From Eledone cirrhosa (taxonomy: Eukaryota), in NCBI GenBank assembly GCA_964016885.1, contig OZ024740.1, forward strand, positions 410,812,001 to 410,876,000: a DNA stretch of 64,000 bases, in the 5' to 3' direction. The notes under the pieces were generated by a model. It made no database searches. It was not told the DNA's origin and saw only the letters and a program-made list of their open reading frames with translations. A program made the position numbers and the translations under genes. This document shows, piece after piece, positions 1-64,000 of the stretch. Position 1 is the first letter of the stretch, and each line of letters starts with the position of its first letter.

Positions 1-253
1 TGTGGTACATCTGGTTCCTCACCACACCTCCTTCGTCATATATATATATATAACGAAGGAAGTGTGGTAAGGAACCAGGTGGAACATAACACACCAGATT
101 ACTCGATACTACGGGTTGTAGAGTAGGTAATAGGAAAATAGTCAGGACCCCGACGGCTGAGCTCCGGACGTTTCGACAGCTAGTTCTTAACAGTTCAGAA
201 CTAGCTGTCGAAACGGCAGGAGCTCAGCCGTCGGGGTCCTGACTCTTTTCCTA
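1..253. repeat. Short fold-back repeat (family H) flanking (TA)n, probable PLE 3'-terminal remnant
   Basis: Inverted arms about 11-37/52-78 around (TA)n and about 131-187/197-253. The same family recurs at 7822, 16171, 23711 and 47945. Contains GAAAC-stem-GTC (210-232). Confidence 0.75.
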
Positions 254-278
254 CCCCCCCCCCCATATATATATATAT

Positions 279-762
279 ATAAATCAGCATATAGGGAAAC
301 GTACCCATAGAGATGAGGTATGTGTTCAATCATAGGGGATCACAACACCATGCGCTATAAAACGCACATGTCTTTTCTCTATACTATGCATGTTTTTTTA
401 GTTATCTAATATATTCTTAGAAATGTTGATCATATTGATAGGTACTCGCCGATGAGCCATCTACAATATGTATTCTTAACTTTTTATAGCGAAACATACT
501 CTTATTTGAGCATATCCGGGTGTTATAGTTATAAATAGAGTGTTAGTACACTTTAATATATTCTTTTAATTGATTTATATTCACCATTGCTTCCGTAGAA
601 AATATGTTCGTCACTCTGGTGGTTTTTGATCCCCTATGATTGAACACATATCTCTATGTATCCTTCTTTCTATATGTTGATTTATAAAGAGACCGGAATC
701 TAATCCTTGAGCTCATTAAATCATAGGCGATAAATGTGTGTTTTTAACTCCGTATTTTAATT
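279..762 (+). mobile_element. PLE-like 3' tail with imperfect inverted arm and degenerate hammerhead
   Basis: About 279-350 is an imperfect reverse complement of about 620-686. CCGATGA (449-455)...GAAA (491-494) core. Bounded by (TA)n. Confidence 0.5.
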
Positions 763-846
763 ATATATATATATATTGAGTTAAGAACTCAGGGCAGTCC
801 CTTACAGTTAAATAGCTCTAAGAAAGAAGCTTTTCCGAGCCGTAAA

Positions 847-1128
847 ATATAATTGAATAAACAAGAGAGATGGACACTAATATAAACATACATGTTTACG
901 AATCGTAAGGACTAGAATTTGCTAGGGTAAAAAAAATACTAACTACAGCAATATAGTTTGTTATCCTTAACTTTAAATATTAAATTAAGAAAAATTAAGA
1001 AAAATAACAGACCTATATTGGGCAAAAATGCCTGACTGTAGTTAGTATTTTTTCACCCTACCAAATTTTAGTCCTTACGATTCGAATACATGTATTTTTA
1101 TATTAGTGTTCATCTCTCTTGTTTATTC

Positions 1129-1136
<8 letters not shown>
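847..1136. repeat. Fold-back element with about 100-bp inverted arms
   Basis: 847-948 is the reverse complement of about 1036-1136. A further single-arm copy lies at about 7409-7540. Ends in (TA)n. Confidence 0.8.
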
Positions 1137-1177
<41 letters not shown>

Positions 1178-1298
1178 AAAGTTTTATTTAAAATGTTGGG
1201 TTACAAGGAGTAAATATTTTATAACTGATATAAAAGCACTCAACAAGTTTTGGAGTATTTTACGATATTAAACAAATGGAAATTACATTTATAAAACC

Positions 1299-1376
1299 AT
1301 ATTTATTTCATTATATATATTTCAGGGATATCATATTAAAAATATGGTATGCCCTCTTCAGACAAAATACAATATA
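1299..1376 (-). ncRNA. Type I hammerhead ribozyme in PLE 3' tail
   Basis: Reverse complement of the copy at 5095-5173; same sense as the PLE ORF. Confidence 0.85.
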
Positions 1377-2708
1377 TAGACAGTTTTATAAATAAATTTG
1401 ACATACCTTAGAGTTTACAACTTCCATTTAAAAAGTTGTTACGGTAGTGAAAATGTTAAGGACGGTTAGAAAGAAAGACGGAGAAAAAAGGAAAAAAAGG
1501 AAAAAGAAAAAGAAGGAGAAAAGAAAAAGAAAGAGCGGAAGGTGAAGAAGATGAAGAAATGTATGTAAAGAGAAAACCATCAAATGAGAGATCTATGAGG
1601 GAAGGGGGTACTGTAATTATTCATTTGTTTATTTATTTATTTAGTGTTAAGGATACGGGGAGAAATAAAAACAAAAATAAATAAGGAGAAGTAGATCGAG
1701 TAATATCTATTATACGAGGTGGGAGAGATAGGGGAGGGGTGATATACAGGAGATAGAGTTAAAACAGCCGATATAAGAGTAGAGGGAGGAGGAGAGGAGA
1801 TATACTTAGAAACAAAAATGATAGTTTTAAAATATTATGTTTCATCAGTCTATCAATTCCTATGAATTATAATGTAAACATCAATATTCATGAATGAGAC
1901 ACATATCAATAATGTGTGAAAAAATAGTGACTATATGTTTAGTTTAAAAATTCATAGGTTTATAATCAAAATCTGAGATAAAACCTCAAAAAATACTGGA
2001 ATACATAAGTATATATGTATTTTCGTGAAAAAAGAGAAAAGAGAAAGAAAAAGAGAAGGTTATCTCAAACTGACATTATAGACACATGTGAGTTTACATG
2101 ATCAGCTCTGTAAATTTTTATTTCACATGGAAATCCTCATTGCGTTAAAAAGATTTTACCATACACATAAGTGTACATACATATATATATACATAAAATA
2201 TACATTATTAATAATAATAATATTCTTGCCCTTTCTTACATGATTATCGTACAAGCATAGAATAGAACAGATATCAATATATTAAAATATTAAAAACGCC
2301 AAGAATATTTTCCTCCCCAGAATATCTAGGGCCGTAATAAAAACACAGTGTGCCCAGCATATCAATCAAACCCTCCAATTTATTTGACAATATTGTCAAG
2401 TTTATTAGAAGCAATCAGAGTCAAAAGCAAACAAAACCAAAATTATTCACCAAACTTATTTAGCAGAAATCATTCAAAAAAACTTTAGGATACTCGGTTG
2501 TTCTACAGATGCTCTTATATTTATTCTAGAAGTTTATCTAGCTTAACAAATTTATTCAATAGATTTGGATCATCACCGTTTTAAGGTTGTTTAATTACAT
2601 TATTAATTATATATTCATGAAGAAGGTTTAAAGAATTGAAGGAATCGAAAGATTTATCGCCAAGTCTTCTAAAATAATTAAAAGTCTTAAGTAAATATAT
2701 TACATTTT

Positions 2709-3912
2709 AAACTTATATTTATAATTCAAAGTTGAGTTCAATCTATGTCTGCAGCAACTGAATAAATTGGTCCGTAAATTAAGGGAATTTTTAGATTTAG
2801 TATAAAGAATATCTCCTCTGCGCAGAGGTCACATGTCTCAGAGGAGGAGTTAAAAGGAATCCCTCTTGAGACTATATTCCAAACCGTCGAATATCCAACG
2901 TTATCATGTTTAAGTTGCCAGAGTAAGCCTGATAGTGATGTTGAAGATTTTTTGTTTGGATCTGTGAAAGAATTCTTGTGATTATTATAGCGAAGTTTAA
3001 ATTCTGTCGAGGTGGAACCAACATAATTAAAAGAATTTAAGTCAGTTTTAACATTACAGTTGTATATTATATTTTTAACTAAGCAATTGTTATTTAACGG
3101 GCATTTAGATCTATCTCTACAGTTACAGTTGTTTACTTGAATATTGTTTATGCTATTATCGGTATTTTGGCTAGGTTTTAGATTCCTATTATTTATTCTA
3201 TTAATATTTTGTGCTAAATTTTTGGTGGACGAGTAGGTTAATTTTATAGTATGTCTATTGAAAATTGAGTGATACTTATGTGTTCTAGGGAATCGTTTGT
3301 CAAGAGCATTAAAAAATAGTTTAGCGATGTGGGTTTTAATGTTTAGTGAGAAAGGGGGGGGGGGGGGGGCAAACCAAATTATGTTTCTAGTTCTATTCCT
3401 TTTCTGGTTTTTGGAATTATTGTAATTCTTTCTATTATAGTTGTTAAAGTTGTTACCGTAATTAAAATTGTTGTTATTTTGGTTAGTTTGTCTATTATTA
3501 TCGATGTACATAATTCTATCACTATATCCTGCTCTAGCTAACGCTTCATTGTAATAGTGGGCTTTTTGGTCGAAAATATTTTTATTAGATGAGATTCTAG
3601 AGATACGTTTTTGAACAGAGTTCACTATAGTATTTTTAACAGATCTGGGGTGGTTGGAGTTAAAGTTGACATAATTCAAGTTTTCATTTAACTTGTGAAA
3701 TGGATAGTGAAGACATGTGTTGAGATTTAATGTTACATCTAGGAAATTGACTATTCTATGGTTATTCTCAATTTCTATTTTTAGATTAAGGTAATTAAAC
3801 AATTGTATAATTTGTTTTCTTTTTCTATTTAGTTCAGAGTTATTATTTTCAATAAGTAAACGCATGTCATCTCGTATAATCCTCCGGTAGCACCGGGTAT
3901 TTTCCTATGCAG
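2709..3912 (-). pseudogene. PLE reverse transcriptase (C-terminal part) + GIY-YIG endonuclease, truncated and frameshifted
   Basis: ORF 2738..3865: VNFLDVTL, YVNFNSNHP, CNCR..CPLNNNC..IIY..YVGST..FKLRYNNH, CDLCAEE. A frameshifted GLYRDD motif lies just upstream (about 3866-3883). The true C-terminus NLRTNLFSCCRHR is in another frame. Confidence 0.9.
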
Positions 3913-5094
3913 CGAATTAAACTTCTAGAATAAATATAAGAATTAAACTTCTAGAATAAATATAAGAGCATCTGTAGAACAACCGAGTATCCTAAAGTTT
4001 TTTTGAATGATTTCTGCTAAATAAGTTTGGTGAATAATTTTGGTTTTGTTTGCTTTTGACTCTGATTGCTTCTAATAAACTTGACAATATTGTCAAATAA
4101 ATTGGAGGGATTGATTGATATGCTGGGCACACTGTGTTTTTATTACGGCCCTAGATATTCTGGGGAGGAAAATATTCTTGGCGTTTTTAATATTTTAATA
4201 TATTGATATCTGTTCTATTCTATGCTTGTACGATAATCATGTAAGAAAGGGCAAGAATATTATTATTATTAATAATGTATATTTTATGTATATATATATG
4301 TATGTACACTTATGTGTATGGTAAAATCTTTTTAACGCAATGAGGATTTCCATGTGAAATAAAAATTTACAGAGCTGATCATGTAAACTCACATGTGTCT
4401 ATAATGTCAGTTTGAGATAACCTTCTCTTTTTCTTTCTCTTTTCTCTTTTTTCACGAAAATACATATATACTTATGTATTCCAGTATTTTTTGAGGTTTT
4501 ATCTCAGATTTTGATTATAAACCTATGAATTTTTAAACTAAACATATAGTCACTATTTTTTCACACATTATTGATATGTGTCTCATTCATGAATATTGAT
4601 GTTTACATTATAATTCATAGGAATTGATAGACAGATGAAACATAATATTTTAAAACTATCATTTTTGTTTCTAAGTATATCTCCTCTCCTCCTCTTATAT
4701 CGGCTGTTTTAACTCTATCTCCTGTATATCACCCCTCCCCTATCTCTCCCACCTCGTATAATAGATATTACTCGATCTACCTCTCCTTATTTATTTTTGT
4801 TTTTATTTCTCCCCGTATCCTTAACACTAAATAAATAAATAAACAAATGAATAATTACAGTACCCCCTTCCCTCATAGATCTCTCATTTGATGGTTTTCT
4901 CTTTACATACATTTCTTCATCTTCTTCACCTTCCGCTCTTTCTTTTTCTTTTCTCCTTCTTTTTCTTTTTCCTTTTTTTCCTTTTTTCTCCGTCTTTCTT
5001 TCTAACCGCCCTTAACATTTTCACTACCGTAACAACTTTTTAAATGGAAGTTGTAAACTCTAAGGTATGTCAAATTTATTTATAAAACTGTCTA

Positions 5095-5173
5095 TATATT
5101 GTATTTTGTCTGAAGAGGGCATACCATATTTTTAATATGATATCCCTGAAATATATATAATGAAATAAATATG
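5095..5173 (+). ncRNA. Type I hammerhead ribozyme in PLE inverted tail
   Basis: CTGAAGA 5110-5116; stem II GGGcATAcCATATT-ttt-AATATGaTATcCCT; GAAA 5148-5151; palindromic stem III ATATATAT; predicted cleavage after TA at 5159; stem I ATATTgTATTTTGT/ATGAAATAAATAT. Confidence 0.85.
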
Positions 5174-5207
5174 GTTTTATAAATGTAATTTCCATTTGTT
5201 TAATATC

Positions 5208-5269
<62 letters not shown>

Positions 5270-5286
5270 ATATATATATATATATG

Positions 5287-5890
5287 TGTTTAGAGATAAT
5301 GTTAGAGATGTTGGAAGTGGTGGAATAAGAAAATTTAATTGTATGTTTGTTAAAGATTTAACTATAGATATCTGAGGGAGGGAAGCATTTATCTAAGGCC
5401 CTAAAGAATAGTTTAGGAATATTATTATTAATAGATAGATAAAAAGGACCATTATACTAAATTATATTTTTGTATCTAGATCTTTTATTTAAGTTATTCG
5501 AATATTCATAATTAATTATTTTACTATAAGACCTTCGATGATTGGTTTCCTTACTGTATTTAATTTTATCAGGATAACTGGCTTTCGAAAGCGCTTTATT
5601 ATAGTAATTGGCATTAGCGTCGAATATATCTTTGTTAGAGAATAGATTTGAGATTCTTTTTTCAATATTACTGACTATAGCATTTTTAATGTTAGTGGGG
5701 TGGTTAGATTTAAAATTAACATAATTTAGATTCTCATTGTTTTTATGGTAAGGGTAATATAGGCCAGTGTCAATATTAAGGGATATATCCAAGAAGTTAG
5801 CTAGTTTGACGTTGTTATCAAATTAAATTTTAAGGTTATGGTGCTTAAAGAGATCACGTATATTGTTCTTAATAATATTAAGGTTATTGC
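5287..5890 (-). pseudogene. Second PLE RT C-terminal fragment
   Basis: ORF 5457..5792 (FLDISLN..YYPYHK..YVNFKSNHP) is homologous to 2738..3865; continues as IFNKHTIKFSYSTT near 5310-5350. Confidence 0.85.
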
Positions 5891-5920
5891 TTTATTGTGC
5901 TACAAAAAAACTCACCTCCT

Positions 5921-5999
<79 letters not shown>

Positions 6000-6018
6000 T
6001 AGGAGGTGAGTTTATAGT

Positions 6019-7390
6019 CACAAATCGTCTTTTAAATACCAACTCTCGGAACTCATATGGTCTTTAGAAAACAAAAATATTAACTATAACATCTCTTGGA
6101 GGAAGGTTTGCTCTGCCTTTCCTTACTTGAATTCTTCCCTATCCAGAACATGTAATCTCTGCCTAGCCGAGAAATTTACCATTATATCTAATTTCAATTC
6201 TATAATAAATAGACGCACAGATTTATTTTCGCTCTGCTTGCATAAATCCCATAGAACATTCCATAAAGTATAGAGCTAATATCTCAATACCTTATTAGTT
6301 TAAAATCCTCTTTTCTCAAAGGCTTATATATCTTTTACAAATATACCTATCATTCTACCTTATTTCAGTATTATATATTATTCTATGTCATAATCCCCTA
6401 TCTTTCTTCTTTATCATTTTCCTTTCTTTCTTTTTTCTTTTTTAATTTCTAATCTCTAATCTCTACTTTTTCTTCCCAATTACTTCTCAATTCACATTAT
6501 TACTCTCTACAGCATTACCCATTTTTCCATCTTTCCTCATATTATTGGCCATTAAAACTATATATTTTTTTAATACATTATAATATTACCATTTGAAGAT
6601 TTTCGTAAACATATAAACTTTTTGACGTTAGATATTTTTTTCTTCCTTAAATTTTTCTTCTTTCTTCTCTCCTTCAATGCTAGTTTTAAACCTACTATTT
6701 ACTTTTACTTTTACATATTACAATACATAAAAACAAACTTAAACCCTAACTAATTCCTCTAAGTTCATAACTCATATATTCTTCTCCTTCTTTCACATTA
6801 TGTTCTTAATATCATTAATATTTTAATTTTAATAATACATATTAATAAATTCTTTTTTTCGCACATATTATTAAACCCTTCAATATACAAACCTTAATTT
6901 AATACTATTCTTAATTCCTTTTTCTTCATGCATAAACCTCATTAACTTTTAATTTCAAGATCTTTTAAATTATCTATTATCTTCCAACGATTTTTTAATT
7001 TCTCTCTGCGAGACAATATTTTCTCAGTTGTAAAGTCTATCTCTCTCTCTCTCTATCACCCATTTCTCCTCCTCTCTCCTCCTCCTCTCTCCTCCTCCTC
7101 TCTCCTCCTTCCTTTTTATACTCCTCCCCCACCATCCTTTACTCTTATTTCTTCCTCTTCCTTACCTTTTCCTACCCCCTCACTGTTTCCCAATCTCATA
7201 TATCCATATTAGTTTATTTTTCATATGTTGATTTAAAACTTCACTGCTCACAAGTGTTTTTTAAGCTTCATATCATCTCTCCCTATTTTATCTGATAAGA
7301 ACGCAGATATCATCCCATGATGATATTTATTTTTGAAATGCGCATAATAAAATACTTGGAACTCTTTTAACCATCTTTTGATCTTATATT
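6019..7390 (+). mobile_element. PLE 3' fragment: GIY-YIG C-terminus (6019-6273, not in ORF track) plus long 3' tail
   Basis: Manual translation HKSSFKYQLSELIWSLENKNINYNISW..AFPY..CNLCLAEK..NRRTDLFSLCLH*. Pyrimidine-rich tail with a hammerhead variant, ending in (TA)n. Confidence 0.85.
7284..7354 (+). ncRNA. Hammerhead ribozyme variant (core CTGATAA)
   Basis: Stem I TATTTTAT/ATAAAATA; CTGATAA at 7292; stem II AGATATCATC/GATGATATTT; GAAA 7335-7338; palindromic stem III ATGCGCAT. Confidence 0.65.
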
Positions 7391-7655
7391 ATATATATAT
7401 ATATATATAATTGAATAAACAAGAGAGATGAACACTAATATAAACATACATGTGTTCGAATCGTAAGGACTAAAATTTGCTAGGGTGAAAAAATACTAAC
7501 TACAGCCAGGCATTTTTGCCCAATATAGGTGTGTTATTTTTGTTTATATATATATAACCGATATAAAAGACACAGAAGCGAAAACCAACGAAACAGTGAG
7601 TGTATTCTGTTATTAATTCTGGGAATATTATTACACAAATATGTCCCTCCCCAAG

Positions 7656-8075
<420 letters not shown>

Positions 8076-9064
8076 TGTGTGTACATAAAGTTGTGTTATT
8101 AAATGTTGATTAACTGGTAGTCGGTATTGTATTAGCAACACTCCGATCAATAAACAATGTTGAAAACGTTGTAAGTAGGATCATGCACTCAACAACATGG
8201 CAGTCATGCTCCCAATCATGAGATCAACTGCCTTGTAAGTGACGGATGGTACGCATGGAAACGAACTTATGAAATAGCAATATTGGAAACAAGACCGATT
8301 CTATATGATGGAGTTGTATTGCCCAAGATATATCTATCTGTATACTACTAAAACTCTGTGATTGCGTGCTTGCTTGTCTGTAATGTAATACAGCCAAAAG
8401 GGCGCATAATGGGAAAATACATTGAAAAGAAGTTGACCCTGAAATGGGAATACAAATGGAATAGAACACGTTTCGCGTAAATCAGTCCACGGGTTCCCGA
8501 GATATGGGGTTTTTCGGGTACCTTCATAAACAAAGAGAGAGGAAGAGATAGTGGTTGTGAGAGAGTAGATTGAAAGAGAGATATAGAGAAAGGGGAGGAG
8601 ACAAAGAATGAGAATGGAAGAGAGCTGGTGGTGTTGTCCATATATATATGTGAGTGTGTATATATATATATATGTGTATGTATATGTGAGTGTGTGTATA
8701 TATATATGTGTATGTATATGTATGTGTCTATGACCAGTGTATATAGATTAGAGACACCCACACACATATATATATACACACACACATACATTTCACATTA
8801 TATACATGTATATTTTAATTGTTTAAAGATTATTTTAAAGTGAACATGATTTTAAAAGAATATTTTGAAGTGAACGTGACCCAACGTTTCACGGGTGATT
8901 TAATAATACATTAAAAACGTATTACCTAACATGGTGTCTGAAGATGTCATAATAATGAATGCGTATTGCATCATTGCATAATAAAATTGACACAACGTAT
9001 TACAGAAACTTACGTAAATGGTGGAAACTTACGAATGATGCAAACTGCATTCAATAATATTGCA

Positions 9065-9123
<59 letters not shown>

Positions 9124-9129
9124 TACTCT

Positions 9130-9184
9130 TTAACTCATTCATCAGTTCCAGCCATCTGACTGAGGCCATGCTGGGGCAGCGCAC
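9130..9184 (-). mobile_element. SINE-like fragment
   Basis: cagccatctgactgaggccatgctggggcagcgc resembles a common octopus interspersed-repeat end (from memory, not searched). Confidence 0.35.
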
Positions 9185-9559
9185 ATATATATAGTGTATG
9201 TGATTCAGTAAATAGTGGTACGAAAATGAGCACTTGAAGCATAGGCAGAATGTGCATATTAAGAAAATCGATGAAGTTTAGTTTACATGTATTTAGTTTT
9301 ATATTGATTATCGATCTGTTACGGGTGTTTCGCAGAGGATTGTCTCAAGGTCATCTATTGGATCTATGGACCCAACTTCAATATTCTTCATCAATGGTCC
9401 ATAGATATACCTATTCTTTTACTACATTGATATCGCTTGAGGACTTCTACAATATAGCACGTTTTTAATGTGTGTAATCAAGCACAATTCGGCTGGTTGT
9501 GATTTAAATTAATGCTGTTTATAATTTTAGGTTAATCCAATAGTCTTTTGAGTCATCAG

Positions 9560-9850
9560 TTTCAATATATCCCCGCTATTTGCTGTTATTTTCGTCTTCC
9601 GTATTGCATTTCAGATTGCTCTGTATGACTCATTATTCCTTATTGGAAGGTTGTAACGAGAAGACATTCTTTCACAGTTGGCAATAATCTGGCTACTCTC
9701 TGTCCCTGTATTCCACAGCCTACATTGCCGTGTGCAGTAGGTACTGGATGGGGATGTTTTGTTCATGGATTGTATGGAGGTATATTTCAGTATGGAATGC
9801 TATGCTCTTGTCGGAACTTAATGTCACACTTTTGCTGTGGGTTATCCCCT
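9560..9850 (-). pseudogene. Possible highly degenerate LINE RNase H fragment
   Basis: Frameshifted IQ-VPTAHGNVGCGIQGQRVARLL resembles the RNase H motif W-P-H-GI-GNE-AD-LA. Confidence 0.25.
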
Positions 9851-10011
9851 CTATAGTTTGTGTGCATGTCTGTATATGTCTATCTGTCTGTTTGTCTGTC
9901 TGTTTGTATGTATGTGTGCTTTACTCCTTTATAGAAGACATATCCTATACAATTGATATGAGGGAAATGTTATAGCAAATAAAATTCAATTCAAATCTAA
10001 TTAATTCATAT

Positions 10012-10201
10012 AATAATTGTTTCTACTTTTGGCACAAGGCCAGCAATCATCCCAGTGCATTACTGGTACTTTATTTTATCGACCCCGTAAGAATGAAAGG
10101 CAAAGTTAACCTCGGCGGGATTTGAACTCAAATCATAAAGGGAGGTAACTCTATGCTGCAAAGCATGACGTCCGACCCTCTACCGATACTGCCAATTCAC
10201 C
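10012..10201 (-). mobile_element. tRNA-derived SINE (family 1)
   Basis: Pol III A box TGGCAGTATCGG and B box GTTCAAATCC; shared core GTTAACTTTGCCTTTCAT..GGGGTCGATAAAATAAAGTACCAGT. Confidence 0.85.
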
Positions 10202-11105
10202 TATCAGAAAAGACATATCATGAACACATTTTATATTTCGGTGGACATAATTAAATGTATACAGAAATGACTTCATTCATCTTACAAAATATACAATATT
10301 TCTTAGTTAATAGTAGAAAATAACATTTCATTTCTGACATATTGATGAGATACCACGTGGTAGATATATAAAATAAAACATGTTTGTAAAATGTAATGTC
10401 AATATGGACGTTTACTCTAAAAACATATATTGAGTTTGTTTACTGAAATATATTTGTTGCTTTTAAAGATTTAAAAAAATTTAAACTAAATTCTATACTT
10501 AATTATATTTATGAATATGGATCAAAGGATACAGAATTCAGTTTTCGCAAATAGATTCCATTTCCCATTACCTGTATTTTTCTTTATATTAGTTAATTTA
10601 TAATGTTCTAGTTATGACTAGCAGTCCTTTGGCATAAACAATTGTTAATGGATTCTGTCAAACTGCAACCTTTTCACGAATCAAATCCTAGAGAATCTGT
10701 TAGCAATATTTGGTAGTATATTTTAAAAGTTAGAAATAGGTAGTATATTTTAAAAGTTTGGAATTTCTCAAATGAATTCAGTATACGTCAATTAACACTT
10801 TTCATTCAATATCGTAATTAAGTCGCTATAAGGCTTCACAGCACAAATAGAATATTTATAGGCCTTCAAGCACCCAGTATGCAACTGATCTGAATATTTT
10901 ATTTCTATGATTAATTATATTATGCTTTTCCTTGCGAGAAAAGTAGCTTCAAAATATCTGAAGCTGTTTGCATGTTTCAAAGGCTTGCAACAAATTCGCT
11001 TGGGAATTTTTTAATTTTATTCCTCTTTTATTCCGACTGTTATTACTGCTACTAACAAATAATAATAAGGATAAAGGCTTATTAATATTATTAATGCTCG
11101 CTATA

Positions 11106-11320
11106 GGGCGGCGGATTGACAGTATCGGTAGAGCGTCGGACACCATGCTTTGCAGCATACAGTTACCGTCCTTTACGGTCGGAGTTCACATCCCAACGAA
11201 GTTAGATTTTCCTTTCATCTTTACGGGGTCGATAGAATAAAGCGCCAGTAATGCACTGGGGTCGATTAAATCGCCTTTCCCTTCTCCCCAAATTTCTGAG
11301 ATTGTGCCTATAGTAGAACT
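11106..11320 (+). mobile_element. tRNA-derived SINE (family 1)
   Basis: Homologous to 10012-10201; degenerate A/B boxes. Confidence 0.8.
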
Positions 11321-12399
11321 AATTATTAATGCTCATTATAATAGAAGTTGTATTAATCTTGCTATAATAACCTCGGGTTATGTGACAGAAATGTAGGTTC
11401 AAATCCGGTTTATTCTGAAATTAACGATATCTAAAATTTAAATTAGTCTGAATTGATTGAATACCTTTCCTTCTGCTTGAGGGACTTAGTATAACAACAG
11501 AAAAAGCCTTAACATTTCAAGTTGCAAGGTCAAAGTGCATAATTAGAAAGTCTATTAATTTAAATGAGGAGAAAATTAATAATTTCGAGTTCGCATTTTG
11601 CTGTACATGGCTTAATTTTTCTTGACGGCTTAACTTGAATTGACGACTTCGCATATTATTATTCATGGCTCAGTCTTATGAGGAAATGTAGAGCGTATGT
11701 GTTGAAGGAAGGGGGAAATTAACTCCAGATCGCCTAAATGATAGTGTTGAACCAAGGGGCGGATTAACTCTTCCACCCAAATATATGTTGTATACAAATT
11801 AATGTTAGTAATCAATTAGGTTATACAGTATGTTGCAGTTTGTGCCTCGCATGTATTTCTGTATCATCAAGTATTTATTAGATAATCTCATTATTATTGC
11901 ACGCTTTATAGGGATATTAATAAACTCATATTAACTGTACATATTTCTCATACTAGATCTTTAATTCATTAATTCTTTACAGGATCTGAGAAGTAATTAT
12001 TCTAAATATTTCATTATTGACCAAGCATTCCACACCACTGCTATTTCAAAAACAAAAAGCCATTTTGTACCCGAAATATTTTTGTGAAAAAGCAATGCTA
12101 TCCAGTCATATTCATATGAACAATTGTGTTATTAATGATATCTCTCCAAACGGTTTGCAGTATTAGATAAGAGGAGACAAGTTAATTTAATGACTTGCTT
12201 GGTTTCTAAATCTCTCAGTATGAGACGAAATCGTGTGAAAAACTTGTGTGTTACATTTCGAAAATACTCATGGAATTTCTACCTGACAATTTATTTGATT
12301 ATACTAGTGGTGTTCCATCCAATCCCGATGTACACGCACCATAACTGAAAATATAATGTAAATGCTGGTGCCGAAAACCTCTTCTTCCTTCTCAATTTC

Positions 12400-13010
12400 T
12401 TTCCTTCGTGCAATGAGGGCCATTGGTCATTCGTTAATCCTTCAAACTAGCATGACTTATTCTGTGTGTGCTGTTGTTTGCTGTTGATTCTATGTTCTTG
12501 AGTTTTATATTGGTTGTGGTTGGGCTGATGTTGGTGTCGATTGAGGTTGTGTTGAGGTTGGGGTTATGGTGGAGATATTGCTTTTTCTCATGTGTTTGTG
12601 TTTGGTGTAAGTCTGTGTTTGGTGTAAGTCTGTGTTTTGTATTTTTTGGAATGGGTGTTGGTGTCAGACAGCGAGTGTTATGTAACGTTTCATCTTCAGT
12701 GACTGGATAGCAGCCTTTTAATGTTATATATTAAATTTTCTGAATTTCACGAGAAGTCATTTTTATTTGTGGTAACGGGACTTTCTTTGGTGTGGCTTCT
12801 AATAGATAATGGCACACTCCATAGTTAGGTCAGTTTCTTCTTTTCACTTCAGTCTCTTTATTCCAGTTTTCATCTTGGCATTTGTTAGTATCTTTTTTTG
12901 GTGATTTAGTCTATCGTTTATTTTTTATAATTGGGTAATTTTGTAAGCGGTTTTTTCATTTGTTATCCTTTATTGGGATAAGAAGGTTTAGTTGTATGTG
13001 TGTGTGTAAA
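12400..13010 (-). mobile_element. Very degenerate Tx1-like ORF1 remnant
   Basis: A/C-rich low-complexity minus-strand composition like the ORF1 of the other Tx1 copies; no intact motif. Confidence 0.3.
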
Positions 13011-13780
13011 GAATTCTGTGTTCTTTGGATTAAAAGTTGAAATATAGGGTATGACCTTTCATTTATTCTCTTATATATTCTGTCTGTCTACATATGTGTC
13101 AATCTGGGTCTCTGTCTGTGTGTCTACATGTTTATATCCATCTTTGACTGTCAATAAATAGCTATATATGTATATTTACCAATATCTTCTGACAAGAACA
13201 ACAAAAATAAAAAAAACAACTCAATTCCCAATAGAGTTCGGAGATACACACACACACACATATATATATTTACGCGCTCACACAAACACCTATGTATTTG
13301 GAAATAAACACGCTTTGTATTTGTTACGAGCAAATATTTAGATGTTTACACATGTGAATATGTGAGAATATGTTCATATTAAAAAAAATGAGATTTTATA
13401 TTTAATATTTGTGATCAAAGTTTGAGAAGAAATTTACAATTTAAATATTTTTAATATTTATACTCGATGGAATTTTACCGAAATATTCTTGGAATATCAA
13501 GCAATTAACTAACAGAGTGTCTCATAGTAAGGGGATTCGTGTGGAATAAGTGAAAATTGATATTGTTTGTTTATCTATGTTATGTTATTGGAAAGGAAAC
13601 TTTGTTTTTCACCGACCTGTGTATTTTCCATTGCAAAATATATAATCAAAATAGAATAAACACATAAACAGTGGTTATCTGTTGATATCCAAGAAAACAA
13701 GCGAGTCCGATCTTCTAAAGACATAATGATTTTTATAATTGTAATAGTAATAATAGTAATATAAACAACAACAGCGATAA

Positions 13781-14278
13781 TAATAATTGTTTCTACTTTT
13801 GGCACAAGGCCAGTAATTACCCAGTACATTACTGGTACTTTATTTTATCGACCCCGTAAGGATGAAAGGCAAAGTTAATATTAATATTAATAATAATGCT
13901 TTCTACAATAGACACAAGGCCACAAATTTTAAGGGGGAGGGGAAAGTCAATTAAATCGACCCCAGTGCATTACTGGTGCTTTATTCATCGACTACGTAAG
14001 GATGAAAGGCAAAGCTAACCTCGGTAGGATTTGAAATCAGAACATAAAGGGCTGTAACTCTATGCCACGAAGCATGTTTTTCGACGCTTTACCGATTCTG
14101 CCAATCTATCGCTCTCGAAAATAACAATAATAGTAATAATGATATATTTAAGGCACATGACCAGCAATTTGATGGGAAGGGGAAGTCGATTAAATCGACC
14201 CCAGTGGTACTTTATTTTATCGATACCAGGAGGATGAAAGGCGAGATGACCTCGGCAGGATTTGAACTCAGAACATAA
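13781..14278 (-). mobile_element. Cluster of three family-1 SINE copies (13781-13877 partial, 13896-14116, 14146-14278 partial)
   Basis: Repeated GGCACAAGGCC / ACTGGTACTTTATTTTATCGACCCC / GGATGAAAGGCAAAG blocks. Confidence 0.85.
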
Positions 14279-14294
14279 ATGATAATAAAAATAA

Positions 14295-14890
14295 TAATTG
14301 TTTCTTTATTAGCCACACAGGGCTTACATCAAGAGGACAGTATAGAAATTTGTGTGAAAGAAAGGTTTAAAACATATTATGGTGGGGTTCTCTTATGGAG
14401 AGGTCACGAAAACCTTGAAGACTATGCAATTTCTTCGCTTTTAAAGAGCATCTCGACGTTGGCGAACTGTTTTGCTTTGCTCTCTGCATGAGGGTAACAT
14501 TGACCATAACTTCTTTCAAGGCCTTTTTTACTTGGGTAATTGAAATGTTTTTGGCTGAAATGTTTTTGGCTGTTTTTGCTACTATTTCGGGTGCCTTCCC
14601 GTCTTCAAATTGTATTATGTTTTTGCCCTGGGCCAATTCAGCTTTTTATTTTTATTTCCCAGTGGTAATACAAACATTTCTTTTTTATTTGCATTTCAAT
14701 GTCCGAGGTCGTTTTCGTAGCTGTTTTGTTGTTGGCCTAAACAACTTTTCATCGGTCTTGTTGTTGCTTTTGTTTTGTCACTGCTGTAGTTTTTGAGATT
14801 CATGTTGTCAATAATGTTGGTATTGTTGTTGATGGTACTGTTATTATTTATATCAAAATGTTTTGTTGTTGTTATGGGGGGGGGGTAGGT
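14295..14890 (-). mobile_element. Internally deleted Tx1-like element (ORF1 N-terminal part joined to 3' UTR)
   Basis: 14298-14345 matches the reverse complement of the Tx1-B 3' end. ITQVKKALKEVMVNVTLMQRAKQ plus frameshifted FANVEMLFKSEEIA aligns with Tx1 ORF1 (SQIQKALGHV..RRGQKYGTVDVFFETPQEA). Confidence 0.6.
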
Positions 14891-15698
14891 AGGTAGAAGT
14901 GTCGTTATTGCTACCGTTGTAGAACTTCAAACATATTACAACTGATACTGTCAATGCAATAGAAATATCAACACAAAAACCACTGCGCATAACCAAGGCA
15001 CACAGAGTTGTTCTCAATAATGCTGTAACAACATGCTACAAATTTGTGGTGCGGAGTTATATTGAAATCAATTGAATTTAAAAGAAATTCAATGGTAATC
15101 ACACTATACAACGTATGACAATTTTCCCATTAGAGCATATTCTATTAGTCCCTAGAACTAATAGAATATGCTCTAGATCCAGTATTGACCTGTATACCAA
15201 TGAACAATGCCCTCTCTTAACTTTAATTCCTCGGTTTACAATCACTTGCTGAAAATAAGTCGATGTTTCGGTCCATGTTGACCATTCTCATTCATTTCGC
15301 ATATTTATAGGATGGCAGCAGCTGCCTCAATATTCCGATTTGATTTTCCGCATGGAACATGAAAGGGTTGATCAAGATTTTCCAAAGAAAACGTTAAATC
15401 GTAGATACTTCATTATGAAAGTGCTTGCGGTTTATTATGAATCCTATTACACAGATCTACCTCCATAACATGACTGTATGGATAAATCTCATATATTCAT
15501 ATGACGAAATAGTGTATATATCCAACTCTACATTTCGTATTATTTTCTTTAATAACATAAACTTTCACTTTATATGAATATATTCCTATATAACGAAAAT
15601 ATCTAGACAACACAGTATGCCGTCACTGAGCACTTTATTAAACATTTACTGAATATATACAAGTATGTGCAAGTATGTACATAAATACACATACACAC

Positions 15699-15829
<131 letters not shown>

Positions 15830-16170
15830 TTTAAAAACAAATAACGAAACGAAATTAAATTTCGTTTCGTTTGTAACTCACTTTTGTATGACTGACGCTT
15901 AAACAATTAAGTTAAAAATGTACATCCACATATGTATACTGAAATACTAGTATGCATATGAATACACACACGTATACATATGTAGATGTACCGAGTTTTT
16001 CACTGGTCACTTTACTGTGAGTGTCCAGCTATTCTGTATGTAAACACACAGACAAACCGGTTTTTAGATATATTTATATATATATTTATTAAAATAACAT
16101 TAAAGTTGAAGCAAAGAATCGCTGCTTTCCTGTTTTCACCCTTAATGTAGATGTATATATATATATATAT

Positions 16171-16361
16171 AACGAAGGAAATGTGGTAAGGAACCAGGTG
16201 GACCATAACGCACCAAAGTACTCAATACTTAAGGTAGTAGAGTGGGTAATAGGAACGAGTAGGAACCCGACGGCTGAGCTCAAGCCGTTTCGACGGCTAA
16301 TTTTTAGTCCAGAATTAGCCGTCGAAACGGCTTGAGCTCAGCCGTCGGGGTCCTACTCGTT

Positions 16362-16365
<4 letters not shown>
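16171..16365. repeat. Family-H fold-back element in (TA)n
   Basis: Arms about 16249-16302/16313-16365; GAAAC 16324, GTC 16344-16346. Confidence 0.8.
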
Positions 16366-16398
<33 letters not shown>

Positions 16399-16514
16399 AA
16401 TGAATAATAAAACATGTAGACAGCATAGAAAGGTAATTTATTCCGAGTCCTTAGAAATGTTTGAACAGTAGTTACACAGCCTAGTCATGCTATGTGGAAA
16501 TTGGTAGTTATTTA

Positions 16515-16571
16515 TTTGCAGATACTCAATTTTCAAATGCTACTTCTCCTATCGTATCTTCAGAGCAGAAT
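16515..16571 (-). ncRNA. Degenerate hammerhead candidate in a PLE-like tail
   Basis: Minus strand CTGAAGA..GAAA..TC, about 120 nt before a (TA)n terminus; stems I and II are weak. Confidence 0.35.
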
Positions 16572-16889
16572 GGTTAAAGTGTAAATTCCCTTGTATTTTT
16601 TAAAGGAAGTTATTGGGGAAGATAGAGTAGAAAAAGGAAACGAAGGTGGCTGTGGAGATAGATAGATAGATATATTTCTTTATTTACCATAAAGGCATAA
16701 AAAGAAGGGACAAATACAAAGGGGGAGTTTACATACAATCGAGTAAAAAGGGTATAAAATGAAAATAATCGAAAATAACCTCAAAGGGGAGGGGACGTGA
16801 TGGGGGTTGCACACACCCCCGAAAAAGTGTGCAATCCTTTGCCCGGGGAGCACATGGAGAAGGTGCTCCCCTCTCCTTTACTTCTTTAC

Positions 16890-19800
16890 CTACAGGATGG
16901 TATACAGAGAAGGCCCATTTACACGAGCCATTCTCGCCACTATCACCCACCTTTCATAAAACTGCCTGTGGCCAAGCACCTCTCTCTCCATTCTTATTAT
17001 TCTTCTGAAGTGATATCGGAAGAAGTAGACCAGACTATGGCCAGAGAGGAAGTTACCTGACCTCAGACCTTTCAATCGTGTCCACCAAACAACCTCTTTC
17101 AACATGGCTATTACGCACAGAAAAACCGCTTTTGCTTCCTTTGTGAAGAGGGGAGGCGGTTTGATTGTCATCACGGACTCGGCGGTCAATTGAATCGGCG
17201 CCACCCGCGACAGCAGTCGTTCGGCGTAGCCCCACAGATCAGCCACGCCCGGACATTGCACCAATGCGTGCGCAACGGTTTCTTCGTGACGCACGCATCT
17301 AGGGAAAATCTTTTTTGAGGGATCCCTGCCCGGGCGCCCGTGTCTGTAGAGCCTCTCTCGAACGGGTAGAGCCCTCCGGTAGCACTGCCAGGCTAGTGAC
17401 TTCTGGAAGTTGTCCATTGGTCCCGGGCCGAAAGTTCTACCGAACAGGCTGGCCAGTTCGTCCTCTTCCATGTCCAGCGACTCTCCAAGGGTGTCATCGC
17501 CCCTGCTAGCCACCAGCCCTCTATAGAATGATGAGGTGGATTCTCCACCGACGGCCTGGCCCGCTTGCCAGAGATCCCTGAGCGCCTGAGCACACTCAGT
17601 GTGCCAGTCTCCCAGTTTTCCGGATCTTTGCTTGACCCAGGACTGCAGCTCGGTGAGCGAGACGAGTCTCGGAAAGGCTCCTTTCACGAACGGAGCCCAC
17701 ACCGGTTGACCAGTGAGGAATACCTGTAGGTGCCGTAGCCTTAATGCGGGCCTACGCATCATCAACCGCGGCATCCCCAGCCCTCCTTTCGAAGGTTGTT
17801 GGCAGCAGATGGATCTTCTCACCATAGGAGGGCGATTCTTCCAAAGAAATTGGAAGAGCATGCATTCCATGGTGGTGAGTGTTTCCTTAGGGCAAGGCAC
17901 GACAGTCAGGCGGTAGTAAGTGACGGACGCTATGTAAATGTTCGCCACCTCCGCCCGGCCTTTTAGGGACAGCTTACACTTGGCCCATTTCTGGGTTAGT
18001 GCAAACACCTTGTTCGTAACCTCGTTCCAGTTATTTTCCACCTGGAGGTCCGGTCCAAACCAGACCCCAAGCAACTTTACCGGGCCCTCCGTCCAGTGTC
18101 CGACGACACCGTCGGGAGGCATCGGTCTGCCTCTCCACGTTCCGAGTTGCAGCCCGATGGATTTTTCCCGGTTCAGTTTCGCTGCTGACAACCTTTCGAT
18201 CTCCGAGTCGGTCGATACCATTACTGTTACGTCATCGGCGTAGGCCGACACCGCTTTGCTCAATCCTGGTTCCAGGGGGATACACTGCAACAACTCCAAC
18301 TTCCTCAGTAAAGGCTCGAGAGTCAATACGTACAGAAGGGAGGAGAGAGGGCACCCCTGTCGAATGGATCGTGTTATTTCGAACGGCTTCGAAAGGTAGC
18401 CGTTCACCTTGATCCTAGAACAGATGTGGTTGCTATGTAAGGCAGTGATCCAGCCTCTGAAAACAGGACCGAACCCAGCCGCCGCTAGCACCGCATCCAG
18501 GTAACCATGGTCGACCCTATCGAAGGCCTTAGACTGATCCAAGTTGATCAGGGCCCCACCGAAGGCGGGTTTGTTGCCAACCCTCTCTATGATGTATCGC
18601 ATGAGGTGTAGGTTATCGTGAATGGACCTGGATGGGATAGCACATGTCTGCGCATCTCCCACCAGGCCACCCACGACAAGCGCCAACCTCTTTGCTAACA
18701 CCTTGGTCAAAATCTTTAACTCTGTGTTTAGCAGGGTTATGGGCCGAAAATTATTTATACTATCTCCCTTGTTATCGTCCTTCCTCACCAGCGTGACTAC
18801 GCCCTTGGCTACAGAACAAGGAATTCTCCCGTTCTGCTGCCAATTGCAGTAGACCGCTTCGAGGAGTTCGGAGAAGAAGACCGGCATTGCTAAATAAAGT
18901 TCGTAAGGTATACCATCGAGATCTGGAGATTTGTGTCTGCTGCATTGGCTCAGCGCATCTCCGATCTCATCAGCCGAGATTGGGCCCTCGCAGGACTCTG
19001 CCTCTTCGCTCGAGAGACGCGGCAGGCCGTCGAGGTATGGACCGAAATCCACGTCCCCACTCGGACCCTAGCCTCCCCCGAACAATCGGGCAAAGTGCCT
19101 TTGAAAGGCCTCGCACATCTGCTTAGGCTCCCGGATCACCCGTCCATCTTCGTCTTGCAACGACCGGATGGTGGATCGATTTCCACTCTTAGCTTCTGTC
19201 ACGTGGGCCCAGCCAACGGCTTTGGCCCCCTCATTACCTAGAGCTCGTATTTTACTTCGAATGACGCAGCCTTCGGGCTTTGCATCGAAAAACTGGTTCA
19301 AGGCCGTCCTCGATGCCAGCACTCTGGCCACATCTTCGTTCTTGATTGCCTCTTCTAATTTACCTGTTAATTCTTTCTCGTTTCTATTCCTATCGGCAGC
19401 TAACATCTTGCTGTAACTTATTGATTCTGTTCTAATCTCTCTTTTGAGAGATGCCCACCATCGGTTGTTGACGATTGCACCCGTCAACCTCTCCTTAACT
19501 AATCTGCTAATCCGGTTTCTGTAAGTCTCTTTTGCCGGTAAAGACAAATTAAGTTTCCAGTAACCGGGACACTGTTTATGTGTTTTCTCGAGATTGACTA
19601 CGCAGGTCACTAATTTGTGATCCGTGTAGCCAACCGTGCGCATTTCTGGACAGCTTAATATGTCCCTATCCTTACTTCTAACTAAAAATCTATCTAAGTA
19701 CGATCTAGATTGACCACTGTGGTTTCTCCAAGTCCAGGTAGGCACAGTTGGAAAATTTAGTCGATATCTATCGACCATGTTAAAACGGTCGAGTAACCCC

Positions 19801-20296
19801 TTGAGGCTGTTACCCCCCCTCTATTAGGACATGCTCCTGCATAGTCCCAACGTGCATCTAGGATGTCATTCCAATCCCCCGCTAGAAGCAGGGAACGCGA
19901 CGTTCCCAGAAAAGTCTCCAAACGCTGGAAGAAGTCGGGCCGTTCAGCTCCGAAAGGGGAGTAGACGGCGACCAGTCTCAAGGCCGCACCTTCACTACTG
20001 CCAACGTCTAGCACCAACAAACGACCCTCCGGGTCCGAGTGCACAGCCTGTACGGCAAGATCCAGGTGTTTTTGGAGTAGTACGACAACCCCACCCCCAC
20101 CTCCAGGTTGACAGAGAGATGCATGCACCTCAAAGTCATCGAAGGTAGGGGCCAGCTGCCGCACGACGCTGATCCGAGTCTCACAGATAACCATTACATT
20201 TATACCACATGACCTGAGGTCATTTAGAAGCTTTGCTTGCTTCCAAGTTGAGCCCAGGCCACGTGCATTCAAACATCCTACTCTTAACACATCCAT
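16890..20296 (-). pseudogene. Tx1-A ORF2 (APE endonuclease + RT + Cys/His C-terminal motif), frameshifted
   Basis: LRVGCLNARGL, GDWN, YLDR, TDH; NFRPITLLN, DQSKAFDRV, RQGCPLS, YADD; RCVRHEETVAHALVQC. Split across ORFs 19757..20296, 19068..19778 and 16890..19052. Confidence 0.92.
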
Positions 20297-20329
20297 GTGG
20301 GCGGCAGAGCCAAAGGAGAGTGTAGAGAC

Positions 20330-22233
20330 CTACCTTTCCGCTTCCCGGGGTTCGTGTCGCACGACTTCCATGGGGTCGGGGGTGTTGGGTGAAGGGGTGT
20401 CTTGTGGTGGTGTGGGGTCGTCAGTGTGTGGTGGGGTTGTGGTGTTTGGAGTTGTGTTGGGGAGGGGAAGGGGAGGGGGAAAGCTTTTTAGTAGGACGCG
20501 GTTTATGGGTTTGACAGAGGGTGGTCCTACGTCCTCCTTAAAATCCTTTTTTAGTTTTTGGTAGAGGTTCATTGGGATCTTTATTAATTTTAAATGTGGG
20601 TAGTTTTCTGAAGAAACAAAGTTTACACCTTCGGTTTGTACCGAAGGATTATTGTATATGAGTTCATTTAATTTATTATTGTTTCTGTTGATGTAAGTAT
20701 AGTGTAATGTCTTTTTTTCGGATGGTGTGAGTGTTTCGAAGAGAGGAGGGGCAGGTTTGGTTTTGTTTGTTGCTGAAGGGGTGTTTTCTGTTTTGTTGGA
20801 TTGTGTTGACATTTGGGTGGGGGTTGTTTGGCCTTGTGTGTTTTGCACATGTTTTCTTTTTTTCCTTTTAATCTGTCTGAAGGACTCCGTTTCTTCCTCC
20901 GAATTCGTTGGGTTATCTTCAGTGTTGGAGGGAAGAGGTATGTTTGCTGGTAATGTTTCCGTGTTGGTTTTCTTTGTGGGGGAGATGGATGTCACTATGT
21001 TAGACTGTGTTGTGTGTTGTGTCTGCGGTGGTTGTGTTGTTTTATTGAGTGAGGGGTTGGGTGGGCCTGCATTTTGTTTTGGGGTAATGTTTTGTGACTG
21101 TTTGTGTTGTGGTGGTGGTGTAGTTTTACTGAGGGACGGGTTGGGTGGGACTGAGTTTTGTTGTTTGTTTATCTGTTGTGGTGGTGGTGGTGGAGCTGGT
21201 GTTGGTAGCAGGGTTTTCTTTTTGTTGAGTTGGGGACAAGCGGCCTTCAGGTGCCCTCTGCCTGCACAGATATGACAGGACGGCCTTCTCCCCTCCACGC
21301 TAATGTTTATATACCCGTGGCCCTCTAATAGGATTCTGTCAGGTATTTGGGCGATGCGTTCAGGCTTCATTTGCACTACCAGCTCTATACCTGTTCCACT
21401 GAACGCATTGCCTGTGGTTTTCCCAATGGAAATCACGTTGTCATTCACTGGATCGATGAAGCCAGCTATGAGCCAGCAGTAGTCCACATCTGGCATCATT
21501 GCATCCAGCCATATGCGTTGAGTTCTTTTACCCATATAAGATGGATAAAAGGTAAAATTTTTCGAACGAATCGGTGACAAAGCACATTTTTTTGCCGCCG
21601 ATTCGTTCTTCATAATAATTGCTAGGCTTCCATACAGTCTGTCTTTTCTTATGAAAGTGGTTTCATTAAGTACTTCTGTGAGTACTGTTTTGATATCTGC
21701 TTGAGTTGGTTGTTCAGGTTTTTTTGAAGTGTTGTTGATGGTGCGGAACACGACCGTTCGACTTTCAATGTCTTTGGTGAGTTCTTGAGGCATTTTTACC
21801 GATAAAATACCATTCTCTCCTTCACTTATGTATTGTTTGGCGTCTGTGATTCTTCGTGCCACATCTGAAATATTTTCAGGTATATATGTCAAAGATTTCT
21901 TTGTTGTTTGTGCAATTGAAATCTTGTTGACTTTGTCGTCTGCTTTGCTTTTTGTTATGATGTTGTTTTCAAATGTTATTTTTGTGTTTGTTGTGTCTTT
22001 GTTTGTGGTATTAATATTGTCATGCAATTTTTCAAAATTTTTTTTTCGTTGTTGGAATCCATGTCCAGATTTGTGTTTTCGTCATTTTTTTCCGCAGATT
22101 CGTCTGTTTTTATTTTATTTTTTCCTTCCTTCTCTATGACGTTAGTTGGGAAGGAAGGGGGGACTAAAGCGTGCGAGCTTACAACTCTTACCGCTGCCCC
22201 CCCACCACTATTTTCGTTCGCTTCGTTTAACAT
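20330..22233 (-). CDS. Tx1-A ORF1 (nucleic-acid-binding, zinc knuckle); N-terminus probably frameshifted near 22030
   Basis: 565-aa ORF 20330..22027 with CHICAGRGHLKAAC and a P/T/Q-rich region; overlapping upstream ORF 21976..22233. Confidence 0.8.
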
Positions 22234-22470
22234 TTCTGTCAGACGATTGAAATTTTTTTTGCCACAAAATTTAAAAAAACAGGTTTTTCACCTCTAGGAG
22301 GGGTAAAGATGAGCTGACCCACCGCCTGACAGTTCAGACAGGGGGGGGGGGGTCAAGCTACACAATAGTATCAAAATTAATTTGAACTTACAAAATTTCC
22401 GCAATGAATTTGAACAAAACTTCTGCGCGAAGTGAATTACATCCACACTGTAGAACAGACGACAGCTAGA

Positions 22471-22499
<29 letters not shown>

Positions 22500-22513
<14 letters not shown>

Positions 22514-22788
22514 TGTATGGGTCGGAGAAATGGGAGAGTGGTTTGAAGAATACAGATAGCTCTTTCTTTCTCTCTCTCGCCCTCTGTCTACCTCCCTCTC
22601 TCTCCGCATCTATCAACCTGCTCTCTGTGGCAATAAATAATTCCAAACTTGACAATATCAACACAATGACTAAGTTGTCACTTTGAGAGTATGCAGTATA
22701 ATAAAACCACTTGTTGAACCCCTATCACAACATTTAGATTAAGCTATCTGTATTCTTCAAACCACTCTCTCCCATTTCTCCGACCCTA

Positions 22789-22854
<66 letters not shown>

Positions 22855-22885
22855 TCTCTCTCCCTCTCTCCACAGCCACCTTCGT
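22500..22885. repeat. Inverted repeat (PLE-tail-like) interrupted by Tx1-A
   Basis: 22500-22561 is the reverse complement of 22742-22800; 22867-22885 is the reverse complement of 16640-16658. Confidence 0.8.
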
Positions 22886-22889
22886 GCAC

Positions 22890-23655
22890 ACAGCAGACGG
22901 GAACTAAAATAAAGAAGATGTCATCATCGTTCACGATGGACAACCAAGAGGTATACTGTAGCCTGCAATTTTGTCATGAACAGGAAGTTGGAACAAAGGG
23001 CCAACGCAAAACTTTGCTTTCAACTTGAGAACTCTGCTACAGGGACAGTGCGCCTGTTTCAATAAGTTTATGGTGACGAAGCTATGGGTCGTACGCAATG
23101 TTTCAAAAGCGAAGAAAGTCCATGGAAGATAACGAGCGGTCTGGAAGACTTGCCACGTGCGTCACCCAGGGTAATGTGGAGAAAACTAATCAGCTTGTGT
23201 ATGATGATAGTCAGTGGACAACCAATGATATTGTTGAAGTTGTTGGTCTGTGGTATGGGTCCGTGTAGAATTGGATTATTCACAACGACAATACACCCTG
23301 TCACTGAGCTCTCTTCTCTTGTAAGTTTCTCGTCAAAAACAATATTGTATCGCTTCCACACCCACCCTATTTGCCAGATTGAGCATCCGCAGACTTCCAT
23401 CTCTTCTCCAAGTTGAAAATGCAGCTCAAAGGTTCCCGTTTTAACACCGTTGCCGAGATCCGGAGTAAATCACAGAAGGTTATCGACGCGCTTACCGAAA
23501 ACGACTTCCAGGTCAGACTCCAAAAGTGTCAGAAACAGTGGAATCAGTGTATTGCTGCCTAAAGTGACTATTTCGAAGAAGACGATGTAAAACGTAGGTA
23601 AATATACTAATTTTCTTTTAAACATAACGAGTTCGCGGGAACGTTTTGATACAAC

Positions 23656-23661
<6 letters not shown>
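22890..23661 (+). mobile_element. Degenerate, internally deleted mariner DNA transposon
   Basis: From ATG 22976: MNRKLEQRANAKLCFQL..VYGDEAMGRTQCF; EDNERSGR; IHNDNTPCH; PHPPYLPD*ASADFHLF (YSPDLAPxD motif). Right TIR-like end TTTTGATACAACCTCATA; left TIR not seen. Confidence 0.85.
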
Positions 23662-23695
<34 letters not shown>

Positions 23696-23710
23696 CGTGT
23701 GTGTGTGTGT

Positions 23711-23900
23711 AACGAAAGAAGTGTGGTAAGGAACCAGGTGAACCATAACGCACCAGAGTACTCAATACTTAGGGTAGTTGAGTGGGTAATAGGAAAGTGT
23801 TCAAGACCCCGATGGCAGAGCTCAAGCCGTTTCGACCGTTATTTCTGGACTCCGTCGAAACGGCTTGAGCTCTGCTGTCGGGGTCTTGATCATTTTCCTA
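23711..23900. repeat. Family-H fold-back element
   Basis: Homologous to 16171-16365 but with a different fold-back centre. Confidence 0.8.
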
Positions 23901-25451
23901 TATATATATACACTCACAGAGACCTACAGACGCACACACACACATACAAACACACATACACACACATACACACACGTATATATATGTCCTTTTATATTTG
24001 CATCTTGAGCCTTTTAATTCATAGGTGAAATAATCTCATACGCGATGTACCTTTTTATTAGCTCCAGTTATGAGTGCCATTTAATATAAATATATATATA
24101 TATATATTATTATTATTTTTCATTTGATTCTCTTTTGTGTTGTGAACCTATTAGTGGACATGCATTGTCTATGGTGTGTCATCAGATAATAAAATTAACA
24201 ATCATATTGAAGACACGTTATTACATGGTAGATTTGCTGAGATGGCGCATTGGTGATTTAGCAAAATTCTGCCATGATAATATACATAGCCTTTCCATTC
24301 TCTCTAGTCAATAAAATGATTACCGATAATGCATTGAATTCCAGTTATTGAATAAATCTATAAAGCTCCAATAGGCTCCAATTATTATAGTCCTTTTGGT
24401 TATTTGTAGTGTATCTAATAACCGGTTTGCTGTGTCAGGCTTATTTCTGAGTTTGCATGTAAACAATATTGTTAGTGTAACCTGCATAGAAATTGTCGAT
24501 AGAATTGGATCATATTTCTATTTATATGCACGTGAACAGTTCGTCACTAATATGCTGATTTAACGCAATGTGACATATCTTTTGTTATAATCAAGTACAA
24601 ATTTTAATGTAATTCTACTTAATTATATATTTCGCTATTTAGGAGTATATTGGAAGCATTTTGTGAATCGTCTATAAATGTGAGGCTAAAATGTTAAATA
24701 TACAATACATACATTAGCTAGCTACCTTTATATGTTGGTGTTGCAGTAATATCTTTATGTACTCTTATAGAAAACCGTTTGAATGAAGTACAACTCCAAG
24801 CATGATAAAAATATTGTTTCACATCTGAGGATGTTTTGAGCGTGATAGTAAATAAGAATGATCTGCCAAGATGTCAGCTCTTTGTACCTCTGCCCAATTA
24901 AGTCCACGCTATTTGATATGGTGTTACACCAGATACTCAGTAAAAATTATATTAAAACTGACATTTATAATTTCCGTAACAGAAACAAATTCAGCAAACC
25001 GCACATAAAATCAACCCGAAGCTCCAAACAATAAGGGTTTACAGTGAAATTACCAAGGCCAACTATTCTTGCGATGATATATAGATGTGCAGAATAAAGT
25101 TGAATATGAACCATTATACAAGGTCTATATATAATAAAGGAGCTTTTGTTTCGCATATAGTTAGATAGATAGATTATCAATTGCCGAATGTAAGCTATAT
25201 TAATTTTGTCGAGGACCATAATTAATATACTTTGATGTCAGTACTGGACTATTCCTAATTGCCCTGGCAAATTTGTTCATATTTTGTCACCTCACTACCA
25301 AGTTCCGTAGGGATATGCTCTGCCTCTGTTTAAACTGAGGTAGCATTGAGTAGGACGATGATTGACACGATATTGCAGTACCGTACATTGCATATTGTGT
25401 GAAGCACGTGGTGGTATTATGATTTTGTGATATATATATATATATATATAC

Positions 25452-25753
25452 AGTACCTGTTGAAGTCTAACAACCGAAGAGGGCTCGATAAGGATTATAT
25501 ATTACCTTGATCACCTTGATCGAGCGCCAATCGGAGCCGCTGGTCACAACACGTCGTGCTGTTTTAGCCATAAGATAACGCCATCCTACTGGCTGGGCGG
25601 GCAGGTACTCATTTTCTACAGCTGAGTAAACGAGAGCAACGTGAAATAAAGTGTCTTGCTCAAGGAAACAACACATCACCCGGTCAGAGATTTGAACTCA
25701 CAACCTTTCGATTGCAAGCTCAATGCTCTAACCACTAAGCCATGCGCCTTCAC
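25452..25753 (-). mobile_element. tRNA-derived SINE (family 2, V/Meta-SINE-like core)
   Basis: TGGCTTAGTGG A box and GTTCAAATC B box; core CCTTGAGCAAGACACTTTATT..CAGCTGTAGAAAATGAGTACC. Confidence 0.75.
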
Positions 25754-25994
25754 TATATTATATATATATATATTATATATATATAAAATCCGTAGAGCAA
25801 ATATTTATTATAAGAGCATATATATATGTATGTATATATATATATTTAATGAAAACTTAATTTAATGAAAACTTGTTCACGTGACAGCCATAATTTCATT
25901 TATAACCAATCAAATTACATTTATTAAAAAAAAGCCTTCGTGAGCCCCTTTTTTTAAGTAAAAAGAAATTCAAACACACACACACACACACACC

Positions 25995-26037
<43 letters not shown>

Positions 26038-26269
26038 ACACAGACACACACACACACACACACAGACACACACACAAGAATACAAATAAACATACATATC
26101 TTTACTTTCTTTATTCAATAGAAAATCTGAATTCTGACACCCCAGCGAACTAACCATATTCACTGAACCAGAACAATTCTCCATCCAATTTCTTATGACT
26201 ATTATCTTTTACTTGTCATAAAATTCTCTAAAAAGGCAACAGAATGGATTTCCAAATAAGGGCGCGAAA

Positions 26270-26456
26270 ATTTAATGGATTGGCAGTATCGGTAGAAGGT
26301 CGGACGCCAAGCTTTGTGGCATAGAGTTACGGCCATTTATGATCTGAGTTCAAATCCCGTCGAGGTTAACTTTGCCTTTCATCCTTACGAGGTCGATAAA
26401 ATAAAGCACCAGTAATGCACTGGGATAATTGCTGGCCTTGTGCCAAAAGTAGAAAC
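26270..26456 (+). mobile_element. tRNA-derived SINE (family 1)
   Basis: A/B boxes and family core; abuts Tx1-B copy 1. Confidence 0.85.
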
Positions 26457-27894
26457 GTCCGCTGGACGGATGGACCGGTTAAATTGCTAGGGGTCTGGTT
26501 CGGTCCAGACATCCAGACGGACAAAAACTGGGACGAGGTGACCAGCAGGGTGGCTTCTCTCACCCAGAAATGAGCCGAGAGAAAGCTATCCCTGAAAGGT
26601 CGAGCGGAGGTGGCGAATGCGTACATCGCATCCGTCATCTACTACCGCCTGACCGTCGTACCTTGTCCTAAGCCCCGCCTGACTGCGCTGGAGCGTTTGC
26701 TGTTCGCTTCTTGTGGAAGGGACACGCTCCGATGGTCAGGCGGTCCATCTGCTGTCAACACCCGCTACGTGGAGGGCTGGGCATGCCGTGGCTGATGATG
26801 CGCAGACACGCGCTCAGGCTACGACATCTCTACCTCTTCCTCGACGGTGATCAGGTGTGGTCGCCGTTTGCTAGACACGTTTTTCCCCAGCTCGTCTCCT
26901 TGACGGAGCTGCAGTCCTGGGTCAAGCGAAGACCGAGAGGGAGCGCTTGGAGACTGGAATGTCTTCAGGCGCTCACAGCCCTCGACCAATCGGGCAATGT
27001 GATCGGTGGAAACTCCACCTTGGCGTTCTATAGGGAATTAGTGGAGGGGAAGAGCGACGACGTACTTGGAGAAACTCTAGGCGTCGACGAAAATCAACTA
27101 GCCAATCTCTTCGGAAGGACTTTCGGGCCGTGGCCTATGGACAACTTCCGGAAATCCCTGGCCTGGCAGTGATACCGGGGTGCTTTGCCAGTTCGGGATA
27201 AACTTTACAGGCATGGAGGTGCCGTCAGCCGGGCATGTCCGAGATGCGCACAGGGCGACGAAACAGTCCTGCACGCACTCGTCCAGTGTCCGAGCATTGC
27301 TGATTTGTGGGTTTATGTCGAACACCTGCTGTCACGTGTAGGACGGATCCGGCTATCAGCTGAGTCCATCGTGAGGATTGCCCCGCCCCCTTCCTTTAGC
27401 CGGGAAGGGCAGGCAGTTTTCATCTGTCTGGTGGCCATGGCGAAAGAGATAGTATGGTGGACACGTTTGAAAGGGCTGAAGACGAGCACTTACCTCTTCG
27501 GTGATGCCTGATTAACTTTTTCAAATTTCATCTGAAAAGGAAAATCAGGGTAGAGAGGGAAGTGCTCTCTTCCCAGCATTTTGTTGAAAGATGGGTGAGA
27601 GAAGCAAGTATGGCCCGAATGAATGGGCCTTCTCTGAGTATGTGTCTGTAAATTAAAGGTGGAAAACTGGGAGAGGGCACTTGCCCTGGTGGTCAGGGCC
27701 ACTGTGGTCCTTTAATGGGCTTTCTCCACAAATGTCCCTCGGAAGTCTCCCCCCTATTGGGGAATTTTTCTTTGTTATTTTATTTCATCCTCTGTTTTTT
27801 TTACACGCAGAAATGCCCATTTGTACCGTCCTGTATTGTCCTGTACTGTCCTTAATGTCTACTTTATGTAAACCCTTGGGGTTAATAAAGAAAA

Positions 27895-27896
<2 letters not shown>
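26457..27896 (+). mobile_element. Tx1-B copy 1, 5'-truncated, (TTA)n tail 27897-27943
   Basis: Near-identical to 53785-55229; CPRCAQGDETVLHALVQC; stops and frameshifts. Confidence 0.92.
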
Positions 27897-27943
<47 letters not shown>

Positions 27944-30900
27944 GTTCTTTGAGTCTCAGTCATTGATGCTAGTTAACTGGAAAGTTTGTTGAAATGAATA
28001 TCAAGCCACTACCTGCAGCCTCAGATATCCAGGACGTATCGGAGGGTTCTTGCTGTTCCCAGCAAGCATGCCTTTTGAAGCGTTCCAAAAGGCACGGCGG
28101 GGCCAATTTTCTTTAACCATCCCTGGAAACTTATTGAGATAGTACCTAGTGCGCCTATGACAAGCGGGACCACTTTGACTTCATGGCAGTTCCAAATCCT
28201 TTTTACCTCCCACTTTAAGTCCTGGTATCGGTTAATTTTCTCCCTCTCCTTCTCTTGCACTCTCGTGTCGAATGGGCAGGCCACATCCACAATCAGGCAC
28301 GATCTTTTTTCTTTGTCCAAAACCACCATGTCAGGTCTATTGTGTTCCAGTTTCTTGTCCGTCTGTATCCTAAAATCCCACAGAACCTTAACCTGATCGT
28401 TTTCTATCACTGACTCTGGCTTATGCTCATACCACTTCTCAGAATGTGGTAAATTGTTTACTTTGCATAGGTGCCAGTGGATCACCCTGCCCATCACATC
28501 ATGTCTCCAGCCCTTATAGTGAGTCTGGGCTAGGTGGTTACACTCGGATACAATGTGAGCCACAGTCTCCTCTCTCTCTCCACAGATCCTGCACAGTGGG
28601 CTAGCCTCCTCCTTGTAAATATGGTGTTTCAACCACTTCGTTTTGAGGGCCTGCTCTTGCGCAGCCATTAACATTCCTTCTGTAGCCTTTTTAAGGTCTC
28701 CTCTTTTCAACCAGTTCCATGTCTGTGGATCTCTGAATTCAGTTTTCTCAAAGAAGGTACTATGAAGGAATTTTTCATGAAGGCTGCTCTTTCTCCTTGT
28801 TGTTATTTCCTCCTTGGACATCCTCTGGTCTATTGTCCTCTCCTTCAGTACAGTTCTGAGCATTGGCTCCTTACTATCAGTCACGTACTTGTGTAGGTTG
28901 TTTTTCTCCATCTGAACACAGTCCTCTATGCTGATAAGACCTCTTCCACCTTCAGATCTCTTCAAGTAGAGTCTATCGACATCACTCCTCTTGTGGAACA
29001 TGTTGTAGATAGTCAATAGCTTCCTAGTCTTCCTATCCATTTCTTTTTATTCAGCAACATTGCATCTCAGAATTCCCGTACTGTACCTAATAATAGACAC
29101 AGCTCGGGAATTTACTGCACTTATGGCATTCCTACTGTTCAGATGTGACTTTAATACGCTCCTTACTCTCCAAATGTATTCAGATCTTATCAATTCCTTC
29201 ATTTTTTTTGTTCTTGATGTCATCAGCCTCCAGAAGACCTAAATATTTGTATCCCACTTCAGTATCAATTTCCTTTATCATCTCACCTATTGGTACCTGG
29301 ATTCTTTTCCTTCTGCTCAATGTACCCCTCTTCATCACAAGGACTCCACACTTACTAATACCAAATTGCATACATATATCATTGCTGAAAATACGGACAG
29401 TGTCAACAAGCACATCCAACTCCTTCTCACTCTTCCCGAAGAGCTTAAGATCGTCCATGAAGAGGAGGTGATTGGTGGTAAGCTCTCCCTTTCCCAACTT
29501 GTATCCTGCTCTCACTTTTCGCAGTATAATGGTCAGGGGCATCATGGCAAGGACAAACAACAGAGGAAACAGACTATCTCCCTGGAAGATACCTCTCTTG
29601 ATCTTCACGCCTCCCAAGGATTCTCCGCTGATGTTAACTCTGTTTTCCAGGACTTCATAATTTTGCCCAAAAACTGCCTGATGTTATCTGCCACCTTGAA
29701 GATCTCTAGGCTTTTGGTGATCCAAGAATGAGGCACCATGTCAAATGCCTTTTTGTTGTCTATCCATCCCATGGCAAGACCAGTGTGTCTCCTCTTGCAA
29801 TTCCTCATTACCATCTTATCAATAAGTAACTGGTCCTTTGTACCACGGGACTTCTTTCGACATCCTTTCTGTTCGTCCGGTAACAAGTTGTTTGTGTGGA
29901 GGTGATGGTAGATTTCCTCAGACATAATGCTTGTCAACAGTTTCCACATTACGGACAGACATGTGATAGGTCTATAGTTGGTAACATCATTACCCATGAT
30001 TCGGTCTTTCATTACCAGAACTGTGATACCTTTTGTCAACCACTCTGGTACCTCACCTGACATCAAGCAGTCATTGAACATGGTTGTCAGTTTCGGGTGG
30101 AGGGATGTTATATTTTTAATCCAATACCCTTGCACACGATCTGGGCCTTGCGATTTCCAGTTGGTTAGTTTTTGGCCTGCCCCTTCAGAGTTTCAACTGT
30201 GATACTCAAATCAGTTTGTTAGTGTGCCTGTTCACTAATCTCCTTCTGTACTGTTTCAATCCACACTGCCTGGTCATTATGTTTAACATCCTGCTCCCAT
30301 ATTCCTCTCCAGAATGTCTTAGTTTGTTCCGCCTCAGGGATCAAGTCGTTGCCTCTTTCTTTCCTTTCAAGCTGTCCAAACAGCATCTTCTGGTTGTTGT
30401 CAAACATGCGGTTCTGTCTATACTGACTGACTCTGCTCGCGTATCGCCTAATTTTTGCACTCTTTGCTACAATGCGTTGCTTCAGTTCCTCTATGATAAT
30501 ATTTAGCTTTTTACTCCTAGTTTTGTACTTTATTTCCTGTCTATTTTTAGTGTCTATGTTTTTTAGTGTACCATTCAGTAGGGACTCAAGCTTTCCAATG
30601 TCATTTCTCATTTCCCTGATTTGACCATTCAGTCGTTTCTTCCACCAAGGTTCTGATCTTTCTTGTTTGTTGTTTCCTCTCGCTTTTATGCCAAGGAATT
30701 TCCTCACCGCATTTGCTGTTGCTTTGAGGATATTGTTGCACTGGTGAAGGCTCCTCGCCTCAAGGTATGGGATGACTTTGTTTACCTTAGCTGTTGTTTC
30801 TTTTAACTTTTTCCTGTCTACAAATCTTAGGTTCATAGGTTTCCCAATATCATTGTTCAATTCATCTACCACTAAGTTTAGGATATCAACCAAATCTTGT

Positions 30901-31590
30901 CCTAGCCCGTCAGCATTCATCTCCTCAATGGCCGTATCTTTATTCCAGGTATTATTTATCTCAGCATTCAGATTATTGTCTGCTTCGGATGGTTCCTCCG
31001 TTCTCTCAACCTCTTCACCTTCATTTCCCACTGACTAGTTTGCCTGGCATACTCCACTCTCCATTTCCAACCTAATCTCTCTGCTCAGTTCCTCCAGTTC
31101 CAGCTCGCTTATCCACCCATTAGTTCTTATTACCCGAGCCAGCCCGGCCAATTTTTGTTCCTCTAATTTAAATAGACCAATCTCGTTCCAGATGTTATGC
31201 ATCCGTTTCCTATAGCCTTTCTCCTTGGGGTTACTCTTCAGGTAACATTGCATAACAGTTCTATTCAATTCTTTCGTCCAGTTGGTTCTGGTCCCTTTCC
31301 TTCTTCTCCTTCCTCCGACACCAGCAGTATTTGGTTGACAGCCAGGTCCCTGCTGCTGAGCCAGGGAGCACCTGCAGGGTGAGAGTCTGTCACATGACAT
31401 TCTAGTCTCCACTTCACCGTTATTCGAACTGTTTAGGTTCGACGGTGATTTTGGTGTGGCACTATCAGAGCTGTAGACGAACATAAATAAACAAACAGGC
31501 AAATAGGTAAAAAAAAAACAAAAAAGAGTTTTTCAAATGCTTTTATAGGTACATTCTTGTCTATTGGAACGGACATATCAATTAGCAGGC

Positions 31591-31592
<2 letters not shown>
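27944..31592 (-). mobile_element. R4/Dong-clade non-LTR element copy 1, degenerate
   Basis: Fragmented ORFs homologous to the 1130-aa ORF: QGDSL, FMDD, CRICGE..HIVSEC, RPD..D..K restriction-like endonuclease; (TAA)n tail. Confidence 0.9.
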
Positions 31593-31627
<35 letters not shown>

Positions 31628-31713
31628 GTTATTGTTATTCCTTGAATCTCAGTCATTGATGTTGGTTAACTGGAAAGTCCGTTGGATTGAATATCAAGCC
31701 ACTACCTGCAGCC

Positions 31714-34700
31714 TCAGATATTCAGGACGTATCGGAGGGTTCTTGCTGTTCCAAGCAAGCATGCCTTTTGAAGCGTTCCAAAAAGCGTGAAGGGGCCGAT
31801 TTTCTTTAACCATCCCTGGAAACTTTTGGAGATAGTCCCCAGTGCGCCTATGACAATCGGGATCACTTTGACTTCATGGCAGTTCCAAATCCTTTTCACC
31901 TCCCACTTTAGGTCCTGGTATCGGTTAATTTTCTCCCTCTCCTTCTCTTGCACTCTCGTGTCGAACGGGCAGGCCACATCCACAATCAGGCACGATATTT
32001 TTTCTTTGTCCACAACCACCAGGTCAGGTCTATTGTGTTCCAGTTTTTTGTCCGTCTGTATCCTAAAATCCCACAGCACCTTCACCTGATTGTTCTCCAT
32101 CACCGCCTCTGGCCTATGCTCATACCATTTCTCAGAATGTGGTAGATTGTTTACTTTGCACAGGTGCCAGTGGATCACCCTGCCCATCACATCGTGTCTC
32201 CAGCCCTTATAGTGGGTCTGGGCTAGGTGTTTACACTCGGACACAATGTGAGCCACAGTCTCCTCTCTCTCTCCACAGATCCTGCACAGTGGGCTGGCCT
32301 CCTCCTTGTAGATATGGTGCTTCAACCACTTCGTTTTGAGGGCCTGCTCCTGCGCAGCCATTAGCATTCCTTCTGTAGCCTTTTTGAGGTCTCCTCTTCT
32401 CAACCAGTTCCATGTCTGTGGATCTCTAAATTCAGTTTTCTCAAAGAAGGTACTATGAAGGGGTTTTCCCTTAAGGCTGCTCTTCCTCCTTGATGTTATT
32501 TCCTCCCTGGACATCCCCTGGCCTACTGTCCCCTCCTTCAGTACAGCTCTGAGCATTGGCTCCTTACTATAGGTCACGTATTTGTATAGGTTGTTTTTCT
32601 CCATCTGAACACAGTCCTCTATGCTGATAAGACTTCTTCCACCCTCAGATCTCCTTAGGTAGAGTCTATCGACATCACTCCTCTTGTGGAACATGTTGTA
32701 GATAGTCAATAGCTTCCTAGTCTTCCTATCCATTTCTTTCTGTTCAGCAACATTCCATCTCAGAATTCCCGCACTGTACCTAATAATAGACACAGCTCGG
32801 GAATTTACTGCGCTTATGGCATTTCTGCTGTTCAGATGTGACTTCAATACGCTCCTTACTTTCCGAATGTATTCAGTTCTTAACAATTCCTTCATTTTTT
32901 TGTTCTTTATGCCATTAGCCTCCAGAACGCCCAAATACTTGTATCCTTCCTCAGAGTCAATTTCCTTTATCATCTCACCTGTTGGTATCTGGATCCCGTT
33001 ACTTCTGCTCAACCTACCCCTCTTCATCACAATGACTCCACATTTACCAATACCAAACTGCATACATATATCACTGCTGAAAATACGGACAGTGTCAACA
33101 AGCACATCCAACTCCTTCTCACTTTTCCCGAAGAGCTTAAGATCGTCCATGAAGAGGAGGTGATTGATGGTAAGCTCTCCCCTTCCCAACTTGTATCCTG
33201 CTCTCACTTTTCGCAGCATAATGGTCAAGGGCATCAGGCCAAGGACAAACAACAGAGGGGACAGGCTATCTCCCTGGAAGATACCTCTCTTGATCTTCAC
33301 GCTTCCCAAGGATACTCCAGTTGATGTCAACTCTGTCTCCCAGGACCCCATACTCCTGCCTAGCAACTGTCTGATGTTATCCGCCACCCTGAAGATCTCC
33401 AGGCTTTTGGTGATCCAGGAATGAGGCACCATGTCAAATGCCTTTCTGTAGTCTATCCATCCCATGGCAAGATCAGTGTGTCTCCTCCTGCAATTCCCCA
33501 TTACCATCTTATCAATAAGCAACTGGTCCTTTGTACCACGTGACTTCTTTCGGCATCCTTTCTGTTCGTCCGGTAACAAGTTGTTTGTGTGGAGGTGATG
33601 GTAGATTTCCTCAGACACAATGCTCGTCAACAGTTTCCACATTACGGGCAGACATGTGATAGGTCTATAGTTGGTAGCATCATTACCCTTGATTCGGTCT
33701 TTCATTATCAGAACTGTGGTACCTATTGTCAACCACTCTGGCACCTCACCCGACACCAAGCAGTCATTGAACATGGCCGTCAGCTTCGGGTGGAGGGATG
33801 TTAGATGTTTAATCCAATACCCCTGCACACCATCTGGGCCTGGTGATTTCCAGTTGGTTAGTTTTTTGGCTTGCCCCTTAAGAGTTTCAACTGTGATACT
33901 CAAATCAGTCTGTTGCTGTGCCTGCTCACCGATCTCCCTCTGTACTGTCTCAATCCACCCTGCCTGGGCATTGTGTCTAACATCCTGCTCCCATATTCCT
34001 CTCCAGAATGTTTTAGTTTGCTCCGCCCCAGGGATCAAGTCGTTGCCTCTTTCTTTGCCCTCAAGCTGTCCAAACAGCATCTTCTGGTTGTTGTCGAACA
34101 TGCGGTTCTGTTTATACTGACTGACTCTGTTCTCGTATCGCCTGATTTTTGCACTCTTTGCTACAATGCGTTGCTTCAATTCCTCTATGATAATATTTAG
34201 CTTTTTACTCCTAGTTTTGTATTTTATTTCCAGTCTATTTTTAGTGCCTATGTTTTTTAGTGTCCCATTCAGTAGTGGCTCAAGCTTTCCTATGTCATTT
34301 CTCATTTCCCCGATTTGCCCACTCAGTCGCTTCTTCCACCACGGCTCTGCTCTTTCTTGTCTGTTGTTTCCTCTCGCTTTTATACCAAGTAGTTTCCTCA
34401 CCGTATTTGCTGTTGCTCTGAGGATATTGTTGCACTGGTGAAGGCTCCTCGCCTCAAGGTATGGGATGACTTTGTTTACCTTAGCTGTTGTTTCTTTTAA
34501 CTTTTTCCTGTCTACAAATCTTAGGTTCATAGGTCTCCCACTATCATTGTTCAATTCATCTACCACTAAATTTAGGATGTCAACCGAATCTTGTCCTAGC
34601 CCGTCAGCATTCATCTCCTCAGTGGCCGTATCTCTGTTCCAGGTATTATTTATCTCAGTACTCAGATCATTGTCTGCTTCGGGTGGTTCCTCCGTTCTCA

Positions 34701-35106
34701 GGACCTCCTCACCTTCATTTCCCACCGGCTCGCTTGTCTGGCATACTACACCCGCCATCTCCAAGCCATTCTCTCTGCTCAGTTCCTCCAGTTCCAGCTC
34801 GCTTATCCACCCATTAGTTCTTATTACCCGAGCCTGCCCGGCCAATTTTTGTTCATCTAATTTAAATAAACCAATCTCGTTCCAGATGTTATGCATCCGT
34901 CTCCTGTAGCCCCTCTCCTTGGGGTTACTTTTCAGGTAGCATTGCATAACAGTTCTATTCAATTCTTTCGTCCAGTTGGTTCTGGCCCCTTTCCTTCTTC
35001 TCCTTCCTCCAACATCAGCAGTATTTGGTTGACAGTCAGGTTCCTGCTGCTGAGCCAGGGGGCACCTGTTGGGTGAGAGTCTGTCACATGACGTTCTAGT
35101 CTCCAT
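31714..35106 (-). CDS. R4/Dong-type RT + restriction-like endonuclease polyprotein, 1130 aa
   Basis: N-terminal WTKELN..CY..GYRRRM..IW; KSPGPDG, YRPITCL, DYRKAFD, GIFQGDSLSP, FMDD; CRICGEREETVAHIVSEC, RHD, HNRPDL..IVDVACP..EKINRYQDL. Confidence 0.92.
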   Translation of the reverse strand: METRTSCDRLSPNRCPLAQQQEPDCQPNTADVGGRRRRKGARTNWTKELNRTVMQCYLKSNPKERGYRRRMHNIWNEIGLFKLDEQKLAGQARVIRTNGWISELELEELSRENGLEMAGVVCQTSEPVGNEGEEVLRTEEPPEADNDLSTEINNTWNRDTATEEMNADGLGQDSVDILNLVVDELNNDSGRPMNLRFVDRKKLKETTAKVNKVIPYLEARSLHQCNNILRATANTVRKLLGIKARGNNRQERAEPWWKKRLSGQIGEMRNDIGKLEPLLNGTLKNIGTKNRLEIKYKTRSKKLNIIIEELKQRIVAKSAKIRRYENRVSQYKQNRMFDNNQKMLFGQLEGKERGNDLIPGAEQTKTFWRGIWEQDVRHNAQAGWIETVQREIGEQAQQQTDLSITVETLKGQAKKLTNWKSPGPDGVQGYWIKHLTSLHPKLTAMFNDCLVSGEVPEWLTIGTTVLIMKDRIKGNDATNYRPITCLPVMWKLLTSIVSEEIYHHLHTNNLLPDEQKGCRKKSRGTKDQLLIDKMVMGNCRRRHTDLAMGWIDYRKAFDMVPHSWITKSLEIFRVADNIRQLLGRSMGSWETELTSTGVSLGSVKIKRGIFQGDSLSPLLFVLGLMPLTIMLRKVRAGYKLGRGELTINHLLFMDDLKLFGKSEKELDVLVDTVRIFSSDICMQFGIGKCGVIVMKRGRLSRSNGIQIPTGEMIKEIDSEEGYKYLGVLEANGIKNKKMKELLRTEYIRKVRSVLKSHLNSRNAISAVNSRAVSIIRYSAGILRWNVAEQKEMDRKTRKLLTIYNMFHKRSDVDRLYLRRSEGGRSLISIEDCVQMEKNNLYKYVTYSKEPMLRAVLKEGTVGQGMSREEITSRRKSSLKGKPLHSTFFEKTEFRDPQTWNWLRRGDLKKATEGMLMAAQEQALKTKWLKHHIYKEEASPLCRICGEREETVAHIVSECKHLAQTHYKGWRHDVMGRVIHWHLCKVNNLPHSEKWYEHRPEAVMENNQVKVLWDFRIQTDKKLEHNRPDLVVVDKEKISCLIVDVACPFDTRVQEKEREKINRYQDLKWEVKRIWNCHEVKVIPIVIGALGTISKSFQGWLKKIGPFTLFGTLQKACLLGTARTLRYVLNI

Positions 35107-35408
35107 TTCACCGTTATTCGAACTGTTTATGTTCGATATTTAAACACTCTTATCGAGGATTGGCGAATGTATGTTTACATAGCCATCTGTGGATCCGCCA
35201 TCCCACTTGGCCCTTGTGTGGCATTATCACCACGCTGTATACGAACACACATAAACAAACAAACACACAGGCAGAAAGGGCCCCAGAAATGAATAAGCAT
35301 AAGTTTCATTGTAATGTAGTGTTCGAATGTCTGACTTAGTTTTAGTTTTTTAAGTTTTACTTTTTCCCCCCTCTTCTCTGTCCGTCCGCCTGCTTCTCTC
35401 TTCATTCT

Positions 35409-36274
35409 TATTTTCTTTACGTTTTTGGGGTTTCTTTTTTTTGTTTTTGTTTTTCTCTGTTTGTTTTTCTCGTTTTTTGCTGTTGTTGCTGTGCTGCTTT
35501 GGTTTTGTTGTTTGTTTTTTCTTTTTTCTTTTGGGTCTATCTATATATTTTGATGCCTTCCTCTTTGTTAGTAGTAGGAATTCTATAATGTGGAAGTAGC
35601 AGCCAGCAGGGAAGTGGGAGACTGGCGGCGTTAGCGATACTGAGACAGTGGTGGTGGTGATGTCGATACCGAGGCAGTGGTGGCGGTGATGTGACCGTAT
35701 TACTGTAGTGATGGTGCTGTAGCGGAGTCAAGGGGTGGTGGCGGCGGTGATGGGATAGTGGTGGTAATGATGGCCGTAGTGAGCGGTGGCGGTGAAGGTG
35801 AAAATGTGTCGTTATCTGGCTGTTGTGTTTAGTGTACACAGATGATGGGGTGGGTGGTGTATCTAGTTTCTGGTGTTGGTGAGTTTAGCTGTCCTATATA
35901 GTGTAGCCAGAGTAGAGGAGGGGAGGGGTTCTTCTTCCATTTATAGCCATTTTTTTTTTTTTTTTAATATACAGTGTACAATACAAAGTTGAATATTTGA
36001 ATATTTGAGCCTTATAACAATATATTTTCTTTACGTTTTGAGCCTTATAACAATATATTTTCTTTACGTTTTGAGCCTTATAACAATATATTTTCTTTAC
36101 GTTTTTGGGGTTTCTTTTTTTTGTTTTTGTTTTTCTCTGTTTGTTTTTCTCGTTTTTTGCTGTTGTTGCTGTGCTGCTTTGGTTTTGTTGTTTGTTTTTT
36201 CTTTTTTCTTTTGGGTCTATCTATATATTTTGATGCCTTCCTCTTTGTTAGTGGTAGGAATTCTATAATGTGGA
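35409..36274. repeat. About 185-bp direct repeat (35409-35594 / 36089-36274) and 3x33-bp tandem repeat (36004-36101)
   Basis: Direct sequence comparison; tandem unit TTTGAGCCTTATAACAATATATTTTCTTTACGT. Confidence 0.9.
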
Positions 36275-36292
36275 TTCTTCTTCTTCTTCTTC

Positions 36293-36333
<41 letters not shown>

Positions 36334-37997
36334 GGCGACCTACGTAGTAAATCGTATCATCGTGAGCTCCGCAAAGGTTTGTTATTTTCAGTTGTTTAAA
36401 ATTGCAATTTATGGAAATTTTTTGTTAACTGTATATAAGTGCACATACATTGATTTCTGAAAAGGACACTAAAAAATATTGGGGCCTTGAGCCCAAAATT
36501 TAAACTTTTTATAATTATCAAACAAAAATTTTTCTTTGAAAAATCATGGCTGGATCAGAGTCACTACTTCCTCACAATCCAACACCTCACCCCGACACCA
36601 CCATTGTAAATATTGCTACGTTTGCCAACACTGGAAATGTAAGCAGTAGCAATATTTTAAATTTGTCTCAGGCAGACGTTCATTTCCCGCAATTACCAAT
36701 GACTGCAGGTGTTAAAGCCTCCAACACCACCATCACCGCGACAACCCCCACCCCCACCACCACCCCAGCGATAACAGAAACAAAAGAAAAAACTAAATAA
36801 CTCGTGATATCGAAATGAATTCAACCAAAATGAACTCTTCCACACCGAACACCACTGACGCCACCACCACCACAACTGAAACTAAAATTAACAATAGCAA
36901 AAATAACGATAATAACAACAGCAACAATGACATTAAGAAAACCACCCTGAGTTTTGCAAGAGTAGCAAAACAGTGCGAAGCATTTCAGGTAACTCAGGAT
37001 GAATTAGAAGAAGCCCCCCCAAATGGTAAAGAAAGATGGAGACAGGGTCAGCCCCCCCCCCCCACCTAATAAAATGGAGCATCGGCGCCTATGCATGGTG
37101 TCTTATCGAACAATTAATATAAAATCGCGCCGAATGGAACAGGCATCCGAGTCCCAAATCCAAAAAGCTTTGGGACATGTGTGGGCAAAAAAACCCCACA
37201 TCAGACGTGGGCAGAAGTATGGAACCGTGGACGTGTTCTTTGAAACACCACAGGAGGCTAGAGAACACTCCATGGCCCCACTAAGAAGTGACGACTTCAC
37301 ACTCGTCCCAGGCTATTGTGGCCAGAGACTCGTAAAGATCAGGGTCACCCACGTTCCACCGGCCATCAAAATTCCCTGGCTAATAGCTGCCGTCCTCGCC
37401 GGCATCGAAGCCAACACCAAAATAATCGAAATAGCGAAAGAAAAGCAGGAGAACTGGTCCGGATCTGGGATGGAGCTCCTGATCCAAGCGGACCAAAAAA
37501 GCATTGAGGAGATCCCAGAGGTAATAGACCTCACTGACGGCAGCCACCTCACCGTAATCGTCGAGGGCAGAAAGCCTAGGTTTGTCGTTTGTGGTGAAGA
37601 AACCCACCTAAGAGCTTTCTGCCCTCAGGCTAAAAGGTTGAGGCCACCTCTACTACCCACACCAGTGACTCAACGATCAACACCACCAGCAGCAGAGATG
37701 GCAGCAACAACTGTAGCAGCAACAACAGAAGCAACTGGAACAGCAATAACCCCAGCAACAGTAGCAAAACCAACACCACCACCAAACGCGCAGAACTAGC
37801 GCCAACGCCTACACCACCCACCACGCCACAAGCAAAACTAACGCCTGTGTAGGATTTTCCACTCCCCGGCCTATCACAACTGAAGACAGATTGTGACGTC
37901 GAGGAGTGGGAAACGGTATCAGGAAAAAAGAAAAAAAGAAAAAAAGAAAAAAAGAAAAAAAGAAAAAAAGAAAAAAAGAGAAAAAGAAAAAAAAAAG

Positions 37998-38028
<31 letters not shown>

Positions 38029-41000
38029 AAAGAAAAAAAGAAAAAAAAAGAAAAAAAGAAAAAAAGAAAAAAAGAAAAAAAGAAAAAAAGAAAAAAAGAA
38101 AAAAAGAAAAAAAGAAAAAAAGAAAAAAAGAAAAAAAGAAAAAAAGAAAAAAAGAAAAAAAAAATTCTCTTCCTTCCCCCTCCAAAAACAAAATACAGAG
38201 GGAAACAAATAAACTATCAAACAAAAAAGTTAGGACAGATATGCCACCATCCAGACCAGCATCACCAACCCCATCACCCCAAACACCAACACCATCACCA
38301 TCATTAACCCCAACACCACCATCAACTACACCACAAAAGTCACCAAAATGCGAAACAGAAACAAACCCACAACAAACACAAACAAAACAAAACAACCAAA
38401 AACGATACACACTACACAGCATTAAATTTGAACAACAACCAATTATTACACTATATCCAACACAACACCAGCATCACAGAAAAAGACTACACAACAACCC
38501 AAAAGTTCACACCACCTCCACACATACAAATCACTCGCATCACAAACGTACATGATACTAAAACAAAAATTACCCAAAGACATCGGAGACTTCCGACAAG
38601 CACTCTCCAGGAGGATTTATAAGGATATCCTTCCTGAGGAGGCCACAAGCAGTGAAAAGGATGGAGAAACCGTCCTTCCTCTACGAGAAGTAAGGTAAGT
38701 GGTCTTTCCCATCTTATCCACTCCATTTCAACATGACCTCACTCAGAATAGGCAGCATAAATGCGCGTGGCTTGAGGTCGTCATGGAAGCAGGGTCACCT
38801 GCTCAACGACCTCAGGTCACTAAACATAGATGTAGTGGCCATCAGCGAGACCAGAATCTCCGAAGCACGGGCCTTCGCACCGATCTTCGGCGGCTACAAT
38901 GTGTACGCATCTCCCAGCCGTCCGGGATCGGGGGGAAGAGTTGCTGTGATTTTTCGGAGAGGTTTGGATCTTGCCATACGGGCCATCTTCCTGGACCCAG
39001 AAGGTAAGTTGGTGGTGCTAGACGTGACCAGCGGAGACGGGCAAGCTTTCAGGTTAGTGGCCGTCTATGCCCCGACAGGAGCAGGGCGGCCTGATTTCTT
39101 CCGGCGTCTGGAGACTTTCTTGGAACGTCCCGCTCTTTAGCGTTAGTGGGCGACTAGAACGGGATCTTAGATGCACGCTGAGACTGTGTGGGATTAGTGG
39201 ATAGGGGAGGAGGGTGCAAGAGTCTCACCAACCTGCTCAGACGTTTTGAACTGACTGTCTGACAGGTACCGATTGGATTTCCCGAATGTGCCAATGTGGA
39301 CTTGGAAAAATCGTATGGAGTCATCCAGATCATATCTAGATAGAGTATTTTGTAGGGAAATAGATAGGTCTAGCATAGGCTGTCCACAATTCAAGATAGT
39401 CAGCTACAAGGAACACAAATTCGTGATCTGTGTGCTTGACTTAGATAGGCTTCATAGACGAGGACTCGGCTACTGGAAGCTAAACGCGTCCTTACCAGCG
39501 CGCAAGGCCTACAGAGAACGGATTAGCGAACTAGTTAAGTGAGCGCTGACGGGGGCCATCGTCAACAACAAGTGGTGGTTTGCTCTGAAAAGAGCAATTA
39601 GAATAGAGTCCATTAGGTTTAGTAAGGCTTTAGCAATAGAGAAAAATAGAGCAGAGGGAGAATTAGTTAGAAAATTAGACGAGGCGCTTAGCAAAGGCAT
39701 CGCGACCGACGTATTTGCGGCGAAATTGGGTCTTGACCAATTCTTCAATGCAAAGGACGAAGGCTGCGTTGTCAGAGCTAGCGGGCGTGCTCTCAGACAT
39801 GAGGGGACGAAAGCCGTTCAATGGGCCCGAGTGGCGGAGGCGCGTCGTGGCAACAAAGCCACGATGCGGTCTTTGGTGGACCACGACGGGCGCATGCTAC
39901 TCGATGCCGGGCAAATGTGTGAAGCTTTTCAGCGACACTTCGCACAGCTGATCGGGGGCAGCGGCGGGCCGGATCGAGGGATGGACTTTAGTGTCTACCT
40001 CGACGGACTGCCGCGGCTATCGGCCACTGAGGCGGAGTGTTGCGAAAAGCCGATAACAGCCGCTGAAGTACGGGAGGCAATAACTGGCTGCACAAGGGGT
40101 AAATCGCCTGGTTTGGATCATATCCCCTATGAACTTTACGTACAGATGCCAGACTTGTTCGGAGGCCTCTTGGCGGACGTCTGCTGCAACTGGCAACAGA
40201 ACGGGAGAATTCCCAGCTCTATGAGCCGAGGAGCTGTGGCGCTGCTGAGAAAGGATCCGAACAAGGGGGATAACAGATAATTTCAGGCCCATAACTCTGC
40301 TAAACACAGTGTTCAAGATTTTGGCCAAGGTGCTAGCAAAGAGGTTGGCGCTTGTCGTTGGTGGTCTGGTGGGAGTGGCTTAGACATGCGCCATTCCCGA
40401 CAGATTCATCCACGACAACCTCCACCTCATGCGATACATCGTAGAGAGGGTAGCTAGGGAACCTGGCACGGGTGGGTCCTTGTTCAATTTAGATCAGTCG
40501 AAAGCTTTCGATAGGGTCGACCATCGTTACCTAGCGGCAGTCCTGAGGGCGGCTGGCTTTGGGCCCGTCTTCAGAGGCTGGATCGCTGCCATGCACAGCG
40601 ACATCTGCTCTGTGGTGAGAGTGAACGGTCACCTTTCGGAACCGTTCAACATCATGCGCTCTGTCCGCTAAGGATGTCCCCTCTCGTCCCTCTTGTGCGT
40701 ATTGACTCTCGAGCCATTACTGCACAAACTGGAGACGTTGAGGGGGTTCCCGTGCTAACTAGGATGCGGAAGATCCGTGTCAGCATATGCGGACGATGTC
40801 ACCGTAGTGGTGTCGAACGCCAAACACATCGAGGTGATCGGCAGTACACTAAGAGAATACGAAGCGGTGACAGGAGCAATGATCAACCAGGAAACGTCAG
40901 TGGGCCTGCAGCTCGGCACCTGGAGAGGCAGGTTCATGCCCTCCAACAGCATCGTCATGCCCGCCAACAGCATCGTCTGGCTTTGACAGTTCGGGATAAA

Positions 41001-41685
41001 CTCTACAGGCATGGAGGTGCCGTCAGCCGGGCAGGTCCGAGATGCGCGCAGGGCGACGAAATCGTCCTGCACGCACTCCTCCAGTGTCCGAGCATTGTGG
41101 GTTTATGTCGAACACCTGCTGTCACGTGTAGGACGGATCCAGCTATCAGCTGAGTCCATCGTGAGGATTTCCCCGCTCTCTTCCTTTAGCCGGGAAGGGC
41201 GGGCAGTTTTTATCTGTCTGGTGGCCATGGCGAAAGAGATAGTATGGTGGACACGTTTGAAAGGGCTGAAGACGAGCACTTACCTCTTCGGTGATGCCCT
41301 GATTAACTTTTTCAAATTTCATTTGAAAAGGAAAATCAAGGTAGAGAGGGAAGTGCTCTCTTCCCAGCATTTTGTTGAAAGATGGGTGAGAGATGCACGT
41401 ATGGCCCGAATGAATGGGCCTTCTCTGAGTATGTGTCTGTAAATTAAAGGTGGAAAACTGGGAGAGGGCACTTGGCCTGGTGGTCAGGGTCACTGTGATC
41501 TTTTAATGGGCTTTCTCCACAAATGTCCCTCGGAAGTCTCCCCCCATTTGGGGAATTTTTCTTTGTTATTTTATTACATCCTCTGTTTTTTTTACACGCA
41601 GAAATGCCCATTTGTACCGTCCTGTATTGTCCTGTACTGTCCTTAATGTCTACTTTATGTAAACCCTTGTGGTTAATATAGAAAA

Positions 41686-41687
<2 letters not shown>
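36334..41687 (+). mobile_element. Tx1-B copy 2, near full length, internal ORF2 deletion near 40980; (TTA)n tail 41688-41741
   Basis: ORF1 fragments from 36546; ORF2 start MTSLRIGSINARGL at 38733; YADD; multiple stops. Confidence 0.92.
37922..38165 (+). repeat. Expanded A-rich repeat (GA6/GA7 units) within Tx1-B ORF1
   Basis: About 240 bp here versus about 35 bp at the orthologous site near 50810-50845. Confidence 0.9.
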
Positions 41688-41741
<54 letters not shown>

Positions 41742-42440
41742 GGGCGGTGGATTTGCAGTATCAGTAGAGCGTCAGACACCATGCTTTGCAGCAAGGAGTT
41801 ATGGATCTTTATAATCTGAGTTCAAATCCCGGTGGGGTTAACTTTGCCTTTTATCTTTAGGGGTCGATAACATAATGTACCAGTCACACACTGGGGTCGA
41901 TTTTAATCAACTCCCCCCCCCCCCAAAAAAAAAAGAAATTGCTGGCCTTGTGCCTATATAAGAAAACTTTATTAGCGGTAGTATTAGAGGGTGGGGTTGG
42001 CAGAGTTGTTAGAGTGCCGGACAACATGCTTTGCGTCATTTAATTTCGACCCTTTACGTTCTGAGTTCAAATCCCGCTGAGGGTAGATTTATTTTTCATT
42101 CTTACGGGGGTGATAAACTAAAATAACAGTAACGTAGGGGGTCTATTTAGTCGACCTTCCCCTTAACCTCATATTGCTGGTCTTGTGCCAAAAATAGAAA
42201 AGTATATTATTAGTAACAGCCTACCCATCAACAATTAGAAAAGAAATAAAACATGAAAGAATCGTTAGAGCATCAAAGAAATGCTTTGTGTTATTTCTGT
42301 CACGGATCTCAACGTTCTAGGTTGAAATATCGCCGAGGTCAATTTTTCCTTTTATCCTATTAGGAGTCGATAAAATAAAGTATTAGATAAGAACTGGAGT
42401 CGATATAATTGATTTTCCCTCACTCAAATAAATAGCTGAG
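41742..42440 (+). mobile_element. Three tandem family-1 SINE copies (41742-41967, 41988-42201, about 42258-42440)
   Basis: Repeated GTTCAAATCC B box and GGGTCGATAA core with increasing divergence. Confidence 0.8.
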
Positions 42441-43092
42441 AGAGTAAATTAGAATCATGGGAGATTGGATTCGGGAGGGAATGTAGTTAAAACGATTATT
42501 GTGACGTTTATACCTTACATTTGTCTGTGTAAACATACCAGTAGTATTCATTGATCAGGTATATTACGCCTTCTGTTGTGAGATACACCATTCTAAATTG
42601 GAAATCGGTTTTTATTCTGCACATTATATATGAAGGTGCATCATATTGTTTGACACCATGTTTATTGAAAGAATCATTAACAACGTTAGTGAAAGGAAAT
42701 CATTTCATCTAGAAAGGCAACGAAGCTTATAGATCTTCTTTTCGGCCGTTTTTTGGCCATTTCTCTCAGCAGAAAATATTTAATGTTTTCGGCACACCGA
42801 CTCGTTTATATTGTATTTGATGCGAAGGAAATATTGCTTATTGGATATGGTATTAACGTAAAACCAGAATGCTTATGCTCTGAAAGACAGAACATAACCG
42901 CTGTTTTTTACTCGCTGGGTATAGACACGTTCAGACTCTTTGCGGTATCAAGCAATAAGGAATTTAAAGAGAGTCGCCTGCCATTGATAATAAATATTGA
43001 GTTTTTTAATACACAAAGCTATAAGCTCTAAAACAGGTGATTATATATATATATATATGAAACTTACTAAACAAATTCAGAAACGAAATATA

Positions 43093-43474
43093 TATATATT
43101 GGTAAACGGAATAGAAAATGCTGACAAATTGTTCACAGTGAAAAATAGTTTAATTAGGAATAAGTGAGAATTAGTAATTGTATTGGTTAGTATTCAGTTT
43201 TGGTTTTAAGTTTTACCGGTTGCGCATTTCTAATGCTTTTCAAAAATAATTTTGAGATAGAGCGTCCGTGATGTGTGCTCTGATCAGAGCAAACATCACG
43301 GACGCTCTATCACAAAATTATTTTTGAAAAGCATTAGAAATGCGCAACCGGTAAAACTTAAAACCAAAACTGAATACTAACCAATACAATTACTAATTCT
43401 CACTTATTCCTAATTAAACTATTTTTCACTGTGAACAATTTGTCAGCATTTTCTATTCCGTTTACCAATATATA
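43093..43474. repeat. 382-bp near-perfect spacerless palindrome
   Basis: Centre GCTCTGA|TCAGAGC at 43283/43284; two mismatches seen; flanked by TA-rich sequence. Confidence 0.95.
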
Positions 43475-43503
43475 ATAACTTGTGTGTTACACCTCTATTC
43501 TTT

Positions 43504-43541
<38 letters not shown>

Positions 43542-43604
43542 AAGAGTGAAGAATAACATGGTCGGTTGTACAAAAAGGGTTTCATTTACAGTTTCATTGC
43601 TTAT

Positions 43605-44428
43605 CTGGTTATCATTTATTTTGTTTTGACCTGTTTAGCTTGATTTGGTTTTGCGCTTGGGTGATTAATGGCTTCTTGACCACCTTTTAAGTTTTGTATG
43701 GCTTCTTAACACATTGTTTAGCTCTGGTTTTAACTATTGAGCACTTTGCCAGTATCATTTCTGATTTTTGCGTTTCGCTTCGCCTTTCCTGCCCGCCGAA
43801 ATGCGATTCTCGCTGAATTTTTATTTGTATTAATCTCCCGTGTCTTACAATTAACTTGTTAATAATTTCTATTGGCAGGTTAATTGTATAAGTTTATTTT
43901 AAAACTACCCGGTTGAGAACTTATTCGATTTGTGCTATTTATGCTATTTTTCGCATGATATACACATATTGAATTACTTTGCCAAAATCTGGGGTTATTC
44001 CCCTTGTGATTTCCACACGTGGTTTAACTTACGACCGTGTCATTCACTTATTTAGTACAGACCCAAATACCTGTTGATAACGTGATATTCCTTGTTCGAT
44101 CATTATACACAAAGCTTATATTTTTAAGCAGACTGTATTTTGATTTAGGTGTCACAGAAACTCTACATCTAACAGCAATTCCGGGAGTCCAGGTCTGGTT
44201 ATCATTTATTTTTTATCATTTATTTTGTTTTGACCTGTTTAGCTTGATTTGGTTTTTGGCTTGGGTGGTTAATGCCTTCTTGAACACGTTTTCAGTTTTG
44301 TATGGCTTCTTAACACATTGTTTAGCTCTGATTTTAACTATTGAGCACTTTGCCAGTATCATTTCTAAAGTTTGCGTTTCGCTTCGCCTTTCCTGCCCGC
44401 CGAAATGCGATTCTCGATGAAATTTATT

Positions 44429-44433
<5 letters not shown>
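43605..44433. repeat. About 230-bp direct repeats (43605-43830, 44194-44433), pLTR-like
   Basis: Two similar copies separated by about 360 bp, bounded by (TA)n. Confidence 0.85.
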
Positions 44434-44467
<34 letters not shown>

Positions 44468-44490
44468 CCCAAGCAAGCGTTTGTTTTGAA

Positions 44491-44632
44491 GACAGCGAGC
44501 GAAGTTTGAAATTAAGTAAAAATAGAAGCTTTCGCCGTATTTAGTGCTAATATTAGACGAGTACATCACCCATCCCTCTTCATTCAAGCGAAAACTTCTA
44601 TTTCTAATTAATTTTAAACTTCGCTCGCTGTC
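44491..44632. repeat. Short fold-back element, about 45-bp arms
   Basis: GACAGCGAGCGAAGTTT..TTTCGC / GCGAAA..AAACTTCGCTCGCTGTC. Confidence 0.8.
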
Positions 44633-44741
44633 ATTATACTTACTTACATTGTCGTTATACTTGCTACGTATATATAGCTTCTAATTTTCTTTTCGGGGCA
44701 AACTTAGATTATATGGCTTTTATTATTTTCATGACTTAAAA

Positions 44742-44958
44742 GGCGGCGGATTGGCAGTATCAGTAGAGGGTCAGATGCCATGCTTTGTAGCATCGAGTTC
44801 CGGCCTTCTATGATCTGAGTTTAAATCTCGTCGAGGTTAACTTTGCCTTTCATCCTTACAGCGTCGATGAAATAAAGTACCAGTCACGCACTAGGATCGA
44901 TTTAATTGACTTTACCCTCCCCCTAAAATTGCTGGCCTTGTGCCTATATAAGAAACCA
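44742..44958 (+). mobile_element. tRNA-derived SINE (family 1)
   Basis: A box TGGCAGTATCAG and family core. Confidence 0.85.
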
Positions 44959-45056
44959 TTATTTCCATGCTCAAGTTGTATGTTGACAGCTTACATAAAG
45001 AGACTGGCGGTCCATCTTTGTTTCAGTAGCTCCTCCTGAATCATTTCCGCTTATGT

Positions 45057-45310
45057 TTATGGAAGTTTACGCTGGATAGAAAACCGAGTGCCTCTTGTCA
45101 ACTGTATATATACAGTCTTCTTAGGACTATACATTCCTATTTCTACTATGTCATGTTCCGAGAAAATTTTTGGTGTCACTTTCACATTGTAGATGAACTC
45201 TATGTTATTCGTGAAGCAGAGATTCAGGGTATTCCCACCTTTTTTGGGGTGGAAAACCATTAGTTCCATGAAGAGTTTGTAAGATCCATCATGGATTCTG
45301 TCAGCATTTG
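45057..45310 (-). pseudogene. LINE APE endonuclease C-terminal fragment (CR1/L2-like)
   Basis: HPKKGGNTLNLCFTN..VKVTP..FSEHDIV matches PT..N.LDL.FTN..SDH..V. Confidence 0.6.
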
Positions 45311-46059
45311 ATCAGGTGCCGCCATTCCTACAAAGGGCTAGCCTTCGAGCCGTTTGACTTAGTTAGATAAATAAAATAAATATGATAAATAATTAAATTT
45401 GGAAAATATTTAATGGTAAACTTAATTATTCCATGTAATAATTTATTGAGTGAATCATATTTTTGTAAACGGAGCAAGAAAGTAAATTGTCACATAAATT
45501 CGTCCCAAGAAGCACGTGAAACCCCTTATTTGCTTGGTGATATATATGAATATATATATATGTCTAAATATCTGGTATATAAGGTTATAAAAGAAGCGAA
45601 AACATACTAGTTATTCTTGATACCACGTATTCTACATACATCATAAATCATAAATTTAACCAGGAATATAATTACAGAAACACAAATGATTATTGATAGG
45701 TTCACCCTATTTTATCAACAAGGGCATTAAAAATGTATTATTTTGCTTCACATATTGCCATAAAATAATATAGAAACAGAATTAAGAAAAAAGATAACAG
45801 TAATTTATGAAGTCAAGACAATATGTATATTTATATTCATATATTCAATATAAATCCACAGCAAGGTGTTAAAAAGTGAGGCGTTCTGCAAATATCTTCG
45901 TGTAATATATATTGGGTTTATAACATGTAGAGATTTCACCGGTAGTAATGTTAAGATTACACACTTGTATCTGTAATATACAGTTAAGATCTAAGCGAGA
46001 CTGCGTAAATGCGTATATAAATTTACCTATTGTGTATATAGACATATACAGATAGAAAC

Positions 46060-47178
46060 GTATCGTATACTTCGGCTGCTTAGCTCAGAACCTAATACAA
46101 ATGAAAATGAACTACCTACATGATAATAATCAACTTCCTTTATACTTCCTTACTGTTTTTATAATATAATTAAGTAGTTATTCCTTTGCAAACTCTCGTA
46201 AATTTTCATAAATTTAGAATTATTTGGTTGTTTAAGTTTTGACTTACAACTATTAATAAATATAATTTTGCCAAACTTACTTTAATAAAATAAACTACAC
46301 TAGATTTTCTCTAATTTAAATTACTATATATTTATTTAAATAATTTATAATCCATAACATACACATCTAAATCAATATATTATTACTAATACATCTTAAT
46401 ATATTATAAATACTTCTGTTTTAATTTAAATTTTTTATTTTTTATTTTTTATTTTTAATATTAATATTAAATTAAATCTTTAATATTAAGGCAAATTTTA
46501 ATCTTTAATTTTGATTTTTAATTTTTAATTTTAATCTAATTTTTTAACCTATCATTATAAATATTATAATCACAACGTAATGAACCCTACATTCTAAATA
46601 TTATTCTTCCACGTTAATCTTATTTCTTCTTTCCCTTCTTCTTTCACTTAGATATATTTACGCTATGTATATTTTTCATTAAAACTTATTTCTTCATTCA
46701 CTCTGACTATCTTCACTATCACTATGTATAATCGTTCTTTCTTTCCTCTTCTCTCATTCTCCTTCCTTTTCTTTTTTCTCTCTCCCTTACATATCATCTT
46801 CTTCCAACAGTTTAATTTAAATAAACCGTTATATTTTTAACTTTTCGGACACTCATTTGCATACTCACTCATAACTTTGTATTACCCTCAATAAAATATT
46901 ATCTCCACTATCCAGGAAGCTCCAACCGTTAAGGTTGTCTTTTTTCCGGGTATGTCAATATTTATTTATAAAACAAATCTGTATTTTATCTGATGAAAGC
47001 GCACCATAATTTGCCTTGGTTGCCCTTGAAATATATATAATAAAATAAATATGGTTTTATAAATATAGTTTCCATTTATTAATATATTGTGTATTTACTC
47101 CACTAAACTGTTGAGGAGTTTATATCAGTTATAACAAATTTTAAGCTTGTTGAATCCCAACAAATTAAATATAACCTC

Positions 47179-47181
<3 letters not shown>
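46060..47181 (+). mobile_element. PLE 3' tail related to the 1175-2700 tail
   Basis: 46945-47181 is homologous to the reverse complement of 1175-1410 (hammerhead plus terminal segment ending TGC-(AT)n); 5' boundary uncertain. Confidence 0.75.
46982..47048 (+). ncRNA. Type I hammerhead ribozyme
   Basis: Stem I TATTTTAT/ATAAAATA; CTGATGA 46990-46996; stem II AAGcGCACCA/TGGtTGCcCTT; GAAA 47028-47031; stem III ATATATAT. Confidence 0.85.
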
Positions 47182-47250
<69 letters not shown>

Positions 47251-47287
47251 CATAGTGGAAATGATAAATGTGAAAACTAAATTCCGA

Positions 47288-47342
47288 AGAGTTTCAGAAG
47301 ATCCCGTTAAGGGCGAAAGCAGCGTGTCTTTGCTTAAACTTT
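47288..47342 (+). ncRNA. Degenerate hammerhead ribozyme
   Basis: AGAGTTT-CAGAAGA-tCCC gttaa GGGc-GAAA-GCA..TGC-TT-AAACTTT; core U4 is mutated. Confidence 0.55.
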
Positions 47343-47607
47343 AATCTGTCGTTTTAATATATATATATATGAATATTAATAAATATTAACTATTAATATT
47401 CATACTCGTAAAATGTATTGCTCGTATTAATAAATACAAAAAAACACAATAAGTTCTCTTGCACTAGATTCAGTATTTTTTCTTATTGCTTTCCGTGAAT
47501 ATTTTTGATGTATGTTCATATATATGTCCATATATACACTCAAACAAACAAACAAACACTCACACTCACAAACACACACACACAGACTTTATAGACACAC
47601 ACCCACG

Positions 47608-47674
<67 letters not shown>

Positions 47675-47760
47675 CTCCATATTCGAATTTTCTATTTTCT
47701 ATTTTCTCTATATCCTATCTTCCGTTATATGTTTGGTTTCAACGTAATCCTGTTACATAA

Positions 47761-47854
47761 TTCTGCAGATGACGCCTGATGAGATCGCCTTGTCTCGCAT
47801 CATAATCGGATGATGCATCTGGCACATTGAAATATGTATAGTGATTTTGTAGAA
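47761..47854 (+). ncRNA. Type I hammerhead ribozyme in an about 235-bp (TA)n-flanked mini-element
   Basis: CTGATGA 47776-47782; stem II GAT/ATT, GCC/GGC, GCATCAT/ATGATGC; GAAA 47829-47832; stem I CGC/GTG plus TTCTGCAGA/TTTGTAGAA. Confidence 0.75.
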
Positions 47855-47907
47855 TGAATACTCGAAAGTTATTTTTCCAGTCCGGCCTTCTGTTGTTGTT
47901 TGAATGA

Positions 47908-47944
<37 letters not shown>

Positions 47945-47947
<3 letters not shown>

Positions 47948-48089
47948 AAGAAGTTGTGGTAAGATACTAGGTGAACCATAACGCACCAGAGTACTGGATA
48001 CTTAGAGTAGTAGAGTGAGTAATAGGAAAGAGTCAGGACCCCGAGGTCTGACACGGCCGGAGCTCAGCCGTCGGGGTCCTGACTCGTTT

Positions 48090-48091
<2 letters not shown>
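47945..48091. repeat. Family-H element with short fold-back
   Basis: GTGGTAAG..AGGTGAACCATAACGCACCAGAGTACT head; GAGTCAGGACCCCGA/TCGGGGTCCTGACTC arms. Confidence 0.8.
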
Positions 48092-48181
<90 letters not shown>

Positions 48182-48189
48182 TAGACACG

Positions 48190-48263
<74 letters not shown>

Positions 48264-48718
48264 CGTGTGTGTGTGTGTGTAAATATATATATGAGATCAA
48301 CAGCAGTGTGTATATTATCTGTTAGTAATAGAAATAAAATATTGTCCAGGCTTTTTGAAAACTAAGACAATACTTACCCTGACATTTATTTATTTCATAA
48401 CTATACTATTAATAATCATTATCATAACTACTATTATTTTATCACTTCTCTTTATATAGTGATTTTAATGATATATTTTCTTCCTTGTTTTCCTTGCTTA
48501 TTAACTAACCTTATTAACTAACAAAGACATCGTTTAATGCCCTAACCCCAGAGAATGTAACATATAACTGTCTCAGTTGTTCTACTAAATGTTTCACTCT
48601 GTAATTTATTAATTTTCATGAAATATGCTAGTGTAACTAGAAACTTAGTCGTTTGTAAAACGTTCAGTTTAGCAAGCAACAGCTACTTGCACTAAAGCGC
48701 ATGCATTAAATAATTGAA

Positions 48719-48904
48719 GGGCGGTGGATTGGCAGTATCGGTAGAGGGGCGGACGCCATGCTTTGACGCATAGAGTTATGGCCCTTGCCATTCTGAGTTC
48801 AAATACCGCCGAGATTAACTTTGCCTCTCATCCTTACGGGGTCGATAAAATAAGTACCAGTAATGCACTGGGTAATTGCTGGCCTAGTGTCAAAAGTAGA
48901 AACA
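48719..48904 (+). mobile_element. Family-1 SINE with 13-bp TSD
   Basis: TSD ATTAAATAATTGA at 48705-48717 and 48905-48917. Confidence 0.9.
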
Positions 48905-49633
48905 ATTAAATAATTGAGGACTACAAAATATAAATATTATTACCAAACTATCACCACCACCTCTGTTAACCAATATCCTTACTGATAATATCACCAAATG
49001 TAATTCTCAGTATATTGTATGTATGTGCGTGTGAGTATGTTAGTTACATACGGTGAGTAAATGGAATTTTACTTCTCCTGCCTTCACTGTTCCCCCATCA
49101 ATCCTAAAAAGTAAATGGCCTTCTGTATTTTCTTACTCATATACCATTACTATATCACCACCACCCTCAAAACTCAAGTAAATGACTTCTTTATTCTACT
49201 TCTCCTGTTATTACTCCCCCTCTTATGAAAATATTCTCTCTCAATTCCCTCTACTTCCCATTGCGAAAAACGTACTTTAGCGTATTAATGTTGTAGAAGA
49301 ATATGATATGGCTCTATTTTGTACTATCCATTCACTTTGGTCAATATTATGTATGTATGTATGTGCACTGAGCCAATCCCACTCTCTGAGCAACAGTAGC
49401 TATAACCCGAAAAGAAAAAAAGATCAACATCATCGGTAACTGCTGAGCCGCAGGTTTTATGTCGGAGTTAACCCAGTTTCCTGAGATGCCTTCTCCTAGA
49501 AGAATGCCCTGATAAGGGCTAGGGGTTCTTCACTCCCAGTGGTTTAACTGCGCGTTCGGGTATCCAGCCCGATTATTTCCATGTCCCCGCGCATAAAAAA
49601 GAAAAAATAGTGTATTATTATTATTATTATTAT

Positions 49634-52600
49634 CCCCACCACCACCACATCGACAACATAAACAAATGAAAAAATAAATTTACTCGTGATATCAAAATGA
49701 ATTCAACCAAAATGAACTCTTCCACACCGAACACCACTGACGCCACTACCACCACAACTGAAACTAAAATTAACAATAACAAAAATAACGATAACAACAA
49801 TAGCAACAATGAAATTAAAAAACCACCCTGAGTTTTGCCAGAGTAGCAAAACAGTGCGAAGCATTTCAGGTAACCCAGGAGGAATTAGAAGAAGCCAAAA
49901 AAATGGTGAAGAAAGATGGGTACAGGGTCAGCCTCACTCCCCCCCCCCAACCTAATAAAATGGAGCATCGGCGCCTATGCACCGTGTCTTATCGAACAAT
50001 TAACATAAAATCGCGCCGAGTGGAACAGGCATCCGAGTCCCAAACCCGAAAAGCTTTGTCACATGTGTGGGCAAAAAAATCCCACATCAGACGTGGGCAG
50101 AAATATGGAACAGTGGACGTGTTCTTTGAAACACCACAGGAGGCTAGATAACACTCCATGGCCCTATTAAGAAGTGACGACTTCACACTCGTCCCAAGCT
50201 ATTGTGGCCAGAGACTCGTAAAGATCAGGATGACCCACGTTCCACCGGCCATCAAAATTCCCTGGCTAATGGCTGCCGTCCTCGCCGGCATCGAAGCCAA
50301 GACCAAGATAATCGAAATAGCGAAATAAAAGCAGGAGAACTGGTCCGGATCTGGGATGGAGCTCCTGATCCAAGCGGTCCAATAAAGCATTGAGGAGATC
50401 CCAGAGGTAATAGACCTCACTGACGGCAGCCACCTCACCGTAATCGTCGAGGGCAGAAGGCATAGGTGTGTCGTTTGTGGTGAAGGAACCCACCTAAGGG
50501 CTTTCTGCCCTCGGGCTAAAAGGTTGAGGCCACATCTCTTACCCACCCCAGTGACTCAACCATCAACACCACCAGCAGCAGAGATGGCAGCAACAACTGT
50601 AGCAGCAACAACAGAAGCAACTGTAACAGCAACAACACCAGCAACAGTAGCAAAACCCCCACCCCCACCACCAACGCGCTAGAACTAGCACCAGCGCCTA
50701 CACCATCCACCACGCCACAACCAAAACCAACGCCTGTAGAGGATTTTCCACTCCCCGGCCTATCACAACTGGAGACAGATTGTGACGACGAGGAGTCGGA
50801 AACGGTATCAGGAAAAAAGAAAAACAGAAACCAAAAAAGAAAAGATTCTCTTCCTTCCCCCTCCAAAAACAAAATACAGAAGGAAACAAATAAACTATCA
50901 GACAAAAAAGTTAGGACAGATATGCCACCATCCACACCAGCATCACCAACCCCATCACCACAAACACCAATCCCATCACCATCAATAACCCCCAACACCA
51001 CAAAAGTCACCAAAAAGCAAAACAGAAACAAACCCACAACAAACGCAAATATAACAAAACAACCAAAATGATACACACTACACAGCATTAAATTTGAACA
51101 TCAAGGGGCGGTGAATTGGCAGTATTGGTAGTGGGTCGGACGGCATGCTTTGACGCATGGAGTTACGGCCCTTGCCATTCTGAGTTCAAATCCCGCCGAG
51201 GTTAACTTTGCCTTTCATCCTTACGGGGTCGATAAAATAAAGTACCAGTAATGTACTGGGTAATTGCTGGCCTTGTGCCAAAAGAAGAAACAATTAAATT
51301 TGAAGTACAAACAATTATTACACTACATCCAACACAACACCAGCATCACAGAAAAAGACTACACAACAACCCAAAAGTTCACACCACCTCCACACATACA
51401 AATCACTCGCATAACACAGAAAACCTACACGACACTAAAACAAAAATTCCCCAAAGACATCGGAGACTTCCGACAAACACTCTCCAGGAGGATTTATAAG
51501 GAAATCCTTCCGGAGGAGGCCACAAGCAGTGAAAAGGATGGGCAAACCTTCCTTCCTCTACGAGAAGTAAGGTAAGTGGTCTTTCCCATCTTTTCCACAC
51601 CATTTCAACATGACCTCACTCAGAATAGGCAGCATAAATGCGCGTGGCTTGGGGTCGTCATGGAAGCAGGGCCACCTGCTCAACGACCTCAGGTCACTAA
51701 ACATAGATGTAGTGGCCATCAGCGAGACCAGAATCTCCGAAGCACGGGCCTTCGCACCGATCTTCGGCGGCTACGATGTGTACGCATCTCCCAGCCGTCC
51801 GGGATGGAGGGGGGGGGGGGGAGAGTTGCTGTGCTTTTTCGGAGAGTTTTGGATCTCGCCATACGGGCCATCTTCCTAGACCCAGAAGGTAAGTTGGTGG
51901 TGCTGGACGTGACCAGCGGAGACGAGCAAGCTTTCAGGTTAGTGGCCGTCTATGCTCCGACAGGAGCAGGGTGGCCTGATTTCTTCCGGCGTCTGGAGAC
52001 CTTTCTTGGAACGTCCCGCTCTTTAGTGTTAGTGGGCGACTGGAACGGGATCTTAGATGCACGCTCAGGCGTTTTGAACTGTCTGACAGGTACCGATTGG
52101 ATTTTCCGAATGTGCCAATGTGGACTTGGACACATCGCAGAGGGTCATCCAGATCATATCTAGATAGAGTATTTTGTAGGGAAATAGATAGGTCTAGCAT
52201 AGGCTGTCCACAATTCAAGATAGTCAGCTACAAGGAACACAAATTCGTGATCTGTGTGCTTAACTTAGATAGGCTTCATAGACGAGGACTCGGCTACTGG
52301 AAGCTAAACGCGTCCTTACCAGCGCGCAAGGCCTACAGAGACCGGATTAGCGAACTAGTTAAGCGGGCGTTGAAGGGGGCCATCGTCAACAACAAGTGGT
52401 GGTTTTCTCTGAAAAGAGCAATTAGAATAGAATCCATTAGGTTTAGTAAGGCTTTAGCAATAGTGAAAAATAGAGCAAAGGGAGAATTAGTTAGAAAAAT
52501 AGACGAGGCGATTAGCAAAGAAATCGCGACCGACGTACTTTCGGCAAAATTGGGTCTTGACCAATTCTTCAATGCAAAGCACGAAGGCTGCGTTGTCAGA

Positions 52601-55227
52601 GCTAGGGTGCGTGCTCTCAGACACGAGGGGACGAAAGCCGTTCCATGGGCCCGAGTGGCGGAGGCGCGTCGTGGCAACAAAGCCACGATCCGGTCTTTGG
52701 TGGACCACAACGGGCGCATGCTACTCGATCCCGGGCAAATATGTGAAGCCTTTCAGCGACACTTCGCACAGCTGATCGGGGGCAGCGGCGGGCCGGATCG
52801 AGGGATGGACTTTAGTGTCTACCTCGACGGACTGCCGCGGCTATCGGCCACTGAGGCGGAGTGTTGCGAAAAGCCGATAACAGCCGCTGAAGTACGGGAG
52901 GCAATGACTAGCTGCACAAGGGGTAAATCGCCTGGTTTGGATGGTGTGCCCTATGAACTTTACGTACAGATGCCAGACCTGTTCGTAGGCTACTTGGCGG
53001 ACGTCTACTGCAACTGGCAACAGAACGGGAGAATTCCCAACTCTGTGAGCCGAGGAGCTGTGGCGCTGCTGAGAAAGGATCCGAACAAGGGGGATAACAT
53101 AGATAATTTCAGGCCCATAACTCTGCTAAACACAGTGTTCAAGATTTTGGCCAAGGTGCTAGCAAATAGGGTGGTGCTTGTCGTTGGTGGTCTGGTGGGA
53201 GTGGCTTAGACATGCGCCATTCCCGACAGATTCATCCACGACAACCTCCACCTCATGCGATACATCGTAGAGAGGGTAGCTAGGGAACCTGGCACGGGTG
53301 GGTCCTTGTTCAATTTAGATCAGTCGAAAGCTTTCGATAGGGTCGACCATCGTTACCTAGCGGCAGTCCTGAGGGCGGCTGGCTTTGGGCCCGTCTTCAG
53401 ACGCTGGATCGCTGCCATGCACAGCGACATCTGCTCTGTGGTGAGAGTGAACGGTCACCTTTCAGAACCGTTCAACACCATGCGCTCAGTCGGCCAAGGA
53501 CGTCCACTCTCGTCCCTATTGTACGTATTGACTCTCGAGCCATTACTGCACAAACTGGAGACGTTGATGGGGGTCCCTTACGAACTAGGATGCGGAAGAT
53601 CCGTGTCAGCATATGCGGACGATGTCACCGTAGTGGTGTCGAACGCCAAACATATCGAGGCGATCGGCACTACACTAAGAGAATACGAAGCGGTGACAGG
53701 AGCAATGATCAACCAGGAAAACTCAGTGGGCCTACAGCTCGGCACCTGGAGAGGCAGGTCCATGCCGTCCAACAGCGTCGTCGGGCGCTGGACGGACGGA
53801 CCGGTTAAATTGCTAGGGATCTGTCTCGGTCCGGACCCCCAGATGGACAAAAACTGGGACGAGGTGATGAGCAGGGTGGCTTCTCTCACCCAGAAATGGG
53901 CGGAGATGAAGCTATCTCTGAAAGGTCGAGCGGAGGTGGCTAACGCGTACATCGCGTCCGTCATCTACTACCGCCTGACAGTCGTACCTTGTCCTAAGCC
54001 ACGCCTGACTGCGCTGGAACGTTTTCTCTTTCGCTTTTTGTGGAAGGGACGCGCTCCGATGGTTAGGAGGTCCATCTGCTGTCAACACCCGCTACGTGGA
54101 GGGCTGGGCATGCCGTGGCTGATGATGCGCAGACACGCGCTGAGGCTACGAAATCTCCACCTCTTCCTCGACGGTGATCAGGTGTGGTCGCCGTTTGCTA
54201 GACACGTCTTTCTTCAGCTCGTCTTCTTTATGGAGCTGCAGTCCTGGTTCAAGCGAAGACCGAGAGGGAGCGCTTGGAGACTGGAATGTCTTCAGGCGCT
54301 CACAGCCCTAGACCAATCGGGCAATGTGATCGGTGGAAACTCCACCTTGGCGTTCTATAGAGGATTAGTGGAGGGGAAGAGCGACGACGTACTTGGAGAA
54401 ACTCTAGGCGTCGACGAAAATCAACTAGCCAATCTCTTCGGAAGGACTTTCGGGCCGAGGCCTATGGACAACTTCCAGAAATTCCTGGCCTGGCAGTGCT
54501 ACCGAGGAGCTTTGCCAGTTCGGGATAAACTCTACAGGCATGGAGGTACCGTCAGCCGGGCATGTCCGAGAAGCGCGCAGGGTCAACGAAACCGTCCTGC
54601 ACGCACTCCTCCAGTGTCCGAGCATTTCTGACTTGTGGGTTTATGTCGAACACCTGCTGTCACGTGTAGGACGGATCCAGCTATCAGCTGAGTCCATCGT
54701 GAGGATTGCCCCGCCCTCTTCCTTTAGCCGGGAAGGGCAGGCAATTTTCATCTGTCTGGTGGCCATGGCGAAAGAGATAGTATGGTGAACACGTTTGAAA
54801 GGGCTGAAGACGAGCACTTACCTCTTCGGTGATGTCCTGATTAACTTTTTCAAATTTCATTTGAAAAGGAAAATCAGGGTAGAGAGGGAAGTGCTCCCTT
54901 CCCAGCATTTTGTTGAAAGATGGGTGAGAGAAGCAAGTATGGCCCGAGTGAATGGGCCTACTCTGAGTATGTGTCTGTAAATTAAAGGTGGAAAACTGGG
55001 AGAGGGCACTTGCTCTGGTGGTCAGGGTTACTGTGGCCTTTTAATGGGCTTTCTCCACAAATGTCCCCCTGAAGTCTCCCCCCTATTGGGGAATTTATCA
55101 TTGTTATTTTTTTATTTTATCCTCTGTGTTTTTTTACACGCAGAAATGCCCATTTGTACCGTCCTGTATTGTCCTGTACTGTCCTTAATGTCTACTTTAT
55201 GTAAACCCTTGTGGTTAATAAAGAAAG

Positions 55228-55229
<2 letters not shown>
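49634..55229 (+). mobile_element. Tx1-B copy 3, slightly 5'-truncated, (TTA)n on both sides
   Basis: Homologous to copy 2; ORF2 from 51610 with stops and frameshifts; 458-aa RT fragment with YADD. Confidence 0.92.
51105..51292 (+). mobile_element. Family-1 SINE nested in Tx1-B ORF1, 12-bp TSD
   Basis: TSD ATTAAATTTGAA at 51087-51098 and 51293-51304; empty site at 38421 in copy 2. Confidence 0.92.
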
Positions 55230-55279
<50 letters not shown>

Positions 55280-55885
55280 GAATGCCATGGTTGATGGAGG
55301 CTCGGCTCTGTAAGGTATAGTAATTTTTAACCGCTACAACAATTGTAAATTGTTTAAAACTTTAACCAAATTGTAGATAAAAACATCCTCCTACTCGTGA
55401 GAGGGGTCTTTCTCCCCGTTATTTGGCCCTTCGGAGTTAAATAACCGCTTATTGGGGTTTTGTGCCCAATATTTATTTTAAACCAAAAAGATACATGGCT
55501 ACAAAAAAGAATTTTCACAATTCTTCTTCTTCCTCAATCGTCACTACATCAGAGAGAAGATTGTCTCTCTCCCTCCCTTCTCTAAATGGGGTGTCGCCTC
55601 TTTCGCAAGCGACGCCATTAAAGGAAAAGAAAAATAGTTTCTGATAGATTCCAAGAGCACGTGCATACCGTGGAACATTTCTCCACGACGACGACAACGA
55701 CGAAAAATGTGTGCGGTAAATACGGAAAGCCATTTCATTCGACTGACGTCATGAAGAATAGCAGTAGCAACCGTAATAACAGCAGCAGCAGCAACAGTGA
55801 TAAGGAAAACAACAGTAGCAGCCGCAACAACATCATCAGCAGCATAAACAACAACATCATCATCATCAGCAGCAGCAGCAGCATA

Positions 55886-55916
<31 letters not shown>

Positions 55917-58900
55917 ACAACAGCAGCAGAAACAACAACAACAACAACCACAGCAACAGCGGCGGCGGCGGTCGCAGTACCAGCAGCAACAACAAAAGTA
56001 ACAGCAGCTCTGACGACAACAATAACCAACAAGAAAGAAAAAACCAATCTCGTTTGCAGGTATCGCAAAGAACCTGGAAACCATCCTTATAACAAATGAG
56101 GAAGTACAGGAAGCAAAGAAGATGGTGACGAAAACGGGACACCAAGCAATCTGCAAGGCAGCCGAAATATCTTTCGAAACCCAACAGCATTGTACGGTCA
56201 CGTTGCCGTACAGTAAGCACAAAACATGTAGTGTTGAAAGACCCACAGAGGCTCAAATACAAAAAGCCTTAGGGTCTGTGTGGCAGCGGAAAACGCATAT
56301 CACCCGAGGCAAGAAATATGCCACACCCCAGGAGGCAAAGGCTCAATCGTTAGTGACCCTAAGGAGCGAGGAAATGGTGTTGGTGCCCTCCTACTGCAGG
56401 CAAAAAATTGTGAGGGTCAAACTGACCCCCCCCGCCGGGATGGCCGATTCTTAGCTGGCCGCGTCTGTCCTCGTCGGAATCAAGGACAAAACAACTGTAC
56501 TGCAAGTACAGAAAAAAGTACGAGAAGATTGGGTCGGCACCTCCATTGAGATGTTAATCCAAACCAACCAGGAGTGCATCGAAGCTATCCCGGATGTTAT
56601 AGATTTCGATAACGGCACTTAACTGCCCACAAGTGTTGAGGGCAAACGCCCGAAATGCTTTCGATATGGATCGAAGACTCACCTCAGGGCCTTCTGCAAT
56701 GAGAACACGCTGAGAAAGGAGAAAACCTCCTTTCTTCCGAAACCGGCTCCACTGCTACCAGCAACAGGACAGGCGGCAAACAGGAAGAATAGGTCCGTGG
56801 CACCCATACCCACGCCACGGAAATCAAGAACAGCAGCAGCAGTGGAAGTATTAACAACAACAACAATAATACCAACTGCAGCTGCAACAGAGACTCCACT
56901 GCAAACATCATCAACAACAACAAGTGAAAGAGTGGAGCTGGTACCCCTCCCCGACCTCACAGATTCGGACATGGAGTGTGAGGTGGGAGAGGGATGGCAA
57001 AAGGTCGTAAGAAGGCACAAACGCAGAAACAGCGTATGTCGCCTTCGAAAAGGGAGGAAAGAAATGAAAAAAGGGTAAAGGCTACTGCAAAGAGACTTAC
57101 AGCAGCAACACCACCAACACCATCACCACCCACACACGCACCACCATCACCACCGGCGGCAATCCCACCGCAAACAACAACAACACCTTCAACACCACCA
57201 CCACAAGCACTAACAGCGCAAACACAACAAAACACACACACCCAGCAACAACGACAAGAAAATAGTAGAACCCCACCCCACCCCCAGAAAAACAAATGCA
57301 CAGCAATAAATACACACAACAAGAAACTAATGACTTACATAATTGAACACACAGACATTTCACATCACGACTACATAATACCAGCACCAATCAAAACACC
57401 AACGAACATAAGACTGGTAAGAATAGCACAAAAACAATACACAAACAATAAAACGAAATTCCCCAACGCAGTTGGTGATTTCAGAGACCTAGGAGGGACA
57501 CTCAATCGGAGAGTATATTCGGATATACTCACAGAAGAGCCGACGACCAGCCGAAGGGAAGATTCAACGGTCCCTTCACCAGACGATCAAGTGAAAAGGG
57601 ATGGAGAAACCATCCTTCCTCTACGAGAAGTAAGGTAAGTGGTCTTTCCCATCTTTTCCACTCCATTTCAACATGACCTCATTCAGAATAGGCAGCATAA
57701 ATGAGCGTGGCTTGGGGTCGTCATCGAAGCAGGGCCACCTGCTCAACGACCTCAGGTCACTAAACATAGATATAGTGGCCATCAGCAAGACCAGAATCTC
57801 CGAAGTACGGGCCTTCGCACCGATCTTCGGCGGCTACGATATGTACGCATCTCCCAGCCGTCCGGGATCGGGGGGGGGGGGGAGTTTCTGTGCTTTTTCG
57901 GAGAGGTTTGGATCTCGCCATACGGGCCATCTTCCTGGACCCAGAAGGTAAGTTGGTGGTGCTGGACGTGACCAACGGGGATGGGAAAGCTTTCAGGCTA
58001 GTGCCCGTCTATGCCCCGACAGGAGCAGGGCGGCCTGATTTCTTCCGGCGTCTGGGGACCTTTCTAGGAACGTCCCGCTCTTTAGTGTTAGTGGGCGATT
58101 GGAACGGGATCTTAGATGCACGCTGGGATTGTGTGCGATTAGCGGATAGGGGAGGAGGGTGTAAGAGCCTCACCAACCTGCTCAGGCGTTTTGAACTGTC
58201 TGACAGGTACCGATTGGATTTCCCGAATGTGCCAATGTGGACTTGGACAAATCGCATAGAGTCATCCAGCTCATATCTAGATAGAGTATTTTGTAGGGAA
58301 ATAGATAGGTCTAGCATAGGCTGTCCACAATTCAAGATAGTCAGCTACATGGACCACAAATTCGTGATCTGTGTGCTTGACTTAGATAGGCTTCATAGAC
58401 GAGGACTCGGCTACTGGAAGCTAAACGCGTCCTTACCAGCGCGCAAGGCCTACAGAGACCGGATTAGCGAACTAGTTAAGCGAGCGTTGACGGGGGACAT
58501 CGTCAACAAAAAGTGGTGGTTTGCACTGAAAAGAGCGATTAGAATAGAGTCCATTAGGTTTAGTAATGCTTTAGCTATAGAGAAAAATAGAGCAGAGGGA
58601 GAACTAGTTAGAAAATTAGAGGAGGCGCATAGCAAATAAATCGCGACCGCCGTACTTTCGGCGAAATTGGCCCTTGACCAATTCTTCAATGCAAAGCACG
58701 AAGGCTGCGTTATCAGTGCTAGGGTGCGTGTTCTCAGACACGCGGGGACGAAAGCCGTTCAATGGGCTCGAGTGGCGGAGGCGCGTCGTGGCAACAAAGC
58801 CATGATCCGGTCTTTAGTGGACCACCACGGGCGCATGCTACTCGATCCCGGGCAAATATGTGAAGCTTTTCACACATTTCCCCCGGGTCGCACAGTTGCT

Positions 58901-60181
58901 CGGGGGGCTGCGGCGGGCCGGATCGAGGGATGGACTTTAGTGTCTACTTCGACGGACTGCCGCGGCTCTCGGCCACTGAGGTGAAGTGTTGCGAAAAGCC
59001 GATAACAGCCGCTGAAGTATGGGAGCACAAGGGTTAAATCGCCTGGTTTGGCTGGTCTGCCCTATGAACTTTACGTACAGATGCCAGACTTGTTCGGAGG
59101 CCTCTTGGCGGACGTCTACTGGATCTAGCAACAGAACGGGAGAATTCCCAGCTCTGTGATTGAGGAGCGGTGGCGCTGCTGAGAAAGGATCCGAACAAGG
59201 GGGATAACATAGATCAGGCCTATAGCTCTTCTAAACACAGAGTTCAAGATTTTGGCCAAGGAGGTTGGCGCTTGTCGTTGGTGGTTTAGTGGGAGAGGCG
59301 CAGACATGCGCCATTCCCGACAGATCCATCCACGACAACCTCCACCTCATGCGATACATCGTAGAGAGGATAGCTAGGGAACCTGGCACGGGTGGATCCT
59401 TGATGAATTTAGATCAGTCGAAAACTTTCGATAGGGTCGACCATCGTTACCTAGCGGCAGTCCTGAAGGCGGCTGGCTTTGGGCCCGTCTTCAGAGGCTG
59501 GATCGCTGCCATGCACAGCGACATCTGCTCTGTGGTGAGAGTGAACGGTCACCTTTCAGAACCGTTCAACATCATGCTCTCGGTCCGCCAAGGATGTCCC
59601 CCCTCGTCCCTCTTGTATGTATTGACTCTCGAGCCATTACTGCACAAACTGCCAATCTCCTCGGAAGAACTTTCGGGCCGGGGCCTATGGACAACTTCCA
59701 GAAATCCCTGGCCTGGCAGTACTACGGAGGAGCTTTGCCAGTTCGGGATAAACTCTACAGGCATGGAGTCCTGCACGCACTCGTCCAATGTCCAAGCATT
59801 TCTGACTTGTGGGTTTATGTCGAACACCTGTTGTCGCGTGTAGGACAGATCCGGCTATCAGCTGAGTCCATCTTGAGGATTGCCCCGCCCTCTTCCTTTA
59901 GCCGTGAAGGGCAGGAAGTTTTTATCTGTCTGGTGGCCATGGCGAAAGAGATAGTATGGTGGACATGTTTGAAAGGGTTGAAGACGAGCACTTACCTCTT
60001 CGGTGATGCCTGATTGACTTTTTCAAATTTCATTTGAAAAGGAAAATCAGGGTAGAGAGGGAAATGCTCTCTTCCCAGCATTTTGTTGAAAGATGGGTGA
60101 GAGAAGCAAGAATGGCCCGAGTGAATGGTTCTAATCTGAGTATGTGTCTGTAAATTAAAGGTGGAAAACTGGGAGAGGGCA
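55280..60181 (+). mobile_element. Tx1-B copy 4 with divergent 5' UTR/ORF1, RT-core deletion and short 3' UTR
   Basis: Matches copies 2 and 3 only from about 57590; deletion at about 59650 removes YADD; ends GAGAGGGCA-(ATT)n. Confidence 0.9.
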
Positions 60182-60280
60182 ATTATTATTATTATTATTA
60201 TTATTATTATTGCTACTATCATTATTACTTTTTTTCTTTTCTTTTCCCAATTCAATGATGTTCCAAAACAATATAAATGA

Positions 60281-63200
60281 GATAATTGGCAACAAAGGTT
60301 CTGGAACAAAAGAGATAATTGGCAATAAGGGCAGGGACCCCAGGTTATCACAGCCTGGGCCCGCTCGTCATCGTGCCACTGTAATAGAGCCAAACAAGAC
60401 ATTTAGTCTTGGCTGCTGGAATGTACGGACACTGCTTGACAGGGATACCTTGGAGCGTCCTGAACGAAAGACCGCTCTTGTTGGAAAGGAGCTTGGGCAT
60501 TACGATCTTGACATCGTGGCTTTATCTGAGACGAGGTTAGCTGGAGATGGTCAGAATTTTGTGGAGAATATACATTCTTCTGGAAAGGAAGAGATGAAGG
60601 AACCAGAAATAGAGGCTGTGGTAGCATTTGCTGTTAAGACTGTTCTTGTGAATAAATTAGAAGAATTACCAGTAGGGATTATTGAGCGTCTTATGTCCAT
60701 GAGAATTCCGCTGGACAAAGGAAGATATGCGACCCTGGTGGGTGTGTATGCTCCAACTATGAATTCTGTCGATGAAGAAAAAGTGTCCTTTTACCATGCC
60801 TTGAAAGGTGTTTTAAGAAATATCCCTCAGGCAGACAAAGTCATCGTGCTTGGTGACTTTAATGCTAGAGTGGGTAGGGATTTTAACACATGGAATGTAA
60901 TCGGAAGGCATGGGGTGGGAAAGTGTAACAACAATGGTATGCTCCTGCTGCAGATGTGTGAGGAGCTGGATCTGTGTGTTACCAACACCATGTTCCAACA
61001 AAAGAACAAATTTAAGACCACATGGATGCATCTTGCATCTAAAGAATGGCATCTTTTGGACTACGTCCTAGCCAGGATGCGTGACAGACAGGATGTGCAG
61101 TGTGTTCGTGCTCTTCGTGGAGCTGAGTGCTGGACGGTCCACCGCGCAAAAGTGAAACTAATCACTAAACGTAAAATCCGGGCTCCTGGTGTTGCCATGT
61201 CCAGAAGATTGAATGCTGCTCGTCTTAAGGATAAAAATGTGAAGAGGACATTGCAAGAAGAGATGCAGGTTGCAGATCTTGGTGAGGATTGGCCGACCCT
61301 TAAAAAGTCGGTTTATGATGTAGGCAGACGTGTTCTGGTATTGGTGCAGAAACTATATCAAAACTGGTTTAATGAGATAAACATATAGAAGACTTGTTGG
61401 CTGATAAGAGGCGTGCTCTGTCACGCTACTTGACGGCAAAACCACAGGAGAAGAATATGTTGCATAAGGAACTCAAGGATGTGAAATCACGTGTTAGGCG
61501 GAGTCATTCTCAGATGAAGGATCAGTGGTGGAGTGAGAAGTCTGATGAAATACAATCTGCGTCAGATTCCAATAACACAAAGCTGTTGTACAGTCTCTTG
61601 CGTGAAGTTTATGGACTGCTTTCTTCTCTGGTGACATGGCTTCGCAGCAAGGATGCAAAGAACTTCTTCGTGACTCACAAGGAATTCTACAAAGGTGGCG
61701 AGAGCACTTTGATGATCTTTTGAATCAGCCGCCTGTCGTCAATGAAGATTTCCTCAATCTCATTCCAGAAAGTCCTGTGAAAGTAGCTCTCGCAGAACCT
61801 CCGACGCTTGTGGAGGTTGCAGTGGGTATCTCGAAGCTGAACAGTGGAAGGACTCCATGTATGGATGGCATACATGCTGAGCTCCTACAATATGGTGGTG
61901 AGAGACTCCTGCAACATCTTCACTCTTTGTTTGGCAGGATATGGGCTAATGAATCCGTACCTAAGGACTGGAGAGATGCAGTAATGGTGGTCTTGTACAA
62001 GGGAAAGTGTAACAGGAATGATTGTGGGAACTACAGAGGTATATCATTGCTTTCTGTCGTAGGGAAAGTTTTATGTAGGGTGCTTCTGGACCGTCTGTTG
62101 ACACACATTGCAGATTGTGTTCTTCCTGAAAGTCAATCTGGTTTTCGTGCTGGACGCGGCACTACTGATATGATCCTCTCAGCTAGACAGCTCCAGGAGA
62201 AGTGCGAACAAGGTTTGGATCTGTATCAGGTTTTTATCGATCTCACAAAAGCTTTCGATACTGTTAACAGAAATGCATTATGGAAGGTTTTCCAGAAATT
62301 TGGTTGCCCTGATAAGTTCCTTGCTTTAGTTAGGTCTTTCCATGACGACATAAAGGTTTGTGTTAATGTCGGAGGTAACATGTCGGAGCCTATCTCAGTA
62401 AAAAAATGGAGTGAAACAGTGGGATATTCCAGCGCCGACCCCGTTTGCCATATACTTTCCAATGGTTTTCTGTATTGCATTCAGGAATTGCGAGCATAGT
62501 GTTTACATCCGATATCGAACCTCAGGCAGCATATTTAACACCAGGTGCTTTGCTGCAAAAACAAAGTATTTACATCAATCATAAGAGACCTCTTGTATGC
62601 AGATGATTGCGATCTTCTAGCGCACACAGAGAGTGATATGCAGCACATTTTGAATGCATTTTCTGATGCTTGCACTGCCCTAGGTTTGACTGTCAGTCTC
62701 AAGAAAACCGTCGTCATATACCAACCTGCCCCTGGTAAGCAGTACAGTGAAACAAATATCTATGTGTATGGTAAACGACTTGGAGTGGTTGATCAGTCTG
62801 TCTACCTGGGAAGCACTGTCAATCGATACAGCAACCTTGAGAGTGAAATCTCACTCAGGATTAGGAAAGCAAGTAATGCTTTCGGAAAGCTAGAAAGGTG
62901 ACTCTGGGGTCGGCGAGACATATGCAAGAAGACAAAGGTAAAGTTGTACAAGGCATGTGTGCTCTCTTCTCTTCTTTATGCCTGCGAGACCTGGGTCACA
63001 TATCGACACCACCTTAAGCAATTGGAGCGTTTCCATCAGATGTGTCTCAGACGGATCCATGGTGTTCGCTGGAGGGACCACATCAGTGATGTCGAGATTT
63101 TGGATAGCTCTGTGTGACAATATAGAAGCTCTTGTGCTTAAGCAACGACTCCGTTGGAGTGGTCACCTTGCCAGGATAAAGGATTCTAGAATACCAAAAC

Positions 63201-63944
63201 AACTCTTTTATGGAGAGTTAGTTAAAGGAAAACGACCGCCACATAAACCCAAAAAGAGGTATAAGGATTTCTTGAAAGCCTCTTTGAAAGACGCTAACAT
63301 CTCTGCTGATAGATGGGAAAATGTTGCTGCTGATCGTAATAAATGGAGAAAGACTGTATATGAAGGAAAAGTTGCCTTTGAGGCATCTCGAATCGCATAC
63401 GAGAAAGTAAAGCCGGATGTGAGGAAGGGCATTGCTGTTGCACTTCCAGACGGCGAGGGTCCTCCTATGGTGGTGATATGCAGCGTCTGTGCGAGACTCT
63501 GCCTAAGTAAAGTTGGACTCGCAGTCATAAAGTAAGACCAGTGGTTGACTACCAGGCTGCTGTTGGAGATGCTACTCATCATGCTTGCCAAGCATGTGGT
63601 AGAGAATATAAATCAGCAGGAGGGCTCAAACGACATGCAAAAGTACATGAACTCCAACCACAGCCGGCTATTCCCAGTGAATGTTTTGGTTGCCGACTCT
63701 GTGCAAGACATTTTAGATCATTGGCTGGGCTAAAAAGCCACATTCGATCGCAGCGGTGTTAATTGCTATGGTGTGTGTGTATAGATATGTTTATGTGTGT
63801 GCGTGTGTGTGTATATATATATTTGTATATTATTATTGTTGTCGTTATTCTTATTGTTGTTATTATTATTATTATTGTTATTTTTATGTTTTTTTTCTTT
63901 TTAGTCGGGCAATGGCCATAGTCGATAACGAGGAGGCAGCCATC

Positions 63945-63947
<3 letters not shown>
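60281..63947 (+). mobile_element. RTE-clade LINE, frameshifted, (TATG)n tail
   Basis: LGCWNVRTLLD..RPERKTAL..ALSETRL, GDFNAR, YRGISLLS, ESQSGFR, FIDLTKAFD, YADD, RLRWSGHL..RIPKQLFYGEL; C-terminal zinc fingers. Confidence 0.92.
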
Positions 63948-63977
<30 letters not shown>

Positions 63978-64000
63978 TGTATGTATGTATGTATGTATGT

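Follow-up and report, generated by a model that had tools for sequence, protein, structure and literature searches.

Two-ORF LINEs of the window and their relatives

The window, by which we mean the whole analysed stretch of 64,000 nucleotides from Eledone cirrhosa (assembly GCA_964016885.1, genome 3.0 Gb; contig OZ024740.1, positions 410,812,001 to 410,876,000), contains two-ORF LINEs of families A and B, in which the stop codon of ORF1 lies inside a sequence resembling a 5′ splice site (Table 1). An intact ORF2 of the related lineage E1 matched the Pfam families PF03372, PF00078 and PF13966. The domains of ORF2, an APE-type endonuclease, a reverse transcriptase (RT) and a C-terminal zf-RVT, are those of the L1/Tx1 group of non-LTR elements; the match of E1 ORF2 to human L1 ORF2 endonuclease structures was weak. 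Moreover, ORF1 is separate and a C-x2-C-x4-H-x4-C knuckle was read directly in that of A and E1, which again agrees with the L1/Tx1 group, a separate ORF1 with a CCHC knuckle being described as typical of the Tx1 type (PMC5203782). No family was assigned to ORF1 in a Pfam search, no relative was found in a protein search with the ORF1 core, and a first metagenome scan and a viral scan gave no matches. The closest relatives share about 40% identity with these elements, and none of them is a named animal Tx1 reference. The Tx1 clade is known for target preferences such as microsatellites; here, the 3′ ends of the elements pass into (TATC)n or (ATT)n, which may be tail or target, and a number of truncated copies lie inside such repeats.

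Table 1. Positions of the LINE features in the window (slash, exon-intron boundary of the candidate donor)
Feature	Position	Strand	Remarks
Family A ORF2 end	16881..16915	-	TAG (16892-16890) then GTAAAG; candidate acceptor restoring the Arg-stop of ORF1
Family A donor	20328..20336	-	AAG/GTAGGT with ORF1 stop TAG; ORF2 ATG 20296-20294
Family A ORF1	20330..22081	-	583 codons stop to stop; C-x2-C-x4-H-x4-C knuckle
CAG upstream of the B donor	38650..38652	+	44 nt upstream; directly precedes the B breakpoint of the B3 chimera
Donor, copy B1	38692..38700	+	AAG/GTAAGT holding ORF1 stop TAA (38696-38698); GT at 38695
Inter-ORF spacer	38699..38732	+	pyrimidine-rich (74-81% C/T in 12 lineages); CAAC-type context before ATG
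ORF2 start codon MTSLRIGSINARGL	38733..38735	+	
First downstream AG	38744..38746	+	proposed acceptor, start of a conserved Arg codon; no copy found spliced
Candidate distal acceptor, ORF2 nt 415	39125..39147	+	YTAG; pyrimidine-richest of 120 conserved AG columns
Donor, copy B2	51569..51577	+	AAG/GTAAGT; GT at 51572
B3 chimera junction	57585..57600	+	last J-type base 57591, -1 of the J donor; B-type from 57592
Donor at ORF1 stop, copy B3	57632..57640	+	AAG/GTAAGT; GT at 57635

With degenerate ORF2-start patterns and 133 genomic stretches, 13 lineages were collected (A, B, C, D, D2, E1, E2, E3, F, G, H, I and J), of which F, H and I are represented by one copy each; I was phased by homology and the D2 copies disagree on phase. 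E1 includes copies with both ORFs intact (ORF1 of 643 and ORF2 of 1,145 codons), and in family A the two ORFs share one frame already in the unspliced sequence. Full-length elements occur in head-to-tail arrays with a period of about 5.9-6.1 kb (loci L058, L063, L072, L073, L290 and L291), their units spaced by (TATC)n or (ATT)n; arrays of mixed families were found at L062, L200, L208 and L288. At the C-terminus of ORF1 in A, C, D, E, F, G and H, a MEIV/MEVE/MDIV motif lies 12-15 codons before the stop, and this Met-acidic-hydrophobic pattern stays conserved inside an otherwise low-complexity tail. The 5′UTR of family A contains a second donor-like GTAAGT at 22386-22391 (minus strand); GTRAGT is also found upstream of ORF1 in C, D, E1 and E3 (L056, L061, L063 and L067), and the corresponding place in family B reads AAAG/GTTTGT. 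The 3′UTR following the ORF2 stop, for example at 16700-16889 (minus strand), comprises a purine-rich run, two hairpin-like inverted repeats and an AATAAA, and the hairpin arms appear to vary together between lineages, as judged by eye and from single-sequence folds. Silent-site conservation within ORF2 is highest at about nt 1530-1630, the start of the RT domain, where the best 8-site window reaches 0.90, a value falling within the shuffle range (95th percentile 0.93). In addition, the window holds at 27900-35139 (minus strand) a tandem pair, 92% identical, of an unrelated single-ORF RT element, one copy of which is open over 1,141 codons (31714-35139).

A candidate donor conserved at the ORF1 stop

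It had been proposed from the sequence alone that the ORF1 stop of family B lies in a donor AAG/GTAAGT, that the first AG downstream of the ORF2 start is its acceptor, and that removal of this 51-52-nt intron from some transcripts could give an ORF1-ORF2 fusion protein, the same layout being present in family A. The layout itself was confirmed. The CAG ends at 38746, 51623 and 57686 in B1, B2 and B3, and taking out the 52 nt would bring LREV-R and IGSINARGL together in one frame; in family A, the AAG/GTAGGT at 20333 (minus strand) is followed after 51 nt by an AAG, likewise in frame, so that GT...AG ends with a donor consensus are present in both. Nonetheless, the in-frame outcome in A and B does not represent two independent cases, since each donor sits within an AGG-stop (phase 2) and each AG starts the same conserved Arg codon (phase 2), which belongs to an endonuclease strand near the ORF2 start.

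The expectation that the donor motif would be kept in related families was borne out, as G/GTRRGT is present at the ORF1 stop in all 13 lineages (12 aligned, together with J). Among the 12 aligned lineages, G at -1, G at +1, T at +2, G at +5 and T at +6 are invariant, +3 and +4 are purines throughout, and the sequence is variable from +7 onward. By comparison, of 49 four-fold sites compared in the first 1.4 kb of ORF2, only 8 never vary, and the pairwise four-fold identity among lineages is 43-96%. Positions +5 and +6 are non-coding in the eight lineages whose donor is in phase 2 (A, B, C, E2, E3, F, G and H), and the motif survives the ORF1 frame shifts that leave it in phase 1 in D, D2, E1, I and J. 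The ORF1 stop is always found within 8 nt of the donor, on its intron side. By a crude ad hoc score of U1 pairing, the donor ranks 1-4 among the 242-340 GT sites per element in 11 elements. The string AGGTRRGT is in itself no rarity, being seen 18 times in the window against about 7 expected, many of these in repeat copies; what exceeds chance is its fixed place at the ORF1 stop.

Of 53 metagenomic L1/Tx1-like loci, 17 reach the ORF2 start and 15 of them have an upstream ORF end, none with a donor there; the best donor score among these relatives was 14, compared to 17-21. The absence of the motif from distant relatives indicates that the 13 cases share one origin, and the evidence is thus one of retention and not of repeated invention. 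Judging from this sequence comparison, the ORF1 stop probably carries a working 5′ splice site.

Possible acceptors and competing explanations

The proposed fusion of the two ORFs is highly improbable. A paired-motif search for precisely spliced copies found none joined in family B versus 2,526 unspliced, which sets a 95% upper bound of 0.12% on the spliced fraction, and none joined in family A, where the approximate denominator is 1,135 candidates. A fused RNA encodes RT and should therefore be copied in cis, yet no such copy was found beside the 2,526; in human L1, splices have left about 2% of the full-length copies (131 of 6,609; PMC5860796). The first AG is indeed in frame in all eight phase-2 lineages, including E2, E3 and G in which that AG is not the Arg codon, and the E lineages show a strong pyrimidine tract and a CAG before the ATG. 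Against this, cutting at the near AG is out of frame in all five phase-1 lineages and hence in 5 of 13, even in E1 with both ORFs intact; the distance from donor to first AG is unconserved (26-61 nt), the pyrimidine tract adjoins the donor and the nearby AG is usually the conserved endonuclease Arg codon. As phase varies between lineages, fusion is not what the lineages conserve, and for the RNA that gets copied, the fusion intron is largely refuted by these sequence counts. What stood of the interpretation in the sequence-only reading are its two alternatives, a distal acceptor and a U1 site, which the evidence favours.

Wider searches from the exon end agree with this picture. Where the B exon end is followed by a second base other than T, 61 rows corresponding to 40 distinct places were recovered, none spliced, and the equivalent searches in A, D and E1 (5, 12 and 13 places) gave only point changes or deletions. 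Such searches miss exons starting with NT, and a trailing ambiguity letter D in the pattern drops about a quarter of the matches; a complementary exon-end search (6 more matches, none spliced) covers part of the NT-start gap, as do the searches for ORF2 loss and for the nt-415 join described below. The exon-end searches in families B and A and in lineages D and E1 found no other donor-to-AG join. For contigs from runs of unknown kind compared with B and with A, the 15 joints listed per family (84 more exist for B and 96 for A) include neither of the predicted ones, a result that carries no weight on expression.

The explanation we prefer, tentatively and from sequence, is that the donor is a working 5′ splice site that would be joined to a distant acceptor, yielding an ORF1-only mRNA and no fusion. 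U1 would bind the candidate donor, and a fraction of the transcripts would lose the ORF2 start or the whole ORF2, supplying extra ORF1 protein as the spliced gag RNA of copia elements does, while the donor would stay unspliced in the RNA that gets copied. ORF2 may be translated from this unspliced RNA via reinitiation at the ATG lying 25-47 nt after the donor. An ORF1-only RNA encodes no reverse transcriptase and so would rarely be copied back. The best candidate acceptor may be the stop codon of ORF2 itself, a TAG in 12 of 13 lineages (B ends in TAA). In 9 of 11 lineages, a donor joined to it would meet a stop within one codon in its own phase (exact permutation 15/330, p=0.045, which overstates the case as the lineages are related), and it restores the stop in 3 of the 4 recognised J 3′ ends. 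However, this acceptor fails in E2 and G, is absent in B, and is weak, its pyrimidine content ranking 18 among the 120 conserved AG columns; neither a clear branch point nor significant constraint on silent sites was seen at the ORF2 end. No copies lacking exactly ORF2 were found among the A, C, E and F types searched, as would be so if an RNA that lacks RT rarely gets copied, yet this gives no support. A second stop in another frame follows 1-2 nt after the ORF2 stop as the majority form at every lineage end read, these comparisons being made on raw sequences; B has such a back-up stop after its TAA, which implies that stops of this kind need no splicing.

Another candidate lies at ORF2 nt 415, where the AG is kept in all 11 covered lineages by use of a Leu codon ending in A, a rare choice (2 of 82 all-Leu columns); joining the donor to it would give a fusion in the phase-1 lineages and a stop in the phase-2 lineages. 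No copies spliced from the donor to this site were found. A U12-type branch point TTTAAC was also considered and dropped, being absent by eye from A, B, F and G.

Distal splicing would account for a donor window that is invariant while only 8 of 49 four-fold ORF2 sites are, for a motif kept through ORF1 frame shifts, and, in 9 of 11 lineages, for the in-phase stop that a join to the ORF2 end restores. It has a precedent in the Arabidopsis element EVD, where a conserved donor near the gag end is described as serving both a gag-only RNA and U1 protection of the full-length RNA (PMC5580714). Weighing against distal splicing, the searches found no genomic copy spliced from the donor to the ORF2 end (A, C, E and F types) or to nt 415, and in human L1 a few spliced copies mobilised in trans do occur (PMC5860796). 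Perhaps U1 snRNP binds the motif without productive splicing and curbs premature polyadenylation in the A-rich ORF1 or aids elongation, the chimera described below being a rare accidental use of the donor. We regard this as rather unlikely, yet it would explain why the donor is conserved with no fixed acceptor or phase, why no spliced copies were found and why five lineages have a second GTRAGT in the 5′UTR, and U1 has a described protective role in EVD (PMC5580714). In fact, polyadenylation hexamers lie mostly upstream of the donor, within 500 nt of it in 6 of 8 elements, which would suit a role of U1 alone. Yet hexamers are expected by chance in an ORF1 of 40% A, E1 and H have none nearby upstream, the ORF2 downstream of the donor is almost free of them, and U1 binding alone gives no reason for the invariable place of the ORF1 stop, within 8 nt of the donor and on its intron side.

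Alternatively, the motif could be kept for a reason outside the spliceosome, such as a context for termination and reinitiation, a DNA-binding site, or Arg-stop coding combined with inheritance, which we judge quite unlikely. The human L1 5′UTR donor is reported to be kept because it is inside a RUNX3 site (PMC5860796), the ORF2 stop, too, often precedes GT, the phase in E1 and D may have shifted recently, and distant L1/Tx1-like relatives are without the motif, which leaves a single ancestor for all cases. Nevertheless, conservation covers exactly the window that pairs with U1 and stops at +6, the break of the B3 chimera sits on the -1/+1 boundary, and no internal start site was seen. The last point was looked at together with the possibility of a spliceosomal cleavage product, and both were rejected as 5′ ends do not pile up in the spacer: 4 of 27 matches are 5′-truncated inside it, at scattered places, and none at +1.

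The B3 chimera and comparison with known systems

LINE families often swap their 5′UTR and ORF1, and one such swap is visible within the window. Copy B3 (55500-57700) has an ORF1 unlike that of B1; it consists of the 5′UTR and ORF1 of lineage J, ending exactly at the J donor and joined to B sequence after a CAG. Where J reads GATCAAG then GTAAGT, B3 reads GATCAAG then TGAAAAGG, and in B, TGAAAAGG follows the CAG situated 44 nt upstream of the B donor. J and B3 are 84-88% identical over about 2.3 kb up to -1 in 7 of 16 J loci, the remaining loci being mostly truncated or broken (L269 and L272 are truncated upstream), and B3 ORF2 is 94-96% B-like in most copies. The 100 matches listed divide into 40 that go on with the J donor and 60 that go on with the B tail. 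There are 2,398 B3 junctions, some of them in 6-kb tandem arrays, and intact copies exist among the B3 and J loci L266-L291, as at L290 (ORF1 of 713 and ORF2 of at least 1,120 codons). Locus L288 has a J copy followed 5.4 kb downstream on the same strand by a B copy, the layout that a cis splice needs. Other recombinant or nested copies were noted at L060, with a D-type junction and a B-type 3′ end, and at L211, with a B-type junction and a D2-type 3′ end.

In B3, the final stretch of homology, about 45 nt long, occurs two times, with an extra G setting the frame; given this duplication, B3 did not arise by homologous recombination. A read-through RNA could have been spliced from the J donor to the B CAG and then copied in cis, and on this sequence evidence splicing at the J donor likely created the B3 family of about 2,400 copies, an exact join at J's donor that favours distal splicing. 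Template switching could give the same join, and B3 is a single event that was recognised only in hindsight; its two sides share an AG of 2 nt, and the pyrimidine tract before the B-side CAG is poor. A chance switch at the shared AG, with about 3 positions in 100 tolerated, has a probability of a few percent. A template jump onto a free 5′ exon, an alternative route, would also need the spliceosome. Among the 100 matches listed of 2,398, none carried extra donor bases at the junction, nor was there an intermediate of a two-step origin, in which a switch at a shared AGTGA would be followed by later slippage. Taking distal splicing to its full extent, the whole of ORF2 would be an optional intron, the donor at the ORF1 stop being spliced to the ORF2 stop codon to give the ORF1-only mRNA, and splicing in mixed arrays might breed new LINE families, as in B3, through read-through RNA in which the promoter and ORF1 of one family are spliced onto the ORF2 of another. 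We consider this combined, sequence-derived proposal unlikely.

LINEs are thought to make both of their proteins from one unspliced RNA. Mammalian L1 and SART1 resemble the present elements in having a bicistronic RNA with a short spacer between the ORF1 stop and the ORF2 ATG (63 nt in L1), across which reinitiation is a known route to ORF2; the part of that account consulted mentions no splice donor at the ORF1 stop (PMC5972666), and reinitiation would apply here by analogy only. The literature searched, which did not include subscription journals, Repbase entries or supplements, showed no donor at an L1/Tx1 ORF1 stop.

The closest parallel may be EVD, a Ty1/Copia element in which, as here, the structural-protein part ends close to a conserved U1-type donor; its unspliced full-length RNA is reported to dominate while splicing gives an mRNA for the structural protein only (PMC5580714). 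EVD differs in that it belongs to the LTR elements, has a single gag-pol frame and a short intron, and couples splicing to early polyadenylation (PMC5580714), whereas the two ORFs studied here are already split by a stop, no early polyadenylation signal is conserved and splicing is putative. The copia-like feature that is found here is a donor conserved where the structural ORF ends; if this donor is selected, a LINE could balance structural against catalytic protein as copia elements do.

Human L1 is likewise a LINE with a conserved, rarely used donor whose spliced RNAs can be copied into the genome; that donor is in the 5′UTR and is kept for the RUNX3 site, and the spliced products are described as dead ends (PMC5860796). 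By analogy, it serves as a warning that a donor may be conserved for another reason. In the present elements, by contrast, it is the ORF1 stop that carries the donor, and the sole join found founded a family with intact copies. A further comparison is offered by mRNA/LINE-1 chimeras, for which cis or trans splicing before copying was proposed and whose upstream parts are reported to end at splice donors and to join the LINE, sometimes at an acceptor; these involve host exons and single or few insertions (bioRxiv 10.1101/2025.02.02.635956). Unlike them, B3 has LINEs as both partners, has exchanged an entire 5′UTR and ORF1 and counts about 2,400 copies, and an ORF1 swap that landed exactly on a splice donor and founded a family of this size points to a concrete mechanism by which such swaps may occur.
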